Of a stretch of 64,000 nucleotides of DNA, positions 1 to 64,000 are shown piece by piece; positions within the stretch are counted from its first letter, which is position 1, and every line of letters begins with the position of its first letter. Location: positions 5,101-69,100 of the forward strand of contig DFHF01000022.1 of NCBI GenBank assembly GCA_002371825.1, written 5' to 3'. This DNA is from Ruminococcus flavefaciens. GTDB lineage: Bacteria > Bacillota > Clostridia > Oscillospirales > Ruminococcaceae. The notes below the pieces were generated by a model. The model searched no databases. It was not told the DNA's origin and saw only the letters and a program-made list of their open reading frames with translations. The position numbers and the translations under genes are program-made.

Positions 1-1
1 T

Positions 2-760
2 TCCCGCGGAGGCTCTCTCCTCTTTGCATGGATGATGATGACCGGCAATGAGAACCCCTTCTATGAGTACTATGACGAGGTACTTGATATCCTCCGTGAG
101 TATGATGTTACTATCTCTCTCGGAGATGCACTCCGCCCCGGATGTCTTGACGATGCTACTGACGGCGGTCAGATAGCTGAGCTCATCGAGCTGGGCGCTC
201 TCACTGAAAGAGCATGGGCTAAGGATGTTCAGGTAATGGTAGAGGGCCCCGGCCACATGGCTATGGACCAGATAGCTGCAAATATGAAGCTTCAGAAGCG
301 TATCTGCCATAATGCTCCGTTCTATGTTCTCGGACCTCTGGTTTCTGATATTTTCCCGGGCTACGACCACATCACATCTGCTATCGGCGGAGCTATCGCT
401 GCTGCAAGCGGTGCAGACTTCCTTTGCTATGTAACTCCTGCTGAGCACCTGAGACTGCCTGATGCTGATGACGTTAAGGAAGGTATCATTGCAAGCCGTA
501 TCGCTGCTCATGCTGCTGATATCGCAAAGGGCATCCCTCATGCTATGGACGCTGACAATGCTATGGCAAAGGCTCGTCATGAGCTTGACTGGGAAGAGAT
601 GTTCAAGATAGCTGTTGACCCTGAGAAGGCTCGCCGCTACTATGAGAGCACTCCTATCGCTGAGCGCCATACCTGCTCTATGTGCGGAAAGATGTGCGCT
701 GTTCGTACTACAAATATGATACTCAACGGTGAAAAGGTTGAGTTCTGCACAGAAAAATAA
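2..760 (+). CDS. thiC: Phosphomethylpyrimidine synthase ThiC, 5'-truncated by window edge
   Basis: Frame is open from base 2 ([11 protein letters not shown]). Contains [33 protein letters not shown] and the C-terminal CSMCGKMC Fe-S motif. Confidence 0.97.
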
Positions 761-767
761 AAGAGAA

Positions 768-938
768 AACGCCGGAGGCGGCAAAAAAATGGGAGTCCAG
801 AGGGATGTTATTCCTCTGGCAGAGGGTGAACGAGGGGGACAGCGTCCCCCTGAGCAGCAGTCCGGACAGCAAAGCGTATCCGGACGGATGCCCTGCCTCA
901 CTCTCCCCCGGCTTGCCCGACAAAATAACTCCGGCGTT
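768..938. repeat. REP/MITE-like multi-hairpin element between thiC and thiH
   Basis: 10-bp inverted repeat aacgccggag (768-777) / ctccggcgtt (929-938) enclosing three GC-rich hairpins (797-819, 834-850, 860-885). Loops match those of the element at 34840-34885. Confidence 0.7.
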
Positions 939-966
939 ATTTATATTTTTTTAAGAAGGTATTTTA

Positions 967-2220
967 ATGGAAAACAATTACTTCGTCGATTCGGATAAGC
1001 TCTCTGCGGCTGCTCTCGAAAAAAAACACCGCCTTGAGAACGATCCCTCCTTCCGTACCGACCACATGGAGTATATGGAGGGTATGGAGCGTATCAGCTC
1101 CGACATCATGGACAAGGTAATGTCCGAAATGAACAGCTACGACTATAACTCCTATACCTATGCCGATGTAAGAGCTGCTCTCAGCCACGATCACTGTACT
1201 GTTGAGGATTTCAAGGCTCTGCTTTCACCTGCTGCTGAACCATTCCTGGAAAAAATGGCCGAGAAGGCCCGCCTGGAAACTCAGAAGCATTTCGGCAACA
1301 CGGTGTACCTGTTCACTCCGCTGTATATAGCTAATTACTGCGAGAATTACTGCGTTTACTGCGGCTTCAACTGCTATAACGACATCAAGCGCATGAAGCT
1401 GAATATGGAGCAGATAGAGCATGAGATGAAGGTCATCGCTGACAGCGGTATGGAGGAGATACTAATCCTTACAGGTGAGAGCCGTGCCCAGAGCAGTGTT
1501 CAGTACATCGGTGAGGCCTGCAAGCTGGCAAGAAAGTACTTCCGCATGGTGGGTGTAGAGATATACCCCGTAAATACTGACGAGTACAAATATCTCCATG
1601 AGTGCGGTGTTGACTATGTTACCGTGTTCCAGGAGACCTATGATCCTGACCGCTACGAGCAGCTTCACCTTATGGGACACAAGCGTGTATGGCCCTATCG
1701 CTTTGAGGCTCAGGAAAGAGCTCTTATGGGCGGTATGCGTGGAGTTGCAGGCTCAGCTCTGCTGGGACTTTCCGACTTCCGGAAGGATGCTCTCGCCAGT
1801 GCTCTGCATATGTACTATCTTCAGAGAAAATATCCCCATGCTGAGATATCTCTCTCATGTCCCAGACTTCGCCCCATTGTCAACAATGAGAAGATAAATC
1901 CTCTGGACGTTCACGAAAAACAGCTCTGTCAGGTGCTTTGCGCCTACAGGATATTCCTGCCCTTCTGCGGTATAACAGTTTCCTCCCGTGAGAGCGAGTC
2001 CTTCCGCAACGGCATCGTAAAGATCGCCGCAACCAAGGTATCTGCCGGAGTTTCAACCGGTATCGGAGACCACGAGAGCAAATACACCGGAAAGGAGAGC
2101 GGTGAGGCTGAGGGCGATGAGCAGTTCGAGATAAATGACGGACGCAGCTTCAGGAAGATGTACGAGGATATGTCCGATGAAGGACTTCAGCCCGTGCTCA
2201 ATGATTACCTCTATGTCTGA
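967..2220 (+). CDS. thiH: 2-iminoacetate synthase ThiH (radical SAM tyrosine lyase)
   Basis: LFTPLYIANYCENYCVYCGF CxxxCxxC motif, FQETY, SAGVSTGIG; located in a thiamine operon. Confidence 0.93.
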   Translation: MENNYFVDSDKLSAAALEKKHRLENDPSFRTDHMEYMEGMERISSDIMDKVMSEMNSYDYNSYTYADVRAALSHDHCTVEDFKALLSPAAEPFLEKMAEKARLETQKHFGNTVYLFTPLYIANYCENYCVYCGFNCYNDIKRMKLNMEQIEHEMKVIADSGMEEILILTGESRAQSSVQYIGEACKLARKYFRMVGVEIYPVNTDEYKYLHECGVDYVTVFQETYDPDRYEQLHLMGHKRVWPYRFEAQERALMGGMRGVAGSALLGLSDFRKDALASALHMYYLQRKYPHAEISLSCPRLRPIVNNEKINPLDVHEKQLCQVLCAYRIFLPFCGITVSSRESESFRNGIVKIAATKVSAGVSTGIGDHESKYTGKESGEAEGDEQFEINDGRSFRKMYEDMSDEGLQPVLNDYLYV

Positions 2221-2812
2221 TATCATCTGTATCTCAAACCGAAGCCTGTGCAGTGAGGACTTTATCAGCCGCATGAAAAAAATAGCGGAGGCTCATCCGA
2301 AAGCAGCTGTGCTCCGGGAGAAGGACCTGACCGAAAAAGAATATGCCCGGCTTGCTGAAAAGCTTATCCCTGTATTTGAAAGCTCCGGTACACCGCTTAT
2401 ACTCCATTATTTCTATGAGACCGCATTGTCTCTTGGTGCCGGTCGGATACACCTTCCGCTGCATATCCTGCGGGATATGCCTGAGGCGGCAAGAAGCAGG
2501 TTTGCTGTAAAAGGCTGCTCCTGTCACTCTCCTGAGGAGGCAGAAGAGGCTGAATCGCTTGGTGCTTCATATATAACTGCCGGCCATGTTTTTGCAACGG
2601 ACTGCAAAAAAGGTCTTCCGCCGAGAGGTCTGGATTTCCTTGAAGAGGTCTGCCGAAGGGTGAAAATACCGGTCTTTGCCATAGGAGGCATTTCCCCGGG
2701 TAATATAGCCTCGGTCCGTGAGGCTGGTGCTGCCGGAGGCTGTGTTATGAGCGGGCTTATGACCTGCAGCAGTCCATCAGAGCTTTTAGCCGCATTTGAA
2801 AAGGAGCAATAA
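2213..2812 (+). CDS. Thiamine phosphate synthase-like protein (TenI/ThiE paralog)
   Basis: VLREKDL, GCSCHS, YITAGHVFATDCKKG, PVFAIGGI. Start reassigned to the ATG at 2213, overlapping the thiH stop. Confidence 0.8.
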   Translation: MSDIICISNRSLCSEDFISRMKKIAEAHPKAAVLREKDLTEKEYARLAEKLIPVFESSGTPLILHYFYETALSLGAGRIHLPLHILRDMPEAARSRFAVKGCSCHSPEEAEEAESLGASYITAGHVFATDCKKGLPPRGLDFLEEVCRRVKIPVFAIGGISPGNIASVREAGAAGGCVMSGLMTCSSPSELLAAFEKEQ

Positions 2813-2813
2813 T

Positions 2814-3443
2814 ATGAAAATTACCAGAGAACAACTTAAACTCTACGCTATAACAGACGAAAAATGTACAGGAGACCGTGATCTGGCTCAGCTGGTAGAG
2901 GAGGCTATCCTCGGAGGTGCGACCTGTATCCAGCTGAGAGAGAAAAATGTCTCCGATGATGAGCTCGCTGAAAAGGCTGTAAAGCTGAAAAAAGTCTGCA
3001 ATGCCTGCGGAGTGCCGCTTATTATCAACGATAATTACGAGGTGGCTCTCAGGAGCGGTGCTGACGGAGTACACGTCGGTATAGAGGATGCTCCCGTCAG
3101 TGAGATAAGACGTATCGCCGGAAAGGACTTCATTATAGGTGCTACTGCCAAGACTGTAGAGCAGGCAAAAAGAGCTCAGGCAGAGGGCGCTGACTATATA
3201 GGTGTGGGAGCGGTATTTCCTTCGCCTACTAAGAAAAATGCTATACGAATAACTCAGGAGCAGCTCAGGGAGATATGCTCTTCAGTAGATATACCGGCTG
3301 TTGCCATTGGCGGCATAAGCCTTGAAAATGTTAAAGAGATCGGCGACTGCGGTCAGGCAGGCATTGCTGTTGTTTCGGCTGTATTTGCCGCTGATGATGT
3401 CCGCTCCGCCGCAGAAGCACTGAGAAAAAAGCTTGATGAGTGA
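2814..3443 (+). CDS. thiE: Thiamine phosphate synthase ThiE
   Basis: LYAITD, IQLREK, IINDN, ADGVHVG, GAVFPSPTK, AIGGI; RBS aaggag at 2801-2806. Confidence 0.93.
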   Translation: MKITREQLKLYAITDEKCTGDRDLAQLVEEAILGGATCIQLREKNVSDDELAEKAVKLKKVCNACGVPLIINDNYEVALRSGADGVHVGIEDAPVSEIRRIAGKDFIIGATAKTVEQAKRAQAEGADYIGVGAVFPSPTKKNAIRITQEQLREICSSVDIPAVAIGGISLENVKEIGDCGQAGIAVVSAVFAADDVRSAAEALRKKLDE

Positions 3444-3454
3444 GGAGGAGTTTT

Positions 3455-4114
3455 ATGTCCGGAAGAATTTCAGTAAAGGGTGAGGGGAAAGTCTCTCTCA
3501 GCCCGGATCAGATCATCATCGATCTTACCCTGCAGTCAAAAGACAAGGATTATTCCCGTGCCGCAGAACTTGCTGAAAAGCAGATCGGCAGCCTCAGAGA
3601 AGCTCTTAGCCGGACAGGTCTCGACTCCGACGACCTCAGGACCTCAGCATTTAATGTGAGGACTGAATATGAGGGGGTCCAGGACGAAAACGGCACCTAC
3701 AGAAATGTATTCAGCGGATATGTCTGTATCCATCAGCTGAAGCTCTCATTCCCTATGGATACCGGAAAGTTGGGAGAAGTACTGTCGGCTGTATCGTCTT
3801 CGGATACACAGCCGGAGCTCAATGTGTCATTCACACTCAGTGACCCGGAAGCTGCAAAGGAAGAGCTCCTTCGCAGTGCTGCGGAAAATGCCGGAAAGAA
3901 AGCCGGAATACTTGCTGCGGCATCAGGTGCTTCCCTGGGAAAGCTAATCGAGATACGGTATAACGTCAATGAACCTGATTTTATTTCACCTACATCCTAC
4001 GAGATGAACGACTGTCTCAGAGCCTGCGGCACAGGCTTTTCAAAGTCGATAAGCTTCAGGCCGGAGAATATCTCAGTAAGCGATACTGCCGTGTTTATCT
4101 GGGAACTCATATGA
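3455..4114 (+). CDS. SIMPL (DUF541) domain protein
   Basis: ISVKGEGKVSLSPD N-terminus and A..KA..LAAASGASLGKLIEI pattern typical of SIMPL; RBS gaggagg. Confidence 0.8.
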   Translation: MSGRISVKGEGKVSLSPDQIIIDLTLQSKDKDYSRAAELAEKQIGSLREALSRTGLDSDDLRTSAFNVRTEYEGVQDENGTYRNVFSGYVCIHQLKLSFPMDTGKLGEVLSAVSSSDTQPELNVSFTLSDPEAAKEELLRSAAENAGKKAGILAAASGASLGKLIEIRYNVNEPDFISPTSYEMNDCLRACGTGFSKSISFRPENISVSDTAVFIWELI

Positions 4115-4115
4115 C

Positions 4116-4148
4116 AAAAAACGGTACCCGCTGCGGTACCGTTTTTTT
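4116..4148. terminator. Intrinsic (likely bidirectional) terminator after the thi operon
   Basis: aaaaaacggtacc-cgctgc-ggtaccgtttttt. Confidence 0.85.
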
Positions 4149-4226
4149 GTCCCTTTTCAGCAGACTGTACGAATGTATAGGCAGTGGACAAATATAGTAC
4201 TATATCACACTATGGGAGGTGAAACG

Positions 4227-4784
4227 ATGACCGACACTGAATGGAGCCGTCTTATAGAGCTTTCTCCACGGCAGGCCTTCGGGCAGCTCGTGGATGAATT
4301 CGGCGGATATGTTTATACCATAGTCGTAAGCAAGATAGGCGGCTGTGCCGGACAGGAGGATATCGAGGACTGTGTCAGCGATATCTTTGTGGAGGTCTAC
4401 TCCTCGCTGGGAAAATTCTCTGCGGCTCAGGGAAGTTTAAAGGCGTTTATCGGGAGCATAGCAAAGCGCCGCTCCATTGATGCCTTCCGGAAACTCGCAC
4501 GCCGTGGGCTCACCACTGTTTCAGCAGATGAAGAAGAGACCGGACTGCCGCCCTCAGATTCCGATACCGCTGCGGAGGCGGAGGATGCTATTCTGAGGCA
4601 GAGACTATGGGATGAGGTCAGAGCGCTCAATGAGCCGGATAGGTCGATAATCGTTTATCAGTACTTCTATCGCATGGAATGTACAGATATAGCAGCCAAG
4701 CTGAAAATGACTGCTGCTGCGGTGAGAAAGAGAAGTCAGAGAGCAAGGAAGAAGCTTAAAGAAATACTGAGAGATGAGCTATGA
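4227..4784 (+). CDS. ECF-type RNA polymerase sigma factor
   Basis: Region 2 (EDIEDCVSDIFVEVY...LKAFIGSIAKRRSIDAFRK) and region 4 (DIAAKLKMTAAAVRKRSQRARKKLK); RBS ggaggtg; start at ATG 4227. Confidence 0.9.
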   Translation: MTDTEWSRLIELSPRQAFGQLVDEFGGYVYTIVVSKIGGCAGQEDIEDCVSDIFVEVYSSLGKFSAAQGSLKAFIGSIAKRRSIDAFRKLARRGLTTVSADEEETGLPPSDSDTAAEAEDAILRQRLWDEVRALNEPDRSIIVYQYFYRMECTDIAAKLKMTAAAVRKRSQRARKKLKEILRDEL

Positions 4785-4793
4785 GGTGATATT

Positions 4794-5828
4794 ATGAAAA
4801 AAGATTTTATGGATATGCTTAATGAGCCTGATGAGGCTGTTATGGAAGAGCTTGCGGAGAGCTCTCCGCTGCCGGACGGCAGGATGAAAAAGAGGATAGT
4901 TGAAAATTGTCTGAGAAAGACAGCTTCGGGGGCTGCTGATGAGGAGGATTATGCCGGAGGAACAGATGTCATCCGCCGTCTCCGCTGGACAGGTCTGGCA
5001 GCTGCGGCAGCCGCATTTGCTATAGTTATCGCAGGAGGTGCCGGTGTGGTGATGCTCGGCAGAAATATGAAAAATACTGCTCCTATGACTGTTGAGAGCA
5101 GCTCCGATACCATTACTGCTCCTGCAGCGGCTGCTATTGAGGAGCCTGCAACTACCCATGACCTTAAGAGCAGCGGCACAGAAGCTGACACTGCCGGAAC
5201 AAAGCTGACCGTTACTGCATATGTTGCCGGTGCGAATGAGACATCTACTGTTACTGTCAAAGGACAGGATGAGGTGACGGGCGAAGAGGATGACCAGTCC
5301 GGAAAAGCTACTGAGCCGGTCAACAGCGGCAGCCAGGAGACTGAAGCTTCCACTGAAAGTGAGAAGGAGCTTCAGTCCTCAGATGCTCCTGATCTTACAG
5401 AGCCGGATATACCGGTCGTCACATTTCCTGACGGCAGTCCACAAGCAGTTCATCTGCCAAACTACGGCGCTGTCCTTTCAGGGAACTGGAACAGTATCGG
5501 AGGTCATGGAAACAGATCATGGTCTTTCTATGCCGGAAAGGATAGCATAAATCCAGCTCACGGCGGAAAAGGCGAATGTTACCTGGACGGTGAACTCTAC
5601 GGAGAATTCAGCTACACCATCTTTGACGGAGAGATAACAATTACATGGACGTCAGGTGAATCAGCCTCCACTGAAATGAAAGGAACCATCTCCGGCATGG
5701 TCAACGGACGTCCTACAGACCCGTTTGATATAACATGGGAGACAGGCGAAACAGACTGCTTCAAATACGATCATAAGGATGAACTTGATAAAAAGGCTTA
5801 TGAACCGTATTTTGTTGAAGGGCGCTGA
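4794..5828 (+). CDS. Putative membrane-anchored anti-sigma factor with extracellular domain
   Basis: Directly downstream of the ECF sigma gene. ~60-aa cytoplasmic N-terminus, one TM helix (LAAAAAAFAIVIAGGAGVVML), S/T/E/P-rich linker, aromatic beta-rich C-terminal domain. Confidence 0.7.
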   Translation: MKKDFMDMLNEPDEAVMEELAESSPLPDGRMKKRIVENCLRKTASGAADEEDYAGGTDVIRRLRWTGLAAAAAAFAIVIAGGAGVVMLGRNMKNTAPMTVESSSDTITAPAAAAIEEPATTHDLKSSGTEADTAGTKLTVTAYVAGANETSTVTVKGQDEVTGEEDDQSGKATEPVNSGSQETEASTESEKELQSSDAPDLTEPDIPVVTFPDGSPQAVHLPNYGAVLSGNWNSIGGHGNRSWSFYAGKDSINPAHGGKGECYLDGELYGEFSYTIFDGEITITWTSGESASTEMKGTISGMVNGRPTDPFDITWETGETDCFKYDHKDELDKKAYEPYFVEGR

Positions 5829-5959
5829 AAACTGCCGTCTGTTGCAGAAATCCGAAAGTGTGACATTTTTCCCTGACAATATTTAATGATATTTAGCCGG
5901 CTAATTTGGCTATTTCCTCAAATTTCCGGCAAAGAATTTGCAAAATCCGCAAAAAACAG

Positions 5960-5988
5960 TTGAAGTTGAAAAAAATCTTTGCTATAAT
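5960..5988 (+). promoter_or_regulatory. SigA-type promoter of the cell-envelope operon
   Basis: TTGAAG-17-TATAAT, followed by a ~12-bp hairpin (gtgcatacat...atgtgtatgcac) at the 5' end of the transcript. Confidence 0.6.
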
Positions 5989-6132
5989 AATTGTGCATAC
6001 ATATGGATGTGTATGCACGATTTTTATTTTATCCGCATATGTCCGATCTGATCTTTTCAAATCAAGCGTAATATATTTTCAGACCACGCTTCATACATGA
6101 TCGGAATAAATACAAAGAAACAGGAGAAAACT

Positions 6133-8037
6133 ATGAAAGCTTACAACAAAATATTGCTCTGTACAGCTTTGACAGCTGTAGGAGCTGCAGCGGCTGTACC
6201 TGCTGCTGCACAGGCTGCGGAGACAGCTCCGGCTGCTTCGGGATATGTATGGGAATTAGATGAGGAAGGACGCATCTTCTGTCATGATCCCGACGGAACT
6301 CTCCTCACAGGAGAACAGCTCATTGATGGTCAGTACTATCTTTTCGCTGCAAACGGAGTTCAGAAAACAGGCTGGCGCACAGTAAACGGTCAGCGCTGCT
6401 ATTTTGATCCCGCTTCCGGAAATCCTGTTACCGGCTGGATAGACTACTGCGGTAAAAAATACTACGTTGATCCCTCCGCCGGAAAAGCTAAGGGTCTTAT
6501 TGAGGACGAAAGCAAGGGTGTATTCCTGACAGACGATTACGGCGCTGTCATGGAGGAAGAGGGCTTCGTCAGCTCCGATGACGGTCTTCTTTTCGTCAAT
6601 TCAGAGGGTAAGGTGCAGACAGAGGATTTCGAGTACAACGGCACTCCGTATCATGTGAATGAGGATAATACTGTAAAGACCGAATTCTATACAAGTGGAG
6701 ATGTATTATACTACATTAACGCTAACGGTACACCGGCACAGGGCCTCCTTGAACACAATGACATGGAATTCCTGCTGGACGAGCACGGTGCGGTACTCAC
6801 CGGCTTCCAGAATTACAACGGAAAGACATATTATGCCAACGACGGCGGTATCCTTCAGATAGGACTTATGAATATAAAAGACCAGATGTATTACTTCGGA
6901 GCAGACCGTGCTATGCTGACCGGTATGCAGAAGATAGGGGAGGATACCTACTTCTTCGGCAACGATGGTGCTGCTGTTACAGGTATGGTCAAGTCCGGTG
7001 ATGATACTTACTACTTCGGCAGCGATCACCTTATGATGACAGGTCTGGTCAATATCGACGGCAATATCTATTGCTTTGCTGAAAACGGCAAAATGGTAAA
7101 GGGCCGCCTGGTAATAAACGGCAGCAAGTACATCTTCGGTGAGGACGGAAAGGCTGTTACAGGCTGGTATACAAGTGAGGGAAAGAAGTATTACTTCAAT
7201 AATGACGGTAAAATGCATACAGGCTGGCTCAAATATGACGGCCACACCTTCTACTTCGACCCTTCTGACGGAGTTATGCACGATAACTGGACTTATATCG
7301 GCGATGACAAATATTTCTTCACCTATGATGGATATATGCTCACAGGCCGCCAGACTATCCGTGGAAATAAGTACTACATTGCAGCAGACGGAAAGGTACA
7401 GAAGGGACTTATAAAGCTTGATGACGGCACCTACTACTTCCGTGAGACTGACGGTGTAATGCAGACAGGCTGGCAGACTATTGCAGGAGTGCGCCGCTAC
7501 TTCGACACATCCACCGGAAAAATGGCTGTGAATACCCGTATAGACGGATATAATATCGATGCTAACGGAGTCGCAAAGCCCATGTCTTCAGTACAGAAGC
7601 AGGCTGCCTCTGTTATAAATACTATCGGAAAAGGCATTTCAACTATATATAACTACCTCTGTGCTTCCTGCAAGTACAAGCATACTGAGGATACAAAGTC
7701 ACTGGCAACTATACAGTCTATGGGCTGGTCATACTTTGCTGACTATGCTATGAAGAACAGATATATGGTATGCTACTATATGGCCGCTGTTACAGAGCTC
7801 TTCTATCAGGAGGCAGGCTATAAGACCCGTATCGTTTATGGTACAGGCCGTGGTACAGGTGACCACTACTGGAATCAGGTATATGTCAACGGCTCATGGC
7901 TCAATTACGATATATGCAACGGTTTCTACGGAGTTACCGACTCCTTCCTCAAGACTCCCAATAACTATGACAGCGCAGGAAGAAACACCGGTAACGGCTA
8001 TACATTCAGACAGTATATCTACCCAAGCTTTAACTAA
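6133..8037 (+). CDS. Secreted cell-wall/choline-binding repeat protein with C-terminal transglutaminase-like domain
   Basis: Signal peptide, many ~20-aa TGW...YYF..DG.M repeats, C-terminal Cys (MVCYYMA), His (DHYWNQV), Asp (NYDIC) pattern; RBS aggag at 6122. Confidence 0.8.
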   Translation: MKAYNKILLCTALTAVGAAAAVPAAAQAAETAPAASGYVWELDEEGRIFCHDPDGTLLTGEQLIDGQYYLFAANGVQKTGWRTVNGQRCYFDPASGNPVTGWIDYCGKKYYVDPSAGKAKGLIEDESKGVFLTDDYGAVMEEEGFVSSDDGLLFVNSEGKVQTEDFEYNGTPYHVNEDNTVKTEFYTSGDVLYYINANGTPAQGLLEHNDMEFLLDEHGAVLTGFQNYNGKTYYANDGGILQIGLMNIKDQMYYFGADRAMLTGMQKIGEDTYFFGNDGAAVTGMVKSGDDTYYFGSDHLMMTGLVNIDGNIYCFAENGKMVKGRLVINGSKYIFGEDGKAVTGWYTSEGKKYYFNNDGKMHTGWLKYDGHTFYFDPSDGVMHDNWTYIGDDKYFFTYDGYMLTGRQTIRGNKYYIAADGKVQKGLIKLDDGTYYFRETDGVMQTGWQTIAGVRRYFDTSTGKMAVNTRIDGYNIDANGVAKPMSSVQKQAASVINTIGKGISTIYNYLCASCKYKHTEDTKSLATIQSMGWSYFADYAMKNRYMVCYYMAAVTELFYQEAGYKTRIVYGTGRGTGDHYWNQVYVNGSWLNYDICNGFYGVTDSFLKTPNNYDSAGRNTGNGYTFRQYIYPSFN

Positions 8038-8057
8038 TTCTTTTGGAGGCATTTTTC

Positions 8058-8834
8058 ATGAACTTTAAGCTTACAGCTATTTGTACAGCAGCCGTACTCT
8101 GTGCGGCATCTGCTGTATCCTGCGGAAAGGATAAGGACAGCAGCAGCTCAGATGTTATCCTTGACATCAATACTACCACTTCTTCAACTGAGGCAACTTC
8201 TGAGTCGGAGGAGACTACCACTACAACTGCCCTTTCTTCAACTACAGGCAAGAAGGACGATAAGAAGACTACCACAACTACTGCAAAGAAGGATGAGACA
8301 GTTACCACAAAGGCTGCTGATGAAACTGAGGTAGTTACTGAAGTACCAAAGATAGATCCTGATGATGAACCTGATGTGCCTGCTGGTACACCTGCTGAGC
8401 CTCAGGATGATCCGGCTCCGCCAATAAACAATATCAGCAGCAGCACCGGAGAGACCTTCAGCACAGCTGATATCGATCAGCCTATCAGCGTGTTCATCTC
8501 AGAACTGGGCGGCTCATTCATGCAGAGTGAGGCTGAGGCTTGTATCCCGAAGGGTGACGCAGGAGATATATTATTCGTCTATGAATATCCTGATATAAAG
8601 TTCGAGTGTTATTCCAACGGCGGTATACAGTATGTCTATGACATCGTTATCACAGGCGGAGATCACTCCACTGACAAGGGCATTAAAGTCGGCTCATCAA
8701 GAGCTGAGGTAATGTCTGCTTACGGCAGTCTTGATGAATTCAACGGCGCTCTTATCGCTTCCGGCAGCAACAGTGAGATATACTTCGTCATGAGCGGAGA
8801 TACCGTTTCTGAGATACAGATAAACAGCTTATAA
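8058..8834 (+). CDS. Lipoprotein with Thr-rich linker, unknown function
   Basis: Lipobox-like ASAVSC, long T/S/K/E linker, small C-terminal domain (IKVGSSRAEVMSAYG). Confidence 0.75.
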   Translation: MNFKLTAICTAAVLCAASAVSCGKDKDSSSSDVILDINTTTSSTEATSESEETTTTTALSSTTGKKDDKKTTTTTAKKDETVTTKAADETEVVTEVPKIDPDDEPDVPAGTPAEPQDDPAPPINNISSSTGETFSTADIDQPISVFISELGGSFMQSEAEACIPKGDAGDILFVYEYPDIKFECYSNGGIQYVYDIVITGGDHSTDKGIKVGSSRAEVMSAYGSLDEFNGALIASGSNSEIYFVMSGDTVSEIQINSL

Positions 8835-8847
8835 AGGAGGAACTGTT

Positions 8848-10254
8848 TTGGTTTTCAGCAGTCCCGTATTCCTTTTCATATTCATGACCTCGGTATACAT
8901 CCTGTACAGGATGATACCACGAATGACAGCCAAGAACGTTCTTCTGCTGATATTCAGCATAGCGTTCTACACCTATGGCGAACCCAGGGCTGTAGTCCTG
9001 ATGATAATCTCTATCCTGATGAACTACGGTTTTGGTCTGGCCATGAAGCAGGAAAACAAAGCGAGAAAACCGGTGCTTGCCGCTGCAGTCACCGCCAATC
9101 TCGTAATGCTGGGCATATTCAAGTACGCAGGCTTCGGCGCTGACCTGCTTAACAGTCTGCCCTTCGTCAGTGTACCGGTGCCAAAAATAGCCCTGCCAAT
9201 AGGTATATCCTTCTATACCTTCCAGGCTATGTCCTATGTCATAGATGCTTACAAGGACCCGAAATACATACAGAAAAATCTTTACAAGCTGGCTCTGTAC
9301 ATAACCTTCTTCCCGCAGCTGGTGGCAGGTCCTATCGTAAAATACTACGATTTTGCAGACCAGATCGATAACCGCAAAAATGATCCGGAAAAGACAGCTC
9401 AGGGTATCAGAAGATTCATTATAGGACTTTCAAAAAAGCTCCTTATCGCAAATACCATGGCTCTTGCCGCAGATTATGTATACGGTCTCGGTATTTCTGA
9501 ACTGACTCTTCCGCTGACATGGCTGGGAGCTGTATCCTATCTTTTCCAGATATATTTCGATTTCAGCGGCTACAGCGATATGGCTATCGGCCTTGGAGCA
9601 ATGTTCGGATTCACCTTCAAGGAGAACTTCAATTACCCGTATATCTCACAGAGTATGCAGGAATTCTGGCGCAGGTGGCATATTTCAGTTTCCACCTGGT
9701 TCAAGGAATATCTCTATATCCCTCTTGGCGGAAACCGCAGGGGAAAGGTGAGAACAGCTCTCAACAAGATGATAGTGTTCTTCTGCACAGGCCTCTGGCA
9801 CGGCGCAAGTCTGAATTTCATTGTCTGGGGACTCCTGAACGGCGGATTCCTTATGCTGGAGTCCTATAACATTCTGAATACAAAAAAATGGCCCCGTTTC
9901 TTCCGCCATTTCTATGCAGTGTTCGTGACGATACTTGCGTTCGTATTCTTCCGTGCTGATGACCTGGGAACAGCCTGCCGCTTTATAGGAAGAATGTTCG
10001 ATCCTTCCAGTCTTACAAGCTCCGGCTACTCCATGTTCATGGCTCAGCTCACACCTATGTATCTTACCATGCTGGTACTGGCAGTTGTTTTCTCAATGCC
10101 GGTTATCGGCGGTATCAGGACAAAACTTACAGCTCCGAAGGCTGCTGCTGCCGGAGAGTCCTGTGCCTATGTGATATCACTTCTGCTCCTGGCAGTATGT
10201 ATCATCACACTTTCATCCGCTTCCTACAATCCGTTCATCTATTTCAGATTTTAG
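8848..10254 (+). CDS. MBOAT family O-acyltransferase (AlgI/PatA-like)
   Basis: MVFSS.VFLF.F start, LPIGISFYTFQ, FFPQLVAGPI, DFSGYSDMAIG, FWRRWHIS and GLWHG catalytic His. Confidence 0.92.
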   Translation: MVFSSPVFLFIFMTSVYILYRMIPRMTAKNVLLLIFSIAFYTYGEPRAVVLMIISILMNYGFGLAMKQENKARKPVLAAAVTANLVMLGIFKYAGFGADLLNSLPFVSVPVPKIALPIGISFYTFQAMSYVIDAYKDPKYIQKNLYKLALYITFFPQLVAGPIVKYYDFADQIDNRKNDPEKTAQGIRRFIIGLSKKLLIANTMALAADYVYGLGISELTLPLTWLGAVSYLFQIYFDFSGYSDMAIGLGAMFGFTFKENFNYPYISQSMQEFWRRWHISVSTWFKEYLYIPLGGNRRGKVRTALNKMIVFFCTGLWHGASLNFIVWGLLNGGFLMLESYNILNTKKWPRFFRHFYAVFVTILAFVFFRADDLGTACRFIGRMFDPSSLTSSGYSMFMAQLTPMYLTMLVLAVVFSMPVIGGIRTKLTAPKAAAAGESCAYVISLLLLAVCIITLSSASYNPFIYFRF

Positions 10255-10266
10255 GAGGCATAAGCT

Positions 10267-11658
10267 ATGAAGAAAAATATACTTTACAGGCTCTATGCAG
10301 CCGCTTTTATCGGAATATGTCTTGCTCCGGCAGCATTTATGCCTGTGGTCAGAAATTCCGAATCAAAGGAAAAACGTGCACTTGCTCCTGCACCTAAGCT
10401 CAAAACTGAGGAGGGGAAGCTGAATTTCGATTTCTTCGATGATTTCAGCAAATATTTCTCAGAGCACTTCGCCTTCCGTCAGGAGCTGGTCACAGCTGAC
10501 GGCCGTCTAAAATCTGCTGTGCTTGGAACTTCACCGAATTCAGATGTAATAGTCGGAAAGGACGGCTGGCTCTACTACGGACCGACTAAGAACGATTTTC
10601 TCAACATCAACTGTCTCAGCGACAGGGGAATAAACAATATAGTCAATAATGTGCGTATGATGGATGATATCTGCCAGTCTTCCGGCTGCCAGTTCATCTT
10701 CACGGTGGCTCCCAACAAGAATACCGTCTATCCGGAGCATATGCCCTTCAACTACAAGCCCTCTGACAATAAGAACAACTATTCAAGACTTGCAGAAAAG
10801 CTCAGCGGCGAAAGCTTCTGGTGCGATATGAAGGAGACTATCCTCAGTGCAGACGCAAGCATCCCGCTCTATCATAAGACCGATACCCACTGGAACAATA
10901 TGGGGGCTTATGTGGGACACGCAAAGCTTATGGAAATGCAGGGCCGCAGCTCCTGTCCGGCCGGAACTCACTGGTTCACCCGTGATGACCGTCTGGGAGA
11001 CCTGGCTGCTATGATATATCCTGCTGAGGATGCAAAGGATACTCAGGTCTATAACGACTATGAGTTCACCTATACTTACCGTGGCCGATTCAAGGCTCTG
11101 GACGATATTACAATAAATACCGACTGCGCTGACGGCTCAGGAAAGCTTCTGATGTACCGTGATTCCTACGGCGAGGCTATACTGCCCTATATGGCTGAAT
11201 CCTATTCCTCCGCAGAGTTCTCACGAGCAGTTCCGTACCGTCTTGACAAAGCAGCTGATGAGACTGTCATAATAGAGATAGTTGAGAGAAATCTGGGCGA
11301 TATTCAGAGATATGCTCCTGTTGCAGCAGCTCCTGAAGCAGAAGCTCCTCAGGCTGACGGTCTCTATAACGGCTCAGATGCTGAGATATACTCTAAGGAC
11401 AATGGTATGTTTACCCATTTATACGGAGTCCTTCCGGACGAATGCTTTACCGGAGATAATGCTGAGATATTCGTCAGTGTTAACGGAACGTCATATAAAG
11501 CTTTCAGCTGCTTCGAGGATAAACTGCTCGGACGTGAAGGTGAGTCCTGTGATAATGGATTCTCACTGTATATCCCGTCAGAAAAGGCCTCTTCCGGAGA
11601 TGACATCACAGTAACAGTAAGCTGTGAGAACGGCAGGGCTATACAGATAAATTTTTAA
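10267..11658 (+). CDS. DHHW/ALGX family SGNH-like O-acetyltransferase (AlgJ-like)
   Basis: N-terminal TM, VIVGKDGWLYY, VAPNKNTVYPE, KTDTHWN (Asp/His) and RDSYG (Ser); follows the MBOAT gene. Confidence 0.85.
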   Translation: MKKNILYRLYAAAFIGICLAPAAFMPVVRNSESKEKRALAPAPKLKTEEGKLNFDFFDDFSKYFSEHFAFRQELVTADGRLKSAVLGTSPNSDVIVGKDGWLYYGPTKNDFLNINCLSDRGINNIVNNVRMMDDICQSSGCQFIFTVAPNKNTVYPEHMPFNYKPSDNKNNYSRLAEKLSGESFWCDMKETILSADASIPLYHKTDTHWNNMGAYVGHAKLMEMQGRSSCPAGTHWFTRDDRLGDLAAMIYPAEDAKDTQVYNDYEFTYTYRGRFKALDDITINTDCADGSGKLLMYRDSYGEAILPYMAESYSSAEFSRAVPYRLDKAADETVIIEIVERNLGDIQRYAPVAAAPEAEAPQADGLYNGSDAEIYSKDNGMFTHLYGVLPDECFTGDNAEIFVSVNGTSYKAFSCFEDKLLGREGESCDNGFSLYIPSEKASSGDDITVTVSCENGRAIQINF

Positions 11659-11679
11659 AAGAAAAGAGAAGTGATACAA

Positions 11680-12495
11680 ATGAGATTCAATAAATTTGCC
11701 GCATTTGTTTCTGCGGCTTCAATGGCTGTTTTATCAGCTATGCCTGTAATGCAGGCAAATGCAGCGGCTCCGGACCTCAGCGATTTCATAGCCGAGCCTG
11801 TTTTTGAATACTTCAAGGCTTCCGATGTCAATGGAGTTGTGGGAGTTCAGCTCTCAGATGACCTTTCTGCTCACGTTGAGATAACCTTCGATTCACCTGA
11901 GGGTACTGCTTTTCCCTACTATGTAACTGACATAAAGTCCGGCGGAAGGATGCTCTTCCAGATAGAAGGCTACAGCAATACCGAGGATGATTATCGCAGC
12001 TACCATATAAGCATCAAGCTTAAGGGCGGTATCTATAATTCATCAGCTTCAGAATTTGTTCAGGATTTCACAGTTCCTGACGGAAATGATGAACCGGACA
12101 GCTTTGTAGCAGTAGGTTATAATTTTGTTGTAGATGATAAGCTCTCAACTGATGATATCGAGTATCTGAGCACAACAAAGGAGAGCGGCACCTACAAGAA
12201 CAAAAAGATCACCGGTGAGCTCAATAACTATCTTGTACATCTTGACGGCTATATAAAGGGCGATGTTACCGGCGAGGGAGTCGTTGACGGCTCTGATGCA
12301 ACACTTGTTCTCAAAGAATTCGGCGCTCAGCTGGCAGGTGATGAGACAACTCTTGATCCCCGTCAGTTTGCCGCAGCAGATATTGACGGCAACGGAACAG
12401 TTGATGGTTCAGATGCAACACTGATACTCAAATATTACGGTCTTATCAGTGCAGGCAAGGAACCTGCCTGGGATGACGTCATTCCGAAGAACTGA
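11680..12495 (+). CDS. Secreted dockerin-containing protein of unknown function
   Basis: Signal peptide (ANAAA). C-terminal duplicated Ca-binding loops GDVTGEGVVDGSDATLVL / ADIDGNGTVDGSDATLILKYY. Confidence 0.85.
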   Translation: MRFNKFAAFVSAASMAVLSAMPVMQANAAAPDLSDFIAEPVFEYFKASDVNGVVGVQLSDDLSAHVEITFDSPEGTAFPYYVTDIKSGGRMLFQIEGYSNTEDDYRSYHISIKLKGGIYNSSASEFVQDFTVPDGNDEPDSFVAVGYNFVVDDKLSTDDIEYLSTTKESGTYKNKKITGELNNYLVHLDGYIKGDVTGEGVVDGSDATLVLKEFGAQLAGDETTLDPRQFAAADIDGNGTVDGSDATLILKYYGLISAGKEPAWDDVIPKN

Positions 12496-12549
12496 CATAC
12501 AGAAAATCTCCCCGCTGACATTCAGCTGCCGGCGGGGATAAATATATCG

Positions 12550-12586
12550 AAAAAGCCTCCTGTTGGATCACAGGAGGCTTCTCTTT
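12550..12586. terminator. Bidirectional intrinsic terminator between convergent genes
   Basis: aaaaagcctcctg-ttggatca-caggaggcttctcttt; a second hairpin lies at ~12506-12539. Confidence 0.8.
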
Positions 12587-12618
12587 ATTTATACGGCAGG
12601 TTATCCGTATCTGCTCTT

Positions 12619-13845
12619 TTAAGGCTTGACTGTAATGTCCTTTACAGCTTCATCAAGCAGTACCTGGAGATCACGCTTGTCGGGATTTCCCGCAGCAAGA
12701 GTGCTTCCGAGGAGTGATGTAGGAGTCCAGTAAGCGTCGGTTACATTCTGTCGTATAGAGTATGCAGACTGCTCTGCAAGAGCAACAACAGCAGGTGAGG
12801 ACTGAACTGTATCGTCCTTCATAGCTTCAATATTTGAGGGACACTCGCCTGTAACTCCGAATCTTGCAACCTGATTGTCGTAATTGGATACCCATTCTGC
12901 AAACTTGACAGCCCATTCAGGGGAGCTTGTCTCTGAGTAAACGCCAACATACTTATATCCCATAAATCCGGACATCTGTACCTGATCGCCGTTTACAGTA
13001 AATGTTGGGAGTTTTGTTGCACGAAGGTCATCGCCCCATACAGCACTGAGGCTCTCATAGTCCCACTGTCCGCTGACGAAAGCAATGATGCTGTCATCAG
13101 TAGCTCCGTCTATGAAGCTGTCGATGCTCTTGAAGCCCTTGCTGCTGCTGATATCCAGCATAGCCTGAGCTACATCCACACCCTTGTACTGGGTATCAGT
13201 TGCGTTCCAGTTGCAGTCGTTATATGTTCCGCCGGGGTTAGCCTCAGCCTTAAGGCCTGCACCTCCGAAGAAGGAGTATGTATACCAGCCGGAGGACCAG
13301 TCCATAGCGAAGTACTTGTTGTTTTTCTCAGCAACTTCAAGGATCTTATCGAGGCTCTCTACATCCTTATCGCTGAGGTACTTTGCATTGTAGTAGAGGA
13401 AGTATCCGTTGCCGGCAGTTATCGGGCAGGCAAAGAGCTTTCTCTCTCTTACGACGCAGGAGATTATATCGGTATATCTTCCGCCGTTATCAGCAATGAT
13501 CTTGTCCCTATCCTCGGTGATAGGGAGAAGGTAGCCGGCATTGTAGAGCTGATCCAGCTGATCGTCGGCAAAATAGAGTATATCAGCTGAGTCGTCGGGA
13601 TTTTCCTTAATATATTCGGTCATTGAGTGCTCAGGCTTATTGCCGAGGATTATCTCAATATCGGCGTCGTCCTTATAGTGCTCAACGAAGTCATCGGCCA
13701 TCTGCTGAAGGAAGGCTTCGTCCTCCATTTTCCATATGTTGAGGGTGACCTTTTCACGGTTCTTCTTTGAATTCTTTCCGCAGGCAGTCATTGAGAAAAG
13801 ACAGGCGGCTGCGCATGAAAATGCTAATATCTTCTTTATATTCAT
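12619..13845 (-). CDS. Extracellular solute-binding lipoprotein (MalE-like, family 1)
   Basis: Lipobox FSMTAC, ADILYFADDQL, YFLYYN, TKLPTF, FMGYKYVGV; no permease genes adjacent. Confidence 0.85.
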   Translation of the reverse strand: MNIKKILAFSCAAACLFSMTACGKNSKKNREKVTLNIWKMEDEAFLQQMADDFVEHYKDDADIEIILGNKPEHSMTEYIKENPDDSADILYFADDQLDQLYNAGYLLPITEDRDKIIADNGGRYTDIISCVVRERKLFACPITAGNGYFLYYNAKYLSDKDVESLDKILEVAEKNNKYFAMDWSSGWYTYSFFGGAGLKAEANPGGTYNDCNWNATDTQYKGVDVAQAMLDISSSKGFKSIDSFIDGATDDSIIAFVSGQWDYESLSAVWGDDLRATKLPTFTVNGDQVQMSGFMGYKYVGVYSETSSPEWAVKFAEWVSNYDNQVARFGVTGECPSNIEAMKDDTVQSSPAVVALAEQSAYSIRQNVTDAYWTPTSLLGSTLAAGNPDKRDLQVLLDEAVKDITVKP

Positions 13846-13873
13846 TCTTATTATCCTCCTGATAGTTTAATGA

Positions 13874-15067
13874 TCAGACTTCTGTATAGCGCCAGTTTCC
13901 GGAAGCAGAGAGCTTTCCGCTGGTCATAGTCTGCTTGAGCTGATTGTGTACTGACATATCTGCTGTCGAAGGACCATTTATCTTTACAAGAGCTGCTGAG
14001 TAGCCGGCAGAAACATTGCGGTTACCGAGATTATGATCCGATGTAAGAGACTTGCAGGCTCTTTCGAGGAGGCCGGCAATATTTGAAAGGCTGTCAGGGG
14101 TATTGTCTGTCTTTACAACTGCAACGAATTCGTCTGAACCTGTTCTGTAAACAGAACCGTCCTCGAATACATCCTTTATGCGCTCTGCTGTAGATGAAAG
14201 GAGCTTATCTCCTATATCGCTTCCGTATCTGATATTGATACCGCTGAAGTCGTTGATATCGAACATCATAAAGCAGAGTGAAGTGCCTTCAGGAATATCC
14301 ACGGGATTCTCGCCGTATTCAACAACAAATGAGAATCTGTTGCCGCTGTCTGTAACTGTGTCTTTGAAGATAGCGTTGTTGAGTGATTCCTGTGTCTTTT
14401 CATTTTTGTCAACCGCTGTTTCAAGGTTTTTAGCGATCTTCTTTCTGCGTGATTCCAGAATATTGAGGAGGATAAGAATGATTACTCCGAAAACAACGAA
14501 GAAAATACGAAGGAGCTTTGTGTTGAATACGACCTTGTCATAGCGCTTGTCGATAGAGTCGTCGGTAACGTTCAGGAGCTCATTGAGACTGGAATCAAGA
14601 CCGTTGCGCTTATTTATGAAACGGTCGTAGTAGATAGAATTTGCAGTCTCATAGTGTCCGTCGTTGATCTGGGCGAGGAGCTCGTTAGAGACGATCTCGT
14701 TATACTGATTCATAGCAGTTTTCACAATGTGGTACTGCTTATCCTCATCGCTTGTCTTTTTGATTGCCTCATATTTTTTCATGAGGTCTTTACATTCGTC
14801 CATGGAATAATTGATCTTCTCAACATATTCCTCGATCTGGGCAGGGTCTTCACCGCTGCGGCCCATATTGATAGCAATGCACAGGTCTGTTTCCATTTCG
14901 TGCATTTTTATCGAGTTCTGCTGAAGATAATTCCTTGAGGCGACATCGTTATCCACAACGTCGGAATACTCAGAAATAACAAAGGTAAAACCTATGAATC
15001 CGAGTACGATGAAAAGGATAACGATAATGTTTGTTACAATGTTGCTTTTTTTGTCCATCATTATCAC
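13874..15067 (-). CDS. Membrane sensor: extracellular four-helix bundle plus degenerate GGDEF domain
   Basis: Two TM helices flanking a helical extracellular domain; MFDINDF...YG..IGDKLL and YRTGSDEF. Confidence 0.75.
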   Translation of the reverse strand: MIMMDKKSNIVTNIIVILFIVLGFIGFTFVISEYSDVVDNDVASRNYLQQNSIKMHEMETDLCIAINMGRSGEDPAQIEEYVEKINYSMDECKDLMKKYEAIKKTSDEDKQYHIVKTAMNQYNEIVSNELLAQINDGHYETANSIYYDRFINKRNGLDSSLNELLNVTDDSIDKRYDKVVFNTKLLRIFFVVFGVIILILLNILESRRKKIAKNLETAVDKNEKTQESLNNAIFKDTVTDSGNRFSFVVEYGENPVDIPEGTSLCFMMFDINDFSGINIRYGSDIGDKLLSSTAERIKDVFEDGSVYRTGSDEFVAVVKTDNTPDSLSNIAGLLERACKSLTSDHNLGNRNVSAGYSAALVKINGPSTADMSVHNQLKQTMTSGKLSASGNWRYTEV

Positions 15068-15179
15068 CTACATATAATTTTTTAAGTATTGTTTTTACAT
15101 GATATATAGTCCTCCCTCCTTATATATCATGCTGGCATGCTGTCTTTTTATCCCATTCTGTTCCAATACTTGTATAATA

Positions 15180-15208
15180 ATTATAGCAGTATCACGCTAA
15201 TTTGTCAA
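15180..15208 (-). promoter_or_regulatory. SigA promoter of the GGDEF-SBP operon
   Basis: TTGACA-17-TATAAT on the minus strand. Confidence 0.7.
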
Positions 15209-15424
15209 TAGATATTATCAAATATACATACCGTACTTTTACGGATAATAATACTACAAGTTTTTCTTTTTACGAAGAATTTTTGGTAAAAATATGTTAT
15301 AAGGTTTCGGTTATAGATCTGTTTTATATGTCAAACATAAATGGCTGTAAACATTGTATAATATTACTTGATTTTTTCTCTTATGTATGATAAAATATTA
15401 TCAATAGGAAGGAGCCTGATAAGT

Positions 15425-16153
15425 ATGCTCGAACTGAAAAATGTATCATTCAGTGCAGAATCTGAACGTAAAAATATCGATATAATCCGTGACCTCGATC
15501 TCACGGTTGAGGATAATAAATTCGTGGTCATTACCGGACCAAACGGCGGAGGAAAATCTACCCTCGCAAAGCTTATTGCCGGAATCGAAAAAAATACTGC
15601 CGGTACGATAATCTTCAACGGTGAGGATATCACAGAAAAGTCTATAACTGAGCGAGCAAGAATGGGTATCGGATTTGCTTTTCAGCAGCCGGTGCGCTTC
15701 AAGGGAATAACAGTCCTTGACCTGCTTCGTATCGCTTCCGGAAAGACTCTCTCAGTGGGTGAGGCCTGCGATTATCTCTCTGAAGTCGGCCTCTGTGCCA
15801 AGGACTATATCAATCGTGAGGTAAACGCTTCGCTTTCAGGCGGAGAGCTCAAGCGTATTGAGATAGCTACAGTACTGGCCCGTGATGTGAAGCTGGCACT
15901 TTTCGATGAGCCGGAGGCAGGCATAGACCTGTGGAGCTTCAACAACCTTATCCGTATTTTCGAGAATATGCGTAATTCGGACAAGTCCCGTACTATAATC
16001 GTTATCTCTCATCAGGAGAGGATACTCAATATCGCTGATGAGATAGTTCTTCTTTCGGACGGAAAAGTCGCTAAGAAGGGCACAAGAGATGAGATAATGC
16101 CGGAAATATCCGGTACTGACAGTGCTGTTAATAATTGCAGCAGATTATCCTAA
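15425..16153 (+). CDS. sufC: SufC/SmsC-like ABC ATPase
   Basis: Walker A GPNGGGKST, FQQP, LSGGELKRIE, Walker B LFDEPEAGID; paired with a sufB-like gene. Confidence 0.85.
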   Translation: MLELKNVSFSAESERKNIDIIRDLDLTVEDNKFVVITGPNGGGKSTLAKLIAGIEKNTAGTIIFNGEDITEKSITERARMGIGFAFQQPVRFKGITVLDLLRIASGKTLSVGEACDYLSEVGLCAKDYINREVNASLSGGELKRIEIATVLARDVKLALFDEPEAGIDLWSFNNLIRIFENMRNSDKSRTIIVISHQERILNIADEIVLLSDGKVAKKGTRDEIMPEISGTDSAVNNCSRLS

Positions 16154-16165
16154 GGAGGCTGAAGC

Positions 16166-17092
16166 ATGAAAGAAATGGATGCTGTTCAGAAGCGGCTCAT
16201 ACAGGAGGTCGCAGATCTTCACGATATCCCTGAGGGCGCATATAATTTCCGTGCCAACGGTGAATCAGTGGGAAGAAATTCTACGGCCAATATAGAGATA
16301 ACCTCAAAAACGGAGGGCAGCGGTATAGATATCCGCATAAAGCCCGGTACAAAGAATGAGAGCGTCCACATTCCGGTGGTGCTCAGCGAAAGCGGTATAA
16401 AGGAGACTGTTTACAACGATTTTTATATCGGCGATGACAGCGATGTTCTTATCGTGGCAGGCTGCGGTATCGATAACTGCGGCAATCAGGATTCAGAGCA
16501 TGACGGTATCCACCGCTTCTATGTCGGAAAAAATGCGAAGATCAGATATGTTGAAAAGCATTACGGCTCCGGAGACGGCAAGGGCAAGCGTATCCTGAAT
16601 CCTGTAACAGAGGTCTACATGGAGGAGGGAAGCACCTGTGAAATGGAAATGGTCCAGATAAAGGGAGTTGACTCCACAGAGAGGATAACCCGTGCAGAGC
16701 TTGCCAAGGATGCAAAGCTTGTTGTTCGTGAAAGACTTATGACCCACGGTGAGCAGAATGCTCTGAGCATATACAAGGTCGATCTCAACGGAGACGGTTC
16801 AAGTGCCGATGTGGTATCACGTTCTGTAGCAAGGGATACCAGCTATCAGAAATTCGATGCCTGCATACTGGGAAATGCTGCCTGCTCAGGACATACTGAG
16901 TGCGACTCTATCATTATGGACAGCGGACGTATCCTTGCTGTACCATCACTGGAGGCAAACAGTGTTGATGCAGCTCTTGTCCACGAGGCTGCTATCGGAA
17001 AAATAGCCGGAGAACAGCTCATAAAGCTCATGACTCTTGGACTTACCGAGGCTGAGGCCGAGGAGCAGATAATAAACGGATTCCTGAAATAA
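16166..17092 (+). CDS. sufB: SufB/SufD-family (SmsB-like) Fe-S scaffold
   Basis: Beta-helix family motifs GHTECDSII, PSLEANSVDAALVHEAAIGKI, LMTLGLTE.EAEEQIINGFL. Confidence 0.85.
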   Translation: MKEMDAVQKRLIQEVADLHDIPEGAYNFRANGESVGRNSTANIEITSKTEGSGIDIRIKPGTKNESVHIPVVLSESGIKETVYNDFYIGDDSDVLIVAGCGIDNCGNQDSEHDGIHRFYVGKNAKIRYVEKHYGSGDGKGKRILNPVTEVYMEEGSTCEMEMVQIKGVDSTERITRAELAKDAKLVVRERLMTHGEQNALSIYKVDLNGDGSSADVVSRSVARDTSYQKFDACILGNAACSGHTECDSIIMDSGRILAVPSLEANSVDAALVHEAAIGKIAGEQLIKLMTLGLTEAEAEEQIINGFLK

Positions 17093-17140
17093 GGCCTTTT
17101 CTGCCATATTTGGCAGGCCGTGATATAGTTATTATAAAGC

Positions 17141-17180
17141 AAATACCTGCTGCCAGTTTTTCTGACAGCAGGTATTTTTT
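17141..17180. terminator. Bidirectional terminator between sufB and bioA
   Basis: aaatacctgctgccag-ttttt-ctgacagcaggtattttt. Confidence 0.8.
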
Positions 17181-18381
17181 ATCTCATGAACCATGACTTC
17201 ATAGTGCTTATTATCTTTAAAAGCTCCTCTTCGCTGATGACATATGGCGGCATTGTGTACATATACTTCAGGAACGGCCGGCTGAATACTCCATGCTCAA
17301 AGGCGAACTGCCTGAAGCCTTCGAGGTATTTTCCGTCCCTGACTTCAATGCATATGCATCCGCCCATTATGCGGATATCGCTGATCTCAGGTGAGGTAAA
17401 GCCGTCAAGTTCACGATGAGCCAGCGCCTCTATTTTGCGTATTATTGTGAGGTAATCCCCCTTCTCGAACAGCTCTATTGATTTCAGAGCCACTGTGCAG
17501 GCGAGAGCATTTCCCATAAATGTGGGGCCGTGCATAAGTGCATGGGTCGGGTCATCGCTGTAGAATCCCTCCCATACACGGCGGTTTGCAATAGTTGCTG
17601 CATGGCCGATATATCCGCCGGTAAGAGCCTTTCCAAGCACCAGTATATCAGGGAGGACAAGGTCTGCCACAAAACGGTTTCCGGTACGGCCAAAGCCTGT
17701 AGCCACCTCGTCAAAAATCAGCAGAACGTCATACTTATCGCAGAGTTCTCTTGCCCTGCGGAGAAAAGAGATATCATACATTCTCATTCCGCCTGCGCCC
17801 TGCAAAAGCGGCTCAACGATAAAGCAGGTGAGAGTATCGCCGTATTCGGAGAAGGCCTTTTCAAGAGCGGGTATCTCTGTCGGGATATGAATAACGCCCT
17901 GTTTTTTCTCATTTGATTTTCCGAAGGCGAAGTGGTAGTCCTCATCATCGCCTACCTCCATTGCCTTGAAGGTGTCACCGTGATAGGCGTGTTCAAGTGC
18001 GAGAATCGTTCTTCGGGGAGAATTGCGGTTGGTATTGAACTGCAATGCCATTTTCAGAGCCACTTCTACCGCAACACTTCCGGAATCTGAGAAGAAGCAG
18101 TAGTCAAGGTCACCGGGGAGCCATTCCTCCAGCTTTTTTGAGAGCTTTTCCACAGGCTCATGAGTAAGTCCTCCGAGCATAACGTGGGAGAAATTATCCA
18201 CCTGTTCCTTGATAGCTTCATTTATCTCAGGGTGAGAATAGCCGTGTATAACGCTCCACCATGAGGACACTGAATCGATAAGGTCGTGGCCGTCCTCAGT
18301 ATAAAGGTGAACTCCTTTTGCAGAGCTTATCTTTATAGGCGGGGCGAGAGTTTTCATTTGTGCATATGGATACCAGATCAT
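17179..18381 (-). CDS. bioA: Adenosylmethionine-8-amino-7-oxononanoate aminotransferase
   Basis: IWYPYAQ, SSWWSVIHGY, DSGSVAVEVALKMA, FDEVATGFGRTG, GKALTGG, HGPTFMGN. Confidence 0.95.
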   Translation of the reverse strand: MIWYPYAQMKTLAPPIKISSAKGVHLYTEDGHDLIDSVSSWWSVIHGYSHPEINEAIKEQVDNFSHVMLGGLTHEPVEKLSKKLEEWLPGDLDYCFFSDSGSVAVEVALKMALQFNTNRNSPRRTILALEHAYHGDTFKAMEVGDDEDYHFAFGKSNEKKQGVIHIPTEIPALEKAFSEYGDTLTCFIVEPLLQGAGGMRMYDISFLRRARELCDKYDVLLIFDEVATGFGRTGNRFVADLVLPDILVLGKALTGGYIGHAATIANRRVWEGFYSDDPTHALMHGPTFMGNALACTVALKSIELFEKGDYLTIIRKIEALAHRELDGFTSPEISDIRIMGGCICIEVRDGKYLEGFRQFAFEHGVFSRPFLKYMYTMPPYVISEEELLKIISTMKSWFMR

Positions 18382-18390
18382 AATGTCCTC

Positions 18391-19074
18391 CTATTCATAG
18401 AGCGATGCCAGAAAGTCCGGGTCAATATCGATACAGCTGCTGTTTTTGGGTACGCAGGCTATGACCTGGAGATTTGTCAGGTATTCGCACATTCTTTTGT
18501 TATCCTCATGCATGATATCTCCCTCGGAGAAATTATTGAAGATAATTCCTTTTACTTTCAGCCCGTGGGACTGCATATACTTGCAGGTCAGAACAACGTT
18601 GTTTATAGTGCCCAGGCCTGCATCTGCAATTATAAGGCAGGGGAGGTCAAGCTGTCGGATAATATCCTCAAGGAAGAGCTTTTCATTGTCGAAGCGTATG
18701 GGGCATATAATACCGCCGCTGCCTTCGACGGTGACGAGATCATATTTATTGCAGACCTTGCTGTAGCATTCCATTACGGTCTTCATGTCCACCGGACCGC
18801 CTTCAATTTTAGAGGCAAGGTGAGGTGAGACTGCTGTTCTATATACATAGGGACACATCTCTGAAAGCGGCTGATCTATTCCTGATACTGTTTTAACATG
18901 AATAGCATCTCCGGGGATGAGGCTGCCGGAAAGATCACGTTCATTGCCGCTCATAGCAGCTTTGAAGTAAGCGGCGTTCCGTCCGGATCCTCTCAGCTTT
19001 TTCAGAATAAGTCCGGTGACATAGGTCTTGCCGATGTCGGTTCCCGTACCTGTGATGAATAATCCCTTGCTCAT
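18391..19074 (-). CDS. bioD: Dethiobiotin synthase
   Basis: FITGTGTDIGKT, VEGSGG, GLGTIN. Confidence 0.95.
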   Translation of the reverse strand: MSKGLFITGTGTDIGKTYVTGLILKKLRGSGRNAAYFKAAMSGNERDLSGSLIPGDAIHVKTVSGIDQPLSEMCPYVYRTAVSPHLASKIEGGPVDMKTVMECYSKVCNKYDLVTVEGSGGIICPIRFDNEKLFLEDIIRQLDLPCLIIADAGLGTINNVVLTCKYMQSHGLKVKGIIFNNFSEGDIMHEDNKRMCEYLTNLQVIACVPKNSSCIDIDPDFLASLYE

Positions 19075-19079
19075 TATTA

Positions 19080-20045
19080 TTATCTCCTTTCGATGTCAAG
19101 ACCCATGCTGCGAAGCATTTCTGTGTCTGATCTTATGTCGTTTCCTGATGTTGTAAGCATATCTCCGGTAATAGTAGCGTCTGCGCCGGAGAGGAAGGCC
19201 TGCTTTCCGCATTCGCTCATAAGGTCACGGCCGGCGGCAAGACGGATATTAGCCTCAGGAAGTATATAGCGGAAAATAGCAACTGTCCGGAGGATATCCT
19301 CCTCTGTGAGACGTTTTTCACCCTCGAAGGGAGTGCCCTTTATAGGCATGAGGGCATTTATTGGAACAGAGCGTACATTCAGCTCTGCAAGAGTATCTGC
19401 CATATCTATCCTGTCCTCCCAGGTCTCTCCCATACCTATGATGCCGCCGGAACAGACTTCAAGTCCCGCAGCCTGAGCACGTTTTATACAGGCGATTTTG
19501 TCATCGAAGGTGTGGGTGGTACAGATATTCGGGAAGTTGCGGCGGGAGGTCTCAAGGTTGCAGTGATAGCGCTTAACACCGGCCTCACGCAGACGTCTGA
19601 ACTGTTCATCGGTAAGCAGTCCGTGAGAGCCGCAGAGCTCAATATCACATTCCCTGTCCATACGCTTGTAGGCGGATACGGCTTTTTCAAAGTCTGAATC
19701 GCTGAGAGTACGGCCGGCGGTAACTATAGAGAAACGGTGTACTCCACGCTCGGCATTATGTCTGCACTCGGCCAGTATAGACTCCTCATCGAGAAATCCG
19801 TATTCGTTTATCCCAGTGCAGTTATGGGCAGACTGAGCGCAGAATTTACAGTTTTCCGAGCATCTTCCGCTTCGGCCGTTGATAATGCTGCAAAGGTCAA
19901 CGTGATCTCCGCAGAAGGCTTTTTTTATAGAATCAGCCCCTTTGCAGAGCTCTTCAAGGCCGGCAGTGATGAAAAAGGACTTGTCCTCGCTGTGGGACAG
20001 CCTTTTTCCAGAGATGATCTCTTCTGCAAGTTTTATCATATCCAT
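19080..20045 (-). CDS. bioB: Biotin synthase
   Basis: SGRCSENCKFCAQS, HCNLETS, CSGGIIGMGE, IRLAAGR; start moved to ATG 20045 behind an aggag RBS. Confidence 0.95.
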   Translation of the reverse strand: MDMIKLAEEIISGKRLSHSEDKSFFITAGLEELCKGADSIKKAFCGDHVDLCSIINGRSGRCSENCKFCAQSAHNCTGINEYGFLDEESILAECRHNAERGVHRFSIVTAGRTLSDSDFEKAVSAYKRMDRECDIELCGSHGLLTDEQFRRLREAGVKRYHCNLETSRRNFPNICTTHTFDDKIACIKRAQAAGLEVCSGGIIGMGETWEDRIDMADTLAELNVRSVPINALMPIKGTPFEGEKRLTEEDILRTVAIFRYILPEANIRLAAGRDLMSECGKQAFLSGADATITGDMLTTSGNDIRSDTEMLRSMGLDIERR

Positions 20046-20058
20046 ATTAACAGCTCCT

Positions 20059-20610
20059 TTAAACAGAATGTGCATTCATATGCTTTATCACAGGCAGAAG
20101 TCTCTTTCCGAGGACTGCTGTAAGCACACAGAGGCAGATGTCTCCCGGTACAGGTATCAGGAAGCAGTAAGTGAGGATAGTCCATATGCCTATTGATGAA
20201 CCAAGCCAGAATCTGCTTATCATCCAGTAATAGACTATTCCCAGCACATAAACCACCAGCAGTCCGGCGAGGCAGGCTGTAACAAGACGCTTCATAGTTG
20301 GCTGACCGCCGTGTGATATGACTCCCGTCAGGTATGCTCCCAGCATAAAGCCGATAATATATCCGAATGTGGGCTGCATCACATACCAGATGCCGCCGCC
20401 GCCGGTGAATACAGGCAAACCTATCAGTCCCAGTACAATGTAAAGTCCGACTGCTGCGGCGCCTTTTTTGCCGCCCAGGAGAACTCCTGCGAGGGTAGTG
20501 AACATTACCTGAAGTGTTATCGGGCAGACCGGAACAGGTATCTTTATGTAAGCTCCTGCAATAATAAGTGCAGTGAACAGCGGTATCATGGTAATATCTT
20601 TTATTTTCAT
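20059..20610 (-). CDS. bioY: Biotin ECF transporter S component BioY
   Basis: VPITLQV, LGLIGLPVFTGG, PTFGYIIGF, PVPGD; all-hydrophobic profile. Confidence 0.93.
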   Translation of the reverse strand: MKIKDITMIPLFTALIIAGAYIKIPVPVCPITLQVMFTTLAGVLLGGKKGAAAVGLYIVLGLIGLPVFTGGGGIWYVMQPTFGYIIGFMLGAYLTGVISHGGQPTMKRLVTACLAGLLVVYVLGIVYYWMISRFWLGSSIGIWTILTYCFLIPVPGDICLCVLTAVLGKRLLPVIKHMNAHSV

Positions 20611-20639
20611 ATTAGACTCCTTTTATAGATGATATGTAT

Positions 20640-20692
20640 ATTATAGCATTGTCCAGAAGCTTTGTCAACCTGTTTTTAATAATTGGGTGACA
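20640..20692 (-). promoter_or_regulatory. bioY promoter with BirA-type operator
   Basis: TTGACA-17-TATAAT (20668 to 20640, minus). Inverted repeat TGTCAAC-N16-GGTGACA (20663-20692) overlaps the -35 and matches Firmicute BirA box geometry. Confidence 0.75.
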
Positions 20693-20844
20693 ATTAAAAA
20701 TAAATCCGGACACCTGTGCAGAAAACACAATGGTGTCCGGATATTCCTTATTGCTCACATCGGCCTGACCGATGCAATAACTATCGATATTTTATTGGCG
20801 GAATTATATCAGCTATCGTGAAAACGCTTTGCTGCTTGTCTTTA

Positions 20845-22527
20845 TCAGTTTGAAAAAGCTGTTCTTTCAAGTTCGTCAGCTCTTACAAGGGCTGTATCGA
20901 TGTGGCTGCAGAAGTTGTTTTTGCCGACACGTTCAACCAGACCTGCTTTTTCCATAGCGTGCATAGGCTGCTCATTGACGTGGGAGAATACCACCTTAAC
21001 GTTGTGACGCTCACAGCGCTTGACAATGCGGGTAAGAGACTCCACACCTGTAGCGTCTACAGCGGGAACATTTCTCATACGAATTACCAGAACATCGATA
21101 TTCTTATCATCAAGCATATACTTGAACTTATCGCTTGCGGCAAAGAACATAGGTCCGTTTATCTCGAATACACGGGTATTCTGAGGAATTTTCTTCAGGA
21201 GGATGTTATCGGGGTCAGTATCCTCGTCATCGATGTCTACCCAGGCATGAGCCTCGGTAACATCTGCCATACGCTTCATGAAGAGAAGTGCTGCAAGAAC
21301 GATTCCCACACCAATAGCAACTACAAGGTCAAATACAACTGTGAATATAAGTGTTACGAAAAGCACCATTATATCGCTCTTAGGAGCAGTCTTTATTGTG
21401 TTGCGGATATTTCTCCAGCCGCACATATTGTAGGCAACTATGAAGAGTATTGCGGCGATAGTGGGCATTGGGATAAGTGAGGCATAGGGCATGAGCACCA
21501 GAAGTATAATCAGTACCACTACAGAGTGGACCATACCTGCGATAGGAGTACGTCCGCCGTTCTTTACGTTAGCTGCAGTACGGGCAATAGCGCCGGTCGC
21601 AGGGATACCTCCGAAGAGTGCGGAGCCGATATTTGCGGCACCCTGTGCAACGAGCTCCATATTTGAGCGGTGCTTTGAGCCTATCATACCGTCAGCTACA
21701 ACGCAGGAGAGGAGGGATTCAACTGCTGCAAGCACAGCAATTGTGAAAGCATTTGGAACGAGAGCCTTTACTCTTGCGAATGTTACTTCAGGAACAGTGA
21801 ATATCGGAGGTGCGGAGGAGATAGAATACAGGTCTCCGATAGTATTGACATTTATGCCTGAGAGCTCAACTATAGCTGAGCATACGATGACTGCTATCAG
21901 GGATGCAGGTATCTTCTCCAGTTTTTTCGGCCATATTATCAGGATAGCCAGGGACAGCAGTCCTATCAGGAGAGCCTGCCAGTTGATAGTGTGCATACGG
22001 AGGCATATCTCGGATACCTTGTCAACGGTCTCAACTGGAGCCTTCTCGAATTTAAGGCCCAGGAAGTCCTTTATCTGGCCGATAAGTATTGTAACTGCGA
22101 TACCGAATGTAAAGCCTGTAGTTATGGTGCCGGGGATGTACTTGATGAGGGCTCCGAAACGGAAAAGTCCCATGATAATCATGATGACACCGGCCATAAC
22201 AGTGGAAATGATAAGTCCGTCCATTCCTTCGGAAGCCACGATGCCTGCAACTATAGTTGCAAATGCGGCAGTAGGACCAGCTATCTGCACACGGCTTCCT
22301 CCCAGGAAGGCCACTATGAATCCGGCTACGATAGCGGTATAAAGACCCTGTTCAGGTCCGACACCGGATGCCAGTGCCAGAGCGATAGAGAGGGGGAGAG
22401 CGATTATCGCAACGATGACTCCGGCTATAAGGTCCTTGATGAACTGCTCTTTAGAGTAGTTTTTCATTACGGAGAAAAGCTTTGGTTTAAGCTTCTCCTC
22501 AGTCGGTTTTTTTACATTTTCAGCCAT
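20845..22527 (-). CDS. SulP family anion permease with STAS domain
   Basis: DLIAGVIVAIIALPLSIALA, IAGPTAA, ESLLS, ATGAIART; C-terminal STAS (INGPMFFA, IRMRNVPAVDATG). Confidence 0.93.
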   Translation of the reverse strand: MAENVKKPTEEKLKPKLFSVMKNYSKEQFIKDLIAGVIVAIIALPLSIALALASGVGPEQGLYTAIVAGFIVAFLGGSRVQIAGPTAAFATIVAGIVASEGMDGLIISTVMAGVIMIIMGLFRFGALIKYIPGTITTGFTFGIAVTILIGQIKDFLGLKFEKAPVETVDKVSEICLRMHTINWQALLIGLLSLAILIIWPKKLEKIPASLIAVIVCSAIVELSGINVNTIGDLYSISSAPPIFTVPEVTFARVKALVPNAFTIAVLAAVESLLSCVVADGMIGSKHRSNMELVAQGAANIGSALFGGIPATGAIARTAANVKNGGRTPIAGMVHSVVVLIILLVLMPYASLIPMPTIAAILFIVAYNMCGWRNIRNTIKTAPKSDIMVLFVTLIFTVVFDLVVAIGVGIVLAALLFMKRMADVTEAHAWVDIDDEDTDPDNILLKKIPQNTRVFEINGPMFFAASDKFKYMLDDKNIDVLVIRMRNVPAVDATGVESLTRIVKRCERHNVKVVFSHVNEQPMHAMEKAGLVERVGKNNFCSHIDTALVRADELERTAFSN

Positions 22528-22677
22528 TTTAATACCTTCTTATAATCAAATTCACAGAACTTTATCATTATACTACTAATAATTGCCGATTTCAAGGGAT
22601 TTTTTTAGTTTTGTGAAAATTCGGTGAAATAAATATAATCTGGTAAGCGGTTGAAAATTAATTATATACGATTCAAC

Positions 22678-22708
22678 AAAAAAAGACTGCACCTGAGTGC
22701 AGTCTTTT
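22678..22708 (-). terminator. Intrinsic terminator after ispH-rpsA
   Basis: aaaaaaagactgcac-ctga-gtgcagtctttt. Confidence 0.85.
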
Positions 22709-22722
22709 ACGCAATATCTTAA

Positions 22723-24741
22723 TTATTCAGCATCCTCAGAAGGAGCAATGCCAGCCTCGTCAGAGTAAACTACATCAGAAGCAGCCTCTTCCTCAGCCTC
22801 TTCAGCCTCATCGTTCTCGATAAGAGCACGCATTGAGATGCTGATCCTCTTGGACTCTGTGTCGATGTCGATAATCTTAACATCAACCTCATCACCTACA
22901 GAGAGGATGTCCTTAACGTTCTCAACCTTCTTGTCAGCGATCTGAGAGATGTGGATGAGACCGTCAACACCGTCGATGATCTTAGCGAAAGCACCGAAGC
23001 TTGTGATAGAAACGATAGTTGCCTTAACAACGTCGCCTACTTTGTAGTTAGCCTTGAAGATCTCCCAAGGATTGTCCTCAGCCTTCTTGAAGCCGAGAGA
23101 GATCCTGTTCTCCTCACGATTGAGATCCTTGATGTAAACTTCAAGAGTATCACCAACAGAAACGACCTCGCTGGGGTGCTTGATCCTCTTCCATGAGAGC
23201 TCAGAGATATGAACCATACCGTCGATACCACCGAGGTCAACGAAAGCGCCGAAGCTTGTGAGTGACTTAACCTTGCCGACGAATGTCTGGCCAACTTCAG
23301 CTGTCTCCCAGAACTTAGCCTGAGCCTCAGCCTTGCGGGCATTCTGAACAGCCTTGATAGAACCAACAGCTCTCTTCTTGCCTTCTGTAACTTCGATAAT
23401 TGTGAATTCAACCTTTTTCTTAAGGAGCTCATCCAGCTCAGCGCCTCTGGGGAGACCTGTCTGAGAAGCGGGGATGAACACTCTTACACCGAGGTATGTG
23501 AGAGTAACGCCCTTGTTAACAACGTGCTGAACAACGCCCTCGAGAACAGTGCCTTCCTCGTAAGCCTTGACAACAGTGTCGTAACCAGCCTGCTCGTCAA
23601 CCTTCTTCTTGGAAAGCTGAGCAGTACCCTCTGCGTCATTTACCTTGATAACGATAAGCTCGATCTCGTCGCCGACCTTAACGATATCCTCGGGCTTCTG
23701 TGAAGGATCATCAGTAAGATCCTCAAGCTTAACGTAGCCGGTATGCTTTGTACCGAGATCAACGGTGATCTCAGCATTATCAACGCCTACAACTATGCCC
23801 TTGACTTTTTCTCCTGTATGTATTTTTTTGAATGACTCGTCGAGCGCCTGAGCGAAGTCGATCTCCTCATCCTGAATTGCTGTGAGATTTTCATTCTCTG
23901 CCATGGTTGTTTGTACCTCCTTGATTATATAAGCGGGGGTGGAAGCCCCTGCAGTAATGCCGATTCTTTCAGCGGCGGGAAGTTTTAAGGACCGAAGCTC
24001 GTCCGCATTTTCAATGTGATACGTTTTGCAGTAACGGCTGCACACCTCATATAATTTTACGGTGTTGGAGCTGTGTCTGCCTCCTACGACGAGCATAATA
24101 TCAGAATTCTGAGCGAGCTTGGCTGCATCAGACTGTCTTGCGTCGGTTGCGTTGCAGATGGTATCAAATATAACTATGTCTGGATCGTTCTTCGGGATCA
24201 CGTTTAAACACTCATCCCATACTACTATATTATACGTTGTTTGAGCCACAATTGCAAGCTTTTTTTTCAAATTTATGTATTTTTTTTCAAAAAAGTCTTT
24301 TAGCTCAAAATTGTCCTTGAAAACAAGGTGATTTTCGTCACAATGCCCAACTATGCCCTGTACCTCGGGATGTGAGCTGTCTCCGGCAATTAGGATAAAA
24401 TAGCCTTCTTTTGACTTTTCGGATACTATTTTATGTATCCTTGAAACGAAGGGGCAGGTGGCATCCAGCATACGGCAGCCTTTGGCTTCGATCTGCTCAT
24501 AAATGTCTCTTCCCACACCGTGGGAGCGTATTACAACGGTCTCATCCGGGGCAAGCTCATCCACGCTGCTGATCGTTCTTGCGCCTTTTGACTGCATATC
24601 GCTGACAACGTCCTGGTTATGGATTATCGGGCCAAGCGTAGCCACTTTTGTGTTCTTTTCGAGTTCGCCGTAGACCATTTTTACTGCACGGTCAACGCCG
24701 AAGCAGAATCCGGCGGACTCAGCAACAGTGACCTTACTCAT
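22723..24741 (-). CDS. ispH: Bifunctional 4-hydroxy-3-methylbut-2-enyl diphosphate reductase / ribosomal protein S1
   Basis: GFCFGVDRA, IIHNQ, RSHGV, DATCPFV, TICNAT, SSNT, ITAGASTP, then four S1 repeats (FGAFVDLGGIDGMVHISELSW). Confidence 0.95.
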   Translation of the reverse strand: MSKVTVAESAGFCFGVDRAVKMVYGELEKNTKVATLGPIIHNQDVVSDMQSKGARTISSVDELAPDETVVIRSHGVGRDIYEQIEAKGCRMLDATCPFVSRIHKIVSEKSKEGYFILIAGDSSHPEVQGIVGHCDENHLVFKDNFELKDFFEKKYINLKKKLAIVAQTTYNIVVWDECLNVIPKNDPDIVIFDTICNATDARQSDAAKLAQNSDIMLVVGGRHSSNTVKLYEVCSRYCKTYHIENADELRSLKLPAAERIGITAGASTPAYIIKEVQTTMAENENLTAIQDEEIDFAQALDESFKKIHTGEKVKGIVVGVDNAEITVDLGTKHTGYVKLEDLTDDPSQKPEDIVKVGDEIELIVIKVNDAEGTAQLSKKKVDEQAGYDTVVKAYEEGTVLEGVVQHVVNKGVTLTYLGVRVFIPASQTGLPRGAELDELLKKKVEFTIIEVTEGKKRAVGSIKAVQNARKAEAQAKFWETAEVGQTFVGKVKSLTSFGAFVDLGGIDGMVHISELSWKRIKHPSEVVSVGDTLEVYIKDLNREENRISLGFKKAEDNPWEIFKANYKVGDVVKATIVSITSFGAFAKIIDGVDGLIHISQIADKKVENVKDILSVGDEVDVKIIDIDTESKRISISMRALIENDEAEEAEEEAASDVVYSDEAGIAPSEDAE

Positions 24742-25387
24742 CGGCAGCCTCCTTGTTTTCATCCTGTTGTGTAACGGTATCCTGTGAAGGCTCCGGAGTT
24801 CCTTCCACGAGGGCTTTGATGTCGTCCATATAGCGCTTTTTCAGCTTTACGAGCTGACGGGGATTCGGGTCCTCCTGGGAGTCAACATAGTCCTGGGGAT
24901 AGATGGGCTCTCCGTATTTTACGATGAGCTTTGTACGGAATTTCAGCTTCTCTCCGTAGCATACACCTACGGGTATCACAGGCTTTCCGGAACGTGCAGC
25001 TATAAGTGCAGCTCCGGTATGGCCACGGCCGACTTTTCCGTCCTTAGAGCAGGTGCCTTCAGGGAATATCATGAAGTTGCGGTTATTATTGAGTGCTTCG
25101 ATGGATTTGTCGATAGCACCGGTATCACCCTTGCCTCTTGCAACCGGAAATGCGCCCAGGGAGCTTATTAGCCATGCGAAGAGTTTGTTTTTAAAGAGCT
25201 CTTCCTTTGCCATAAATGATATTTTTCCTCTTGCGCCGCAGGCTACGAGAGGCGGGTCGGTATAGCTGCGGTGGTTCGGAGCGTATATGACAGTTGTATC
25301 CTTCGGGATATTTTCTTTGCCTTCAAAGTGAAGGTTGTAAAGAATGCGGAAATAGAGCCGCACAAGAAATTTCAGAAAAGCATACAT
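24734..25387 (-). CDS. plsC: 1-acyl-sn-glycerol-3-phosphate acyltransferase
   Basis: NHRSYTD (HX4D), FMAKEELF, IFPEGT. Confidence 0.9.
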   Translation of the reverse strand: MYAFLKFLVRLYFRILYNLHFEGKENIPKDTTVIYAPNHRSYTDPPLVACGARGKISFMAKEELFKNKLFAWLISSLGAFPVARGKGDTGAIDKSIEALNNNRNFMIFPEGTCSKDGKVGRGHTGAALIAARSGKPVIPVGVCYGEKLKFRTKLIVKYGEPIYPQDYVDSQEDPNPRQLVKLKKRYMDDIKALVEGTPEPSQDTVTQQDENKEAADE

Positions 25388-26058
25388 TATTTATCACATC
25401 CTGTTTTTTCGGTGATTATGCGGATTATCTCGTTTGCAGAGCCTTCAAGATCGAGGTTGGTGGTATCAACGAGCACAGCATCCTCAGCTTGTTTAAGGGG
25501 AGCAGTCTCACGGTGCATATCCTGATAGTCACGCTTGATGATATCGTCGAGTATTTCCTGATATGATGGGCAGTCAGGCTTCTCGGCAAGCTCCTTATAG
25601 CGGCGGTTAGCTCTTTCCTCAGCAGAGGCGGTGAGGAATATCTTAACATCAGCGTCGGGGAGGACTACAGTTCCGATATCACGGCCGTCCATGATAACGT
25701 TGTTGGAGCGGGCGATGCTCTGCTGAGTGTCAAAGAGATATGCTCTTACTGCCGGGATAGCGGAAGTCCTTGAAGCGGCCATAGATATCTCGGGAGTTCT
25801 GATGACATCGGAAACATCCCTGTCACCGAGGAAAACTCTCTGGGCACCGTCGATGAATCTGAGAGAAACGTCAGCCTTTGGAAGTGACTTCTCGATATCC
25901 TCATCCGGTATGTTGTTCTCGGTGATGAAGAGTGCGATAGTGCGGTAGAGTGCTCCGGTATCAACATATATGAAGCCCAGCTTCTTGGATACCATTTTTG
26001 CGATTGTGCTTTTTCCTGCACCGGCAGGACCGTCGATTGCGATGTTGATATTTTTCAT
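25387..26058 (-). CDS. cmk: Cytidylate kinase
   Basis: IAIDGPAGAGKST, DTGALYR, MDGRDIGTVVLPDA. Confidence 0.96.
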   Translation of the reverse strand: MKNINIAIDGPAGAGKSTIAKMVSKKLGFIYVDTGALYRTIALFITENNIPDEDIEKSLPKADVSLRFIDGAQRVFLGDRDVSDVIRTPEISMAASRTSAIPAVRAYLFDTQQSIARSNNVIMDGRDIGTVVLPDADVKIFLTASAEERANRRYKELAEKPDCPSYQEILDDIIKRDYQDMHRETAPLKQAEDAVLVDTTNLDLEGSANEIIRIITEKTGCDK

Positions 26059-26110
26059 TGTTTTTACTCCTTTATTATGATGAAATATTATACTTTTATG
26101 TAGGGCAGTA

Positions 26111-26635
26111 TTACCGTTCCTTCATAAGCTGGCTGACAGATATGGTAAGATCAGCAGCAAGTGCGGTTATTCCGATAAGGCTGAGGGCTCCGCATATCCA
26201 TACCGGCAGTTTTTTGCTCAGCCAGCCGGATATGGGTCTCAGCACCCAGAAATATATTACTGCCATGCCTCCGAATACTGCACTTGATATTACACAGGAG
26301 CGGTCAAGTATTGACAGCGGCCATGTCCTGTAAGTCCAGAACTGCTGATGGAAGATGAACTCCAGCAGGTAGGAGGCTCCCAGTTCAAATACAGTAGTCA
26401 GAAGTGATGCGAATACGAACAGGAACAGCGGATTCCGCTTTTTCCTGAGTACTGCCAGCAGGATGAACGCTCCCACGGCATATATCGGAACTACAGGCAT
26501 ATGGAGTATGCCCCTGTTCTCATATTTCCTGAACATTATCCACATGACTGAGACCTCATACAGCCAGCCTGCCAGACCGGCAGTATAGAACTCAAATACA
26601 TAGCGGAAAATGCCCCTTATATATTTTTCCTTCAT
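26111..26635 (-). CDS. Membrane protein (putative ABC transporter permease-like, CmpB/DUF1113 type)
   Basis: GWLYEV...NRG.LH.P..PIYAVG and FELGASYLLE...W.Y pattern; four TM segments. Confidence 0.65.
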   Translation of the reverse strand: MKEKYIRGIFRYVFEFYTAGLAGWLYEVSVMWIMFRKYENRGILHMPVVPIYAVGAFILLAVLRKKRNPLFLFVFASLLTTVFELGASYLLEFIFHQQFWTYRTWPLSILDRSCVISSAVFGGMAVIYFWVLRPISGWLSKKLPVWICGALSLIGITALAADLTISVSQLMKER

Positions 26636-26644
26636 ATCATCCTC

Positions 26645-27016
26645 TTATCGGTTTATCGGAACTATCCTTGCACCAAAGGGCATGAGTGCAAGCCTTGCAA
26701 ACTTGAACATCTGAAGCCCGAATGGTATCCCGATTATTGTGATGCACATTATCAGTCCCACGAACAGGAAGAAAAGTGACATTGATACTCCCACTGCCAG
26801 CAGCCAGATAATATTTCCCAGCAGACTTACTGTCCCGCTGCCGTACTGGATATCCTTTCCGAATGGGAAGAATGAAAGTCCGGCGAATTTGAAGCACTGT
26901 ACCCCGAATGGGATAGCTATTATCGTGATGCAGCAGAGCAGACCGGCGATTATCCAGAAAAAACCGGCAATAAGTCCGCATATCAGAAACCAAAGAATAT
27001 TTCCCAATGTTCCCAT
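26645..27016 (-). CDS. YccF-domain inner membrane protein
   Basis: Duplicated LGNI.W...G...CITII.IPFG.Q.FK.A.L...PFG repeat. Confidence 0.85.
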   Translation of the reverse strand: MGTLGNILWFLICGLIAGFFWIIAGLLCCITIIAIPFGVQCFKFAGLSFFPFGKDIQYGSGTVSLLGNIIWLLAVGVSMSLFFLFVGLIMCITIIGIPFGLQMFKFARLALMPFGARIVPINR

Positions 27017-27031
27017 ATCATTTTACCCCTT

Positions 27032-28249
27032 TTACATATACAAAGCCGCAGAATATGCGGTAGAAAAAGCTATCTGAAGATTGAAGCCGCCGGTGTAGGC
27101 ATCAATGTCGATGACTTCACCTGCAAAGAATAGTCCCGGCAAAAGTTTTGATTCCATAGTACGAGGGTCTATCTCCTTGACGGATACCCCTCCGCTGGTT
27201 ATGATGGCCTCGTCTATGGGACGGAATCCGGATATCCTTACCGGGAAGGACTTGATGAGTTCTCCGAATTTATGCCTCTGTTCACGGGTTATCCCGTTGA
27301 CCTTCTGTTCAGGAGAAATGCCGCTGAGCCTTACTGCCACCGGTATAAGCTTTGCCGGCAGAAGCTTTCTTATCCCGTTTATGAAGTCACGGTTGAGGTT
27401 TTCCGCAAAATCACGCTGTATCCTTGCGTCGAGCTGTTCCGGAGAAAGACCGGGTTTAAGGTCTATCTTCAGGCTGTATCTGTTGGGCTCCATTTCTCTA
27501 ATGTGAGAGCTTGCACTTAGCACAAGAGGTCCCGAGAGGCCGAAGTGAGTGAAGAGCATCTCCCCGAGTTCGCTGTATATTGGTTTTTCTCTGTCATAGA
27601 GAGTGAGGGTGACATTCCTGAGTGAAAGCCCCATCATCTCTGCGCAGAATTTGTCCGGAGATGTCAGCGGCACAAGACTTGGCTTCAGCTCAGTAATTGT
27701 GTGGCCGGCTGATTCTGCAAGAGTATATCCGTCGCCGGTAGAGCCGGTGTTAGGATAGGATTTCCCTCCGCAGGCGATAAGTACGGAATTTGCCATATAT
27801 TCTTCGTTTCCGGAGCGTACTCCGCAGCAGCGTCCCTCATTTATGATAAGCTTTGTAACTCTTTTGTGTATCACTTTTACTCTAAGTTTTTTCATTTCCC
27901 CAGCCATTGCATCTGCAATGTCATCAGCCTTGTCGCTGACGGGGAACACACGGTTCCCTCTTTCGGTTTTCAGAGCTACCCCAAGCTCCTCAAACAGAGC
28001 CATTGTGTCCTCAGGGGAGAAAAGTGAGAAGGAGCTGTACATAAATCTGGGATTTACAGGGATATTCCGCATATGCTCCTCTGAGGGAGAGTTATTGGTG
28101 ACGTTGCAGCGTCCCTTTCCGGTTATGCGGAGCTTTCTGCCCAGCTTTTCATTTTTTTCAAATACAAGCACGGATTTGCCCAGCCTTGCCGCCTGTAAAG
28201 CAGCCATACAGCCGGCAGCACCTCCGCCGATTATGATAATATCAGTCAT
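27032..28249 (-). CDS. HI0933/YhiN family flavoprotein
   Basis: GGGAAG, ITGKGRCNVTN, GEMLFTHFGLSGP, TSGGV, GEVIDIDAYTGGFNLQ. Confidence 0.92.
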   Translation of the reverse strand: MTDIIIIGGGAAGCMAALQAARLGKSVLVFEKNEKLGRKLRITGKGRCNVTNNSPSEEHMRNIPVNPRFMYSSFSLFSPEDTMALFEELGVALKTERGNRVFPVSDKADDIADAMAGEMKKLRVKVIHKRVTKLIINEGRCCGVRSGNEEYMANSVLIACGGKSYPNTGSTGDGYTLAESAGHTITELKPSLVPLTSPDKFCAEMMGLSLRNVTLTLYDREKPIYSELGEMLFTHFGLSGPLVLSASSHIREMEPNRYSLKIDLKPGLSPEQLDARIQRDFAENLNRDFINGIRKLLPAKLIPVAVRLSGISPEQKVNGITREQRHKFGELIKSFPVRISGFRPIDEAIITSGGVSVKEIDPRTMESKLLPGLFFAGEVIDIDAYTGGFNLQIAFSTAYSAALYM

Positions 28250-28457
28250 TTTTTCTGATGCGCCTCCGCAGTTTATTCTTCATGGCTGCACGTCGGGCAG
28301 CGGTAGCCGCTTTATCAGTCATCCAGCCATTTTCGCTTCTGACGAGGATATCTCCTTCCCGGGCATCCTCCGGGAGCTGATGCCCCGGTATGTTCAGTAT
28401 GCCGTTTTCTGTTTCAAGTACAGCAATATCGCCTTCAAAGCGTTCGAGTATAGTCAT
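28242..28457 (-). CDS. DUF3006-like small protein
   Basis: ILERFEGDIAVLE...LPEDAREGDIL; usual partner of ComEC-like MBL genes. Confidence 0.75.
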   Translation of the reverse strand: MTILERFEGDIAVLETENGILNIPGHQLPEDAREGDILVRSENGWMTDKAATAARRAAMKNKLRRRIRKND

Positions 28458-28458
28458 A

Positions 28459-29469
28459 TCAGTCCCTTTCCGTCCTTACGGTGAGAGCTTTTCCGTCGGA
28501 CTCGAAAACTATGGTTCCGCACAGGTCGGTGCGGAATATCTTATCAGTGAAGGCTGAGAGCCTTTGTATGGTACTGTCATGCGGGTGACCGTAGGGATTC
28601 TCCGTTCCGCAGGAAATGACAGCATAGTCCGGAGTAACAGCGTCAAGCAAAGCCTGGGTCGAGGATGAACCGCTTCCGTGATGTCCGGCTTTGTAAACAT
28701 CTGCATGGCCCAGCCTTCCGCTTTCAGTCATTTCTGTTTCGGATAGAGCTTCGGCATCGCCTGTAAGCAGGAAGGTGTTTTCACCGTGAGTTATGTAAAG
28801 GCAGACAGAGTAGTCGTTCAGGTCTTCATAGCCTGTTCCGGCGGGAGCGACTATCTCAGCTTTTGCGTCGCCCAGAAAAATCGAGCGTCCTGCCTCTGAT
28901 TCGGTTATCGACAGCCCCTTGTCATCGCAGGAATCAAGGAAACGGTCAAAGAAACGGTATGTGGGTATAGCATCGTCAGGCAGCGGCGGTATTATCACCT
29001 CGCCTATACTGAACTCGTCTATTATTTTGTAAAGTCCGCCCATATGGTCGGAGTGGGGATGAGTCCCAATGACGTAATTGAGTTTTTTCACGCCCATTTC
29101 TTTAAGGTAGTGTATGACCTTATCTGTCTCTGACTCCTCACCGCTGTCGATAAGCATGGTCACGCCGTCGGCCTCGATGAAGGCTGAGTCGCCCTGTCCG
29201 ACGTCAATGAAGTGTACTGACAGCTTATCATCAGTGAGCAGCGGAGAAACCGTATTGAGACGGGGCTTTATCAAGAAATGCCATACCGAAAACAGTATTA
29301 TCGCAGCGGCAGCAGCGGCTTCGATAATATGCTTTATTTGCCGCCTTTTCTTCCTTTTTTTCCGCTGAAAGTAGTCTTCGAGCTTTTCGAGGAGCTCCTG
29401 CTGCTGAACTGTGAGCGGGGAGCCTTTTGGTGCTCTGTATGACGGGAAGCCTTCCCTGCGTGGTTCCAT
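28459..29469 (-). CDS. ComEC/Rec2-like metallo-beta-lactamase fold protein
   Basis: N-terminal TM, FIDVGQGDS, THPHSDHMGG, LTGDAE, GHHGS, ISCGTENPYGHPH. Confidence 0.88.
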   Translation of the reverse strand: MEPRREGFPSYRAPKGSPLTVQQQELLEKLEDYFQRKKRKKRRQIKHIIEAAAAAAIILFSVWHFLIKPRLNTVSPLLTDDKLSVHFIDVGQGDSAFIEADGVTMLIDSGEESETDKVIHYLKEMGVKKLNYVIGTHPHSDHMGGLYKIIDEFSIGEVIIPPLPDDAIPTYRFFDRFLDSCDDKGLSITESEAGRSIFLGDAKAEIVAPAGTGYEDLNDYSVCLYITHGENTFLLTGDAEALSETEMTESGRLGHADVYKAGHHGSGSSSTQALLDAVTPDYAVISCGTENPYGHPHDSTIQRLSAFTDKIFRTDLCGTIVFESDGKALTVRTERD

Positions 29470-31301
29470 GACTTTTCACCGCCTTTGCCGGAGCTGTTTT
29501 TTCTTGAAGGCATATCCTCTACCAGACATTTCGGTGATGAGCCGATAAGGTCACGTCTCCCGGCAGCCTTAAGAGCCTCCAGTACTATCTCCCTGTTCTG
29601 TGGGCGGAAATACTGAAGCAGGGCTCTCTGCATAGCTTTTTCCTTCGGAGTTTTGGGAACATAGACCTTCTCCATTGTATAGGGGTCAAGCTCGGTATAG
29701 AACATACAGGTGGATATAGTTCCCGGAGTGGGATAGAAGTCCTGGACCTGTTCCGGACGTATCTTGTTATCACGGAGGAATATTGCCAGGTCTATGGCCT
29801 CATTGAGTGTGCTTCCGGGATGTGAGGACATAAGGTAGGGGACAAGGTACTGCTCCTTGCCCATGCCCTTGGTTATCTCGTAGAATCGCTTCTGGAAGGC
29901 CTTATATGCCTCGATATGAGGCTTCCCCATCTTATCCAGGACTACTGCCGAGCAGTGCTCCGGAGCGACTTTGAGCTGTCCGCTGACATGATGCATTATA
30001 AGCTCACGGATGAACTCATCGTTTTTGTCCTCCATGAGGTAGTCATAGCGTATGCCGGAGCGGATGAACACTCTTTTTATGCCTTTTATTTTTCTTATCT
30101 TTCTCAGCAGGGCCAGATACTCAGTGTGGTCGGCCTTGAGTGCGGGACATGGTGTCGGGGCGAGACATTTCTTGCCCATGCAAAGTCCCTTGCTGAGCTG
30201 TTTTTCGCAGGAGGTGTGTCTGAAGTTTGCGGTCGGACCTCCCACATCATGTATGTAACCCTTGAAATCGGGCATTTTTGTTATGCGCTCTGCCTCGGCA
30301 AGCACTGATTCCTCGCTCCTGACTGTGACACGTCTGCCCTGATGCAGGGCAATGGAGCAGAAATTGCAGTATCCGAAGCAGCCTCTGTTATGGGTTATGG
30401 AGAATCTTACCTCCTCGATTCCGGGGACTCCGCCCTGTGCTTCGTAGGAGGGGTGTACCATTCTGGTGTAGGGCAGGCTGTAGATATGGTCCAGCTCTTC
30501 GGTAGTGAGGCTGTATGCCGGCGGATTCTGTACCAGCATGAGCTTTCCGTGGCGCTGAATGATTATTTTTCCGTAGACCTCGTCCTGCCAGTCGTACTGT
30601 ATTTTTGTGGCCTTTGCGTATTCGGTCTTATTGCTGCTTACCTGTTCAAGTGAGGGACATTGTGCGGCGCCTATCGGAGTATTCACCGGCTCTGTCATAT
30701 AGCAGGTGCCCCGGACGTCATGTATCTCACGGATATCCTCGCCATTGGCAAGGCGGGTGCATATTTCTTCTATCTGATGCTCGCCCATGCCGTATATGAG
30801 CAGGTCAGCACCGCTGTCAGGAAGCACGGAAGGTCTTACAGCGTCATCCCAGTAGTCATAGTGTGCAAATCTTCTGAGAGATGCTTCAAGTCCGCCGATT
30901 ATCAGCGGTATATCGCCGAAGTACTCTCTTATCTTCTGACAGTATACGATAACAGCTCTGTCAGGACGTTTTCCGGCCATACCGCCGGGGGAGTATGCAT
31001 CGTCTGAGCGCTTTCTCTTGGCAGCTGTGTAGTGAGCCACCATTGAGTCTATATTTCCGGAGGTAACAAGAAAAGCGTACTTAGGTGCGCCGAAACGGCG
31101 GAAGTCTTTGTCCGAGTGCCAGTCAGGCTGAGCGATGACTGCCACGGTAAAGCCCAGTGATTCAACAAGGCGGGTGATTATGGCGGCACCGAAGCTTGGA
31201 TGGTCAACATAGGCGTCGCCTGTGATATAGATGAAGTCGAACTGTTTGATGCCCAGCTCGTCCATTTCTTTTTTCGTGGTCGGGAGGAATCCCTCATACA
31301 T
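29334..31301 (-). CDS. ygiQ: YgiQ family radical SAM protein
   Basis: GDAYVDHPSFG, HNRGCFGYCNFC, DVGGPTAN, SGIRYD, SGQLKVAPEH, QVQDFYPTP; start at 31301 behind gaggtga. Confidence 0.9.
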   Translation of the reverse strand: MYEGFLPTTKKEMDELGIKQFDFIYITGDAYVDHPSFGAAIITRLVESLGFTVAVIAQPDWHSDKDFRRFGAPKYAFLVTSGNIDSMVAHYTAAKRKRSDDAYSPGGMAGKRPDRAVIVYCQKIREYFGDIPLIIGGLEASLRRFAHYDYWDDAVRPSVLPDSGADLLIYGMGEHQIEEICTRLANGEDIREIHDVRGTCYMTEPVNTPIGAAQCPSLEQVSSNKTEYAKATKIQYDWQDEVYGKIIIQRHGKLMLVQNPPAYSLTTEELDHIYSLPYTRMVHPSYEAQGGVPGIEEVRFSITHNRGCFGYCNFCSIALHQGRRVTVRSEESVLAEAERITKMPDFKGYIHDVGGPTANFRHTSCEKQLSKGLCMGKKCLAPTPCPALKADHTEYLALLRKIRKIKGIKRVFIRSGIRYDYLMEDKNDEFIRELIMHHVSGQLKVAPEHCSAVVLDKMGKPHIEAYKAFQKRFYEITKGMGKEQYLVPYLMSSHPGSTLNEAIDLAIFLRDNKIRPEQVQDFYPTPGTISTCMFYTELDPYTMEKVYVPKTPKEKAMQRALLQYFRPQNREIVLEALKAAGRRDLIGSSPKCLVEDMPSRKNSSGKGGEKSWNHAGKASRHTEHQKAPRSQFSSRSSSKSSKTTFSGKKGRKGGK

Positions 31302-31314
31302 AAGTATCACCTCA

Positions 31315-33918
31315 TCAGTCGATATCCTGCATACGGCGGAGCTTCATCTCATCAAACTGCATACGGGACATATATACCTTTCTTGGCTTTGAGCCTTCGC
31401 TTGGGCCGATCACTCCACGCTCCTCCAGTTCGTCGATAAAGCGTGAAGCCTTGGCATAGCCCAGTTTCAGCTTCTTCTGAAGCATAGTAGTAGAGACCTG
31501 ACCGTTCATAACAGCTATTTCCATTGCACGGAAGAGTATCTCCTCGTCCTCGCCGGAGATATTGCTGTCGCCGCCGTCGGACTTATCTCCGCCCTTGGTC
31601 TGGGGAACATAGCTCTCAACGGCTTCGGTTACTGAGTGGTCGTACTCAGCCTCTCCCTGAGCCTTGATATATTCGATAGTTGCCTGTATCTCGCTGTTGG
31701 AAGCGAAGCAGCCCTGTACACGCATGGGGTCATTGACTCCGATGGGCTTGTAGAGCATATCTCCGTTTCCGAGGAGCTTGTCAGCACCGCCGTCGTCGAT
31801 GATAGTGCGGGAGTCAGTGCCTGACATTACTGAAAGTGCGATACGGCTCGGGATATTTGCCTTGATGGTACCTGTGATAACGTCTGTGGTAGGACGCTGT
31901 GTAGCAACAACAAGGTGCATACCTGCGGCACGTCCCATCTGAGCAAGACGCTGTATGGAATCTTCAACTTCATTTTTTGCCACCAGCATCATATCAGCCA
32001 GCTCGTCGATGAAAATTACTATCTGCGGAACATGGTCGAGGTCGTTGGCCTCGGCGTATTCATTATAGGACTTAAGGTCATTTGCGCCGCTCTCGGCGAA
32101 CATCTTATATCTTTTCAGCATCTCCTGTACTGCCCAGTTAAGAGCTCCGGGAGCCTTCTTTGCCTCAATGATGATAGGGGTCAGCAGGTGCGGTATACCG
32201 TCAAATACCTTGAATTCAACCATTTTCGGGTCAATAAGTATGAGCTTTACCTCTGATGGCTTTGCATTGAAGAGGATACTCATTATGATAGAACGGGTGC
32301 AGACTGACTTACCTGAACCGGTAGTACCGGCGATAATGACATGGGGCATTTTGGATATGTCTCCCAGCACACAGTTTCCAGCGATATCCTTTCCGACAGC
32401 GAATGTCAGCTTGCTGGAGGCATTCTGGAAGTCTGAGGAGGCAAGTATCTCACGGAGCGATACAGTATCTCGCTGACCGTTAGGCACCTCGATACCCACA
32501 ACCGGTTTTCCGGGAACAGGGGATATACGGACTCCTGATGCAGCAAGACTGAGAGCGATATCAGCATCGAGGCTCTTTATTTTAGCGATCTTTACTCCGG
32601 TTCCGGGCTGTACTTCGTATCTTGTGATAGAAGGACCACGGAAAATATCCCTGATACGGACCTCAACACCGAAGCTTCGGAGAGTATTCACGATAGTATC
32701 AGCCTTTTCACGCATCTCCCTTGCAGCATCTGCGCTGTTTGAGGAGTTCTTGGGCAGTGAGAGAAGGTCGATAGGGGGGAGGATATACAGGGGCTCAAGA
32801 GCGAATTCCTGCTGCTGTTCCTCTGTTTCTATATCAGAGGGCTCGATATCGATTATCTCACCGTCGTCGTAATTATTATTTGCAGCTTTTGAGATGAGCT
32901 TTTCAAGCTGTTCATCCGAGGATGTGAGGACTGTCTGGCCGGTATAGCTTCCGACAATACCTTCTCCGGCAGGGAGGTCGTTTACTTCTCCGCCGGCCGG
33001 GAGAGGGACATCCATGAGGAAACCGTCTATCATACCGTCATCAGTCGGAGCCTGAGAGTTGTGTATCTTTGGCTGAGGCTCCGGGAGTCTCTTGCTGTTG
33101 ACCATATTTATAGCTTCTATATCCTCGTATGACTGATAAATTGCCAGTTCATCCGGGATAGGTGAAGGCTCGGGAGGCTCTGGCTGGAATCTCTCAGCCG
33201 GCTCGTATTCTTCCTCATGTTCATCTTCTTCGTATTCATCCTCGAAGGCCTCGTCAAATTCCTTGCCCGTGAGGATGTTCACGAATCCTTCAAGGCATTC
33301 TGCAGCAAAAGTGAAGGGCCTTGTGAGGAGCTTGAGGAAGTCTATAAGTCCCAGGCCTGAGAGTAGCATACCAAAGACGAAGAAGAGTATCACAGCTATG
33401 ATACGGGCACCAAGTCCGCCGAAAGCAGCAAGCAGAGGGCCTGCTATGATTATGCTTGCGACACCGCCGCCGTGGAGTTCAACACCGTCCTCGTAAAGCG
33501 CACCGAAGTGCGCGAGAAAATTGTGGCCGGGAATCTTGCCGACTATGAATATCTGCAAGGCGGCAGAGGCGAGGAATGTCATCGCAACACCCCATACTGC
33601 ACGTCCTGCAACATTTCTCTGGCTTTTTTCCATGCCTATCTGGACCGATGTGTATATGAGTATCACCGGCACGAAGAATACTGCTGCGCCGAACATTCCC
33701 AGCAGAAAGTTATGTATCCCCAGCCAGCCGGCACTGCCCTTGACAAGAGTCATAAGGGCTATGAGTATGCCGAAGGCGAAGAGTATTATTGACCAGAACT
33801 GGTTCGAGTCATTTTTTGGAGCGCCGGATTTATCAGTCTTTACAGGCTTTTCCGTTTTTTCCGGAGCAGCGTTCTTAGGCGGCCGTCCGGCACGTTTTTT
33901 CTTTGCTTCTGATGCCAT
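31315..33918 (-). CDS. ftsK: FtsK/SpoIIIE DNA translocase
   Basis: N-terminal TM domain, HVIIAGTTGSGKS, IDPKMVE, IDELAD, ATQRP, gamma domain LQKKLKLGYAKASR. Confidence 0.95.
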   Translation of the reverse strand: MASEAKKKRAGRPPKNAAPEKTEKPVKTDKSGAPKNDSNQFWSIILFAFGILIALMTLVKGSAGWLGIHNFLLGMFGAAVFFVPVILIYTSVQIGMEKSQRNVAGRAVWGVAMTFLASAALQIFIVGKIPGHNFLAHFGALYEDGVELHGGGVASIIIAGPLLAAFGGLGARIIAVILFFVFGMLLSGLGLIDFLKLLTRPFTFAAECLEGFVNILTGKEFDEAFEDEYEEDEHEEEYEPAERFQPEPPEPSPIPDELAIYQSYEDIEAINMVNSKRLPEPQPKIHNSQAPTDDGMIDGFLMDVPLPAGGEVNDLPAGEGIVGSYTGQTVLTSSDEQLEKLISKAANNNYDDGEIIDIEPSDIETEEQQQEFALEPLYILPPIDLLSLPKNSSNSADAAREMREKADTIVNTLRSFGVEVRIRDIFRGPSITRYEVQPGTGVKIAKIKSLDADIALSLAASGVRISPVPGKPVVGIEVPNGQRDTVSLREILASSDFQNASSKLTFAVGKDIAGNCVLGDISKMPHVIIAGTTGSGKSVCTRSIIMSILFNAKPSEVKLILIDPKMVEFKVFDGIPHLLTPIIIEAKKAPGALNWAVQEMLKRYKMFAESGANDLKSYNEYAEANDLDHVPQIVIFIDELADMMLVAKNEVEDSIQRLAQMGRAAGMHLVVATQRPTTDVITGTIKANIPSRIALSVMSGTDSRTIIDDGGADKLLGNGDMLYKPIGVNDPMRVQGCFASNSEIQATIEYIKAQGEAEYDHSVTEAVESYVPQTKGGDKSDGGDSNISGEDEEILFRAMEIAVMNGQVSTTMLQKKLKLGYAKASRFIDELEERGVIGPSEGSKPRKVYMSRMQFDEMKLRRMQDID

Positions 33919-33936
33919 AGTTTCCCTCCGTAAGTT

Positions 33937-34644
33937 CTACTTATATCTTTTTTCTGTATTCTCTATCATATCGTAAAGACATTCCATGGCACTGCTCAGA
34001 CTTCCGAGGCTGTCGATGAGGCCTGTCTCAACGGCTTCTTCGCCCTCGATTATACTTCCCACATCCAGCACAAGCTCGTCGGTATTCATCATCAGGCTCC
34101 GGAGCTTTTCCGGAGATATCCTGCTGTTCCGGACGATAAAGCTGATTATCCTCTCCTGCATACGATTGAAGTAGTCCAGGGTCTGGGGGACTCCGAGGAC
34201 AGTGCCGTTCATTCTGACCGGGTGCACCGTCATTGAGGCAGTGGGGACGATAAATGAACGCTTTGCGCTTACTGCCAGCGGGACGCCGATAGAGTGTCCG
34301 CCGCCTACCACCAGGGATACCGTAGGAGTTTTCATGCCTGATATCAGCTCAGCGATAGCAAGACCGGCCTCCACATCGCCGCCGGCGGTATTGAGTATAA
34401 TGAGCAGTCCTTCCACACTTCTGTCCTGTTCTACAGCGATCAGTGCAGGGATGATATGCTCGTAGCTGGTGGTCTTGTTCTGTTCCGGAAGGACATAGTG
34501 TCCCTCTATCTGGCCAATGATATTCAGGCAGTGGATGATGTGCTTAGGGTCCTGAGAGAGTGTGAGGCCGATTTTTTCGGCGGTTTTCTCCTCCGGGACT
34601 GCCTCTTCAGCCGTTTTTGGAATGTCATTATTGTTCATTTTCAT
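33937..34644 (-). CDS. tepA: ClpP-like protease family protein (TepA-like)
   Basis: IIGQIEGH, LNTAGGDVEAGLAIAELI, GGGHSIGVPLAV, MTVHPVR; directly upstream of ftsK/spoIIIE as in Bacillus. Confidence 0.8.
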   Translation of the reverse strand: MKMNNNDIPKTAEEAVPEEKTAEKIGLTLSQDPKHIIHCLNIIGQIEGHYVLPEQNKTTSYEHIIPALIAVEQDRSVEGLLIILNTAGGDVEAGLAIAELISGMKTPTVSLVVGGGHSIGVPLAVSAKRSFIVPTASMTVHPVRMNGTVLGVPQTLDYFNRMQERIISFIVRNSRISPEKLRSLMMNTDELVLDVGSIIEGEEAVETGLIDSLGSLSSAMECLYDMIENTEKRYK

Positions 34645-34709
34645 AGTACACGCTCCGTTGATTTTCTATAGAGAAAGTATATGTAAACTGCGGGAGCATA
34701 TACATTATT

Positions 34710-34738
34710 ATTATAAACGATTATTCCTGCAAAGTCAA
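34710..34738 (-). promoter_or_regulatory. SigA promoter of the tepA-ftsK cluster
   Basis: TTGACT-17-TATAAT on the minus strand. Confidence 0.65.
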
Positions 34739-34746
34739 GTATCAGC

Positions 34747-35090
34747 CACGGCACATAAGGGAAGCAGCATTTACTTTCTATCTAAGATGAGCGAAAGCAG
34801 AGTAAGTGCCTCGAACAGAGCATCAGCGTGAAAAGGGATGCAAGGGATGTTATCCCTTGCCAGAGCCCAGAGGCAGCGCCTCTGGTCGCCGTTTTCAGCT
34901 TTAAAGACGGCGAAATAATACGAAGGCGCTTCGCAAAGGGTGAATCCCCAAACAGTCCGGTGGACTGTTTGGGGAGAGGGAATGCCTTGCAAGTGAAGGC
35001 ATTCCCTTGTTACAGCGCACAATTTATATGCCTGCGGAGTTACCTCCGCACATAAAAAGTAAATGCTGTTGCCGTGCCGGCTCATCCGGC
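34747..35090. repeat. Composite palindromic (REP-like) element
   Basis: At least seven hairpins (34840-34860, 34867-34885, 34886-34913, 34921-34933, 34945-34975, 34977-35007, 35033-35050) enclosed by agcagcatttactt (34763-34776) / aagtaaatgctgtt (35057-35070). Confidence 0.75.
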
Positions 35091-35239
35091 GATAACAGAT
35101 GATTTAAGATAAAAAAGACGGCAAATGATGATTTAACTTAAATTATGCAGAAATTGTAGACAATATACAAAACGGTATGGGATTAGTTCGTATAACCGGC
35201 CAAAATTTTACTGCCGGATAAAAATTAAGCTTAACTGGA

Positions 35240-35268
35240 TTGATTTGTTCATATTAAAAGTCTATAAT
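35240..35268 (+). promoter_or_regulatory. SigA promoter of the mannanase gene
   Basis: TTGATT-17-TATAAT. Confidence 0.7.
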
Positions 35269-35269
35269 A

Positions 35270-35359
35270 AATGTGTAATCAATAACCGCCCTACGGCGGT
35301 TATTGCCCTGAACTTTGTTCAGGGAGCGCAAATTCTTTATAAAATATGGAATTTGCGCA
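35270..35359 (+). repeat. Three-hairpin leader element, copy A
   Basis: 82/90 nt identical to 54461-54550. Confidence 0.9.
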
Positions 35360-35544
35360 TCGCATTTCTTTATGTCATGCTCATTTTGCCCTTTAGGGCA
35401 AAACAAAGTGCAGGAAAAATTATCGGATAATTTTTCCTTGCACTCTGACAACTGAAAATTGGCTTTTAAAAGCTGTATAAAGCCAATTTTAAGTTGTTGA
35501 GCAGACATTAATTAAAGCATATTTTAGATAGGAGGATATTAAAA

Positions 35545-37374
35545 ATGTATCTGAAGATGATCAAAAAAGCAGGAGCATCAGTTCTGGCAGCAGCTATCAC
35601 CCTCAATGGAGCAGTTGTGGGTGCAGCAGGGGTATCTGCGGCCGATCAGGAAGTGACCCGCTATGAGTGGGAAGACGCTGAATTCACTGGTACAGGCGGT
35701 GTTAAAGAGGATAAGGACGCTTCGGGCGGAAAGTATTTCTACCTTGAAAGCAATTCTGATACCGCAACACTGAAGGTGACTGTTCCTTCGACCGGAATGT
35801 ATAAGCTTACAATAGGCTATAATGCAGCTTTCGGTGAGAAGATACAGAACCTTTATGTCAATGGAGTGGATCAGGGACAGCTCTCCTTCACTTCAAAGAC
35901 ATGGACGGAGCTCAACTGCGGTGCAGTAAAGCTCAATGAGGGCGAAAATGAGGTAATGATAAAGAGCAGCTGGGGCTGGACAAACTTCGATTATCTCATA
36001 GTAGAACCGGCTCAGCTGGGAAAGATCGAGGCAAAGCAGACTACTCCGGTGGACAAGCTTGCTACCAAGGAGACCAAGAGCCTCATGTCATATCTTGCAG
36101 GTGTCTACGGAAAGAATATCATTTCCGGTCAGCAGGAGATATACAAGTATGGTCCCCACGATATGGAATATGAATTTGAGTACCTCAATGATACCACGGG
36201 CCACTATCCGGCTATAAGAGGCTTCGACTACGGCAACTTCACCTGTCCGGCATTCGGCAGTGACGACGGTTCAACAGAGCGTGTTATCAGCTGGGTAAAG
36301 GAAAAGAACGGTATCGCCACATCCTCATGGCACCTTAATGTCCCCAATAAGATGGAGGATTTCACAATAGGAAGCAAGATAGACTGGTCTGCTACCTCAT
36401 ACACTGCAAAGGATAACGACTTTATGCCTTCAAAGGTATATGTTGAAGGCACCAAGGAGAATCAGTACTATGAGCAGGCTCTTAAGACTCTTGCAGCTGA
36501 GTTCAAGAAGCTGGAAGAGGCCGGAGTTCCGCTTATCTGGAGACCTCTCCATGAGGCCGAAGGCGGCGGCGGAGAGAACGGTTCATGGTTCTGGTGGGGC
36601 AAGGAAGGCTCAGAGGTCTATAAGAAGCTCTGGCGCTATACCTACGATAAGCTGGTAAATGAGTACGGCTGCCACAATCTTATCTGGGAATGGAACAGCT
36701 ATAACTATGAGACATCAGCAAACTGGTACCCCGGTGATGAATATGTTGATATCATAGGCTACGATAAGTACAACTGTACAGACTGGTCATCAGGAAGTGC
36801 GGTGCTCAAGCATAACGACAGCGCTATAAGCTCAACATTCTACGGAATAATGGAGAAATATGACCATCAGAAGATGGTATCCATGGCTGAGAATGACTGC
36901 TTCTCCACTGTTGACAATCTGACAGCTGAAAAAGCAGGATGGCTCTATTTCTGTACATGGTATGATGGCGGAAGCGCAGATAACAACTTCCTTACAAATC
37001 CTGTTTTCAACACAAAGGAAGACACTATAGCTATGTATCAGAGCGATTACTGCATCACTCTGGATGAGCTCCCGAAAGACCTTTATTCAAAGGAAAGCGG
37101 AAACGACGAGGATGAGTATACTGTTACATTGTGGGGAGATGCAGACTGTGACGGCTTTGTCAAGATGAATGATGCAGTTCTCGTAATGCAGTCCATCTCA
37201 AACGGTGACAGATTTGGTCTTGAAGGAACAGATGAGCATCATCTTACTCCTCAGGGCGCAGCAAATGCTGACTGCTATGATCCGGGCAGCAAGATCACTC
37301 CTATGGACGCAAACTCCATACAGAAATTCCTTCTCAATCAGATCAGCGAATTTCCGGAAAAAGCTTCCGAGTGA
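35545..37374 (+). CDS. Cellulosomal beta-mannanase: CBM35-GH26-dockerin
   Basis: Signal peptide; CBM35-like module (RYEWEDA...KSSWGWTNFDY); GH26 motifs IISGQQ, PLIWRPLHEAEG, WFWWG, DIIGYDKY, SMAEN, WLYFCTW; Ruminococcus group-1-like dockerin WGDADCDG..MNDAVLVMQ...MDANSIQKFLL. Confidence 0.92.
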   Translation: MYLKMIKKAGASVLAAAITLNGAVVGAAGVSAADQEVTRYEWEDAEFTGTGGVKEDKDASGGKYFYLESNSDTATLKVTVPSTGMYKLTIGYNAAFGEKIQNLYVNGVDQGQLSFTSKTWTELNCGAVKLNEGENEVMIKSSWGWTNFDYLIVEPAQLGKIEAKQTTPVDKLATKETKSLMSYLAGVYGKNIISGQQEIYKYGPHDMEYEFEYLNDTTGHYPAIRGFDYGNFTCPAFGSDDGSTERVISWVKEKNGIATSSWHLNVPNKMEDFTIGSKIDWSATSYTAKDNDFMPSKVYVEGTKENQYYEQALKTLAAEFKKLEEAGVPLIWRPLHEAEGGGGENGSWFWWGKEGSEVYKKLWRYTYDKLVNEYGCHNLIWEWNSYNYETSANWYPGDEYVDIIGYDKYNCTDWSSGSAVLKHNDSAISSTFYGIMEKYDHQKMVSMAENDCFSTVDNLTAEKAGWLYFCTWYDGGSADNNFLTNPVFNTKEDTIAMYQSDYCITLDELPKDLYSKESGNDEDEYTVTLWGDADCDGFVKMNDAVLVMQSISNGDRFGLEGTDEHHLTPQGAANADCYDPGSKITPMDANSIQKFLLNQISEFPEKASE

Positions 37375-37385
37375 TATCGATAACT

Positions 37386-37428
37386 AAAAAAACAGCCATA
37401 GAGGAAAGCTCTCTATGGCTGTTCTTTA
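37386..37428 (+). terminator. Intrinsic terminator after the mannanase gene
   Basis: aaaaaacagccatagag-gaaag-ctctctatggctgttcttt. Confidence 0.85.
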
Positions 37429-37442
37429 TTTATGAGAAAAAC

Positions 37443-37464
37443 AAAAAAGCTCCGGATAGGAGCT
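37443..37464 (-). terminator. Intrinsic terminator of the hup operon
   Basis: Minus strand agctcc-tatcc-ggagct-tttttt. Confidence 0.65.
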
Positions 37465-37571
37465 CCTCTGACGGAACGCAGGTCACATTTGCGGGACTGT
37501 GATTTCAGACCCGGCAACCATATTTCCGTTAAAGCGAGCAGCCTGTCACTGGAGCTTTAAATAATATACGA

Positions 37572-37910
37572 TCAGAAAAGGTCGAAATTGCCGAATGTGT
37601 TATCGTCAATAACGTAGTAAACCTTATTGATCTCAGGTCTAACGTAAACAACAACGCTCTTAGCAGACTTTACACCAGCAACAGCCTTAGCCTTGTCAAC
37701 CAGGTCTGTACCGGCAACCTCAGCACCATTGTACTGGATTACTACCTTTCTCTCTTCTGCAGTTGCCTTCTTAGCAGCAGGCTTCTTAGCAGGAGCCTTC
37801 TTAGCAGCGGCCTTCTTAGCGGGAGCCTTCTTCTCCTCAGCGGGAGCAGCAGCTACAACTGTTTCTTTTACCTCTGCTGTCTCAGCAGCAGTCTTCTTTG
37901 CTCTTGGCAT
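37572..37910 (-). CDS. Small basic protein with histone-H1-like PAKK repeats (DUF6465-like)
   Basis: KKAPAKKAAAKKAPAKKPAAKKA N-terminal region; C-terminal ...VYVRPE.NKVYYVI domain. Confidence 0.75.
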   Translation of the reverse strand: MPRAKKTAAETAEVKETVVAAAPAEEKKAPAKKAAAKKAPAKKPAAKKATAEERKVVIQYNGAEVAGTDLVDKAKAVAGVKSAKSVVVYVRPEINKVYYVIDDNTFGNFDLF

Positions 37911-37929
37911 TGTTAATTACCTCCTTGGA

Positions 37930-38205
37930 TTACTTGTTAACTGCGTTCTTCAGAGCCTGGCCAGCCTTGAAAGCAGGAGCCTTTGAAGCGGGAGCAGTCA
38001 TCATCTTCTTTGTCTGAGGATTGAGGACCTGCTTCTCCTTACGGTCACGAACCTCAAATGTACCGAAACCTACGATAGAAACCTTCTCACCGCTTGCGAG
38101 GGCATCAGTGATTGTAGAGATGATTGCATTTACAGCAGCCTCTGCGTTCTTCTTTGTAGACTCAGTCTTATCGGCAACAGCGCTGATTAATTCTGTTTTT
38201 GTCAT
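37930..38205 (-). CDS. hup: DNA-binding protein HU
   Basis: MTKTELISAVA, GEKVSIVGFGTFEVRDR, NPQT, PAFKAG. Confidence 0.96.
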   Translation of the reverse strand: MTKTELISAVADKTESTKKNAEAAVNAIISTITDALASGEKVSIVGFGTFEVRDRKEKQVLNPQTKKMMTAPASKAPAFKAGQALKNAVNK

Positions 38206-38241
38206 TTTTCATATCCTCCATGTATTAGAATTTACAATTGA

Positions 38242-38270
38242 ATTATATACCCTTTGTATGGATTTGTCAA
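38242..38270 (-). promoter_or_regulatory. Consensus SigA promoter of hup
   Basis: TTGACA-17-TATAAT on the minus strand. Confidence 0.75.
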
Positions 38271-38441
38271 GGAAATAGCGAAAAAATGACATAATGCCCT
38301 GTATTTAGCTGTCCGTTACCCGTTTTTTATTCAAAACAGCCATAGAAAAAGGCTATTTTCCGTAGTACATACTGGTTATCTGAGGCAGTAATGAAACAGG
38401 CAGTCCCGAAAGACTGCCTGTAATGCGTTATTGGCTGGGGG

Positions 38442-41039
<2,598 letters not shown>

Positions 41040-41085
41040 GATAATATCCTCCTTTTATTGTCTTTCTTTATATCTGACAGTCGGA

Positions 41086-41727
41086 CTAAACTATGCCCTG
41101 ACTGATAACGTCTGCGAATCTCTTCTCCAGCACCGGGGCATTCTCGTGAAATCCTGCCGGGTCTGAGAAATATATCTGTACAGCGCTGTTAAGGTCGCTG
41201 AGGTATCTGCTTATAGCTTCACCGGACTGTTCCTCGGAGAGGCCTGAATTCAGGAGCCTTCTTGTGAAGGAGCCGCCGCTTATGGCTGCGGAATATCCGC
41301 TGTATCCTTTGGCTTCAAGTATTGCAGCTTCGGCCTTTGCCCGGTACCGGAAGAAGTTTCCGAACATTTCAGTCAGTACATCGCTCTGTGTGCGTATCTG
41401 AACTTTCAGAGTGCCGATATACTTGTCAGGGAGCCGGTCAAGCTCTACTTTATAATTTATGGTGGGGCGGTATTTGTATTCAAGAGCGGTGCGGAGTGTC
41501 ATAAGCGATGCTGAGCGCTGCTGCTGAATACGGAAGCTGCTGCTTATCATATCAGACATGGTCTGGAAAATATCATGCATCCGCATTTCCGGAGTGACGC
41601 AGGAGAGATTTTCTGCGAGTATCTGATTTATAAGATTGGAGCGGCTTGTGCCTCTCCGATAGGCCTCTGCATCAACTGCTTTGATAACGTCGTCCATGAG
41701 GACGAGGCTATAGACACTTTTTTTCAT
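41086..41727 (-). CDS. Ribbon-helix-helix (CopG-like) DNA-binding protein upstream of clpB
   Basis: N-terminal SVYSLVLMDDVIKAVDAEAYRRGTSRSNLINQIL fits the RHH pattern; RBS ggaggcga; start reassigned to 41727. Confidence 0.7.
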   Translation of the reverse strand: MKKSVYSLVLMDDVIKAVDAEAYRRGTSRSNLINQILAENLSCVTPEMRMHDIFQTMSDMISSSFRIQQQRSASLMTLRTALEYKYRPTINYKVELDRLPDKYIGTLKVQIRTQSDVLTEMFGNFFRYRAKAEAAILEAKGYSGYSAAISGGSFTRRLLNSGLSEEQSGEAISRYLSDLNSAVQIYFSDPAGFHENAPVLEKRFADVISQGIV

Positions 41728-41755
41728 ATTCATCGCCTCCTTTATATATAGAGTA

Positions 41756-41791
41756 TCACGGATTATAGAATTTGTCAAGCGAATTATATAA
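41756..41791 (-). promoter_or_regulatory. Promoter of the RHH-clpB unit with an inverted repeat around the -35
   Basis: TTGACA (41773-41778) -17- TACTCT with an extended TG (the -10 lies at ~41750-41755). IR ttatagaatt (41763-41772) / aattatataa (41782-41791), 9/10 match, 9-bp spacer. Confidence 0.55.
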
Positions 41792-41865
41792 TTTTTCACG
41801 CAAATTTCACATTGCAAAAAAATACGGACATATCCTCACACAATGGCAAAGACAGTCCGCAGGGC

Positions 41866-41893
41866 AAAAAAAATCCTTCCCGTGAGGGAAGGA
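41866..41893 (-). terminator. Intrinsic terminator
   Basis: Minus strand tccttccc-tcac-gggaagga-tttttttt. Confidence 0.85.
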
Positions 41894-42120
41894 AACTTCG
41901 GTTCAAACGGATAAACCGTTTAGCACTGTGAACCGAGCCATAGACAATAAGTTAAAACAAGTTATTGAGAATAGAAAACATGAAAAAATTACAAATGAAA
42001 GGGGTTAGTTTTATGTGTTAATGAAACTTTTTCTATGGCGTGCAAATGAATCAATACTCATTATCAAGCACATGAGAGGGGAGGGCGCTTGATATTGAAT
42101 ACCCATATTCTTCATTTGCT
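41866..42120 (-). ncRNA. Candidate orphan small RNA (~255 nt)
   Basis: Minus-strand TTGCAT-17-TATAAT promoter (42155 to 42127), long 5' hairpin with C-rich loop, intrinsic terminator at 41866-41893; no ORF with an RBS. Confidence 0.55.
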
Positions 42121-42159
42121 GATTGTATTATAGCGCAAAACGAGAATCAATGCAATATA

Positions 42160-42189
42160 CAAAACTACACAAAACTGCACAAAACTGTA
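42160..42189. repeat. Three tandem 10-bp direct repeats
   Basis: caaaactaca / caaaactgca / caaaactgta. Confidence 0.8.
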
Positions 42190-42280
42190 TTTTGGACGCG
42201 TTTTTAGTATTTTTTCATGTCAACTTTTTGTAAATAAGTTTTCTGAATTTATAAATTTACATAATAGCAATGATTTTTCT

Positions 42281-43708
42281 TTAATTCAAGGAGAATATAT
42301 TCTTTCCGTCTTCGACTGTCACTGAGTCAGAACTGCTGCCGTTGACAACGGTGTAAAAACTGCTTCCAATGGCTATCTCGGGAGCCAGCATCATCAGGCT
42401 TCTGAAGCTATTGTGAGGGGCAAAGCTGACCATCTGAGTACCGTCAAGGACCATTTCCACCTTGCTTCCTGCTGAGACAGACTCCCCCAGGTCGACAATA
42501 ATATACGGGGTATTTGAATATGTAGGCGCAGAGACCAGATTTCCGGCCGCAAAGAGGTATCCGCCGGTATAATTGAAGCTTCCGGCTGCATAGATAGAGC
42601 TTTTCTCCTCCTTAGTGCCGCCTGATACTATAGCTGAACCGCCGTTGATATTGATAGTTCCCTTGGATTTTATACCGTTAGTACCGCCTTTTATGTCGAG
42701 AGTTCCGCCGTTTATCGTAACATCGTCGTGAGCGGTGAGACCTGTCTTAACAGCTTTGATATTGTAGATACCGTTTTCGATGATAATATCGTCGTCACTT
42801 GAAATGCCATGAGCGTTTCCTGAGTTTATATTGAGAGTGCCATTGCCCTTGAAACGCAGGGTATCATTGGAGAAGATAACACCGTTGTTTATCTTGTCAT
42901 TTCCGCCGTCGCTGAGAGTATTGACAGTGCCTTCACGGACTTTTATGGTGCATTTTTTAGCTTCGTTGACCAAAATGGCCGGGCCGGAAGAATTGGAGAT
43001 ATCAACTCCGTCAAGGATTACGGTAACATCTTCTTCTGTAGCTGTATTGACACATATCTGTCCTGACATCTTGCCTGAGAAGCGGTAATCTCCGCCGGCG
43101 GTAATGGTGACTACGCTGCCTGATACGGAAACATTTTCTCCGGTGACCTTGGGTGAGGAGCTCAGTGTGATCTCAGCAGTGTATACTTTTTCATCAGAAG
43201 GAGCGTCTGTGGGAGATTGCTGCTCCTGACTGCCGGATGAACTGCTGCCTGAGCTGCTGTTTCCGGAGGAGCTGTTTCCGCCTGAGGAGCTGCTGCCTGA
43301 GGTATTTCCCCCTGATGACTGGCCTGATGATGAGCTGCCGGATGAGGAATTTCCGCTACCGGAGGAAGAGTTTCCGGAAGAGGCCGAAGCTGTATTGGTG
43401 GAACTGCTGCTTCCGGAGTTCTTTGCTGTAGTTGAAGTGGTTTTATTGTCATTATTGGCTTTTGCAGTTGTCTGAGAGTTCTTTTCCGAACTCTTCGTAC
43501 TGCTTTCACTGCTTTCAGAGGTCTCCTCCTCTGTACTGCTGCCGGATACGTCAGAGCTGCTGCTGCCTGCTGACGGAAGATCTGAAACCATTGTTGTCTC
43601 GGGATCGCTGCCAGTTTTTTCAGAGCTGCTGCTTATTATTCCGCAGGAGGCAGTTCCGCCTATCATTGTAATAGAGATGAGTGCCGCAAGAAATCTTTTG
43701 TGGTTCAT
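42281..43708 (-). CDS. Lipoprotein with Ser-rich linker and Cthe_2159-like (DUF4353) beta-helix carbohydrate-binding domain
   Basis: Lipobox GTASC, ~150-aa S/T/G linker, then VVTITAGGDYRFSG, VTVILDGVDI, GVIFSNDTL.F.GNGTLNI, HGISSDDDIII.NG.Y repeats. Confidence 0.8.
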   Translation of the reverse strand: MNHKRFLAALISITMIGGTASCGIISSSSEKTGSDPETTMVSDLPSAGSSSSDVSGSSTEEETSESSESSTKSSEKNSQTTAKANNDNKTTSTTAKNSGSSSSTNTASASSGNSSSGSGNSSSGSSSSGQSSGGNTSGSSSSGGNSSSGNSSSGSSSSGSQEQQSPTDAPSDEKVYTAEITLSSSPKVTGENVSVSGSVVTITAGGDYRFSGKMSGQICVNTATEEDVTVILDGVDISNSSGPAILVNEAKKCTIKVREGTVNTLSDGGNDKINNGVIFSNDTLRFKGNGTLNINSGNAHGISSDDDIIIENGIYNIKAVKTGLTAHDDVTINGGTLDIKGGTNGIKSKGTININGGSAIVSGGTKEEKSSIYAAGSFNYTGGYLFAAGNLVSAPTYSNTPYIIVDLGESVSAGSKVEMVLDGTQMVSFAPHNSFRSLMMLAPEIAIGSSFYTVVNGSSSDSVTVEDGKNIFSLN

Positions 43709-43740
43709 AAAAAACTCTCCTTTACATTTGATTTATATAA

Positions 43741-43769
43741 ATTATACACGATTTTACTGTCATTATCAA
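43741..43769 (-). promoter_or_regulatory. Internal SigA promoter for the DUF4353 gene
   Basis: TTGATA-17-TATAAT on the minus strand. Confidence 0.65.
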
Positions 43770-43772
43770 GTA

Positions 43773-43814
43773 TAAAAAGAAAATGTCAGACCTGATCTCC
43801 TATCGGGTCTGACA
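43773..43814 (-). terminator. Intrinsic terminator after DUF4956
   Basis: Minus strand tgtcagacccgat-agga-gatcaggtctgaca-ttttcttttt. Confidence 0.75.
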
Positions 43815-43848
43815 CATTCTGGTAGGGTAAAAATCTGCAATAAGAAGA

Positions 43849-44595
43849 TCAGCTTTCGTAGATCTTATCGTCGTATTTAAAGAATACAAGATTAATAGTC
43901 ATATTGCCGTTGAGAGCACGAAGCTCATCGATGAATTTTTTCTGGTCGATGTTGTCGTTTACATCAACGCTGTAGATAAGCTCAAAGAGGGTACCGAAGT
44001 TTGTGGTCTTGACTCTGCGGAGCTTATGGAATTCTGTGTACTTATTGAGAGTGGGCTCGAAAACTCCCTGATAATCGAGGTTTTCGGGGATAGTGATCTT
44101 GAGGGTCATATGTCTGCGGCTGTTTTCACCGAAGTTTATGGCTGTAAGTGCGAACATAACTGCAGCAAGAAGGATGAAGAATACTACTGCGAATCCGACA
44201 TATCCTATTCCGCAGGCAACGCCTACTGCCATTGCGAAGAAGATATATGAGATATCCTTCGGGTCACCTGCAACGCTTCGGAATCGGACGAGGCTGAATG
44301 CTCCGGCCACGCTAATAGCGCCTGCGGTGGAGTTGATAACGAGAAGTATCAGTGTGACTATAGTAGGGAGCATTATCATAGTCATGACATAGCTCTGTGA
44401 GTAGCCTTCTTTTTTATGGGTGAGGATGTAGATAAGTCCTATAAGGATACCAAGTATAAGTGCGGCGATGATGCAGAGGAAAAATTCGCCTGTCTTTATC
44501 TCTGCGAGTATGGAATTTGAACCGTTGAGGATAGAATCTGCGTCTTCCTCAGAATAACGAGAGAGAACATTGCCGAAGAAACCATTTGGGAACAT
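43849..44595 (-). CDS. DUF4956 membrane protein
   Basis: 3-4 TM helices, AISVAGAFSLVRFRSVAGDPKDISYIFFAMAVG.ACGIG, soluble C-terminal LKITIPENLDY domain. Confidence 0.85.
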   Translation of the reverse strand: MFPNGFFGNVLSRYSEEDADSILNGSNSILAEIKTGEFFLCIIAALILGILIGLIYILTHKKEGYSQSYVMTMIMLPTIVTLILLVINSTAGAISVAGAFSLVRFRSVAGDPKDISYIFFAMAVGVACGIGYVGFAVVFFILLAAVMFALTAINFGENSRRHMTLKITIPENLDYQGVFEPTLNKYTEFHKLRRVKTTNFGTLFELIYSVDVNDNIDQKKFIDELRALNGNMTINLVFFKYDDKIYES

Positions 44596-44600
44596 ATTTT

Positions 44601-45395
44601 TTACACACTCCTGTTCATGAAAATGCTGTTATTGACCATTGATATGCCGGAAATATAAATATTCTTTTTTGAGCCTTCAACCTGCTCTTTTACGAAATTG
44701 GTATAGGCTTTTCCGTATTTTGAGAAGCTGGTCTTGAATATCTCCATCTCTGAGAGCTTTCTTACCAGCCAGTCCGGCATAGCGTCTGAGACCTTGACCT
44801 CCATAAGTCTCTGGTCGGCACCTATTATGTAGTTGCCGTAGCTTTCGTAATTGAGCCCCAGGTCGTAGCGGCGCTCAGTTATCTTTCTGTCGAAGGTAAG
44901 ACGGAAATCACTGTTTTCCTTGCCGAAGAATGCCTCACGCTGATAGCTGATATACTGCTTCGGAGCGATAGGGTAGTGGTCGAGGAAGGCATCCAGCTCA
45001 CGGAATACCTGTTCTGTAATGTATTTTGATATCTCAGGCTTGGTGCGGTCTTTAAGGTATGCTTCCGACTCAGCCAGAGTCATTGATACACGGCGCTTTG
45101 TAACGATGCCGCCGATTTTTTTCTTGATCTCAAGAAATACTGTATCATCAGGTGCTGCAGGGGAGTAATAGCTGCGAAGTCTGATCTTTTCCTTATAGTA
45201 GGGCTTTGCGAGGGATTCTCTTATAAGGTAATCGTCCGGGGTGTCGTAGTAGATGTTGTAGATGCCGTATTCTTTTCCGCCGATGCAGTACTTATCAGGG
45301 TTCATATACTCATTTATGACTTCCATGAGGCCATGGTACTGATCCATATTAAGCAGGAATTTTATTTCCTTACGGGCAAAAGTATTGATAGCCAT
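44601..45395 (-). CDS. VTC/polyphosphate polymerase (CYTH-like tunnel) domain protein
   Basis: RKEIKF, IYYDTPD, KEKIRLRSY, FLEIKKK, SYQREAF, FRLTFD, LMEVK, FSKY. Confidence 0.88.
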   Translation of the reverse strand: MAINTFARKEIKFLLNMDQYHGLMEVINEYMNPDKYCIGGKEYGIYNIYYDTPDDYLIRESLAKPYYKEKIRLRSYYSPAAPDDTVFLEIKKKIGGIVTKRRVSMTLAESEAYLKDRTKPEISKYITEQVFRELDAFLDHYPIAPKQYISYQREAFFGKENSDFRLTFDRKITERRYDLGLNYESYGNYIIGADQRLMEVKVSDAMPDWLVRKLSEMEIFKTSFSKYGKAYTNFVKEQVEGSKKNIYISGISMVNNSIFMNRSV

Positions 45396-45456
45396 AATTT
45401 CTCCGAAACGGCAGTGCCGCCCGGAGTTTCACACTCCTTTCGTATCGTTTGATTAT

Positions 45457-45489
45457 ATTATAATTTCCCATTCTTAAAATTATCTTAAA
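45457..45489 (-). promoter_or_regulatory. VTC operon promoter with an OmpR/CiaR-type direct repeat in place of the -35
   Basis: Minus strand TTTAAG-ataat-TTTAAG-(10 nt)-TATAAT. Confidence 0.65.
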
Positions 45490-45726
45490 AAATGCGGTGA
45501 ATTTTTGTGATGTCTGACTGCTTCGGCGGTGCTTTATATGATATCTGAATGGGAAATATATAACATGATAACTGAAAAATCACGCAATATCCGTAATTTC
45601 TTTGTATTCTTATTATACCATACATTTCCCGATGTGTTAACAAATAATTAATAAGTCCGCAATAATTTTCATCTTAAAAGACCATAATCGCAAAAAATGG
45701 TCAGAATTTAAGAAAGAAAATAGCAC

Positions 45727-45755
45727 TTGAAAACCTACTTAACCTATGGTATAAT
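45727..45755 (+). promoter_or_regulatory. SigA promoter of the Rrf2 gene
   Basis: TTGAAA-17-TATAAT with extended TG. Confidence 0.65.
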
Positions 45756-45785
45756 AATATTATAAAGTACGAAAGGAGTGGGTGA

Positions 45786-46223
45786 ATGAAGATATCCACT
45801 AAAGGAAGATATGCACTAAGGATGATGTACGACCTGGCACTTCATCGTGAGGATGGCTATATATCCCTTAAAGACATTGCAGAGCGGCAGAATATTTCTA
45901 AAAAATATCTCGAGCAGATAGTTCCTCTTCTTAACAAGAGCGGCGTGTTAAAAACAAACAGAGGAAATAAGGGCGGCTATATGCTTGCCAAAAAAGCTGA
46001 GGATTATACTGTGGGAGATATACTCCGTGCTACTGAGGGCAGTATTGCACCTGTTGCCTGCCTCGAATATGAGCCGAATGAGTGCCCGAGAGCAGGAGAA
46101 TGCTCCACATTATTCGTTTGGGAAGGACTCTATCAGAAGATAAGTGAGTATCTCGACAGCGTGACCCTTCAGGATATAATAGACCGCAACTCCTGTCCCG
46201 AAGGCGGAGACTACTGCATATAA
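45786..46223 (+). CDS. Rrf2 family transcriptional regulator (CymR/IscR-like)
   Basis: MKISTKGRYALR, YLEQI, RGNKGGY.LAK, CLEYEPNECPRAGEC Cys cluster. Confidence 0.92.
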   Translation: MKISTKGRYALRMMYDLALHREDGYISLKDIAERQNISKKYLEQIVPLLNKSGVLKTNRGNKGGYMLAKKAEDYTVGDILRATEGSIAPVACLEYEPNECPRAGECSTLFVWEGLYQKISEYLDSVTLQDIIDRNSCPEGGDYCI

Positions 46224-46226
46224 TGT

Positions 46227-46269
46227 AAATACCCCGCACCAGTGTAAAAGACCTGATGCGGGGCTTTTT
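46227..46269. terminator. Terminator between convergent Rrf2 and lipoprotein genes
   Basis: ccccgcaccag...ctgatgcgggg followed by ctttttt. Confidence 0.7.
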
Positions 46270-46295
46270 ATACATTTTTGGTCAGAAGGGAAGGA

Positions 46296-46949
46296 TCATT
46301 CATTGCTCGGGGATGTAGTATTGTACTCCTGACTGTCAGTAACTGACTCGATAAGAGCATCCTCGTCGAAGGAATCGGTGATCTTGAGCATATCTTCAAG
46401 AGAATACGGGATATTCTTCCATCCGTCATTTTCGAGGAAGACCATACACTCAACATCTGTATCAGCTTCGCCCGTGGTATTTGTAATAGAGCAGGTGAAC
46501 TCATATCCCTCAATTGCTTTGAAATTGCTGGAGCGGGTATAGATACCGGCCTGTGCGGACACGGCAGCGAAGAACTCGTTTGCAGATGCGAGCTGTTCCT
46601 CTGTGAAGGCGACTTTTTTATCTATAGAGACGATCTTGGGCTGCTGCTCTATAAGATCAATATAGCCTTTCTGTCCGGTATTGAAATTCTGGATCGAATT
46701 CTCGTACATATTCTGCTCCTTGAGAGCCTGTATTGTGAGACCGGGGTACATATATTTATAGCAGACTTCTCCGGAATCTGGTGTATATACAGCGGCATAG
46801 GCCTCGTTGAGAGCGTCCTCGGGCGAATCAGCCTTCTGAGCATCACCGCTTACCTCGCTGTAGTTTTTTGAGCTTTTGGGAGTTCCGCAGGCTGTAAGTG
46901 TACAGGCAAGCAATACTGCTGCAAGAGCAGTCAAAGATCTTTTTTTCAT
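46296..46949 (-). CDS. Lipoprotein of unknown function (paralog of 50873-51439)
   Basis: Lipobox TLTAC; shares QL.SA, K..EGYE and CMV..E.DGWK motifs with the 50873-51439 product; own TTGACA-17-TATAAT promoter at 47038-47066. Confidence 0.75.
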   Translation of the reverse strand: MKKRSLTALAAVLLACTLTACGTPKSSKNYSEVSGDAQKADSPEDALNEAYAAVYTPDSGEVCYKYMYPGLTIQALKEQNMYENSIQNFNTGQKGYIDLIEQQPKIVSIDKKVAFTEEQLASANEFFAAVSAQAGIYTRSSNFKAIEGYEFTCSITNTTGEADTDVECMVFLENDGWKNIPYSLEDMLKITDSFDEDALIESVTDSQEYNTTSPSNE

Positions 46950-47084
46950 ATTTTCCTCCGTTATTATGGTTATCCTGAGTCCTCACGGAAAATTTGCCGT
47001 GGGTGACATCCGGAATAATATTTTTGTTTCGCAGGTAATTATATCACGATATTACAGTAATGTCAAATCCGGCGAAGGCGGATA

Positions 47085-48491
47085 TCATATCTCTGTCACG
47101 AATGGGGTAAGCAGAATGATTATCATGCATACAGGGCAGATGTATTTCAGCATGACATTGTACAGTGCCTTTGAGCGGAAGCGTTTTTCGCCGTACATTA
47201 CCTCTTCCTCTACATATTTTGTCTTTGCCACATATCCTACAAGTACACAGGTAAGGAAGGCAAGGACAGGCATCATAAGGTTATTGGTGATAAAGTCGAA
47301 GAAATCGAGTATCTGCTTATCGAAGATAGTGAAGCTGCTCCATGAGCTGTATCCGAGGACTGAGAGCATACCTATCGCAATGGTGAACACTATTACTATT
47401 ACACAGCTTATCTTACGGCTGATGGAGAATTTCTCCATAACCACAGCGGTAACAGTTTCCATAAGGGAGATAGAGGATGTAAGAGCAGCCAGAGCAACAA
47501 GTATGAAAAATGCTGCACCGATGAACTGTCCGGCAGGCATTGAATCGAATACCTTGGGGAGAGTTATGAACATAAGACCGGGACCTGCATTGAGGGCATC
47601 CTTGTCACCGTCTGAGAAGACGAATACTGCCGGTACGATGATAAGTCCTGCAAGGAATGCAACTAAGGTATCGAAGACCTCTATCTGCCTTACAGAGCTT
47701 TCAATGGAGTCGTCCTTGCGCATATATGAGCCGTAGGTTATCATTATTCCCATGGCCAGAGACATTGAGTAGAAAAGCTGTCCGACTGCGGCAGCAATTG
47801 TTTTGAGCAGCTTTGAAGGGGACATATCCGAAACATCAGGAAGCACATAGTATTTAAGACCGCTTCCCGCACCTTTGAGTGTAAGTGTGTAGATACTTAT
47901 TCCTATTATCAGCACAAGGAGTACAGGCATCAGTATCTTGCTGACTTTTTCAATGCCCTTTTCAACACCCATAATAACTACTACAGAGCCTATGAGAACA
48001 TAGAGTACGAAGAAGAAAGCAGGCTCTCCCAGCTGACCGATGAAGTGTTCAAAGAATGACAGACCGTTTCCCTCAGAGTCGGCATTGTAGACCTTATTAG
48101 CCATATCTGCACCCTGACCTGTGAGGAAGGCTGTCATATATTTAAGTACCCAGCCGCCTATTACGCAGTAATACGGGAGTATCAGTGCGGGTACTGCTGC
48201 TGCCAGCCAGCCGAGAGGTGCAAAGCGCTTGTTGACGGTACGGTAAGCGCCGATAACACTTTTTCCGGTGCGGCGGCCGATGGCGATCTCAGTAAGCATG
48301 AGGGTGAAGCCGAAGGTAACTGCAAATATCAGATAGACCAGCAGGAAAAATCCGCCGCCGTATTTAGCGGCAAGATAGGGGAATCTCCAGATATTTCCGA
48401 GGCCTACTGCGGAGCCGGCTGCTGCAAGGACGAAGCCTATCTTTGAGCCGAAGCCTCCTCTTGATGAGGTTGTTTCTGTCTTGGTTTCCAT
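47085..48491 (-). CDS. Sodium-dependent transporter, NSS (SNF) family
   Basis: AAAGSAVGLGNIWRFPY, GGGFFL, GQLFYSMSL, GPGLMFITLP, ALTSSISLME; likely start at ATG 48491. Confidence 0.93.
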   Translation of the reverse strand: METKTETTSSRGGFGSKIGFVLAAAGSAVGLGNIWRFPYLAAKYGGGFFLLVYLIFAVTFGFTLMLTEIAIGRRTGKSVIGAYRTVNKRFAPLGWLAAAVPALILPYYCVIGGWVLKYMTAFLTGQGADMANKVYNADSEGNGLSFFEHFIGQLGEPAFFFVLYVLIGSVVVIMGVEKGIEKVSKILMPVLLVLIIGISIYTLTLKGAGSGLKYYVLPDVSDMSPSKLLKTIAAAVGQLFYSMSLAMGIMITYGSYMRKDDSIESSVRQIEVFDTLVAFLAGLIIVPAVFVFSDGDKDALNAGPGLMFITLPKVFDSMPAGQFIGAAFFILVALAALTSSISLMETVTAVVMEKFSISRKISCVIVIVFTIAIGMLSVLGYSSWSSFTIFDKQILDFFDFITNNLMMPVLAFLTCVLVGYVAKTKYVEEEVMYGEKRFRSKALYNVMLKYICPVCMIIILLTPFVTEI

Positions 48492-48516
48492 GGGAGTAAC
48501 ATTTCCTTTCGTCGTT

Positions 48517-49413
48517 TTATTTTTTGAAAACAATGTTTATTCTGAACAGTCCGTTGTTTTTTTCTGCGGAAATACTTCCGCCCAGAAGCTCTGTGAACTG
48601 TTTTGCTATAGCCAGTCCCAGACCGGTATTGCCCTTTGTACGGGAGATGTCTGTGGTGTAGAACTCATCGAAGACTCTTTCCGTATCGAGCTCAGGGTCA
48701 TTGAGCCCGTTCTCGAAGGTCAGGGAAATCGTCTCTCCGCCGCTGACTGATATAACGAGATCATCTGAACCGTGCTTCAGCGCATTGCCTATCAGGTTAT
48801 CGAATATCCTCATGAGCATATTCCTGTTCGAGATCATCTTTATTCTGCCGGAGCTGCATTTAAGGTCGATCTTACGGCCTCTTGCGGAGTAGTCATCGTA
48901 GTAGTGAGCCACAGCCTCCTCCAGTATGCCTGTCAGGTTAACGGGCTCAGTTTCCGGTGACTTTCCGGAGGATATCATTTTTGAGAACTCAAAGAAGGAA
49001 TCAATGAGCTCCTCCAGTCTAAGCAGTCTTTTTTCTGCCGTCACTATACTGTGGGAGCGTTCTTCGCTGCTGATATTATCATCCTGAGCCATAGAGATAT
49101 GCCCCATAGCAGAGGTGAGAGGAGTTCTCAGGTCGTGGGAGATATTCGTCATCATCTGTTCAAGATCGTGATTTTTCCGCTGGTATTCAGCATCGTACCG
49201 ACGGATATCCTTGAGTATGGAGTTCACTTCATTTATAAGCTCCGGAGGCAAAGCTCTGCCGCTGGTATGGAGCAGCTGGTTAGTATCCTCTTTTCTTATC
49301 TCACGGAGCTTTTCAGCAGCTTTAATGGCGGCTCTGTATCTGATGATAAGCACAGCCAGAAGAACTGCACAGATGATGCTGAGAATTATAACAGCTGTCA
49401 ACATAGGCTGCAC
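48517..49413 (-). CDS. Sensor histidine kinase (single N-terminal TM)
   Basis: H-box ISHDLRTPLT, N-box NLIGNALKH, G2 GNTGLGLAIAK. Confidence 0.92.
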   Translation of the reverse strand: MQPMLTAVIILSIICAVLLAVLIIRYRAAIKAAEKLREIRKEDTNQLLHTSGRALPPELINEVNSILKDIRRYDAEYQRKNHDLEQMMTNISHDLRTPLTSAMGHISMAQDDNISSEERSHSIVTAEKRLLRLEELIDSFFEFSKMISSGKSPETEPVNLTGILEEAVAHYYDDYSARGRKIDLKCSSGRIKMISNRNMLMRIFDNLIGNALKHGSDDLVISVSGGETISLTFENGLNDPELDTERVFDEFYTTDISRTKGNTGLGLAIAKQFTELLGGSISAEKNNGLFRINIVFKK

Positions 49414-50088
49414 CTACTTTTTCATCCTGTAGCCCACTCCCCAGACTGTCTCGATATAATCGCAGTCAGGGTCACATTCCTTAAGCTTTTTTCTAAGCTT
49501 GCTTATGTGGACATTAAGGGTGTTGTCGTCAGCGGAGTTTTCGTAGTCCCAGACGGTATCGTAAATCATGCTCTTTGTACAGGTGCGGGAGGGGTTTTTC
49601 ATAAGCAGGGCAAGGAGTTCAAATTCGTGTTTTGAGAGCTCCATGTCCTTTCCGCAGCAGAGTGCAGTGAATGAGGAACGGTCCAGCTCTATATTTTTAT
49701 ATGAGAGCTTGTCACTTGCCGGCTCAGAATTGCTGCTTCTGAGCCTTACTGCTATTCTTGCCAGAAGCTCGTCATTATGGAACGGCTTTGTAATGTAGTC
49801 ATCGGCGCCCAGCACAAAGAGATCCACTTTTTTGCTGATATCGTGAATGGCGCTCATTACTATTACCGGAACGTTTTTAGCGGCTTTCAGTTCCTTGATT
49901 ATCTCATCGCCGTTTTTTCCGGGGAGCATGAGGTCAAGAAGTATCAGATCGATATTGCTGCCGTGGACAAGAAGTCCCTCAGTGCCTGAGAAGGCGCTGA
50001 CAGTATCGTATCCGTTTCTTTTCAGCAGAGTGCTGAGCATATTATTTATATCCGGGTCGTCTTCGATAATAAGGATAGTCTTATTCAT
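49414..50088 (-). CDS. OmpR-family response regulator
   Basis: ILIIEDD, ILLDLMLPG, GADDYITKPF, winged helix LNVHISKLRKKL...IETVWGVGYR; start reassigned to 50088. Confidence 0.93.
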   Translation of the reverse strand: MNKTILIIEDDPDINNMLSTLLKRNGYDTVSAFSGTEGLLVHGSNIDLILLDLMLPGKNGDEIIKELKAAKNVPVIVMSAIHDISKKVDLFVLGADDYITKPFHNDELLARIAVRLRSSNSEPASDKLSYKNIELDRSSFTALCCGKDMELSKHEFELLALLMKNPSRTCTKSMIYDTVWDYENSADDNTLNVHISKLRKKLKECDPDCDYIETVWGVGYRMKK

Positions 50089-50866
50089 TGTTATCCTCCA
50101 GAATAGCGTTGATCTCTCTGAGAAGGCTCTCAGGCATATATCTTGCACTCCGTACAGCAGAAACACCGTGAGCTTTCAGTTTTTCACGGGACAGCAGCTC
50201 CTTGCTGTAGCGTCTTATGAGCCTGAGCTTCATGACCTTCTTCATACTGACGTTTTTGCCGTTATAGATGTAGGGGATATCGCTTTCAATCACCTCGCAT
50301 CGGTAAATCACCGCTGATACTGGAGCGGCCATATATATGAACACATCATCTCCGGCAGAGACTTTTCCGGTCTGCTTCCAGTTTATCATGCCGTCACGCT
50401 GAAAGTCCTGTTCAAGGTCGTAGTAGGCAGGATTTGCAGGAACCAGCCAGCTCTTTTTGCCTGAGGAGGTTGAACGTGCTTTGCCGCTGCCGCCTGCAAG
50501 GCCGTAGCTCATATCCACCAGCGGAAATATCTCCTCAGCCGGTACAGAGCCGTCAAGGAGAATGGTTATCCAGCTGTTCTTGTTCATATGATAAGCCGGG
50601 AGTATCCCGCTGCGGCAGCGCAGAGAGCCTGCCATAAGGGGATCGCATTTGACATTCATTATACTTATCGTGGAACTGTCCGGCAGTCCAAGTTTATCTC
50701 CGCCGACAGTCATAAACAGGGCATACCATTTTTTATTATCCTGTCTTCTGACAGCGCAGGCATCCGGAGTACGCACCCAGAGGTATTCCGGCTGACCGCC
50801 GAATCTGTCCTTTATATACCCGAGGATATCCCCGGAAAGATCTGTATTCACAGCTTTAACCTCCAA
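50081..50866 (-). CDS. MmcQ/YjbR domain fused to an EVE/PUA-like domain
   Basis: N-terminal KWYALFM...NVKCDP...GILPAYHMNKNSWITI; C-terminal SWLVPANP...GDDVFIYMAAP.SA..YRCEV. Confidence 0.75.
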   Translation of the reverse strand: MEVKAVNTDLSGDILGYIKDRFGGQPEYLWVRTPDACAVRRQDNKKWYALFMTVGGDKLGLPDSSTISIMNVKCDPLMAGSLRCRSGILPAYHMNKNSWITILLDGSVPAEEIFPLVDMSYGLAGGSGKARSTSSGKKSWLVPANPAYYDLEQDFQRDGMINWKQTGKVSAGDDVFIYMAAPVSAVIYRCEVIESDIPYIYNGKNVSMKKVMKLRLIRRYSKELLSREKLKAHGVSAVRSARYMPESLLREINAILEDNNE

Positions 50867-50872
50867 AAATGG

Positions 50873-51439
50873 TTATTCTTCTGCATTGCCTTCGAGGGCA
50901 TCTGCAGGGACGGTTATCATTTTCCAGCCGTCTTCCTCAATATTGACCATGCAGCAGGTGTTTTCCATTGTGGTAACATAGTCTGCACCTGATATTTTAA
51001 GTGAGAGAACTGTCTCATAGCCCTCGCTTACTTTCGGAGACAAGCCGTTTGCTCCGTACTGTTCAGAGGCTGAGCTGAGATAGCTCTCAGCGCTTCTGAG
51101 CTGAGCATCGGAGAGCTGTACAGAGCTCTTTATCTCATCGAGAGTCATTTCCGGACCAGCTCCGCAGCTGACTATCCAGCCCTGACGCACTGCTTCCATG
51201 CCTTCCTTTCCGGCCTTGTAGAAATCATCGTGGTCAGGAGAGTTTTTTGCAGCGGCAGCAGCCTCCTTAGGGAGGGTACATTCAAGAAGAGCATCCGGGT
51301 CACAGTCGGTCATAGCCCGGCAATAGCTGTTTATGGCCGGTTCATAAGGTTTATGGCTGCTTCTGGACTTTTTTCCGGTGCCGCATGAGACAGTGGCAGC
51401 AAGGACTGCGGCAGTGGCAGCAATAATTAATTTTTTCAT
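50873..51439 (-). CDS. Lipoprotein of unknown function (paralog of 46296-46949)
   Basis: Lipobox ATVSC; shared C-terminal motifs with the 46296-46949 product. Confidence 0.75.
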   Translation of the reverse strand: MKKLIIAATAAVLAATVSCGTGKKSRSSHKPYEPAINSYCRAMTDCDPDALLECTLPKEAAAAAKNSPDHDDFYKAGKEGMEAVRQGWIVSCGAGPEMTLDEIKSSVQLSDAQLRSAESYLSSASEQYGANGLSPKVSEGYETVLSLKISGADYVTTMENTCCMVNIEEDGWKMITVPADALEGNAEE

Positions 51440-51596
51440 GGGTATCCCAAGCCTTTCGGTCAGAATGATGCTTCACCGTCCTGATACGGGAAGCGACATA
51501 TTCAATTATACAATAAGAGTATTTTTTTGTCAATGTGAAGGGACAGATATCATTATGCCGGACGGAGGAGCATATCCTATAAAGAGGTGATGAGTT

Positions 51597-51842
51597 ATGG
51601 AAGAAAACGCAGATCTCTCTGATGAGGAGCTGCTGGCTGAATACAGCGGGAGGAGCTCCGGGAGCAGCGGGGCGGTGCAGGCGGTAGTCTGCATTATCCT
51701 TGGAGCATCGCTGTTTGCTCTGAATATGCTTTCTCCGGGGCTTGCTGAGGAACTTTTGTCCCGATTCAGGAAATACTCAGAGGGCAGTCCGGTATGTCCT
51801 GACCCTATAGACCTGCTCATGGGATTTTTTGATAGGCCTTAG
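51597..51842 (+). CDS. Small single-TM protein, possible SpoIVFA-like remnant
   Basis: RBS gaggtga; acidic N-terminus then TM (VQAVVCIILGASLFALNML); overlaps the start of an M50 protease gene. Confidence 0.55.
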   Translation: MEENADLSDEELLAEYSGRSSGSSGAVQAVVCIILGASLFALNMLSPGLAEELLSRFRKYSEGSPVCPDPIDLLMGFFDRP

Positions 51843-52395
51843 GCTGGGCGGTACAGAGCTGCGACTGTACTTTTCGTTCCTGACGTTCAACGCACTGCTT
51901 TTTCTCAGCGGCAGCAGGACAGCCCTGCTTTTCTATGCAGCGGCAGCAGTGCATGAGGCGGCACATATACTTGCGGCATATTTTTTCGGACAGCATCTGA
52001 GGTCAGTGGAGTTCCGCGGCACAGGGATAATAATGGAAGCAGAAAAGAATTGCGGGGCTCCGTTTTTCCATGGGGCCGCAGTACTTATGGCAGGACCTGC
52101 TGTAAATCTTCTGATGTGGCTGATCTCCTCAGCAGCAGGTGCATCAGACAAATGGGCAGAGATAAATCTCGGCTTATGCCTTTATAATCTTCTGCCCTAT
52201 TGTCAGCTTGACGGCGGAGCAGCTATATCACTGCTTATATGCGGAAGCCCTTATGAGCGGGAGATAGGAGATCTTCTGCTATTCATAAAAATGGCAGTAT
52301 CAGCGGCACTTTTTATACTGACTATAGCTGTGGACAGCAGCCTGCTAATACTTTTTGCTGTATCTGTATTCCTTCTGCTGGGAGATATAAAATAA
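51829..52395 (+). CDS. M50 family site-2 metalloprotease (SpoIVFB-like)
   Basis: HEAAH zinc motif, AGPAVN, NLLPYCQLDGG (NxxPxxxxDG); hydrophobic. Confidence 0.8.
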   Translation: MIGLRLGGTELRLYFSFLTFNALLFLSGSRTALLFYAAAAVHEAAHILAAYFFGQHLRSVEFRGTGIIMEAEKNCGAPFFHGAAVLMAGPAVNLLMWLISSAAGASDKWAEINLGLCLYNLLPYCQLDGGAAISLLICGSPYEREIGDLLLFIKMAVSAALFILTIAVDSSLLILFAVSVFLLLGDIK

Positions 52396-52435
52396 AAGGA
52401 CTGCCGGAGCAGTCCTTTTTGATGTTATAGATATG

Positions 52436-53701
52436 TCAGATAGCAGCGAAAGCCTGCTTGAGGTCATCAAGGATATCCTCAACATTTTCGAGGCCGACAG
52501 AAAGTCTGATAAGTCCGCCGTTGATGCCTGCTGCAACGAGCTGTTCGTCAGTGAGCTGACGGTGAGTTGCGCTTGCAGGGTGGAGCACACAGGTGCGGAT
52601 ATCAGCAACGTGAACTTCATTTGAAGCAAGTTTGAGCGAATCCATGAACTTGACAGCAGTATTTCTTCCGCCCTTGATAACGAAGGAGATAACTCCTGAG
52701 CAGCCGCCTGGGAGATACTTCTGAGCGAGCTCATAGTAAGGATTGCTCTTGAGGCCGGGATAATTTACGGACTCGACCTTGTCGTTTGCCTCAAGGAACT
52801 CAGAAACGATCTTTGCGTTCTCGCAGTACTGCTTCATACGGATAGGAAGTGTCTCAAGGCCGAGGTTGAGGTAGAATGCGGACTGAGCTGAAGGATAGCA
52901 GCCGAAGTCTCTCATAAGCTGCATTCTTGCCTTGACTATGTAAGCAGCCTTGCCGTAAGCCTTTGTATAGATAGTGCCGTGGTAGCTCTCATCGGGCTCT
53001 GTAAACTCAGGGAACTTGCCGTTTGTCCAGTCGAAGTTACCGGAATCTATGATAACACCGCCGCCCTGTACAGCATGGCCGTCCATGTACTTTGTTGTGG
53101 AGTGAACGATGATATCAGCACCGTACTCAAAAGGTCTGCAAAGTACAGGAGTGGGGAAAGTGTTGTCTATGATGAGCGGAACGCCGTTTTCATGAGCGAT
53201 CTTAGCGAACTTCTCGATATCGAAAACAGAGAGTGCGGGGTTAGCGAGAGTTTCACCGAAAACAGCCTTTGTATTGGGCTTGAACGCAGCCTTTATCTCT
53301 TCCTCTGAAGCATCAGCATTTACGAAAATGCACTCGATGCCCAGTTTTTTGAGAGTGTAAGCGAAGAGGTTGATAGTGCCGCCGTAGATAGTAGCAGCAG
53401 AGATGAAGCTGTCGCCTGCCTGGAGGATGTTGAGCAGTGAGAGCAGGGAAGCTGCCTGGCCGCTTGAGGTACACATAGCGCCGATACCGCCTTCAAGGGC
53501 ATTTATCTTTTCCTCAACAGCCATAACTGTGGGGTTCTCGAAACGGGAATAGATAAGGCTCTTTGTGGGGTCATCAAATACAGCAGCAACGTCATCAGTT
53601 GAGTCATAAACGTAGGTAGTGCTCTGAACTATAGGCACAACTCTGGGCTCTGTATTTTTGGGTGTGTAGCCTGCGTGCAGGCATTTTGTCTCGATTTTCA
53701 T
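52436..53701 (-). CDS. metY: O-acetylhomoserine/O-acetylserine sulfhydrylase
   Basis: PIVQST.Y, YSRFENPT, SSGQAA, IDNTFPTP, HSTTKYMDGH PLP lysine, LIRLSVGLE. Confidence 0.9.
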   Translation of the reverse strand: MKIETKCLHAGYTPKNTEPRVVPIVQSTTYVYDSTDDVAAVFDDPTKSLIYSRFENPTVMAVEEKINALEGGIGAMCTSSGQAASLLSLLNILQAGDSFISAATIYGGTINLFAYTLKKLGIECIFVNADASEEEIKAAFKPNTKAVFGETLANPALSVFDIEKFAKIAHENGVPLIIDNTFPTPVLCRPFEYGADIIVHSTTKYMDGHAVQGGGVIIDSGNFDWTNGKFPEFTEPDESYHGTIYTKAYGKAAYIVKARMQLMRDFGCYPSAQSAFYLNLGLETLPIRMKQYCENAKIVSEFLEANDKVESVNYPGLKSNPYYELAQKYLPGGCSGVISFVIKGGRNTAVKFMDSLKLASNEVHVADIRTCVLHPASATHRQLTDEQLVAAGINGGLIRLSVGLENVEDILDDLKQAFAAI

Positions 53702-53724
53702 AATAAACCTCCTGGAAATTTGAT

Positions 53725-54246
53725 TCAGTGCTTTTCGTGAAGACCTGTCAGCTTAGGCAGACAGAATTCAAGAACAGCACAGTATTTATCAATGAGTGTG
53801 ATGATATAAGTCTCCTTGTATTTAGGCAGAGGCCTTGTGGCCGGCCACATATGCTTTTCTATCATATCACGTTCAAGCGGAGTGAGGGGAGTAAGCTCAG
53901 CAGCATTCTGTACTGCGATAAAAGCGTGCATGGCGCTGTGTGAGAGCTGTCCCTTTTCCTTGGAGCTGTTGTACTCCTTTCTGTTATAGAAGAAAAGATC
54001 GTGGAGCAGGCCTGCTCTTGCGGCGGAACGGGCATTAAGCCCTAATTTCCGGCAGACGAGCCAGCTGTAATAGGAGACATTGAGACAATGCTGGAACCTT
54101 GTAGTGGATATGTGGTGAGTTATGCTCCTGAGTCTGATAAGCTGACGGCAGCCGATAATATCGGAAACGCAGCTGTAATATTCAGAAAATGAGAGCTCCT
54201 TTCTGGAGCCGATAGCTTTTAACATAGACACATCCTTTTCGGTCAA
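53725..54246 (-). CDS. HD-domain phosphohydrolase
   Basis: HHISTTRFQHCLNVS, AGLLHDLFFY, H, IEKHMWP, DKYCA. Confidence 0.85.
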   Translation of the reverse strand: MTEKDVSMLKAIGSRKELSFSEYYSCVSDIIGCRQLIRLRSITHHISTTRFQHCLNVSYYSWLVCRKLGLNARSAARAGLLHDLFFYNRKEYNSSKEKGQLSHSAMHAFIAVQNAAELTPLTPLERDMIEKHMWPATRPLPKYKETYIITLIDKYCAVLEFCLPKLTGLHEKH

Positions 54247-54430
54247 AGGTCAATATCATCTGATAAGAAAATTATACCCTATATTATAAAAAAAATCAAT
54301 AGCTGACAGAAATTTCACAGAATTATCATATGATTTCAATAGGCTAACTTGGAATTGATTCAGTGCCATTGTATTGCTTGCGAAATATCATAAATATGCC
54401 TGCATATCAATTTTCAATGCTTTCAGCGTC

Positions 54431-54459
54431 TTGATTTATTTGCAAAGATGTGCTATAAT
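54431..54459 (+). promoter_or_regulatory. SigA promoter of trmB
   Basis: TTGATT-17-TATAAT with extended TG. Confidence 0.7.
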
Positions 54460-54460
54460 C

Positions 54461-54550
54461 AATGTGTTCTCAATAACCGCATTACGGCGGTTATTGTCCC
54501 GAACTTTGTTCAGGGAGCGTAAATTCTTTATAAAAAATGGAATTTGCGCA
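54461..54550 (+). repeat. Three-hairpin leader element, copy B
   Basis: 82/90 nt identical to 35270-35359. Confidence 0.9.
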
Positions 54551-54589
54551 GATATTAATTGCATCAAAACTTGTTTACCGGAGGTTTAT

Positions 54590-55252
54590 ATGAGAATACG
54601 TCATAAACCATGGGCAAAGCCGGAACTTGAGGCCTGCCCGTTTTATATAAAAGAACCTCAGCAGCAGATAGGCCGCTGGAGAGAGCTTTTCGCCGAGCCG
54701 GACAAGCCCCTTTATGTGGAGCTTGGCTGCGGCAAGGGAGGCTTTATCTCGCAGGCAGCTCCGGCTCATCCGGAAGTGAATTTCATTGCTATGGATATAA
54801 AGAACGAGATGCTGGTGCTGGCTAAGAGAAAGCTGGAACAGGCCTATGCGGAAAAAAATGCCTCTCCGGACAATGTTCGCATAGCCATACAGAATATCGA
54901 GCGGCTTGAACTGGCATGGGACGAAAATGACCGGGCAGAGAGGATATATATCAATTTCTGCAATCCGTGGCCGAAGAAAAAGCACAAGAAGCGCCGCCTG
55001 ACACATACAAGGCAGCTTGTGAACTATAAGAAATTCCTGAAAGGGGAGCTCTGGTTCAAAACTGATGATGACGAGCTCTTTGAGGAGTCCTTTGAGTATT
55101 TCGCAGAGGCCGGATACCGCATAAAGTACAAGACCTTCGACCTTCATGCCGAAAGTCCCTACGAGAATTTTGTGACCGAGCACGAGAAGATGTTCACTGA
55201 TGAGGGAAAGAAGATAAAGTTCCTCATAGCTGAACCTGTCAGGGAGGACTGA
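54590..55252 (+). CDS. trmB: tRNA (guanine-N7)-methyltransferase TrmB
   Basis: MRIRHKPWA, VELGCGKGGF, YINFCNPWPKKKHKKRRLT, FKTDD, TEHEKMF; RBS ggaggt; start 54590. Confidence 0.94.
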   Translation: MRIRHKPWAKPELEACPFYIKEPQQQIGRWRELFAEPDKPLYVELGCGKGGFISQAAPAHPEVNFIAMDIKNEMLVLAKRKLEQAYAEKNASPDNVRIAIQNIERLELAWDENDRAERIYINFCNPWPKKKHKKRRLTHTRQLVNYKKFLKGELWFKTDDDELFEESFEYFAEAGYRIKYKTFDLHAESPYENFVTEHEKMFTDEGKKIKFLIAEPVRED

Positions 55253-55255
55253 AAT

Positions 55256-55477
55256 ATGGAATATCAGAAGAATTTCGGCAGCTTCACCATCGGCGGAGGC
55301 ACTATGAAGACCGCCGGCTCAGGTACTCTTGACAAAGCAGTCGAGGCTCCTGATGTGAGGACAAAGTACGATAAGAAGATAATTGCCAAAAATGCCGCAA
55401 AGGCTGCTGTTCTTACAGCAGGAGTGCTCCTGAAGCACAAGTACCTTGGCGGAGGAAAGAAGAAAAAGAAGAGATAG
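55256..55477 (+). CDS. Small basic hypothetical protein
   Basis: RBS gggagg, 3 nt after the trmB stop; Lys-rich C-terminus. Confidence 0.55.
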   Translation: MEYQKNFGSFTIGGGTMKTAGSGTLDKAVEAPDVRTKYDKKIIAKNAAKAAVLTAGVLLKHKYLGGGKKKKKR

Positions 55478-55579
55478 CGGACATCTTTTGACTGTGATCC
55501 TCGTATGGAAGAACTATGTGAGTATCACGGCTGTCCGGCTGCCTTATTTGTAAACATAATATAATAAATCCGGTAAGAC

Positions 55580-55608
55580 TGGACAAACGAAAACAGATGT
55601 GATATAAT
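55580..55608 (+). promoter_or_regulatory. SigA promoter of the pyr operon
   Basis: TGGACA-17-TATAAT with extended TG. Confidence 0.7.
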
Positions 55609-55629
55609 ATATAAAGTCTATGGAACTAC

Positions 55630-55748
55630 CCCTTTAAATCGATCCCGTGAGATCGGCAAGGCGAGTCTGAAGATACTTATACACCGGTCTGTATCCGGAT
55701 ATAGCTATAACTATAAGTATGCTCCTTGCCTTGCAGGGAGCATTTTTT
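55630..55748 (+). promoter_or_regulatory. PyrR-binding attenuator leader
   Basis: cctttaa...gATCCcGtGAGatc...aagg fits the PyrR binding-loop consensus (ARUCCnGnGAGGYU). Terminator atgctcc..tgc-cttg-ca-gggagcat-tttttt at 55719-55748; directly upstream of pyrR. Confidence 0.8.
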
Positions 55749-55765
55749 GTGGAAGGAGAGGGTGT

Positions 55766-56293
55766 ATGGGCACAGGACATATAATCATGGATGAACAGGC
55801 TATGCAGAGAGCTATAGCAAGGATATCCTATGAAATAATCGAGCACAACAAGGGTGCGGAAGATATATGTATAGTCGGAGTGCTCTCCCGTGGAGTGCCT
55901 CTTGGCAGGCGGATAGCCGCAAAGCTCTCAGAGCTTGAAAAAGTGGAGGTGCCCTTCGGCGAGCTGGATATCACTCCCTACAGGGATGATGTGAAGCCGG
56001 ACGGCCATACCGAGAAAACTGATATCCCTTTCGATATCAAGGACAGGGACGTTATCCTGGTAGATGATGTCATATTTACCGGAAGAAGCTCCAGAGCCGC
56101 TATTGACGCACTTATCAAGCGTGGAAGGCCAAGGAGCATACAGCTTGCGGCACTTATCGACAGAGGTCACCGTGAGCTGCCTATAAGACCGGATTACGTC
56201 GGAAAGAACCTGCCAACTTCTCACAGCGAGAAGGTAAAGGTATCCGTATCAGAGATCGACGGACGAGACGGCGTCGAGATCTTCAGTTTATAA
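55766..56293 (+). CDS. pyrR: Bifunctional pyr regulator / uracil phosphoribosyltransferase PyrR
   Basis: [50 protein letters not shown]. Confidence 0.96.
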
Positions 56294-56305
56294 AAGGAGG
56301 AAGTT

Positions 56306-57583
56306 ATGTCAGATTCAATACTCATCAGAAATGTTCGTGCAGTGGACACAGTAAATGACAGTATAACAGATGTATATATAAAAGACGGCATTATCGCTGA
56401 GACCGGGGTATCCCTCTCTGTCAGCGCAGATCAGGTCATTGACGGGACCGGTCTGGTACTTATGCCGTCTCTTTTTGATATGCACGTTCACTTCCGTGAT
56501 CCCGGACAGACCCATAAGGAGGATGTGCTGACAGGCTGCTCAGCTGCCCTTGCCGGAGGAGTTACAGGTGTTCTGGCAATGCCGAATACTGTCCCGCCCT
56601 GCGATGATCCTGATATAATCCGCTATATAAAGGACAAAGCCAAGGATACCGGAGTCGAGGTATATCCCGTAGGATGCATAACCGGCGGCATGAAGGGCAA
56701 CGGTCTGTGTGATTATGAGGCTCTTAAAGAGGCTGGCTGCATATGCATATCCGATGACGGCAGACCTGTCGAGAATGCTGAAATGATGAGAAAGGCTCTT
56801 GAACTCTCCAACGAAAACGGACTGCTCGTAGCTTCACACTGCGAGGACCTGAGCATAATCAACAAGGGAATAATGAATAAGGGCGAGACCTCCGAAAAGC
56901 TCGGGGTCAGAGGTATGGACAGAGCCTCTGAGGACTATATCACCGCCCGTGAGATGATACTTGCATCCTCTGTAGGAGCAAGGATACATATCTGCCATGT
57001 CAGCACTGAGGGCAGCTCTGCAATGATACGCTTTGCAAAGTCAAGGGGAGTAAGAGTTACCTGCGAGACCGCTCCGCATTATTTCATGCTCACAGATGAG
57101 CTGCTGATGAAGCGTGATGCAGACTACAGAATGAATCCGCCTCTCCGTACTCCTAAGGACGTAAGGGCGATAATCGATGCCATAAAGGACGGCACTATCG
57201 ACTGCATTATCACAGACCATGCTCCTCATGCTGCTGAGGAAAAAGCAAACTTTGAGACTGCTCCCAACGGTGTAGTTGGTCTGGAGACTTCACTGGCAGC
57301 AACACTTACAGCGCTCTATCATACCGGCGAGATAAGCCTCAACAAAGTTGTGGAGCTCATGTGCGTAAATCCCCGCAGGATACTCGGACTGGAAGTGCCT
57401 TCCGTTGAAAAGGGAAGCAAGGCAGACCTGGTGCTTGCGGATATAGATAAAAAATGGACTGTTGAACCGGAAAAGCTTCATTCAAAGTCCCACAATACAG
57501 TATTCAAGGGAATGACTCTTACGGGAAAGCCTCTCGTAACAATATCCGGCGGAGTCATCCGTTATGACGCAAGAAACGAATAA
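56306..57583 (+). CDS. pyrC: Dihydroorotase
   Basis: DMHVHFRDPG, MPNTVP, SDDG, HCED, HICHVS, ETAPHY, MNPPLR, TDHAPH. Confidence 0.95.
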   Translation: MSDSILIRNVRAVDTVNDSITDVYIKDGIIAETGVSLSVSADQVIDGTGLVLMPSLFDMHVHFRDPGQTHKEDVLTGCSAALAGGVTGVLAMPNTVPPCDDPDIIRYIKDKAKDTGVEVYPVGCITGGMKGNGLCDYEALKEAGCICISDDGRPVENAEMMRKALELSNENGLLVASHCEDLSIINKGIMNKGETSEKLGVRGMDRASEDYITAREMILASSVGARIHICHVSTEGSSAMIRFAKSRGVRVTCETAPHYFMLTDELLMKRDADYRMNPPLRTPKDVRAIIDAIKDGTIDCIITDHAPHAAEEKANFETAPNGVVGLETSLAATLTALYHTGEISLNKVVELMCVNPRRILGLEVPSVEKGSKADLVLADIDKKWTVEPEKLHSKSHNTVFKGMTLTGKPLVTISGGVIRYDARNE

Positions 57584-57605
57584 TCATTTTCAAGGAGGAA
57601 ATACT

Positions 57606-58529
57606 ATGTCATTTGACAGACTTATCAAGAAGATCATCGAACTCAAAAATCCTACAGTGGTGGGCCTTGACCCTAAGCTTGACTATGTACCTGAGTTCAT
57701 CAAGCGCCGCTACCTCGACAGCGACGGCTGGACCCTCAAGGCTGCTGCAAAGGCAATATTCGACTTCAATCAGGCTATAATCGACGAGATACACGATGTT
57801 GTGCCTGCAATAAAGCCTCAGGCTGCATATTATGAGATGTACGGCCACTACGGTATCAGAACTCTTGAAAAGACTATCCGTTATGCAAAGCTCAACGGAA
57901 TGTTCGTTATGACAGACGGAAAGAGAAATGATATCGGAGCTACTATGGAGGCCTACACAAACGCTCACCTTGGCACTGTAACTATCGGTGACAGCGAGAT
58001 AGAGCCTTTCGGCGCTGATGCACTCACAGTTAACGGCTATCTCGGTACAGACGGTATAGCCCCTCTCCTCAATGTATGCAGAGAGAAGGATAAGGGCATA
58101 TTCGTGCTGGTAAAGACATCAAACCCCTCCTCCGGCGAGTTACAGGATATGAAGCTTGCTGACGGACGCACTATATATGAGTGCATGGGAGATATGTGTG
58201 AGAAGTGGGGGGAGGATACAAGAGGCGAATACGGCTATTCCGCAGTAGGAGCAGTTGTAGGAGCAACATATCCGGAAATGCTCACAGAGCTGAGACAGAG
58301 ACTTCCCCACACAATGTTCCTTGTTCCCGGCTACGGCGCTCAGGGCGGCGGAGCAGAAGGCCTCAAGGGCGGCTTTGACGCAAACGGTCTTGGAGCTATC
58401 GTAAACTCCTCCCGTGCAGTAATGTGCGCTTACAAGAAGGAAGAGTGCGACGAGAGAGACTTTGCAAAGGCTGCAAGAAGAGAAGTCATCCGCATGAGGG
58501 ATGATATCTGTCAGTATATCAATCTCTGA
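57606..58529 (+). CDS. pyrF: Orotidine-5'-phosphate decarboxylase (type 2)
   Basis: VVGLDP, KPQAAYYE, DGKRNDIGAT, VKTSNPSS, GAVVGATYP, LVPGYGAQGG, NSSR. Confidence 0.95.
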   Translation: MSFDRLIKKIIELKNPTVVGLDPKLDYVPEFIKRRYLDSDGWTLKAAAKAIFDFNQAIIDEIHDVVPAIKPQAAYYEMYGHYGIRTLEKTIRYAKLNGMFVMTDGKRNDIGATMEAYTNAHLGTVTIGDSEIEPFGADALTVNGYLGTDGIAPLLNVCREKDKGIFVLVKTSNPSSGELQDMKLADGRTIYECMGDMCEKWGEDTRGEYGYSAVGAVVGATYPEMLTELRQRLPHTMFLVPGYGAQGGGAEGLKGGFDANGLGAIVNSSRAVMCAYKKEECDERDFAKAARREVIRMRDDICQYINL

Positions 58530-58545
58530 TTTAAACAGTGATGTC

Positions 58546-59208
58546 ATGAATAAAAAGAGCATTTTAGCACTCGGTCTTTCAATGATAATGTTATGTCCGG
58601 GCGGCTGCGGGAAAGCGTCCGGCAGCAGCTCGGAGGATACTGATGCTGCGGTGATAGTTGAACATATCACAGCAGCAGAAAAGGAAAGCGAGGAAACTGC
58701 CGTATATAAATTCAGAAATGCTTCTGCTGAAGAAGAGAAGAAGATGTGGGAACGCCAATATGCCGGAGAATGGATATACGGTGTTGGCGGGGCTAACGGT
58801 GAAAATGAGTTTGCACTCTTTCTTGGAAAAGTCATAGCCCGATTTGGCAGGAATGATTCTCTCAGTTCAGATTGGGAGAATATGTATTCCTATCCTATAA
58901 TCGCTGAAAATGAAAAGGGCGAGGAGCTGCTTATCGAGATATATCACGGTGCCGGCGGTCCGTCATATTCTCTTCCCACTGATTTCAAAGATGATGAGGA
59001 AAAAGAAAAATACGAGCAGGCTGCAAAGGCTCTCGTAGAATATATCCAGAGTGCAGAGCCGGCAGACTATGAACTGGAGACGGTATATGAGGATATACCC
59101 GTTAATGTAAAATACTCTGTAAAGAACGGAGCAGCAAAGGTGGAGTCAGAATTCCCTGAGGACTTTGAGGACTATGGAATGGAAGACTTCGATCCTGATG
59201 ATTTTTAA
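58546..59208 (+). CDS. Putative lipoprotein inserted between pyrF and carA
   Basis: MNKKSILALGLSMIMLCPGGCG signal/lipobox-like start; acidic 220-aa ORF; weak RBS. Confidence 0.6.
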   Translation: MNKKSILALGLSMIMLCPGGCGKASGSSSEDTDAAVIVEHITAAEKESEETAVYKFRNASAEEEKKMWERQYAGEWIYGVGGANGENEFALFLGKVIARFGRNDSLSSDWENMYSYPIIAENEKGEELLIEIYHGAGGPSYSLPTDFKDDEEKEKYEQAAKALVEYIQSAEPADYELETVYEDIPVNVKYSVKNGAAKVESEFPEDFEDYGMEDFDPDDF

Positions 59209-59307
59209 GCTGCAATAAATACATATAAGAAATTCTCCGCACAATGGCGTGCGGAAGAAATAAAACATCAACTATCCGACCTCTAACAATAACAAGGAGG
59301 AATAAAA

Positions 59308-60405
59308 ATGTCATTATTCAACATGGGCAAAAAAGCCTATCTCATGCTTGCTGACGGACAGGTGTTCGAGGGCAGGAGCTTCGGTGCAGAGGGCACTGTT
59401 ATCGGTGAGGTAGTATTCACTACCGGACTTACCGGCTATCAGGAGACTCTCACTGACCCCAGCTACTACGGACAGATAGTCACACAGACCTTTCCGCTTA
59501 TCGGAAACTACGGTGTGAACTCACAGGACAACGAGTCCGCAAAGTCCTACGTTACAGGATATATCGTCCGTGAGTGGTGCAATGCACCCTCAAACTTCCG
59601 CTGCGAGGGCAATATCAACGATTTCCTGAAGGATCACAACATCGTGGGCATCAATAATATCGATACCCGCCGCCTTACACGCACTATCCGTGAGGTGGGA
59701 GTAATGAACGGTGTTATCACCACTGATGATGTATACGCAAAGAAGGATGAACTCCTTGAAAAGATAAGAGCTTTCTCTGTCAGGGACGCTGTAAAGTCAG
59801 TCACCAACACTGAGATACTGACCTATGAGCCGGAGGAAAAGAAGTACCGTGTAGTACTTTTCGATTTCGGCTACAAGCGCAACATCCGTCAGGAGCTTAT
59901 CAAGCGTGGATGCGAAGTTATTGTCGTGCCTGCAAACACAACAGCAGAGCAGGTAAAGGAGATCGCCCCGGACGGCATAATGCTCTCCAACGGCCCCGGA
60001 GACCCGGCTGAGAATGTTGAGATAATCGAGAACATCAAGGATATTGAAAAGCTTGGCATACCGATATTCGGTATCTGCCTCGGACATCAGCTCATGGCGC
60101 TTGCCAACGGCGGACGCACTGAGAAGCTGAAATACGGTCACAGAGGAGCAAATCAGCCTGTTATAGACCTGGAAAGCGGTCTTACCTATGTTACCAGCCA
60201 GAACCACGGCTATGCGGTTATAGGTGACAGCATCGCTCCCTCTGTGGGACACGTTTCACACATCAACGCAAATGACAAGACCTGCGAGGGCATACGTTAT
60301 ACCTCAGTCAATGCATTTACGGTACAGTTCCACCCCGAGGCCCACGGCGGCCCACTGGATACATCGTATCTGTTTGACGAATTCGTTAAAACAATGGAAA
60401 AATGA
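59308..60405 (+). CDS. carA: Carbamoyl-phosphate synthase small subunit
   Basis: GEVVFTTGLTGYQETLTDPSY, SNGPGDP, GICLGHQL, SQNHGY, QFHPEA. Confidence 0.97.
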   Translation: MSLFNMGKKAYLMLADGQVFEGRSFGAEGTVIGEVVFTTGLTGYQETLTDPSYYGQIVTQTFPLIGNYGVNSQDNESAKSYVTGYIVREWCNAPSNFRCEGNINDFLKDHNIVGINNIDTRRLTRTIREVGVMNGVITTDDVYAKKDELLEKIRAFSVRDAVKSVTNTEILTYEPEEKKYRVVLFDFGYKRNIRQELIKRGCEVIVVPANTTAEQVKEIAPDGIMLSNGPGDPAENVEIIENIKDIEKLGIPIFGICLGHQLMALANGGRTEKLKYGHRGANQPVIDLESGLTYVTSQNHGYAVIGDSIAPSVGHVSHINANDKTCEGIRYTSVNAFTVQFHPEAHGGPLDTSYLFDEFVKTMEK

Positions 60406-60485
60406 GAATGAAGAATGGAGAATAAAATCAGTCAGCGAAGCTGCTGCGGCAATTCTCAATTATCAATTTTAAATTCTCAATTCTG
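60404..60485. repeat. Heptamer-repeat inverted element between carA and carB
   Basis: gagaatg-aagaatg-gagaata ... cagc-gaa-gctg ... aattctc-aattatc-aatttta-aattctc-aattctg. Confidence 0.75.
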
Positions 60486-60505
60486 AATATTTGGAGGTAA
60501 ATAGT

Positions 60506-63500
60506 ATGCCATTAAGAAGTGATATAAAAAAGGTACTGGTTATCGGCTCAGGTCCTATCGTTATCGGACAAGCAGCCGAATTTGACTACGCAGGCACTCA
60601 GGCCTGCCGTGCTCTTCGTCAGGAGGGACTTGAAGTAGTTCTGGTGAACTCCAACCCTGCTACTATCATGACCGACAAGGCCATGGCAGACAAGGTATAT
60701 ATCGAGCCCCTTACACTTGACGTTATAAAGCGTATAATTGAAATAGAAAAGCCGGACAGCCTGCTGTCCACACTGGGCGGACAGACTGGTCTTACCCTTT
60801 CCATGCAGCTTGCAGAGGAGGGATTCCTTGAATCCCACAATGTAAAGCTCCTGGGAGCTGATCCCCTGACTATCCACAAGGCAGAGGACAGACAGGCTTT
60901 CAAGGACACTATGGAGAAGATAGGCGAGCCTGTTATCCCCTCAAAGGTAGTGGAGACTGTCGAGGACGCTATGGACTTTGCCAAGGTAATAAGCTACCCT
61001 GTAATAGTTCGTCCTGCATTTACTCTCGGAGGCACCGGCGGCGGTATCGCCAACAACGAGGAGGAGCTCCACGAGATAGCTACCAACGGACTCCGCCTTT
61101 CACCTATCACACAGATACTTGTTGAAAAGTGCATAAGCGGCTGGAAGGAAATAGAGTTCGAGGTAATCCGTGACGCAAAGGGCAACGTTATCACAGTCTG
61201 CTCAATGGAGAACTTCGACCCCGTAGGTGTCCACACCGGCGACAGTATCGTTATAGCTCCGGCAGTTACACTTTCTGACAGGGAGTACCAGATGCTCCGT
61301 ACAGCTGCCATAAACATTATCAAGGAGCTGAAGGTAGAGGGCGGCTGCAACTGTCAGTTCGCACTTCATCCCACAAGCTTTGAGTACGCAGTTATCGAGG
61401 TTAACCCCAGAGTTTCCCGTTCATCTGCGCTTGCTTCAAAGGCTACAGGCTATCCTATTGCTAAGACTGCCGCAAAGATAGCCATAGGCTACACTCTTGA
61501 CGAGATAATCAATCAGGTAACAGGCAAGACCTATGCCTGCTTTGAGCCTGCCCTTGACTATGTAGTTATAAAGTTCCCCAAGTGGGCGTTTGATAAATTC
61601 GTATACGCAAAGCGTACTCTTGGTACACAGATGAAGGCTACCGGAGAGGTAATGGCTATCGGCACCAGCTTTGAGCAGGCAATGATGAAGGCTGTCCGCT
61701 CCATAGAGCTGGGACTTGACACCATGAACCTGAAAAAGCTTGCAAAGCTTTCCACAGAGGAGATAAGAGAGAAGCTCCACGTTATCGACGATGAGCGTTC
61801 ATTCGTTGTATTCGAGGCTCTCAAGAGGGGCATAACTCCCGAGGAGATACACGAGATAACCATGATAGACAACTGGTTCCTCTATAAGCTCCTGAATCTT
61901 GTTGAGCTGGAGAAGTGGCTTGCTGAGGGCGAGCTTACAGAGGAGAAGTACGATATTGCCAAGCAGTACGGCTACCTTGACTCCACTATCGAGCGTATTT
62001 CCGGCCAGAAGTGTCCCAAGCACAAGAGTGCCGTATACAAAATGGTAGATACCTGCGCCGGCGAGTTCAAGGCTGAGACTCCTTACTTCTACTCCACATT
62101 CGATGACGAGAACGAGGCAAAGCAGTTTATCGAGCGTACAGACAAGGGCAAGAAGAAGGTAATAGTTTTCGGCTCCGGACCTATCCGTATCGGACAGGGA
62201 ATCGAGTTCGACTACTGCTCCGTACACTGTGTATGGACTCTGAAGGAGCTGGGCTACGAGGCAGTGATCTGCAACAACAACCCTGAGACCGTCTCCACTG
62301 ACTTCGATACAGGTGACAGACTTTACTTCGACCCCCTCACAAAGGAGGATGTTGAGTCTATAATCGAGACTGAAAAGCCTTACGGAGTTGTTGTACAGTT
62401 CGGCGGACAGACAGCTATCAAGCTCACAAGACACCTCTCCGACATGGGAGTGCGTATCCTGGGAACATCTGCTGACATGATAGATGCCGCAGAGGACAGA
62501 GAGCGTTTTGACGAAGTGCTTGAAAAGTGCGGCATTCCCCGTCCGGCAGGCCACACTGTAATGACTACAGAGGAGGCTGTTGCCGCTGCTGAGGACTTAG
62601 GCTATCCTGTGCTTCTGAGACCTTCATATGTTCTCGGCGGACAGAATATGATAATCGCTCACTCAAAGGCAGATGTTATCGAGTACATGGGAATAATCAC
62701 CAGCCATATGATAGAGAACCCTGTCCTCATCGACAAGTACATGATGGGTACTGAGGTCGAGGTAGACGCTATCTGTGACGGAGAGGACTTCCTTATCCCC
62801 GGTATCATGGAGCATATCGAGAGAGCCGGTGTTCACTCCGGAGACTCCATATCCATATACCCTGCACAGCACCTTTCAGACCGTATCAAGCGCATAATCG
62901 TTGAGTATACACGCAAGCTGGCCAAGGAGCTCAATGTTATCGGACTTGTCAACATACAGTATGTTGTTTACAACCACGAGGTTTACGTTATAGAGGTAAA
63001 TCCCCGTTCTTCAAGAACAGTTCCCTACATCAGCAAGGTAACCGGAATACCTATGGTTGACATTGCCACAAAGATAATGTTCGGTGCAAAGCTGAAGGAC
63101 ATGGGCTATGAGAGCGGACTCTATCCTGCCGGCGACTATGTTGCAGTAAAGGTTCCGGTATTCAGCTTTGAGAAGCTGACAGACGTTGACACCATGCTTG
63201 GACCTGAGATGAAGTCCACAGGTGAATGCCTCGGAATCGGAAGAAATCTTGAGGACGCCCTGCTGAAGGGACTTATCGCCGCAGGCTTTGACCTTAAGCG
63301 TGAGGGCGGAGTTCTGATATCTGTAAGAGATACGGACAAGCAGGAGATACTGCCTATAGCTGATAAGTTCGAGCAGATGGGATTTGAGCTCTATGCCACA
63401 TCGGGAACACAGTCAGTGCTGCACAGAAATATGATAGCCGCACATCTTGTCCGTAAGATATCGGAGGGTGAGCCAAATGCAGTAACGCTGCTTGAAAGCG

Positions 63501-63697
63501 GAAAGATACACTATGTTATATCCACATCTGCAAAGGGAAGACTGCCTGAGCGTGACAGCGTAAAGATGCGCCGAAAGTCAATAGAGCGCTCTATATGCAG
63601 CCTTACAGCGATAGACACCGCAAAGGCGCTGGCAAAGGTGCTTGAATCAGGCAGAACAATAAATGATGTTGAATTGGTGGATATCACAAAAATTTAA
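60506..63697 (+). CDS. carB: Carbamoyl-phosphate synthase large subunit
   Basis: MPLRSDIKKVLVIGSGPIVIGQAAEFDY, duplicated ATP-grasp halves, MKSTGE, C-terminal MGS domain; RBS ggaggt. Confidence 0.97.
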   Translation: MPLRSDIKKVLVIGSGPIVIGQAAEFDYAGTQACRALRQEGLEVVLVNSNPATIMTDKAMADKVYIEPLTLDVIKRIIEIEKPDSLLSTLGGQTGLTLSMQLAEEGFLESHNVKLLGADPLTIHKAEDRQAFKDTMEKIGEPVIPSKVVETVEDAMDFAKVISYPVIVRPAFTLGGTGGGIANNEEELHEIATNGLRLSPITQILVEKCISGWKEIEFEVIRDAKGNVITVCSMENFDPVGVHTGDSIVIAPAVTLSDREYQMLRTAAINIIKELKVEGGCNCQFALHPTSFEYAVIEVNPRVSRSSALASKATGYPIAKTAAKIAIGYTLDEIINQVTGKTYACFEPALDYVVIKFPKWAFDKFVYAKRTLGTQMKATGEVMAIGTSFEQAMMKAVRSIELGLDTMNLKKLAKLSTEEIREKLHVIDDERSFVVFEALKRGITPEEIHEITMIDNWFLYKLLNLVELEKWLAEGELTEEKYDIAKQYGYLDSTIERISGQKCPKHKSAVYKMVDTCAGEFKAETPYFYSTFDDENEAKQFIERTDKGKKKVIVFGSGPIRIGQGIEFDYCSVHCVWTLKELGYEAVICNNNPETVSTDFDTGDRLYFDPLTKEDVESIIETEKPYGVVVQFGGQTAIKLTRHLSDMGVRILGTSADMIDAAEDRERFDEVLEKCGIPRPAGHTVMTTEEAVAAAEDLGYPVLLRPSYVLGGQNMIIAHSKADVIEYMGIITSHMIENPVLIDKYMMGTEVEVDAICDGEDFLIPGIMEHIERAGVHSGDSISIYPAQHLSDRIKRIIVEYTRKLAKELNVIGLVNIQYVVYNHEVYVIEVNPRSSRTVPYISKVTGIPMVDIATKIMFGAKLKDMGYESGLYPAGDYVAVKVPVFSFEKLTDVDTMLGPEMKSTGECLGIGRNLEDALLKGLIAAGFDLKREGGVLISVRDTDKQEILPIADKFEQMGFELYATSGTQSVLHRNMIAAHLVRKISEGEPNAVTLLESGKIHYVISTSAKGRLPERDSVKMRRKSIERSICSLTAIDTAKALAKVLESGRTINDVELVDITKI

Positions 63698-63737
63698 CAC
63701 ATAATCTGTATAATTTGTGATAATTCATCTCATTTAC

Positions 63738-63766
63738 TTGACATCCCCGATATGAAATGATATAAT
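63738..63766 (+). promoter_or_regulatory. Consensus SigA promoter
   Basis: TTGACA-17-TATAAT with extended TG. Confidence 0.75.
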
Positions 63767-63799
63767 TTTTATATGAAATCTTTATTATAGGGGGTTCGT

Positions 63800-64000
63800 A
63801 TGGCTTTAGTTAATTCAAAGTGTTACTATTGTAACAGACCTGTTCAGGTCGATAGTGAAAAGGATGCATGGATATGTCCTGAATGCGGAGAGCCTTTTAT
63901 AGTTGAAAAGTCTATCCGTCTGTCCAGAAATGAAAAGATCAAGCCCAGAAGAAGAGTACTCGTTACCCCTGTAAGGGCGGTAAATCACAGTTCAGAGCCT
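63800..64000 (+). CDS. Zinc-ribbon protein, 3'-truncated by window edge
   Basis: RBS ggggg; MALVNSKCYYCNRPVQVDSEKDAWICPECGEPF (CxxC...CPECG); frame open to the window end. Confidence 0.65.
   Translation, partial: MALVNSKCYYCNRPVQVDSEKDAWICPECGEPFIVEKSIRLSRNEKIKPRRRVLVTPVRAVNHSSEP

Follow-up and report, generated by a model that had tools for sequence, protein, structure and literature searches.

The repeated 5' leader found behind two promoters of the window studied here, a 64-kb stretch of DNA (G000:C55:5101-69100), is very probably a MITE of part of the rumen and gut Ruminococcus (the R. flavefaciens group), which lands in existing promoters and becomes the 5' leader of the gene that follows. 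The family proper consists of ATGTGTCCTCAA...TTGAGCAGACAT plus a 6-bp AT-rich target duplication, usually TAATTA, and it makes up a new family of MITEs that favours promoter -10 sites to an unusual degree. What look like dozens of conserved 5'-UTR motifs in rumen Ruminococcus, the mannanase leader with its six hairpins and the leader of trmB in the window among them, come down to one transposable element, and should be treated as such rather than as independent regulatory RNAs.

Two copies of a repeat in the window

The original prediction was that the segments 35270-35359 and 54461-54550 are 82/90 identical and co-oriented, and realignment bears this out. Each repeat copy starts 1 nt after a TTGATT-17-TATAAT promoter (35240-35268 and 54431-54459), while the 17-nt spacers of copy A and copy B are, as had been stated, unrelated, matching at 6/17 positions. 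The three stems proposed for the shared segment fold in both copies as described (z = -9.1 and -6.6 against dinucleotide shuffles), and for the 24-nt palindrome of the first hairpin, H1, the chance expectation in the window is 0.00. The genes downstream are indeed unrelated, with a CBM35-GH26 enzyme behind copy A and a TrmB-type methyltransferase behind copy B; equally, a search of the 64-kb window against Rfam 15 gave no match at the gathering threshold, in agreement with the view that the motif belongs to no known RNA family, and at E<10 the whole window returned sub-threshold, chance-level matches only. Two points had to be extended: the shared segment is real, but copy A does not end at 35359 and instead reaches 35508, comprising six hairpins; and the pair in the window stands, but as part of about 19 copies in the genome. 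The features of the two copies are as follows.

35240-35245, + strand: host -35 TTGATT of the GH26 promoter, outside the repeat; the spacers upstream of all copies are unrelated
35263-35268, + strand: -10 TATAAT, in which host TA is joined to nucleotides 1-4 of the left target-site duplication; the filled/empty pairs are arranged in the same way
35265-35270: left target-site duplication of copy A, TAATAA
35271-35508, + strand: copy A element, full length
35271-35282, + strand: left terminal inverted repeat (TIR) ATGTGTAATCAA (family consensus ATGTGTCCTCAA); the start of transcription predicted near 35275 falls inside it
35280-35305, + strand: hairpin H1, CAATAACCGCC / GGCGGTTATTG
35306-35324, + strand: hairpin H2, CCCTGAAC / GTTCAGGG
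35326-35358, + strand: hairpin H3, GCGCAAATTC / GAATTTGCGC; the segment common to copy B stops here
35372-35508, + strand: 3' domain, present in copy A but not in copy B, with closing helix ATGTCATGCTCA / TGAGCAGACAT
35384-35403, about 35404-35447 and 35448-35497: hairpins H4, H5 and H6, within the closing helix of copy A
35497-35508, + strand: right TIR TTGAGCAGACAT
35509-35514: right target-site duplication of copy A, TAATTA
35545-37374, + strand: CBM35 + GH26 mannanase gene downstream of copy A (Pfam scan)
54431-54459, + strand: host trmB promoter TTGATT-17-TATAAT; -35, spacer and -10 are identical in the element-free genome G067
54456-54461: left target-site duplication of copy B, TAATCA (decayed TAATTA)
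54462-54555, + strand: copy B, a 94-bp short form with left TIR, H1, H2, H3 and the right-TIR remnant TTGCGCAGATAT
54556-54561: right target-site duplication of copy B, TAATTG (decayed TAATTA)
54590-55252, + strand: trmB (Methyltransf_4), downstream of copy B

Upstream of copy A, the intergenic stretch 34954-35070 (also 34747-35090) shows a DNA word depth 10-20x that of its flanks in two metagenomes (173-410 vs 11-26); a different high-copy repeat is therefore present in the same intergenic region.

Anatomy of the element

At full length the MITE measures ~238 bp, with six hairpins and 12-nt imperfect terminal inverted repeats, ATGTGTCCTCAA / TTGAGCAGACAT, whose consensus is complementary at 10/12 positions; this full form is seen in copy A and in the copies at C62:93964 and C21:31367. 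It opens with TAATGTGTCCTCAA, followed by hairpins H1, H2 and H3; the 3' part is a multibranch domain closed by ATGTCAAGCTCA/TGAGCAGACAT, which holds H4, H5 and H6, and the element terminates in TTGAGCAGACATTAATTA. On either strand, the folding energy of the complete unit is -111 kcal/mol (z = -13). The repeat is modular: several copies, including copy B, have lost internal sequence but retain both ends, the derivative sizes being 94 bp and about 50 bp, and in copy B the deletion fuses TTGCGCA, where H3 ends, to TTGAGCA in the right TIR. An 84-aa minus-strand reading frame that spans copy A is open in 0/18 full-length copies. Taking 50-800 bp and no coding capacity as the size and coding criterion for a MITE, the family falls within these bounds, and it likewise shows terminal inverted repeats, target duplication and presence/absence polymorphism.

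Still smaller derivatives, of ~46-75 bp, occur in public MAGs (L107, L112 and L157) and in the genome G018 (C10:6987-7038 and C12:94290-94364). They are built either from the left-end half (TIR and one arm of H1) taken twice and placed head to head, or as left TIR-H1-right TIR, and their existence suggests that the terminal ~20 nt together with H1 may suffice for mobility. In G000, the genome that holds the window, solo remnants are found at C32:19940 and C23:20138, in which either TTGACG-17-TATAAT is followed by just TAATGTGTTCTCAATAAA and a ribosome-binding site, or the left TIR is fused to H3; these are old insertions, cut down to about 20-60 nt with the promoter retained.

Target duplication and empty sites

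In G018, similarity among copies ends sharply on both sides of the element. The left and right flanking hexamers are identical in 34/55 two-ended copies. Since the usual hexamer TAATTA is palindromic, it cannot by itself tell an inverted from a direct repeat, but the variant hexamers can: the non-palindromic ones form 13 identical direct repeats (TAATAA seven times, TAAATA four times, TAATTC and TAAGTA) and 0 reverse complements. A few copies carry 7-bp duplications, for example TAATATA.

Empty sites are provided by G067, the closest relative of G000, whose flanks are ~90% identical. Upstream of trmB, G067 reads TTCAGCGTCTTGATTTATTTGCAAAGATGTGCTATAATTACATCAAC..., which matches copy B in -35, spacer and -10 and has a single TAATTA and no element. 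Six further G067 loci, compared by querying with the flanks and fetching the regions, are likewise empty with a single TAATTA: purB, a galE-like gene, an HTH gene, tyrA, C25_47201 and a flippase gene. In another clade, the purB promoter carries a short element in G068 and is empty in G009, which brings the number of filled/empty pairs to at least 8 in all. As the purB promoter is filled both in G000 and in the different clade of G068, it has been hit twice independently; the trmB promoter also bears an element in G060. Because the -35, spacer and -10 are present at the empty sites, the promoters pre-date the element and lie outside it.

We also considered a parse with a TA duplication and an 18-nt inverted repeat, as in IS630/mariner-like ends. 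This parse predicted GTGCTATACATC at the empty trmB site, where the actual sequence is GTGCTATAATTACATC, and it is contradicted by the direct, non-palindromic hexamers as well. An apparent excision footprint at mreB in G067, TATAATATAAATATA, was withdrawn, since all five relatives carry it and it is thus ancestral. At aroC in G067 (L088, G067:C159), TATAATTA and the ribosome-binding site are separated by ~137 nt of GC-rich, structured leader. In G000 a truncated copy of the element stands in place of this leader, so that after the insertion a leader that may be native and regulatory was lost.

Copy number, host range and age

BLAST and iterated nhmmer over the whole G000 genome yield ~19 copies, all of which, when printed in register, begin at TATAAT; a TTG-type -35 stands at 17 nt in 17/19, with unrelated spacers. 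The 19 copies precede unrelated genes (purB-like, GH26, aroC, trmB, mreB, tyrA and cobT, further an ECF sigma factor, a flippase, an XRE regulator and others), and every copy is in sense orientation, 95-300 nt before a start codon. With the full-length query, matches were obtained in 11/25 genomes of the same genus, at 0 to >25 copies each, and in 0/16 other genera of the order. In G018, the TIR pattern ATTAATGTSTSCTCAWYAAC has 69 matches on both strands, compared with 0 for the reversed control; the matches are mostly paired about 250 bp apart, with some shorter pairs at 50-240 bp. An exact-pattern scan with one genome per species gave >119 stretches, nearly all from rumen or gut Ruminococcus, with R. 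flavefaciens SAb67 and Ruminococcus sp. XPD3002, YRD2003 and SIG537 among the named hosts; MAGs labelled Ruminiclostridium or Clostridia are also included.

The phage and plasmid collections contained no match to the MITE. In IMG/VR, one full-length copy is present (L213 395-650, IMGVR_UViG_3300010282_000241) with TAATTA at both flanks; the predicted viral contig that hosts it is 38 kb long and might carry the element from one species to another. A different sequence of ~130 nt lies upstream of the G000 copy at C58:18508 (C58 ~18530-18660) and recurs, at 80-89% identity, in 2-4 copies per genome in all five related genomes that were searched; it is either another dispersed repeat or a conserved small RNA.

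The median pairwise identity of copies is 94% in G018 vs 75% in G000, and we take the copies of G018 to be young and those of G000 to be old. This creates a puzzle with regard to G067, in which no copy was detected at E<=1e-8: the G000 copies are only ~75% identical to one another, compared with ~10% flank divergence between G000 and G067, and by this measure they look much older than the split of the two genomes. Diverse source subfamilies could account for the discrepancy, as could filled promoter alleles imported by recombination, precise excision in G067, repeats left unassembled in the 265-contig draft of G067, or alignment noise in the loops; all are possible. One G067 contig, at the orthologue of C21:31367, stops 14 nt short of the start codon.

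A transposase with the same ends was not found between the TIR pairs of the 119 public loci or of G018, these being draft genomes and MAGs in which insertion sequences are often unassembled. The larger TIR pairs that do occur enclose other genes: a 6-kb inward-facing pair in G018 contains PBP1A and housekeeping genes, and those among the 119 public loci contain genes for a response regulator, a PhzF-like protein and an ABC transporter. PF13358 (DDE_3) is absent from 8 carrier genomes, while control genomes were positive. Derivation from IS630/Tc1-mariner was rejected on this absence from 8 host genomes and on the duplication, which is 6 bp and not TA.

Association with promoters

The target TAATTA overlaps the string TATAAT+TA, so that insertion rebuilds the -10, which for this reason seems to be duplicated along with the leader. 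Among 139 unique copies with an intact 5' end, TA precedes 96, and 53/139 stand in full promoter context, defined as TA plus a TTG-type -35 at 16-18 nt; by genome, this holds for 14/18 copies in G000 and 11/24 in G018. The mirror test at the 3' ends found promoter context in 0/62. A random TAATTA site in G000 has promoter context in 6.3% of cases per orientation (~10.9% for roughly intergenic sites), and against 6.3% the value of 53/139 has a binomial p = 8e-28. The enrichment at promoters and the complete orientation bias are thus real, and the data are compatible both with target choice and with survival as their cause. Roughly one in two G018 copies has no promoter in front of it, and some adjoin terminators or gene ends; several lack a -35 and are flanked by CATAAT, GATAAT or AGTAAT.

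The sole terminator-like site reported by the scanner lies on the antisense strand, where H1 is followed by a U-rich run, and it is plausible that this is the reason why reverse insertions behind promoters go unseen. The antisense H5 hairpin with its U-run was considered as a further terminator; it is at best weak, because the U-run pairs into adjacent stems.

Insertion at TATAAT+TA keeps the host -35, spacer and -10, with the element landing between the -10 and the old leader. We propose that transcription would then start ~7 nt past the -10, within the left inverted repeat, and that the whole element would become a structured 5' leader of 95-240 nt on any gene that the promoter drives. The accumulation in one orientation is likely to reflect a target bias towards TATAATTA together with selection, both against the reverse orientation, with its terminator-like hairpin, and against insertions into coding DNA. 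Older copies such as those in G000, copy B among them, would shrink by internal deletion while the promoter-proximal end is kept. The effect on the host gene is most likely passive or mildly modulatory, through mRNA stability (the 5'-proximal hairpin) or sites for a double-strand RNase; a dedicated ligand or protein switch seems unlikely.

Transcription and conservation of the fold

In a metatranscriptome from a sample that also holds G000, one contig (35379-36141) runs from inside copy A into the GH26 coding sequence, and the GH26 mRNA thus carries at least the 3' half of copy A. At the galE-like locus, an RNA contig extends from element position +60 into the coding sequence; the contigs did not cover trmB or the mreB leader. 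The RNA contigs break in the repeated 5' part, so that they show co-transcription and the start site cannot be read from them; from the position of the -10, a start near 35275, within the left repeat, is predicted.

All six stems have double, pair-preserving substitutions across the family, for example at H1 pair 24-35 (CG 85, TA 47), H4 pair 124-137 (TA 55, CG 18) and H6 pair 200-227 (TA 37, AT 20), and divergence is 11-13% in paired vs 24-33% in unpaired columns. G-U and A-C mismatches are about even over the whole family (308 to 260); as the antisense strand also folds equally well, the pairing is conserved, although not clearly as sense RNA. In the old, promoter-embedded copies of G000, G-U exceeds A-C on the sense strand by 52 to 24 (p = 0.002). 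However, C>T changes on the sense strand are in excess in unpaired columns too (13/54 C vs 2/31 G), and the G-U excess in G000 is thus only suggestive of selection at the RNA level. Together with the compensatory changes, it nonetheless points to some structural constraint, possibly on the RNA, so that a pure "junk" reading may be incomplete; the evidence for an RNA-level function of the leader is weak. The likeness of TTCTTTA in H3 to an rrn-type boxA antitermination site was also considered and set aside: TTCTTTA is an AT-rich 6-mer within a stem, and mobility explains its conservation.

Alternative explanations

One of the two readings in the original prediction was a regulatory 5'-leader RNA, riboswitch-like or a regulon element, and it is not supported. 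A dedicated cis-regulatory leader of this type, be it riboswitch-like or a site for an RNA-binding protein or RNase, would define a regulon and have its copies kept by selection, and it would account for the finding that every G000 copy points in the sense direction, 95-300 nt ahead of a start codon, the very stable RNA fold (z -9 to -13), the compensatory pair changes in all stems, the preponderance of G-U over A-C in old copies (52 to 24) and the presence of the leader in RNA. The empty sites speak against it: the closest relative, G067, has the same promoters with no element and zero copies, and where the repeat does occur it ends in inverted repeats and is flanked by target-site duplications. 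Genomes of the genus hold between 0 and >25 copies, around half of the G018 copies lie outside promoters, some of them by terminators or gene ends, and the downstream genes are unrelated, without a common function, the leader not being conserved at orthologous promoters. The mismatch counts of the family as a whole (308 to 260), the C>T bias in unpaired columns, the lack of an Rfam family and the equally good fold of the antisense strand all weaken the argument from RNA structure. We consider this reading very unlikely. A version that combines mobility with function is also rather unlikely in our view, though less so. It holds that the transposition machinery targets the sigma-A -10/+1 junction, for example by recognising TATAATTA or polymerase-opened promoter DNA, and that the leader has been co-opted as a post-transcriptional handle shared by purB, aroC, tyrA, mreB, trmB, the GH26 mannanase and others, through which one RNase or RNA-binding protein would act; in its favour are the orientation bias of 53 to 0, the two hits each on purB and trmB, compensatory substitutions throughout the stems and, in old promoter-embedded copies, the excess of G-U on the sense strand.

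The other suggestion in the original prediction, a mobile promoter/leader cassette, turned out to be half correct: the leader is mobile, while the promoter is not, its -35, spacer and -10 being those of the host and pre-dating the insertion. From the TATAAT that precedes the repeat, the TTGATT shared by both window copies and the similar leaders before non-homologous genes, one might conclude that it is a mobile promoter as defined by Nijveen, Matus-Garcia and van Passel (PMC3575422), with promoter and leader moved or recombined as one unit that brings transcription to new genes. Similarity, however, begins abruptly inside the -10, with unrelated spacers (6/17) before it; the -35, spacer and -10 are nearly identical at empty orthologous sites; and several G018 copies do without a -35, next to CATAAT, GATAAT or AGTAAT. 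That the promoter itself moves is accordingly extremely improbable. A REP/BIME-like or IS200/IS605-derived palindromic element (PATE), mobilised as single-stranded DNA by a tyrosine (HUH) transposase that would recognise the hairpins and insert beside a fixed target, leaving no duplication, is extremely improbable, despite the abundance of hairpins, some of them subterminal, their symmetric conservation on both strands, and insertion beside a specific short sequence in an orientation fixed relative to the flank. The flanking hexamer varies and is directly repeated (13 identical non-palindromic pairs, and 7-mers such as TAATATA), which identifies it as a target duplication and not a fixed end of the element, and true inverted termini exist. 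We thus retain the MITE that lands in promoters as by far the best reading of the repeat.

Significance and comparison with known systems

The family offers a clean natural case in which the target of a MITE overlaps the -10 hexamer, so that the promoter is preserved and the 5' UTR alone is rewritten. The natural filled and empty alleles of identical promoters (purB and trmB; G000 vs sister species) are ready-made constructs, which could be used to measure the effect of a 95-240-nt structured leader on expression in a cellulolytic rumen bacterium, and since the same promoters were hit repeatedly, the family might serve as a model for promoter-directed transposition. A full-text literature search on MITEs in Ruminococcus found no description of the ATGTGTCCTCAA...TTGAGCAGACAT family.

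Stabiliser hairpins at the very 5' end are known from Gram-positive mRNAs, such as the B. subtilis aprE and ermC leaders. H1 resembles them in that it starts ~5-6 nt into the predicted transcript, a likeness by position only. Putative mobile promoters are described as highly similar upstream regions before non-homologous genes within one genome (PMC3575422); compared with these, the Ruminococcus MITE reuses only the sequence downstream of the -10.

Among small repeats, BOX, RUP and SPRITE of Streptococcus pneumoniae and ERIC/IRU of enterobacteria are modular, hairpin-forming and intergenic, are often transcribed within neighbouring mRNAs and vary in copy number between strains (PMC3049150, PMC2229807). 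The Ruminococcus MITE is similarly small, modular, hairpin-forming, transcribed with its neighbours and variable in copy number. It differs in its ends, as BOX is without such TIRs or a target duplication and RUP uses TA (IS630-Spn1), and none of BOX, RUP, SPRITE and ERIC/IRU is reported to sit systematically at the -10/+1 junction (PMC3049150, PMC2229807).

The closest system in behaviour is that of the Correia elements (CREE/NEMIS) of Neisseria, MITEs of 100-150 bp with inverted-repeat ends that are found mostly just upstream of genes and occur in internally deleted size classes (PMC2649163; PMC10969869). Their target junction contributes promoter hexamers, and they are co-transcribed with the downstream gene, the folded RNA being a substrate for RNase III; they duplicate TA, carry promoters of their own and an IHF site, and are restricted to Neisseria (PMC2649163; PMC10969869). 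Both are thus gene-upstream MITEs with a junction that adds promoter hexamers, with co-transcription and with internally deleted forms. Compared by description, the Ruminococcus MITE is longer, has six hairpins and a Clostridia host, duplicates 6 bp, brings no -35 and uses the promoter of its host; and its orientation bias relative to promoters is all-or-none, one-sided at existing -10 boxes.

Follow-up and report, generated by a model that had tools for sequence, protein, structure and literature searches.

A structured small RNA family with C-rich motifs in the Ruminococcus flavefaciens group

The 3′ hairpins of Staphylococcus aureus RNAIII, Listeria LhrC and the streptococcal csRNAs expose UCCC or CCUCC motifs in their loops that occlude ribosome-binding sites, and the targets of these C-rich-loop RNAs are often genes for exported or envelope proteins. 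The RNA described here is unrelated to them in sequence, size, fold and taxonomy, and in its case pairing is only predicted. Closest in layout is RsaE/RoxS (RF01820), whose duplicated CCCCUUU motifs, located in a hairpin loop and between stems, pair with G-rich Shine-Dalgarno regions (PMC6158497). Like RsaE/RoxS of the Bacillales, the Ruminococcus RNA is independently transcribed, ends in an intrinsic terminator and displays C-rich motifs both in a hairpin loop and between stems. It differs in belonging to another order (Oscillospirales, Clostridia), in being ∼2.5 times longer (254 nt versus ∼100 nt), and in carrying two further elements, an invariant U-rich block of 63 nt and a third hairpin that contains CAGUGCUAA. 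A cmscan of positions 41700-42350 at E ≤ 10 returned five chance-level matches, none of them RsaE; the RsaE/RoxS covariance model gave no match even at this threshold. The RNA is thus a new family of Firmicute small RNA with C-rich motifs and not a member of RsaE/RoxS, although by analogy it most likely works in the same manner. Three features set it apart: a transcript level no lower than that of 6S RNA, the 63-nt near-invariant block and its fixed place beside the RHH-clpB genes.

The locus, its fold and its invariant motifs

The RNA gene is located on the minus strand of the window, i.e. the whole 64,000-nt stretch of R. flavefaciens DNA that was analysed (on contig C55 of a 2.83 Mb genome, 91% complete). 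It is single-copy in this genome and runs from 42120 to 41866; a promoter precedes its three structured domains, and it ends in a strong terminator (Table 1).

Table 1. Coordinates of the RNA gene and its features in the window
Feature	Position	Strand	Details and basis
Conserved region upstream of the promoter	42156-42285	-	Alignments of 20, 33 and 103 homologous loci
Promoter, σ70-type	42127-42155	-	-35 TTGCAT (42155-42150), 17-nt spacer, -10 TATAAT (42132-42127)
Whole RNA, ∼254 nt	41866-42120	-	Fold z = -6.2; covariance model; RNA contigs
Hairpin 1, 78 nt, outer and inner stems	42042-42119	-	Covariation
C-rich apical loop CCUCCCCUCUCAU, 13 nt, anti-Shine-Dalgarno-like motif 1	42072-42084	-	Unpaired in MFE fold
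Domain 2 closing stem, 5′ strand GCCAUAGA	42032-42039	-	Pairs with 41937-41944
U-rich block AAAACUAACCCCUUUCAUUUGUAAUUUUUUCAUGUUUUCUAUUCUCAAUAACUUNUUUUAACU, 63 nt	41950-42012	-	Near-invariant
Domain 2 closing stem, 3′ strand UCUAUGGC	41937-41944	-	Pairs with 42032-42039
Hairpin 3, asymmetric internal loop with CAGUGCUAA	41898-41936	-	Covariation
Rho-independent terminator	41866-41893	-	Stem 41893-41874, U8 41873-41866; terminator scan

The minimum free energy (MFE) of the RNA was -71.7 kcal/mol, compared with -43.8 ± 4.5 kcal/mol for 200 dinucleotide shuffles (z = -6.2; 0/200; 255 nt folded), and its length varied between 245 and 263 nt across 32 species. We took the MFE structure of the source genome's RNA as the structure to be examined for covariation. 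In a MAFFT alignment of 32 species, which provides the independent result, 84.5% of the cells of the whole fold were paired, as opposed to 35-45% when the partners were slid by 1-3 columns, and 41 pairs had changed on both sides versus 22 ± 2.7 in shuffles (0/500). In an alignment of 97 distinct sequences (A2), which was fitted to the covariance model and is therefore biased towards the structure, both sides had changed in 49/55 pairs, with 600 such cells versus 178 ± 12 in shuffles (0/500).

In hairpin 1, whose outer stem is GCAAAUGAA/UUCAUUUGC, 18/28 pairs had changed on both sides in the MAFFT alignment with 87-92% of cells paired, and 24/28 in the model-fitted alignment. In the latter, two-sided changes were also seen in 6/6 pairs of the domain 2 closing stem (e.g. 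compensatory GC to AU and UA to CG) and in 8/8 outer and 3/5 inner pairs of hairpin 3. The terminator stem comprises 8 bp rich in G+C and closes a 4-nt loop, with U8 behind it; its 8/8 pairs covary in alignment A2, and the U-tract is present in all species. Hairpin 1, the domain 2 closing stem, hairpin 3 and the terminator are thus supported by covariation; the helices predicted inside the central block found no such support in the MAFFT alignment of 32 species. The architecture had been drawn beforehand in a sequence-only reading of the locus, and all of its elements, i.e. hairpin 1, domain 2, hairpin 3, the terminator and the TTGCAT-17-TATAAT promoter, were found where it had placed them.

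Three single-stranded motifs are nearly invariant. The CCCUCUC of the apical loop was unchanged in 32/32 species. The U-rich block was kept at nearly every position in 30/32 species, whereas the stems vary; it holds the second C-rich motif, ACCCCUUUCAU (42006-41995; AACCCCUUUCAU in domain 2), and a U-rich stretch, UAAUUUUUUCAUG, at 41991-41979. The two most divergent species and a sister genus carry another U-rich sequence in its place and retain the loop motif. The third motif is the internal loop of hairpin 3, CAGUGCUAA (41928-41920), in which AGUGCU was invariant in 32/32 species. Since CCUCCCCUCUCAU is located in an apical loop and ACCCCUUUCAU in a region free of covariation-supported pairing, the two unpaired C-rich motifs proposed at the outset stand, and they are placed as in RsaE/RoxS, the first in a hairpin loop, the second between stems.

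Transcription and abundance

A consensus promoter scan did not report the promoter of the RNA, because the -35 box in the window agrees with TTGACA at just three of six positions. The promoter call therefore rests on the comparison of homologous loci, in which the -10 box reads TATAAT in 32/33 species and the -35 box TTGnnA. The predicted start is the A of AGCAAAUG at 42120, seven bases past the -10 box. Conservation extends for ∼130 nt upstream of the -35 box, as far as the stop codon of the upstream gene in alignments of 20, 33 and 103 loci. This region contains phased A-tracts (AAAAAGTTAAC, AAAA and AAAAGTAC) and an imperfect inverted repeat with the genus consensus GTACAC-N14-GTGTAC, which in the source genome takes the form of three 10-bp direct repeats (42189-42160). 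The region may serve as an UP element or operator; its conserved A-tracts and inverted repeat suggest that the promoter is strong and possibly regulated.

To follow expression we used Logan metatranscriptome contigs, which are unstranded and report mean depth only; the transcribed strand was inferred from the conserved promoter and the one-way terminator. Run X25 yielded one 221-nt contig (41901-42121, depth 29), whose end lies a single base away from the predicted start; the rest of 41300-42800 was empty. Coverage was restricted to 41896-42104 in X26, X27, X35 and X41, and X26, X30 and X35 covered the RNA only; RNA contigs overall fell within 41889-42121. In X33, the depth of the RNA was 400-2700 (973 for an exact-match contig) and that of the flanking genes 2-5.5. 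The RNA was thus 100 to 1000 times deeper than its flanking genes, and depth dropped from hundreds or more to zero beyond the terminator. With coverage this selective, the contigs cannot stem from contaminating DNA. In a second species (the corresponding locus of strain FD-1), RNA unitigs reached 330-790, an RHH-clpB contig 69 and the upstream gene 4-5; here, one run (X48) contained a single 4-kb contig extending from the RNA 5′ end through RHH-clpB, so some read-through or overlap exists.

The 6S RNA (RF00013) of the source genome provided a yardstick. Its depth in X33 was 316-1000, and it was not assembled in X25, X30 and X26, where the ∼254-nt RNA is; the abundance of the latter is therefore equal to or above that of 6S RNA. 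It is not 6S RNA itself: the canonical 6S RNA is encoded at C39:6484-6665 (66.7 bits), and the Ruminococcus RNA has a different fold that lacks both the 5′/3′ closing stem and the central bubble of 6S RNA.

Collectively, we regard the existence of the RNA as close to certain. Two objections that the sequence-only reading had raised against its own proposal have fallen away: a discrete transcript is seen, with contigs confined to the RNA and one starting at 42121, and, given the 100- to 1000-fold higher depth of the RNA, the terminator does more than stop transcripts reading through from the gene upstream. With a promoter and terminator of its own, and a discrete, abundant transcript, the RNA has the make-up of a trans-acting small RNA.

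Distribution of the family

By BLASTN, the RNA was detected, as a single copy, in 32/36 other sampled species of the genus at 69-88% identity and was absent from four (G005, G019, G022 and G033); no match was obtained in 24 other families of the order. Rfam 15 (4227 models), searched with the whole window at gathering scores, gave no match. The label 'orphan' given to the RNA at first thus holds in that no Rfam family describes it, but fails in that the RNA is conserved across the genus and its family has more than 100 members.

A pattern of the three invariant motifs run against 185,579 species genomes gave 116 matches. We set aside four in unrelated phyla, a number within the ∼24 chance matches estimated for this pattern. 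Three were on contigs labelled Alistipes, and the others nearly all bore the label Ruminococcus or R. flavefaciens, with a few named otherwise (Anaerotruncus sp. MC2020, Oscillospiraceae bacterium). Strains carrying the RNA include FD-1, 007c, ATCC 19208, MA2007, ND2009, YL228, YAD2003, Y1, SAb67 and XPD3002, and gut-source assemblies from cattle, sheep, goat, yak, deer, horse, rabbit, mouse and human have it as well. In all, the family spans more than 100 species of the R. flavefaciens group (more than 100 Ruminococcus assemblies).

We also built a covariance model (R1; 254 positions, 55 pairs), which matched at full length and once per locus in 100/100 sources, i.e. the window and 99 pattern loci. 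As two of the 'Alistipes' contigs gave such full-length matches, they are probably mis-binned. Weak matches in G019 and G022 were discarded, as they had no RHH and clpB neighbours. R1 gave no match in the 400 genomes of the order that were searched (179 genera), nor in 39 other genera of the family, yet its reach is limited, because it missed a copy in a sister genus that was later revealed by shared gene neighbours.

This homologue (genome G466, L219:1063-1323) is very diverged and was seen upstream of RHH-clpB, in the same order of genes as in the source genome: Cthe_2159 gene, RNA, RHH, clpB. It is 257 nt long, begins with AGCAA and folds with z = -5.9 into a long hairpin 1, whose apical loop GUCCCCCUCUCAAA retains the C-rich motif as CCCCCUCUCA; another unpaired C-rich motif, ACCUUCCUCUUUAUG, is found ahead of its terminator. 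R1 scored it at 19 bits (E = 0.007) with filters off only. No such RNA was present upstream of RHH in 14 other RHH-carrying genera, in which clpB was confirmed downstream only where the locus extends past RHH. The RNA forms a single-copy family of the R. flavefaciens-group genus, with at least one diverged, syntenic copy in a sister genus.

Predicted role and competing explanations

On balance, and with modest confidence, we favour the view that the RNA is a trans-acting base-pairing riboregulator of the anti-Shine-Dalgarno type, possibly assisted by Hfq. Its two unpaired C-rich motifs, CCCUCCCCUCUCAU of the apical loop and ACCCCUUUCAU, would mimic the anti-Shine-Dalgarno end of 16S rRNA and base-pair to ribosome-binding sites rich in G (GAGAGGGG or GAAAGGGG), thereby blocking translation initiation; the adjoining U-rich stretch UAAUUUUUUCAUG could also cover AUGAAAAAAUUA start regions. 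We infer Shine-Dalgarno pairing as the regulatory mechanism. The terminator hairpin, which runs into a U8 tail, and the presence of hfq in the genome, features shared by Hfq-associated small RNAs, would fit assistance by Hfq. The Hfq protein is encoded on contig C42 (54% identity to B. subtilis Hfq; tblastn, E = 6e-23). A khpA-like gene is also present in the source genome, and csrA was not found there.

We scanned the start regions of the 2552 predicted genes of this one genome for targets. Genome-wide, pairing of the loop with start regions was no better than with internal gene windows. Next to an ECF-type sigma factor, encoded at 48793-49347 of contig C50, the top predicted sites included those of plsY and of several GH5 and GH9 genes of the cellulosome. 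For both C-rich motifs, the start region of the ECF sigma factor took first or second place in the genome-wide ranking, with a predicted site, UUGAGAGGGGGAGGGCC, upstream of the gene at -25 to -29 kcal/mol. Ten of the 13 closest orthologues of the sigma factor keep the five-G run (GAGAGGGGG or GAAAGGGGG), and GGGGG occurs in 22/2544 start regions of the source genome; the sigma factor sites also score high against the true 16S tail in many species. The ECF sigma factor is our best candidate target.

Among the GH5 and GH9 dockerin genes, several carry the ribosome-binding site UGAGAGGGG. A cellulosome target class was nevertheless rejected: the enrichment of dockerin genes (p = 3e-7) was equalled by the 16S tail, the reversed loop and a bare CCUCC, and since these control sequences do equally well, it reflects strong ribosome-binding sites and is not specific to the RNA. 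The neighbouring genes fared no better. The sequence-only reading had put forward the ribosome-binding site of the adjacent RHH gene, but neither this site nor that of clpB paired better with either C-rich motif than that of an average gene (median percentile ∼0.3 in ∼90 species).

As for the block, its 12-mers were complementary to 13 start regions, compared with 2.4 ± 2.2 for shuffled blocks (1/200). The block centre UAAUUUUUUCAU is the complement of AUGAAAAAAUUA, i.e. of a start codon followed by Lys-Lys-Leu codons, and most genes with block-complementary starts encode exported proteins beginning with MKKL. We rejected purE as a block target: its 12-nt match is perfect here, but is retained in only ∼8/30 species.

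The main rival of base pairing, which we consider unlikely yet deserving of attention, is a protein-binding role. As a sponge or scaffold, the RNA would bind Hfq, KhpA/KhpB or a cold-shock protein through its invariant single-stranded motifs, and would titrate or deliver an abundant protein without pairing to mRNAs. KH domains such as those of KhpA/KhpB prefer C-rich RNA. A 63-nt stretch that hardly changes while the helices drift, and transcript levels that match or exceed those of 6S RNA, would not usually be expected of an RNA that simply base-pairs, and agree just as well with a protein partner; the presence of hfq and the khpA-like gene, and the lack of a genome-wide pairing signal for the loop, are likewise compatible with such a role. 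On the other hand, the RNA contains no repeated protein-binding motif of the CsrB/RsmZ type, csrA was not found, and the layout of the motifs resembles that of base-pairing RNAs such as RsaE. Moreover, the replacement of the block in the two divergent species and the sister genus, with the fold persisting, looks more like co-evolution with RNA targets.

The gene neighbourhood raises the question of a function in cis. The RNA is nearly always found between a Cthe_2159-type lipoprotein gene and RHH-clpB: the former is located directly upstream on the same strand in 66/88 loci, and RHH follows on the same strand within 400 nt in 127/142 loci. The RNA could therefore be a leader or attenuator of the RHH-clpB heat-shock operon, its terminator being a regulated stop and read-through driving RHH-clpB. 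The 4-kb contig of X48 that spans the RNA 5′ end to RHH-clpB, and the strong expression of RHH-clpB alongside the RNA in X52, would agree with this. However, a conserved promoter of RHH itself, TTATATAA-N5-TTGACAAATTAT, separates the RNA from RHH, unlike in a cis-regulatory leader or riboswitch, where no promoter intervenes. RHH with this promoter is present in 17/40 genera of the family, all but one of those examined being without the RNA. Since RHH is so much more widespread than the RNA, RHH-clpB needs no leader of this kind, and the RNA is a later addition to the locus. In addition, depth falls from hundreds or more to zero past the terminator in the source species, ∼10% of the loci have no downstream RHH, and a conserved alternative (anti-terminator) pairing was not seen. 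Together, this makes a leader function quite improbable.

Even less probable is that the RNA serves as a small mRNA. Three open reading frames come into question, a 34-codon leaderless frame (MKNMGIQ...), a 9-codon frame (MFSILNN(L/F)F) and an antisense 13-codon frame (MKKLQMKGVSF...), the latter two both within the block. The 9-codon frame is present in 73/97 sequences, the one variable base of the block there being a third codon position, and the leaderless frame persists at 33-34 codons in one sub-clade. None of the three, however, is preceded by a ribosome-binding site, and the block is unchanged at all three codon positions. The 9- and 13-codon frames are lost in the divergent species and the sister genus, which retain the fold, and the antisense strand has no promoter and faces a one-directional terminator. 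Translation of the 34-codon frame, envisaged from the start as an objection to a regulatory RNA, found no support either: it begins with ATG in 40/97 and TTG in 46/97 sequences, suffers frame-shifting indels and varies from 2 to 84 codons. Conserved coding potential is thus absent, as expected of a trans-acting small RNA.

It is hardly credible that the RNA represents no more than the 3′ untranslated tail, with its terminator, of the Cthe_2159-type gene upstream, for although this same-strand gene directly precedes it in 66/88 loci, with no terminator between the stop codon (42281) and the RNA and with one contig (X28) joining the two, the RNA is 100 to 1000 times deeper than the gene, one contig begins at 42121, the -10 box is nearly invariant and 20/88 loci have no such upstream gene.

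Returning to base pairing, a wider version of this reading can be formulated, to which we assign a slim chance. In the main cellulose degrader of the rumen, the RNA would be a clade-specific global brake on translation starts, as abundant as 6S RNA, whose loops regulate ECF sigma factors, an expanded family, and whose block, complementary to GAGAAUAGAAAACAUGAAAAAAUUA, an idealised start region, masks the starts of mRNAs encoding exported MKKL-type proteins, such that secreted and cellulosome output is coupled to the adjacent proteostasis locus, clpB. The CAGUGCUAA loop, a copy of one arm of the CIRCE heat-shock operator, might in addition provide a link to the HrcA regulon.

In ruminants and other herbivores, the R. 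flavefaciens group is a keystone of plant-fibre degradation. To our knowledge, nothing is known about its post-transcriptional regulation, and our literature search found no paper on small RNAs of R. flavefaciens. The RNA described here is among the most abundant transcripts of this group in rumen metatranscriptomes and would account for a sizeable pool of unassigned non-rRNA reads in rumen RNA-seq; its covariance model could enter Rfam. Its presence in cultivable strains (FD-1, 007c, ATCC 19208 and YL228) makes direct experiments possible, and it offers a first entry to small-RNA and Hfq biology in the Oscillospirales.

Sequences flanking the RNA

Upstream of the RNA, all 130 nt between the stop codon of the preceding gene and the −35 box are kept genus-wide. 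This interval contains phased A-tracts and a consensus inverted repeat, GTACAC-N14-GTGTAC. Three 10-bp 'iterons' found in the present genome were rejected as a genus-wide feature, as they are the species-specific form of this repeat.

A 102-nt fragment covering positions 16–117 of the RNA was assembled at a depth of 973 from the metatranscriptome run X33. It carries adapters at both ends, and may represent either a stable product of RNA processing or an artefact of the library.

On the downstream side, the locus studied here differs from that of most species by an insertion of ∼50 nt between the terminator of the RNA and the RHH promoter; a second T-run, GGATATGTCCGTATTTTTTT, forms the end of this insertion. 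At the corresponding position, a second terminator hairpin is clear in a different species (G455). Taken together, the T-run and this hairpin suggest that tandem terminators may shield RHH-clpB from the very active promoter of the RNA. The RHH promoter itself, in which GTGAAA-N5-GTGAAA lies here ahead of the elements listed in the table, is kept in at least 15 Ruminococcaceae genera (loci L219–L233). Promoters are seldom conserved to such a depth, which suggests an operator within this region; the ligand of this putative operator is perhaps the RHH protein itself.

Features in and around the RNA and elsewhere in the genome (window positions unless a contig, C, is named)
Feature	Position	Strand	Sequence or context
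Conserved upstream region	42156-42285	−	130 nt
'Iterons'	42189-42160		three, 10 bp each
X33 fragment	42004-42105		102 nt
Hairpin 3 motif	41920-41928	−	CAGUGCUAA
Insertion	41816-41865	−	∼50 nt
RHH promoter region	41740-41815	−	TTATATAA-N5-TTGACAAATTAT-N-TAtAAT
CIRCE elements (n = 4)	C16, C27, C56		directly 3′ of −10 boxes of htpG, groES, hsp20 gene, hrcA
ECF-type sigma factor gene	C50:48793-49347		
purE leader	C30, upstream of purE (30898-31398)	−	UAUAA...GUUUCUAUGG...GACUAUA

Hairpin 3, CIRCE and the family of the candidate target

The internal loop of hairpin 3 holds an invariant motif, 8 nt of which are identical to the right arm of the heat-shock operator CIRCE, GAGTGCTAA. The canonical element (TTAGCACTC-N9-GAGTGCTAA) occurs four times in the genome, none of them at clpB. 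Because the RNA adjoins clpB, it is conceivable that the RNA is tied to the HrcA regulon, but the CIRCE hairpin would compete against any pairing.

The best candidate target, an ECF-type sigma factor, belongs to an expanded family; genomes of the genus carry as many as 10 paralogues, and every member starts with MDNG. Rare GGGGG ribosome-binding sites are found in the nearest orthologues of the C50 gene.

As a separate observation, the leader of purE looks, by eye, like a purine riboswitch.

Distribution of the RNA and age of the clpB neighbourhood

Three contigs labelled Alistipes (L091, L096 and L128) all contain a pattern match to the RNA, each with a Cthe_2159 homologue upstream (58–60% identity). 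Covariance-model matches were full-length in L091 and L096 (198 and 223 bits), and L128 scored 170 bits. These are probably Ruminococcus contigs mis-binned into Bacteroidota assemblies.

In a genome of a different genus (G450, locus L220), RHH-clpB comes immediately after the gene for DUF4956, the VTC partner; the Cthe_2159 gene and the RNA are both absent. Since the pairing exists there without the RNA, the association of the polyphosphate-polymerase module with clpB predates the RNA, and the two may constitute a stress island.

Follow-up and report, generated by a model that had tools for sequence, protein, structure and literature searches.

A conserved VTC–DUF4956–Cthe_2159 lipoprotein gene module in Ruminococcus flavefaciens

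A 64,000-nucleotide stretch of the Ruminococcus flavefaciens genome (contig DFHF01000022.1 of assembly GCA_002371825.1; hereafter the window) carries a real, conserved and uncharacterised three-gene module. Its three open reading frames, all on the minus strand, encode a Vtc4-like triphosphate-tunnel enzyme, a DUF4956 membrane protein and a Cthe_2159-family lipoprotein, and together they probably form a putative link between intracellular phosphate-polymer chemistry and the cell surface. As the first-pass annotation of this DNA had supposed, no established function for the bacterial VTC-DUF4956 pair was found in the literature searched; the same search turned up no bacterial VTC-domain protein that had been assayed biochemically. 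The features of the locus are as follows.

45786..46223, plus strand: divergent gene for an Rrf2-family regulator (Pfam PF02082, E 5e-41)
45612..45640, minus strand: candidate, uncertain promoter of the VTC-DUF4956 transcript, TTAACA-17-TG-TATAAT (consensus scan, 11/12 positions)
44601..45395, minus strand: gene for the VTC-domain protein, 264 aa, a soluble Vtc4-type triphosphate-tunnel enzyme without SPX or TM domain (Pfam PF09359)
43849..44595, minus strand: gene for the DUF4956 membrane protein, 248 aa, five predicted helices and a C-terminal ACT-like domain (Pfam PF16316)
43778..43820, minus strand: leaky intrinsic-terminator-like hairpin, then UUUUCUUUUU, between the DUF4956 and lipoprotein genes
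43741..43769, minus strand: promoter-like site for the lipoprotein gene, TTGATA-17-TATAAT (consensus scan, 11/12 positions)
42281..43708, minus strand: gene for the Cthe_2159-family beta-helix lipoprotein, 475 aa (Pfam PF14262)

The VTC stop codon and the DUF4956 start codon are separated by the 5 nt originally reported (taa-aaaat-atg), with AGGAG upstream. The hairpin and U-run that follow DUF4956 have a predicted fold energy of -21.9 kcal/mol (z -4.66), and the promoter-like site is followed by a GGAG ribosome-binding site. The lipoprotein gene had been assigned its own promoter behind a terminator; a promoter-like site and a strong terminator are present, but the terminator is leaky and RNA reads through it. 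In relatives the gap between the DUF4956 and lipoprotein genes is merely 38–84 nt. No Rfam match was obtained for the VTC-DUF4956 leader. Membership of the Rrf2 regulator in the module is doubtful because it is a neighbour in the closest relatives only (loci L063–L065); L062, L066 and L067 have a GDSL lipase gene and thiamine genes in its place.

Rumen metatranscriptomes showed that the module genes are expressed and partly co-transcribed. RNA contigs cover VTC and DUF4956 and continue into the lipoprotein gene, and single contigs cross the terminator in runs X24 and X28. RNA depth dropped about 8-fold at the terminator in run X26; in run X24 it was 201 over the lipoprotein part versus 92 over VTC-DUF4956. 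Upstream, the contigs reach 45433–45458 at most and none covers 45575–45725, which places the true transcript start between approximately 45458 and 45605.

The VTC protein matched PF09359 over model positions 2–232 of 235 (E 9e-42; 143.6 bits, cut-off 23), and Pfam domains other than VTC were absent. All seven tunnel motifs listed at first pass proved intact (KEIK 9–12, KIRLR 70–74, EIKKK 89–93, YQREA 151–155, RLTFD 165–169, MEVK 198–201 and SKY 225–227), and they contain invariant columns of a 33-sequence alignment. The mapped tunnel residues of Vtc4 were all kept (window residue first: K12=K200, R72=R264, R74=R266, E89=E279, K91=K281, K100=K294, Y151=Y359, R153=R361, R165=R373, E199=E426, K201=K428, S225=S457 and K226=K458) and are invariant in the 33 bacterial sequences except for S225 (at least 90%). 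The Vtc4 catalytic set (K200, R264, R266, K281, Y359, R361, R373, E426, S457 and K458) is thereby present in full; inactive Vtc4 carries R264A/R266A/E426N (PMC9911596). Searched against the PDB, a profile of the 33 relatives matched Vtc4, Vtc2 and Vtc3 only (3g3q, E 8.5e-23). Foldseek comparison of the AF2 model (pLDDT 91.6) returned Vtc4 chains at ranks 1–8 and 11 (TM 0.57–0.69, E down to 2.5e-13) and Vtc3 and Vtc2 at ranks 9, 10, 12 and 13. The best matches were to the Vtc4 TTM domain (TM 0.66–0.69), while other TTMs gave TM 0.38–0.50. Residues and predicted fold agree on a Vtc4-like identity. Much of the tunnel residue set is common to all TTM enzymes, so its conservation is compatible with polymerase and triphosphatase activity alike.

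The DUF4956 protein matched PF16316 (E 2e-15; 57.5 bits, cut-off 30.6), and residues G98, S101, R104, F105 and R106 of its third-helix motif were invariant in 34 sequences. Where 3–4 TM segments had been counted at first pass, the AF2 model (pLDDT 83) has five membrane helices and a C-terminal beta-alpha-beta-beta-alpha-beta domain. Natural fusions place the N-terminus in the cytoplasm; contrary to these, the Lys/Arg distribution favours an N-out, C-in arrangement of the five helices. Alignment to MgtC proteins by hhalign covered 143 columns (probability 93%, E 3e-7, against an MgtC profile of three sequences only), and 22/34 DUF4956 proteins matched the MgtC Pfam model with E values no higher than 1, the best being 1.9e-4. 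The C-terminal domain gave only weak ACT/ferredoxin-like fold matches (E >0.01). These comparisons suggest that DUF4956 is distantly related to MgtC, of which no copy was found in the host genome. MgtC proteins are known for regulatory or partner-binding roles; work cited in PMC12345266 describes them as binding other proteins and not as channels. The earlier suggestion that DUF4956 is a counterpart of the small 3-TM translocating domain of Vtc1 is borne out by neither descent nor fold: the model showed no fold match to the TM chains of Vtc1, Vtc3 or Vtc4, and a Vtc1-type DUF202 was found nowhere in the genome.

Conservation of the pair was assessed in a phylum sample of 251 genomes containing 44 VTC places, and in 80 further loci of the window's clade. 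VTC and DUF4956 occurred in the same 38 genomes (15%) in equal copy numbers, and neither was present in the other 213; the co-occurrence analysis proposed at first pass thus gave 38/38 against 0/213. DUF4956 adjoins VTC on the same strand at 41/44 places in the phylum sample and at 77/80 of the further loci. The arrangement is far beyond chance, and DUF4956 is an obligate partner of the VTC protein. In-frame fusions, from independent samples, join the two in at least four lineages (P0121, P0123–P0125, P0127 and P0130), in an order that mirrors Vtc4, with the TTM domain followed by the TM domain.

The link of the Cthe_2159 lipoprotein to VTC-DUF4956 is likewise real and not a chance placement, and it is specific to one clade. 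This clade (support 100/99), to which the window VTC belongs, holds all six VTCs with an adjacent Cthe_2159 gene; the 21 VTCs next to a CotH gene all fall outside it. Across its 80 further loci, Cthe_2159 was found in 43 and CotH in 3. Ruminococcus relatives retain the triad despite differing flanking genes, and Cthe_2159 adjacency recurs in Paenibacillus, Clostridium, Romboutsia, Lachnospiraceae and Ruminococcus. Where VTC and DUF4956 form a single fusion gene, its end shares 11 nt with a complete Cthe_2159 lipoprotein gene. The lipoprotein is missing from 23 of the 61 loci with room for its gene, and from some close relatives. A Cthe_2159 match was obtained in 19 phylum-sample genomes, 14 of which are VTC genomes, and either CotH or Cthe_2159 is present in 36/38 VTC genomes. 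The wider VTC-DUF4956-CotH context, overlooked at first pass, is already in print; a Cthe_2159-linked variant was not found in the literature searched.

The lipoprotein matched PF14262 at residues 196–369 (E 1e-45, 156.6 bits against a cut-off of 25.8), covering model positions 1–178 of 262 only, and matched PDB 4peu at E 3.2e-22. Its order agrees with the Ser-rich stalk and beta-helix described at first pass: an N-terminal signal ending in ...GGTASC, a Ser/Gly/Thr-rich low-complexity stretch of about 150 residues, and the beta-helix. Pectate-lyase-like proteins that bind polyanions are relatives of the beta-helix. Export or lipoprotein signals were present on all third-partner proteins, and lipoprotein N-termini on all Cthe_2159 partners of the module in other genomes. 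Within the Cthe_2159 family, only the founding member is reported to bind cellulose and polygalacturonic acid (Close et al. 2014, as cited in 10.1101/401869).

We tentatively favour an envelope module, a possible reading in which VTC polymerises or handles a phosphate chain on DUF4956, the chain is passed or signalled outward, and the lipoprotein binds or processes a polyanion. Docked on the cytoplasmic face of DUF4956, the VTC protein would bind ATP in its tunnel and polymerise phosphate to polyphosphate, or at least handle a triphosphate or polyphosphate chain. The Arg-Phe-Arg motif of DUF4956, which is probably oligomeric, may then pass the chain outward or relay the enzyme's state to the other side of the membrane. 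The lipoprotein, on its long Ser-rich stalk in the wall zone, would bind or process the polyanion. Polyphosphate synthesis by VTC, export and polyanion binding by the lipoprotein are inferences. Elsewhere the host genome encodes PPK1 and PPK2 for the usual polyphosphate of the cytoplasm, so the role of the module would be a specialised one directed at the surface. The tunnel residues shared by all TTM enzymes, the MgtC-like character of DUF4956 and its lack of a fold match to Vtc TM chains, the conflicting topology indications, the absence of a reported phenotype for the Streptococcus intermedius VTC mutant and the lipoprotein-less loci weaken this reading.

Somewhat less probable is that the genes instead form a regulatory device without export. 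VTC would here act as a TTM hydrolase or as a sensor of triphosphate, polyphosphate or ATP, and the MgtC-like DUF4956 would bind and modulate membrane proteins such as a histidine kinase, ATP synthase or glycan synthase, tuning how surface glycans and glycan-binding proteins such as the lipoprotein are produced or displayed. The apparent distant homology of DUF4956 to MgtC, with the same TM-plus-ACT-like architecture, argues for such a role, as does the tendency of ACT-like domains to sense ligands. An OmpR-type two-component system lies beside VTC-DUF4956 in 21/80 loci and in many phylum-sample loci, but the matching system of the host genome is unlinked (contig C46). The only published genetics found for a VTC gene come from S. 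intermedius, in which deletion of DUF4956 or CotH altered aggregation and Pel levels (Pel being higher in the DUF4956 mutant and lower in the CotH mutant) and deletion of VTC produced no reported change (PMC12345266). Regulation alone leaves unexplained the invariance of all mapped polymerase catalytic residues, the closer similarity of the VTC model to Vtc4 than to TTM hydrolases, and the constant placement of the third partner outside the cytoplasm, tethered to the membrane. MgtC, moreover, lacks the invariant RFR motif of DUF4956.

Supply of a phosphoryl donor to exported enzymes is an unlikely explanation. VTC-DUF4956 would send a short phosphate chain or activated phosphoryl group out to CotH kinases in most lineages and to Cthe_2159 here, including a Cthe_2159-CotH fusion and a dockerin-bearing CotH; wall polymers, surface proteins or plant-cell-wall substrates would be the targets, and the lipoprotein an enzyme or adaptor. 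ATP would not be expected outside the membrane. CotH occurs in 31/38 VTC genomes versus 5/213 others, within 5 kb of 26/44 VTC genes. The host genome encodes four secreted CotH proteins on contigs other than that of the window, one fused to Cthe_2159 and one (on C40) with a Pfam dockerin match. Polyphosphate use, however, is known for no CotH-fold kinase, no CotH was found near the window pair, and CotH is rare in its clade, as counted above. For Cthe_2159 itself, the account in 10.1101/401869 is of binding, with no catalysis shown there.

A more ambitious form of the envelope reading, in which Firmicutes have a PPK-independent Vtc4-type machine that makes polyphosphate at the membrane and threads it out via a DUF4956 oligomer, for capture or cutting in the wall zone by the lipid-anchored beta-helix protein of one clade, is improbable. 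It would give a fibre-degrading rumen bacterium an extracellular polyphosphate layer with which to capture cations, to adhere, or to stock phosphoryl groups for its secreted CotH kinases. Least probable of all is that VTC-DUF4956 alone is the unit and the lipoprotein a separate surface protein that binds plant fibre or pectin and simply lies downstream, expressed from a promoter of its own: the strong terminator and promoter-like site, RNA depths that differ in both directions between samples, the lipoprotein-less loci and the host's other Cthe_2159 paralogues, none next to VTC, all point that way, but the terminator is read through, the adjacency recurs from Paenibacillus to Ruminococcus yet stays within one VTC clade, the genes overlap where VTC and DUF4956 are fused, and most Cthe_2159 genomes of the phylum sample carry VTC.

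The module matters because 15% of sampled phylum genomes possess a Vtc4-like enzyme whose catalytic residues are all intact and which is tied to a membrane protein and to exported partners. Two recent reviews assign VTC-type polyphosphate polymerases to eukaryotes and PPK1/PPK2 to bacteria (PMC12526157, PMC10657179). If VTC makes polyphosphate, it would be a third bacterial route and the first coupled to the envelope, and the envelope reading, if true, could explain the phosphate source for secreted kinase-like or polyanion-binding proteins where ATP is absent. Should the pair prove an MgtC-like regulator instead, two large families of unknown role would gain a first function. The Cthe_2159-linked clade offers a compact three-gene system for testing, with natural single-chain fusions as ready constructs and cultured hosts in Clostridium sartagoforme, Romboutsia and Paenibacillus.

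Among known systems, the eukaryotic VTC complex (yeast Vtc4/Vtc3 or Vtc2/Vtc1; 3g3q, 7ytj, 8i6v) shares with the window protein the TTM of the same Pfam family, all mapped tunnel residues and the predicted fold, as well as the tie of a TTM enzyme to a membrane protein, to which it is fused N-terminally in some bacterial lineages as in Vtc4. In contrast, the window protein lacks SPX and has no Vtc1-type DUF202 partner, fused or elsewhere; the bacterial membrane partner appears to belong to an MgtC-like superfamily, and the putative target side is the cell exterior rather than the vacuole lumen. Hydrolases and cyclases of the TTM/CYTH type from bacteria and plants (E. coli YgiF, AtTTM3 and CyaB-type class IV cyclases) have the same eight-stranded tunnel fold with basic and acidic lining, but gave no sequence-profile match, and the window protein is larger with VTC-type insertions. 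CYTH enzymes carry an ExExK motif; bacterial VTC proteins read R-x-E-x-K, and Vtc4 has T198 at the E10 position.

The closest published gene set is that of the Gram-positive pel loci, in which cotH, polyphosphate-polymerase-domain and DUF4956 genes, also known as accessory genes of C. perfringens NELoc-2, present the core VTC-DUF4956 pair with an exported third partner (10.1101/768473; PMC12345266; PMC2879425). The window pair differs in falling in a separate clade, in its Cthe_2159 lipoprotein in place of CotH, and in a host genome in which no PelG was found. Within the phylum sample, pel genes adjoin loci L022, L026, L027, L039 and L043, and most CotH-linked loci are without them, which conflicts with the remark in a 2025 paper that no instance of the trio was found away from Pel loci (PMC12345266). 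MgtC/SapB (PF02308) aligns with the membrane region of DUF4956, both apparently having about five helices and a small alpha/beta C-terminal domain, whereas DUF4956 is a separate Pfam family with a G-x-x-S-x-x-R-F-R motif and, unlike MgtC, is always paired with VTC. Cthe_2159 of Clostridium thermocellum (4peu/4phb; PF14262) has the beta-helix family domain in common with the window protein, which is distinguished by a predicted lipid anchor on a long Ser-rich stalk and by the genetic tie of its gene to VTC-DUF4956.

The cluster is a real, conserved and expressed module of three genes, carried by a genome of 2.83 Mb in 69 contigs, in which the window occupies C55:5101-69100:

44601-45395, minus strand: VTC-domain protein, 264 aa (PF09359, E 9e-42)
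43849-44595, minus strand: DUF4956 protein, 248 aa (PF16316, E 2e-15)
42281-43708, minus strand: Cthe_2159-family protein, 475 aa (PF14262, E 1e-45)

The first-pass annotation had described this cluster as a candidate polyphosphate synthesis and export system; its observations on the genes were borne out, with every quoted motif found in the sequence. None of the three proteins is covered by an NCBIfam model. Proteins named from Ruminococcus MAGs share 78-93% identity with the VTC protein. Only 5 nt separate the VTC and DUF4956 genes, and the Shine-Dalgarno sequence lies within the end of the VTC gene. The 140-nt gap between the DUF4956 and lipoprotein genes contains a strong hairpin with a U-run (-21.9 kcal/mol, z -4.7), a near-consensus promoter-like site and a ribosome-binding site. 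In the Cthe_2159 protein, an N-terminal signal peptide that ends in cysteine is followed by a low-complexity Ser/Gly/Thr stretch of ~150 residues and a beta-helix matching the solved Cthe_2159 structure (4peu, E 3e-22). An Rfam scan of the VTC leader and all of 41000-47000 (E up to 1) for a riboswitch or other known RNA returned two chance-level matches only.

Rumen metatranscriptome assemblies contained 34-69% of the cluster region's words. A single RNA contig from run X28 (42869-45458) takes in the VTC leader, the VTC and DUF4956 genes and part of the lipoprotein gene, and one from run X24 covers 41985-44103. RNA depth falls ~8-fold at the hairpin in run X26, and in X24 the lipoprotein part has twice the depth of the part upstream. 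These contigs and depths indicate that all three genes are expressed in vivo and that the terminator is leaky; the lipoprotein gene probably has its own promoter besides read-through. As the RNA data are unstranded assembled contigs, their 5' ends at 45433-45458 do not fix the transcription start. Against a depth of 18-200 across the VTC cluster, an adjacent segment at 41950-42105 (minus strand presumed), upstream of the ORF at 41086-41817, reached 1700-2950 in three rumen metatranscriptomes. This peak begins right after a promoter-like site (42150-42122), and one RNA contig continues from it into a diverged version of the 243-aa ORF downstream, whose N-terminus is weakly RHH/BrnA/DUF6364-like. 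No Rfam, tRNA or tmRNA match was found for 41950-42105, and the segment resembles a long leader with very high expression.

The relationship of the VTC protein to known enzymes was examined with single-sequence, profile and structure comparisons. The single sequence found no match among PDB sequences. A profile of 33 bacterial VTC proteins matched only yeast Vtc4 (3g3q, E 8.5e-23), Vtc2 and Vtc3. Among the 17 columns invariant in these 33 sequences are (window=Vtc4 numbering) K12=K200, R72=R264, R74=R266, E89=E279, K91=K281, K100=K294, Y151=Y359, R153=R361, R165=R373, E199=E426, K201=K428 and K226=K458; S225=S457 is kept in at least 90% of them and is not invariant. R264A/R266A/E426N is a published, catalytically impaired Vtc4 (PMC9911596). 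The AlphaFold2 model (pLDDT 91.6) lies nearest to the Vtc4 polymerase domain (TM 0.66-0.69), with the inactive Vtc3 and Vtc2 second and YgiF, AtTTM3 and class IV cyclases at TM 0.5 or below. Neither an SPX domain nor a TM segment was found in the 264 residues. Residues, profile and fold together identify a VTC domain family member with an intact Vtc4-type active site; as read from the sequence, polymerisation and cleavage fit alike. PPK1 and PPK2 are both encoded on another contig of the genome (C16), so the VTC enzyme would not be needed for ordinary polyphosphate. At C16:19014-23036, a second Cthe_2159 lipoprotein gene lies divergently beside ppk1, with PPK2 15 kb off. We rejected a link of this gene to the polyphosphate genes because 13 other Cthe_2159 loci do not share the adjacency, nor do 29 further Cthe_2159-like loci of the genus (56-68% identity in 16) when checked out to 1.5 kb; it is probably due to chance.

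The VTC and DUF4956 proteins are obligately paired. Across a phylum sample of 251 genomes, VTC occurred in 38 and DUF4956 in the same 38, in equal copy numbers; one further genome gave a sub-threshold DUF4956 match only. DUF4956 lay less than 1 kb away on the same strand at 41 of 44 VTC places, and it followed VTC directly at 77 of another 80 named loci, drawn from GTDB species genomes. A search using concatenated VTC-DUF4956 pairs as query recovered natural single proteins carrying both Pfam domains. Clean in-frame fusions (P0121, P0123-P0125, P0127 and P0130) keep the motifs MEIK/MEVK, FSKYG and VRFR; P0121 was seen on contigs of three samples and the P0123 lineage on at least 24 contigs, mostly as the variant P0126. 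In P0126 (L148-L151), a compensated frameshift runs for 27 codons across the conserved ...IYKTSFSKYG... segment and replaces it, removing the SKY motif and the S457/K458 equivalents while leaving the fusion frame intact. This commonest allele of its fusion lineage (compared with P0123-P0125) may encode an enzyme that is no longer active and persists as an extension of the membrane protein. Another candidate, P0122, appears to be an artefact of a frameshift. That VTC and DUF4956 are coupled physically and functionally is well supported and, in our judgement, very probable. One sampled genome (G190; loci L013 and L057) breaks the pairing: on one contig VTC has no DUF4956 partner and sits between glycosidase-like and ATPase genes, and a second contig carries DUF4956-Cthe_2159 with no VTC upstream.

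The DUF4956 model (pLDDT 83) comprises five helices (35-59, 67-87, 90-106, 112-130 and 133-152) and a C-terminal beta-alpha-beta-beta-alpha-beta domain (162-238), for which only weak ACT/ferredoxin-like fold matches were found. Invariant among 34 sequences are Y56, G98, S101, R104, F105, R106, G125 and G129. The membrane part matched no PDB fold, the TM chains of Vtc1, Vtc3 and Vtc4 included, and DUF202, the Vtc1-type domain, is absent from the window's genome. Weak MgtC Pfam matches (E up to 1; best 1.9e-4) were seen in 22 of the 34 proteins, and profile-profile comparison with three MgtC proteins gave a probability of 93% (E 3e-7, 143 columns). This accords with the description of the Streptococcus intermedius homologue as an MgtC-like TM region plus ACT (PMC12345266); the window's genome contains no MgtC itself. 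Given the lack of a fold or sequence match to Vtc chains, the missing DUF202 and the MgtC similarity, we rejected DUF4956 as a Vtc1-like channel; the small channel subunit proposed in the first-pass annotation is an analogy at best.

The third gene was next considered across lineages. Gene maps of 40 VTC neighbourhoods fell into four recurring layouts: VTC-DUF4956-Cthe_2159, to which a divergent OmpR-type regulator and histidine kinase are often added; VTC-DUF4956-CotH; a large CotH rich in LTD, ahead of DUF4956 and VTC; and pelD-G followed by CotH, CotH, VTC and DUF4956. CotH was present in 31/38 VTC genomes versus 5/213 others and Cthe_2159 in 14/38 versus 4/213 (18 of 19 matched genomes, the weakest, sub-threshold one being excluded). 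One or the other occurred in 36/38, both exceptions being fragmented assemblies. All these counts ignore phylogeny and are indicative only. In a maximum-likelihood tree, the window's VTC falls in a clade of 10 (support 100/99, long stem) that holds all six VTCs adjoining Cthe_2159 and none of the 21 adjoining CotH. Among 80 further clade loci, from Ruminococcus, Oscillospiraceae, Clostridium, Romboutsia, Sarcina, Acetobacterium, Lachnospiraceae, Paenibacillus and others, Cthe_2159 lay within 6 kb in 43 (38 of the 61 with enough sequence) and directly after DUF4956 in 28; CotH was nearby in three. The triad is conserved in Ruminococcus relatives despite changed flanking genes. In the fusion lineage, the last 11 nt of the fusion gene are shared with a full-length gene for a Cthe_2159 lipoprotein (E 3e-99). 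The N-termini of all Cthe_2159 partners are of the lipoprotein type, and those of CotH partners are either TM or lipoprotein. This clade-specific recurrence identifies the exported lipoprotein as a genuine but not obligatory partner.

Elsewhere in the genome, a 913-aa secreted protein (C33:6232-8973) combines a Cthe_2159 domain (150-382) with a CotH kinase domain (532-829), and has a dockerin-like N-terminal segment behind its signal peptide. Other CotH proteins include one on C40 with a Pfam dockerin match and one on C30 with a C-terminal segment that is dockerin-like by eye; LTD and Fn3-associated modules likewise occur among them. The histidine kinase and response regulator at 48517-50166, 3 kb upstream of the cluster, were rejected as its regulator, the clade orthologue lying instead at C46:12922-15657. 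The C46 genes, for an OmpR-type response regulator and a histidine kinase, are orthologues (50-56% and 33-43% identity, respectively) of the two-component system adjoining VTC-DUF4956 in many other genomes and are unlinked here. A PhoR/PnpS-like name for the clade's system was rejected, as all its NCBIfam scores were far under the cut-offs.

We hypothesize that a Vtc4-like enzyme works docked on DUF4956, that the pair would hand a phosphate polymer towards the outside, and that the tethered beta-helix lipoprotein would bind or process it there. As a whole this chain is tentative. The active-site residue set, the pairing and fusion, the exported clade-specific partner and the expression are observed; the conjectural steps are that the enzyme polymerises, that its product passes through DUF4956 and that the lipoprotein binds a polyanion. 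Several observations weigh against the chain, namely the probable kinship of DUF4956 to MgtC, the S. intermedius VTC deletion with no reported change (PMC12345266), and the absence of the lipoprotein from about a third of loci. The predicted topology also conflicts. Fusion to a cytoplasmic VTC (P0121, P0123) implies a DUF4956 N-terminus inside the cell, whereas the Lys/Arg distribution over the five helices favours N-out, C-in (K+R in loop 104-111 averages 2.7 and the N-terminal flank is acidic; 34 sequences, alignment A2). The main rival, an MgtC-like regulatory device with no export, is in our estimation slightly less probable. A role as Pel accessory was rejected, as the genome has no PelG.

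Two recent reviews class VTC as a eukaryotic enzyme type (PMC12526157, PMC10657179). In bacteria, the cotH/polyphosphate-polymerase/DUF4956 set has been described as accessory to Gram-positive pel loci (10.1101/768473) and is carried by Clostridium perfringens NELoc-2, with the membrane protein mislabelled tubulin/FtsZ (PMC2879425). Deletion of DUF4956 or CotH in S. intermedius lowered aggregation and shifted Pel levels in opposite directions (PMC12345266). The same study did not find the VTC-DUF4956-CotH trio outside Pel loci. This conflicts with our phylum sample, where most trio loci have no pel genes nearby (L011, L017, L018, L025, L028, L031, L034, L036, L037, L042, L045 and others) and pel genes adjoin the trio only in L022, L026, L027, L039 and L043. 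The literature searched contained no description of the Cthe_2159-linked VTC clade. With its link to Cthe_2159, the module is a new form of a gene set noticed earlier and never explained. In its fused relatives VTC always comes first and DUF4956 second, just as the tunnel domain of Vtc4 precedes its TM domain.

Follow-up and report, generated by a model that had tools for sequence, protein, structure and literature searches.

Bacterial MITEs (miniature inverted-repeat transposable elements), which are non-autonomous, are small, lack a transposase gene and are characterized by terminal inverted repeats, target duplications and stem-loops (PMC3184786). The Correia elements (CREE/NEMIS), which are known from Neisseria only (PMC3184786), are non-coding MITEs of approximately 100-160 bp with terminal inverted repeats and a short AT-type duplication. 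They are found in many copies, often 5' of genes, are co-transcribed, form hairpins at the level of RNA, and exist in full-length and internally deleted classes (PMC3184786 and general knowledge). In these traits they are similar to the element from Ruminococcus described here. However, sequence and phylum are unrelated, and Correia elements duplicate TA, have 26-bp terminal repeats and may bring outward promoters and an IHF site, while the Ruminococcus element has a different repeat sequence and no promoter of its own, is located directly behind a host -10 box in nearly a single orientation, and duplicates AT, AA, AG, TA or ATA, in most cases the central AT or ATA of the target TA[AT]TA. Within the Firmicutes, the MITE-like repeats bcr1-bcr3 of the Bacillus cereus group have comparable properties: they are approximately 155 bp long, are flanked by short direct repeats, vary in position between strains, are transcribed in 5'- and 3'-UTRs, and show compensatory changes which preserve a cruciform-like structure (PMC3184786, PMC3446304). 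Of these, bcr3 correlates with decay rate (PMC3446304). In contrast to our element, bcr1 has 5-bp direct repeats and an unrelated sequence, and there is no report of its siting at -10/+1 junctions or of a locked orientation. RUP and BOX of Streptococcus pneumoniae and ERIC of enterobacteria are also short structured intergenic repeats often found within transcripts, and RUP and ERIC additionally have terminal repeats and TA flanks (PMC3184786). They differ from the Ruminococcus element in that they show no promoter preference, occur in both orientations and belong to other hosts with other sequences. Elements of the IS30 family produce duplications of 2-3 bp, use AT-rich palindromic targets and form abutted ends with 2-bp spacing; the Ruminococcus element shares all three properties, and the family was considered as a candidate source of its transposase.

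Ruminococcus flavefaciens is a key fibre degrader. The analysed stretch of its genome (64,000 nt; the window) was suggested in the original prediction to contain a duplicated cassette of promoter and three-hairpin leader, with copy A upstream of a cellulosomal mannanase gene and copy B upstream of trmB. Both copies are indeed present and are approximately 91% identical across approximately 98 nt (the -10 box up to and including hairpin 3), a similarity which chance does not come near to explaining, and in both of them the repeat starts with the first base past the -10 box, which confirms the same offset from the promoter. Copy B is, at a probability of roughly 0.87, a MITE of the R. flavefaciens group: it is small, has no transposase gene, and shows terminal inverted repeats, a target duplication and dispersed copies that vary between lineages. 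It represents a new family of an established type of element, and what sets it apart is mainly its strong preference for promoters in one orientation. In our literature search no described MITE of R. flavefaciens was found.

The promoter of trmB (54431-54459, plus strand), which was recognized by a consensus scan, is outside the repeat. It consists of the -35 box TTGATT (54431-54436), a 17-nt spacer with TG at positions 54451-54452 (extended -10), and the -10 box TATAAT (54454-54459), the last two bases of which (AT, 54458-54459) are also the left copy of a 2-bp target-site duplication. Copy B itself, delimited by alignment to other copies, occupies 98 nt on the plus strand (54460-54557) and is followed by the right copy of the duplication (AT, 54558-54559). 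It starts with the 5' terminal repeat CAATGTGTTCTC, continues with hairpins 1 to 3, and is joined directly to a remnant of the 3' terminal repeat (CAGATATTA), which corresponds to the last nine 3' bases of the element. Hairpin 1 (CAATAACCGC / GCGGTTATTG, 54471-54496), the 5' arm of which is part of the terminal inverted repeat, is invariant across 55 full-length copies. Hairpin 2 (CCCGAAC / GTTCAGGG, 54498-54515) has one bulge and hairpin 3 (GCGTAAATTC / GAATTTGCGC, 54517-54549) one G-U pair in copy B. The fusion of the 5' end and hairpins 1-3 to the last nine 3' bases indicates, as judged from the alignment, that copy B is an internal-deletion derivative of an element of approximately 246 nt, in which both termini and the first three hairpins were retained. 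The hairpins stop 31 nt before the GGAGG of trmB, in line with the predicted distance of about 30 nt, and the end of the element at 54557 is 23 nt from it; GGAGG is located at 54580-54584, the ATG at 54590 and the stop codon at 55250-55252 (RBS and ORF 54580-55252, plus strand; 220 aa). The leader corresponding to copy B has a predicted fold with z = -5.8 when compared to shuffled sequences. In metagenome contigs, the depth rises from approximately 12 to approximately 150 precisely over 54460-54550, and loose ends at 54453/54454 and 54550 mark the boundaries of the repeat. No insertion polymorphism within the species was detected at trmB in four metagenome runs, where every contig carries the element and no joints were found.

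Copy A (35269-35510, plus strand) is a full-length copy of 242 nt, reaching from AAATGTGTAATC to GAGCAGACATTA, and contains six hairpins and a long-range stem. Its AT flanks are at 35267-35268 and 35511-35512. The host promoter of the mannanase gene, TTGATT-17-TATAAT (35240-35268, plus strand; consensus scan), is located upstream of it, with the -35 box at 35240-35245 and the -10 box at 35263-35268. The ORFs overlapping copy A (61-84 aa) are no more than chance ORFs, interrupted by indels among the copies. Copy B does contain the three predicted hairpins, but they are merely the 5' part of an element of approximately 246 nt with six hairpins. Similarly, the statement that the two promoters are identical is correct for TTGATT-17-TATAAT, but the promoters do not belong to the repeated unit: homology begins at the -10 box, the spacers of the two promoters are unrelated, and the common TTGATT is coincidental.

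Contigs from four rumen metatranscriptome runs start at 35297, 35305, 35379 or 35408, are unbroken to position 36100 and continue through copy A into the mannanase ORF at 35545, while no RNA contig from these data covers the region from 35000 to 35293. Copy A is therefore transcribed from the host promoter as a leader which is read through into the ORF. In the same kind of data no RNA contig crosses the leader corresponding to copy B, and coverage of the trmB ORF is low; that copy B is also transcribed is likely in view of its promoter and of copy A. Upstream of trmB, the divergent HD-domain gene (53725-54246, minus strand) is clearly expressed, with rumen metatranscriptome contigs reaching 54248-54253, and the intergenic region 54264-54468 has zero coverage. 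No terminator-like site was found on the plus strand of copy A or copy B. In the antisense direction, hairpin 1 is weakly terminator-like.

The anatomy of the complete element was derived largely from the genome G018 (MAG SIG537), which holds 42 copies; the 20 copies fetched are mostly near-identical units of approximately 246 nt with sharp ends. The full-length unit reaches from TAATGTGTCCTCAATAAC to GTTGATGAGCAGACATTA, with ends similar to TAATGTGTCC and GGACACATTA, and with its flanks has the form TAATG...CATTA. The terminal inverted repeats are imperfect: when the flanking TAAT is included, 18 of 22 positions match between TAATTAATGTGTCCTCAATAAC and the reverse complement of the 3' end TAATTAATGTCTGCTCATCAAC. 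The consensus secondary structure of 55 full-length copies, predicted with RNAalifold, comprises six hairpins and a long-range stem, and 98.3% of the cells are paired in it. A closing helix P1 (AATGTG/CACATT), which would make a four-way junction, was dropped, because RNAalifold gave it no support. Its 5' arm is at or upstream of the expected transcription start, and an internal inverted repeat within a two-module DNA element is the more plausible reading.

Compensatory double changes were found in 25 of 70 base pairs, compared to 7.4 +/- 1.7 in shuffled alignments, and divergence is lower in stems (4.1%) than in loops (14.4%). A purely selfish MITE of the DDE type has no need of conserved stems or compensatory changes, and we counted both results against such an element. 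However, the covariation is almost wholly confined to two 3' hairpins, which are absent from copy B and many other copies, while hairpins 1-3 are near-invariant and are neutral as to pairing. Many of the double changes are swaps from U-A to A-U or from G-C to C-G. Furthermore, the fifth hairpin of some copies carries its loop inverted, as an exact reverse complement of the common form (alignment columns ~152-178; L160:6548-6793, L151:4409-4653), a sequence pattern which points to flipping or template switching at a palindrome at the DNA level. The pair swaps together with the inverted loops would be explained by templated correction of palindromes at the level of DNA and are probably no proof of RNA function.

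A BLAST search together with a covariance model for hairpins 1-2 (R1) revealed 17 strong and approximately four degenerate copies in the 2.83-Mb assembly of this genome. Homology among them begins at the -10 box, while the -35 boxes and the spacers are unique host DNA. The 17 downstream genes are unrelated; they include those for the GH26 mannanase, an ECF sigma factor, an XRE regulator and a flippase as well as trmB, aroC, purB, mreB, galE, cobT and tyrA. Of the first 25 genomes of the genus, 11 carry the element, the number per genome ranging from 0 to 42, and 16 genomes representing other families of the order all lack it. The abundance differs strongly also between close relatives: none was found in the nearest relative (G067), 11 in G068 and eight in G041. 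A scan of named genomes with an exact pattern returned nearly exclusively Ruminococcus (R. flavefaciens strains, Ruminococcus sp. isolates, and rumen or gut MAGs); the matches with other labels are two MAGs assigned only to Clostridia and Bacillota. We examined 19 copies in five further genomes (G068, G041, G062, G074, G072), and among the 15 with a downstream ORF, purB is the only gene shared with the genome studied here.

For the analysis of the flanks, 53 unique full-length copies were taken from the genome studied here, from G018 and from named genomes of Ruminococcus. Upstream of the element the consensus is TATAAT, with T, A, T, A, A and T present in 43, 44, 51, 53, 50 and 46 copies, respectively, and downstream it is ATTA (51, 48, 35 and 46 copies). 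The two sides co-vary: AT/AT was found in approximately 40 copies, AA/AA in two, TA/TA in one, AG/AG in one and ATA/ATA in two, with two exceptions. As read from the sequences, these co-varying flanks are the signature of a target-site duplication of 2-3 bp centred in TA[AT]TA, although its length (2 or 4 bp) is ambiguous, because the ends of the element (TA...TA) resemble the target. Tandem and head-to-head copies parted by the 2-bp AT alone exist at the loci L160, L156 and L171 (G018 and other Ruminococcus genomes). The ends and the duplication together recreate the target TAATTA, so that elements insert beside each other, in a manner resembling the targeting of ends by IS30-type elements.

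Orthologs of trmB are present in 55 of 61 genomes of the genus. In 28 of the 30 upstream regions inspected the element is missing and a short leader follows a TGnTATAAT promoter. Fixation upstream of trmB without other copies, named in the original prediction as the pattern that would speak against it, is thus not what was found. Most informative is G067, the TrmB protein of which is 95% identical to that of the genome studied here. It has the same -35 box, spacer, TG and TATAAT and no element, its sequence TTCAGCGTCTTGATTTATTTGCAAAGATGTGCTATAAT/TACATCAAC being followed by GGAGG, while the filled site reads CTATAAT(98 nt)AT/TGCATCAAAAC. At the junction itself, CTATAAT/TACATC in G067 corresponds to CTATAAT(element)AT/TGCATC here. 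Since the promoter in G067 is unchanged without the element, copy B was inserted into a pre-existing promoter with duplication of one AT. Empty sites in G067 at trmB, purB, the XRE regulator gene, galE and the flippase gene all retain the same -35 and -10 boxes, and a single AT fits each of them. The cleanest one is at purB, where GCTATAAT/TATAATAGATT in G067 corresponds to GCTATAAT(246 nt)AT/TACAATAGATT. Of the two possibilities in the original prediction, a mobile or a general expression module, mobility is therefore well founded in the terminal inverted repeats, the duplications, the empty sites and the patchy copies, while neither a duplicated cassette of promoter and leader nor a module which carries its own promoter is supported in view of G067.

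An alternative model with duplication of TA, as known for Tc1/IS630-type elements, is compatible with the copy of G018 located at L069 and with the site at mreB. It is less likely, because at trmB, purB and the XRE site it needs an indel of 4 nt, while the AT model needs at most two substitutions.

A second occupied trmB promoter was found in G060 (L102), a more distantly related genome, with a full-length copy, the middle part of which is given as N, behind its own CTATAAT. Since genomes with trmB genes closer to it lack the element, this copy is most simply explained by an independent event at the same target. Two other sites deserve mention. Compared to the copy at G000 C32:86029, the region upstream of mreB in G067 (L255) has TAA and ATA as extra bases between the flanks, and compared to G000 C43:19870, the region upstream of tyrA in G067 (L259) has an extra TAG, which corresponds to the first three bases of that copy. 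Both sites carry a 3-bp (ATA) duplication in the genome studied here. The extra bases could be excision footprints, for which this is weak evidence, or chance divergence.

How such an element comes to lie at promoters is suggested by its target. A -10 hexamer followed by TA (TATAAT-TA) contains the core TA[AT]TA, and the element was thus inserted past the -10 box but ahead of the transcription start of the existing trmB promoter. The insertion occurred in the lineage of this genome, with its nearest relative retaining the empty site. Transcription from the host promoter would then be initiated no more than ~7 nt into the element, which would become the 5' end of the trmB mRNA, and with a start ~7 nt past the -10 box hairpin 1 would be located ~5 nt from this end.

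A palindromic target predicts no orientation, and the strong orientation bias observed was counted against a plain MITE explanation. Exact TATAAT abuts the side of hairpin 1 in 36 of the 53 full-length copies and the other side in two (binomial p = 5e-9), and TTGnnn at a distance of 16-18 nt was found on the side of hairpin 1 in 23 of 53 copies and on the other side in none (p = 4e-8 against background). As background served the 683 TAATTA sites of this genome, a third of which are within TATAATTA and 12.9% of which have TTGnnn 16-18 nt upstream. Since the copies outside promoters have only the TAAT core in common, the full TATAAT, with its additional T and A, is a property of the promoter subset. 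Thus, the bias needs either selection or a directional mechanism. Most likely it is due to selection, with antisense insertions probably disrupting expression. The element has neither a promoter nor a terminator-like site on the plus strand, and a sense orientation can therefore be tolerated. Sense insertions would be neutral or, by analogy, mildly useful as a 5'-terminal stem-loop protecting the mRNA from decay that depends on the 5' end. In Bacillus, 5'-terminal stem-loops slow such decay. With low to moderate confidence, we propose that the 5' hairpins are put to use by the host.

This proposal leads to the alternative which survives best and which adds to the MITE reading rather than replacing it: a leader of MITE origin may have been domesticated, its 5' hairpins being selected for transcript stability or for tuning of translation. 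We regard this as possible but less likely than not. Besides the bias in orientation and towards promoters and the read-through of copy A into its gene, the partial copies in this genome are in line with it: 12 of them retain the 5' part (hairpins 1-2) and one has the 3' part only, an excess which, at the level of sequence, hints at selection on the 5' hairpins. However, the 5' part could also be retained simply because any deletion into the -10 box abolishes expression. Three species have an element at purB (this genome, G068 and R. flavefaciens 007c), and the copy in 007c has kept hairpins 1-2 and lost the 3' part; most sites, on the other hand, are lineage-specific, and the nearest relative lives without any copy at the same promoters. 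The stems are conserved, and on the sense strand G-U pairs are slightly in excess of A-C pairs (45 versus 28), but hairpins 1-3 are near-invariant and uninformative on pairing, and since the 5' arm of hairpin 1 is within the terminal repeat, its conservation may serve transposition. The analogy to the bcr repeats, which are transcribed in UTRs and of which bcr3 correlates with decay rate (PMC3446304), would also fit a domesticated leader.

It is tempting to speculate further that the element is a promoter-homing MITE locked in its orientation, which is inserted or kept only at sigma-70 -10/+1 junctions in the sense direction and has been domesticated as a portable 5' leader. We consider this far-reaching version doubtful, and slightly more so than domestication as such. 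If it is true, dozens of unrelated genes share 5'-terminal stem-loops which set mRNA stability or translation, and insertion or loss of the element is a routine way of retuning expression in these rumen bacteria.

The MITE reading would call for an enzyme acting in trans. No autonomous partner with the same ends was detected beside solo ends in G018 or in the genome studied here, most assemblies being MAGs, often without IS copies; the solo ends in G018 adjoin ordinary genes. An IS30-family parent was suggested by the duplication of 2-3 bp and the abutted ends. No such parent was found: an IS30-type transposase (NF033563) is absent from all nine element-bearing genomes tested, while it was found in two of nine element-free genomes searched, and no element combining the ends described here with a transposase gene was found. 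A tyrosine recombinase gene located beside a perfect 3' end of the element (L230) was also considered as the autonomous parent. It was rejected as a single-copy, housekeeping Xer-like gene: it is present in 36 of 41 genomes searched and in 16 of the 17 genera of the order sampled, many of them free of the element, and its sequence identity tracks phylogeny.

The lack of a DDE partner is one reason to consider that the element is moved by an enzyme of another type, either a single-strand HUH transposase (the element being a palindrome-associated derivative of IS200/IS605 which inserts 3' of TAAT, possibly in a melted -10 region) or a site-specific recombinase recognizing a TAATTA core. Such a mechanism would explain why the orientation is fixed relative to the directional -10 box, and the many hairpins would suit it. 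Elements derived from IS200/IS605 have no terminal inverted repeats, make no duplication and insert 3' of a fixed target of 4-5 nt. The element analysed here, in contrast, has terminal inverted repeats, and its flanks co-vary on both sides (AA/AA, TA/TA, AG/AG and ATA/ATA), while the TAAT on the 5' side, which it has in common with the IS200/IS605 pattern, is accounted for by the palindromic TA[AT]TA target. In addition, the copies outside promoters have just the TAAT core in common, and the only recombinase gene next to an end of the element is the Xer-like gene mentioned above. Thus, a mover of this type appears improbable.

Even less credible is a dedicated cis-regulatory leader RNA, either riboswitch-like or protein-binding, which would bring many genes under the control of one trans-acting factor and would have spread by duplication instead of transposition. 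The strong predicted structure, the covariation in the full-length unit and the position, which is always at the 5' end of the transcript, are in agreement with it. However, the covariation is located nearly exclusively in 3' hairpins which were lost by many copies including copy B, and much of it consists of U-A/A-U or G-C/C-G swaps as expected of templated correction of DNA palindromes. Rfam gave no match at the gathering score in the whole window and only chance-level ones in E-value mode over copies A and B, and the downstream genes form no coherent set. The element is not conserved at orthologous loci: most trmB promoters and even whole genomes of the same genus lack it. Finally, the inverted repeats at the termini, the duplication of the target, the copies arranged in tandem or head-to-head and those outside promoters speak against a leader RNA. 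The original prediction had already argued against a pathway-specific riboswitch, and the unrelated downstream genes together with the Rfam result bear this out.

The weakest explanation, a one-off segmental duplication of a cassette of promoter plus leader from the mannanase locus to trmB or in the reverse direction, rests on both promoters being TTGATT-17-(C)TATAAT. Their unrelated spacers speak against it, and it is already refuted by the unchanged trmB promoter without the element in G067 and by approximately 20 copies behind approximately 20 different promoters in this genome.

The identification of copy B as a MITE is important for several reasons. For annotation, it removes a false lead towards a riboswitch or regulon and accounts for approximately 20 similar-looking 'leaders' here and for hundreds in rumen Ruminococcus as a whole. 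At the DNA level, the family illustrates how a small transposon is guided to -10 boxes by an AT-rich palindromic target (TA[AT]TA), with the outcome that one and the same structured 5'-UTR is acquired by many genes, both housekeeping and cellulosomal. The ratio of 36 to 2 in orientation at promoters is a testable sign of selection or of a directional insertion mechanism. Last but not least, polymorphic insertions of the element might serve as strain markers and might contribute to differences in expression between strains.

Some of the degenerate sites are worth noting. Upstream of aroC, G067 (L257) has a structured native leader of approximately 130 nt behind the same promoter. In the genome studied here (G000 C25:87040) this leader is gone, and an element truncated at its 3' end is fused directly to the ribosome-binding site, which indicates that a deletion after the insertion eliminated what may have been a regulatory leader. 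The sole fragment with 3' hairpins only (G000 C58:41400-41600) adjoins a strong terminator-like hairpin. At three further sites (G000 C33:54234, minus strand; C32:19927, minus strand; C23:20140, plus strand), all that follows the promoter is the initial 11-18 nt of the element (TAATGTGTCTTC..., TAATGTGTTCTCAATAA...). These stubs may be remnants retaining only the 5' terminal repeat, and one of them runs straight into an apparent sequence of the cobalamin-riboswitch type.
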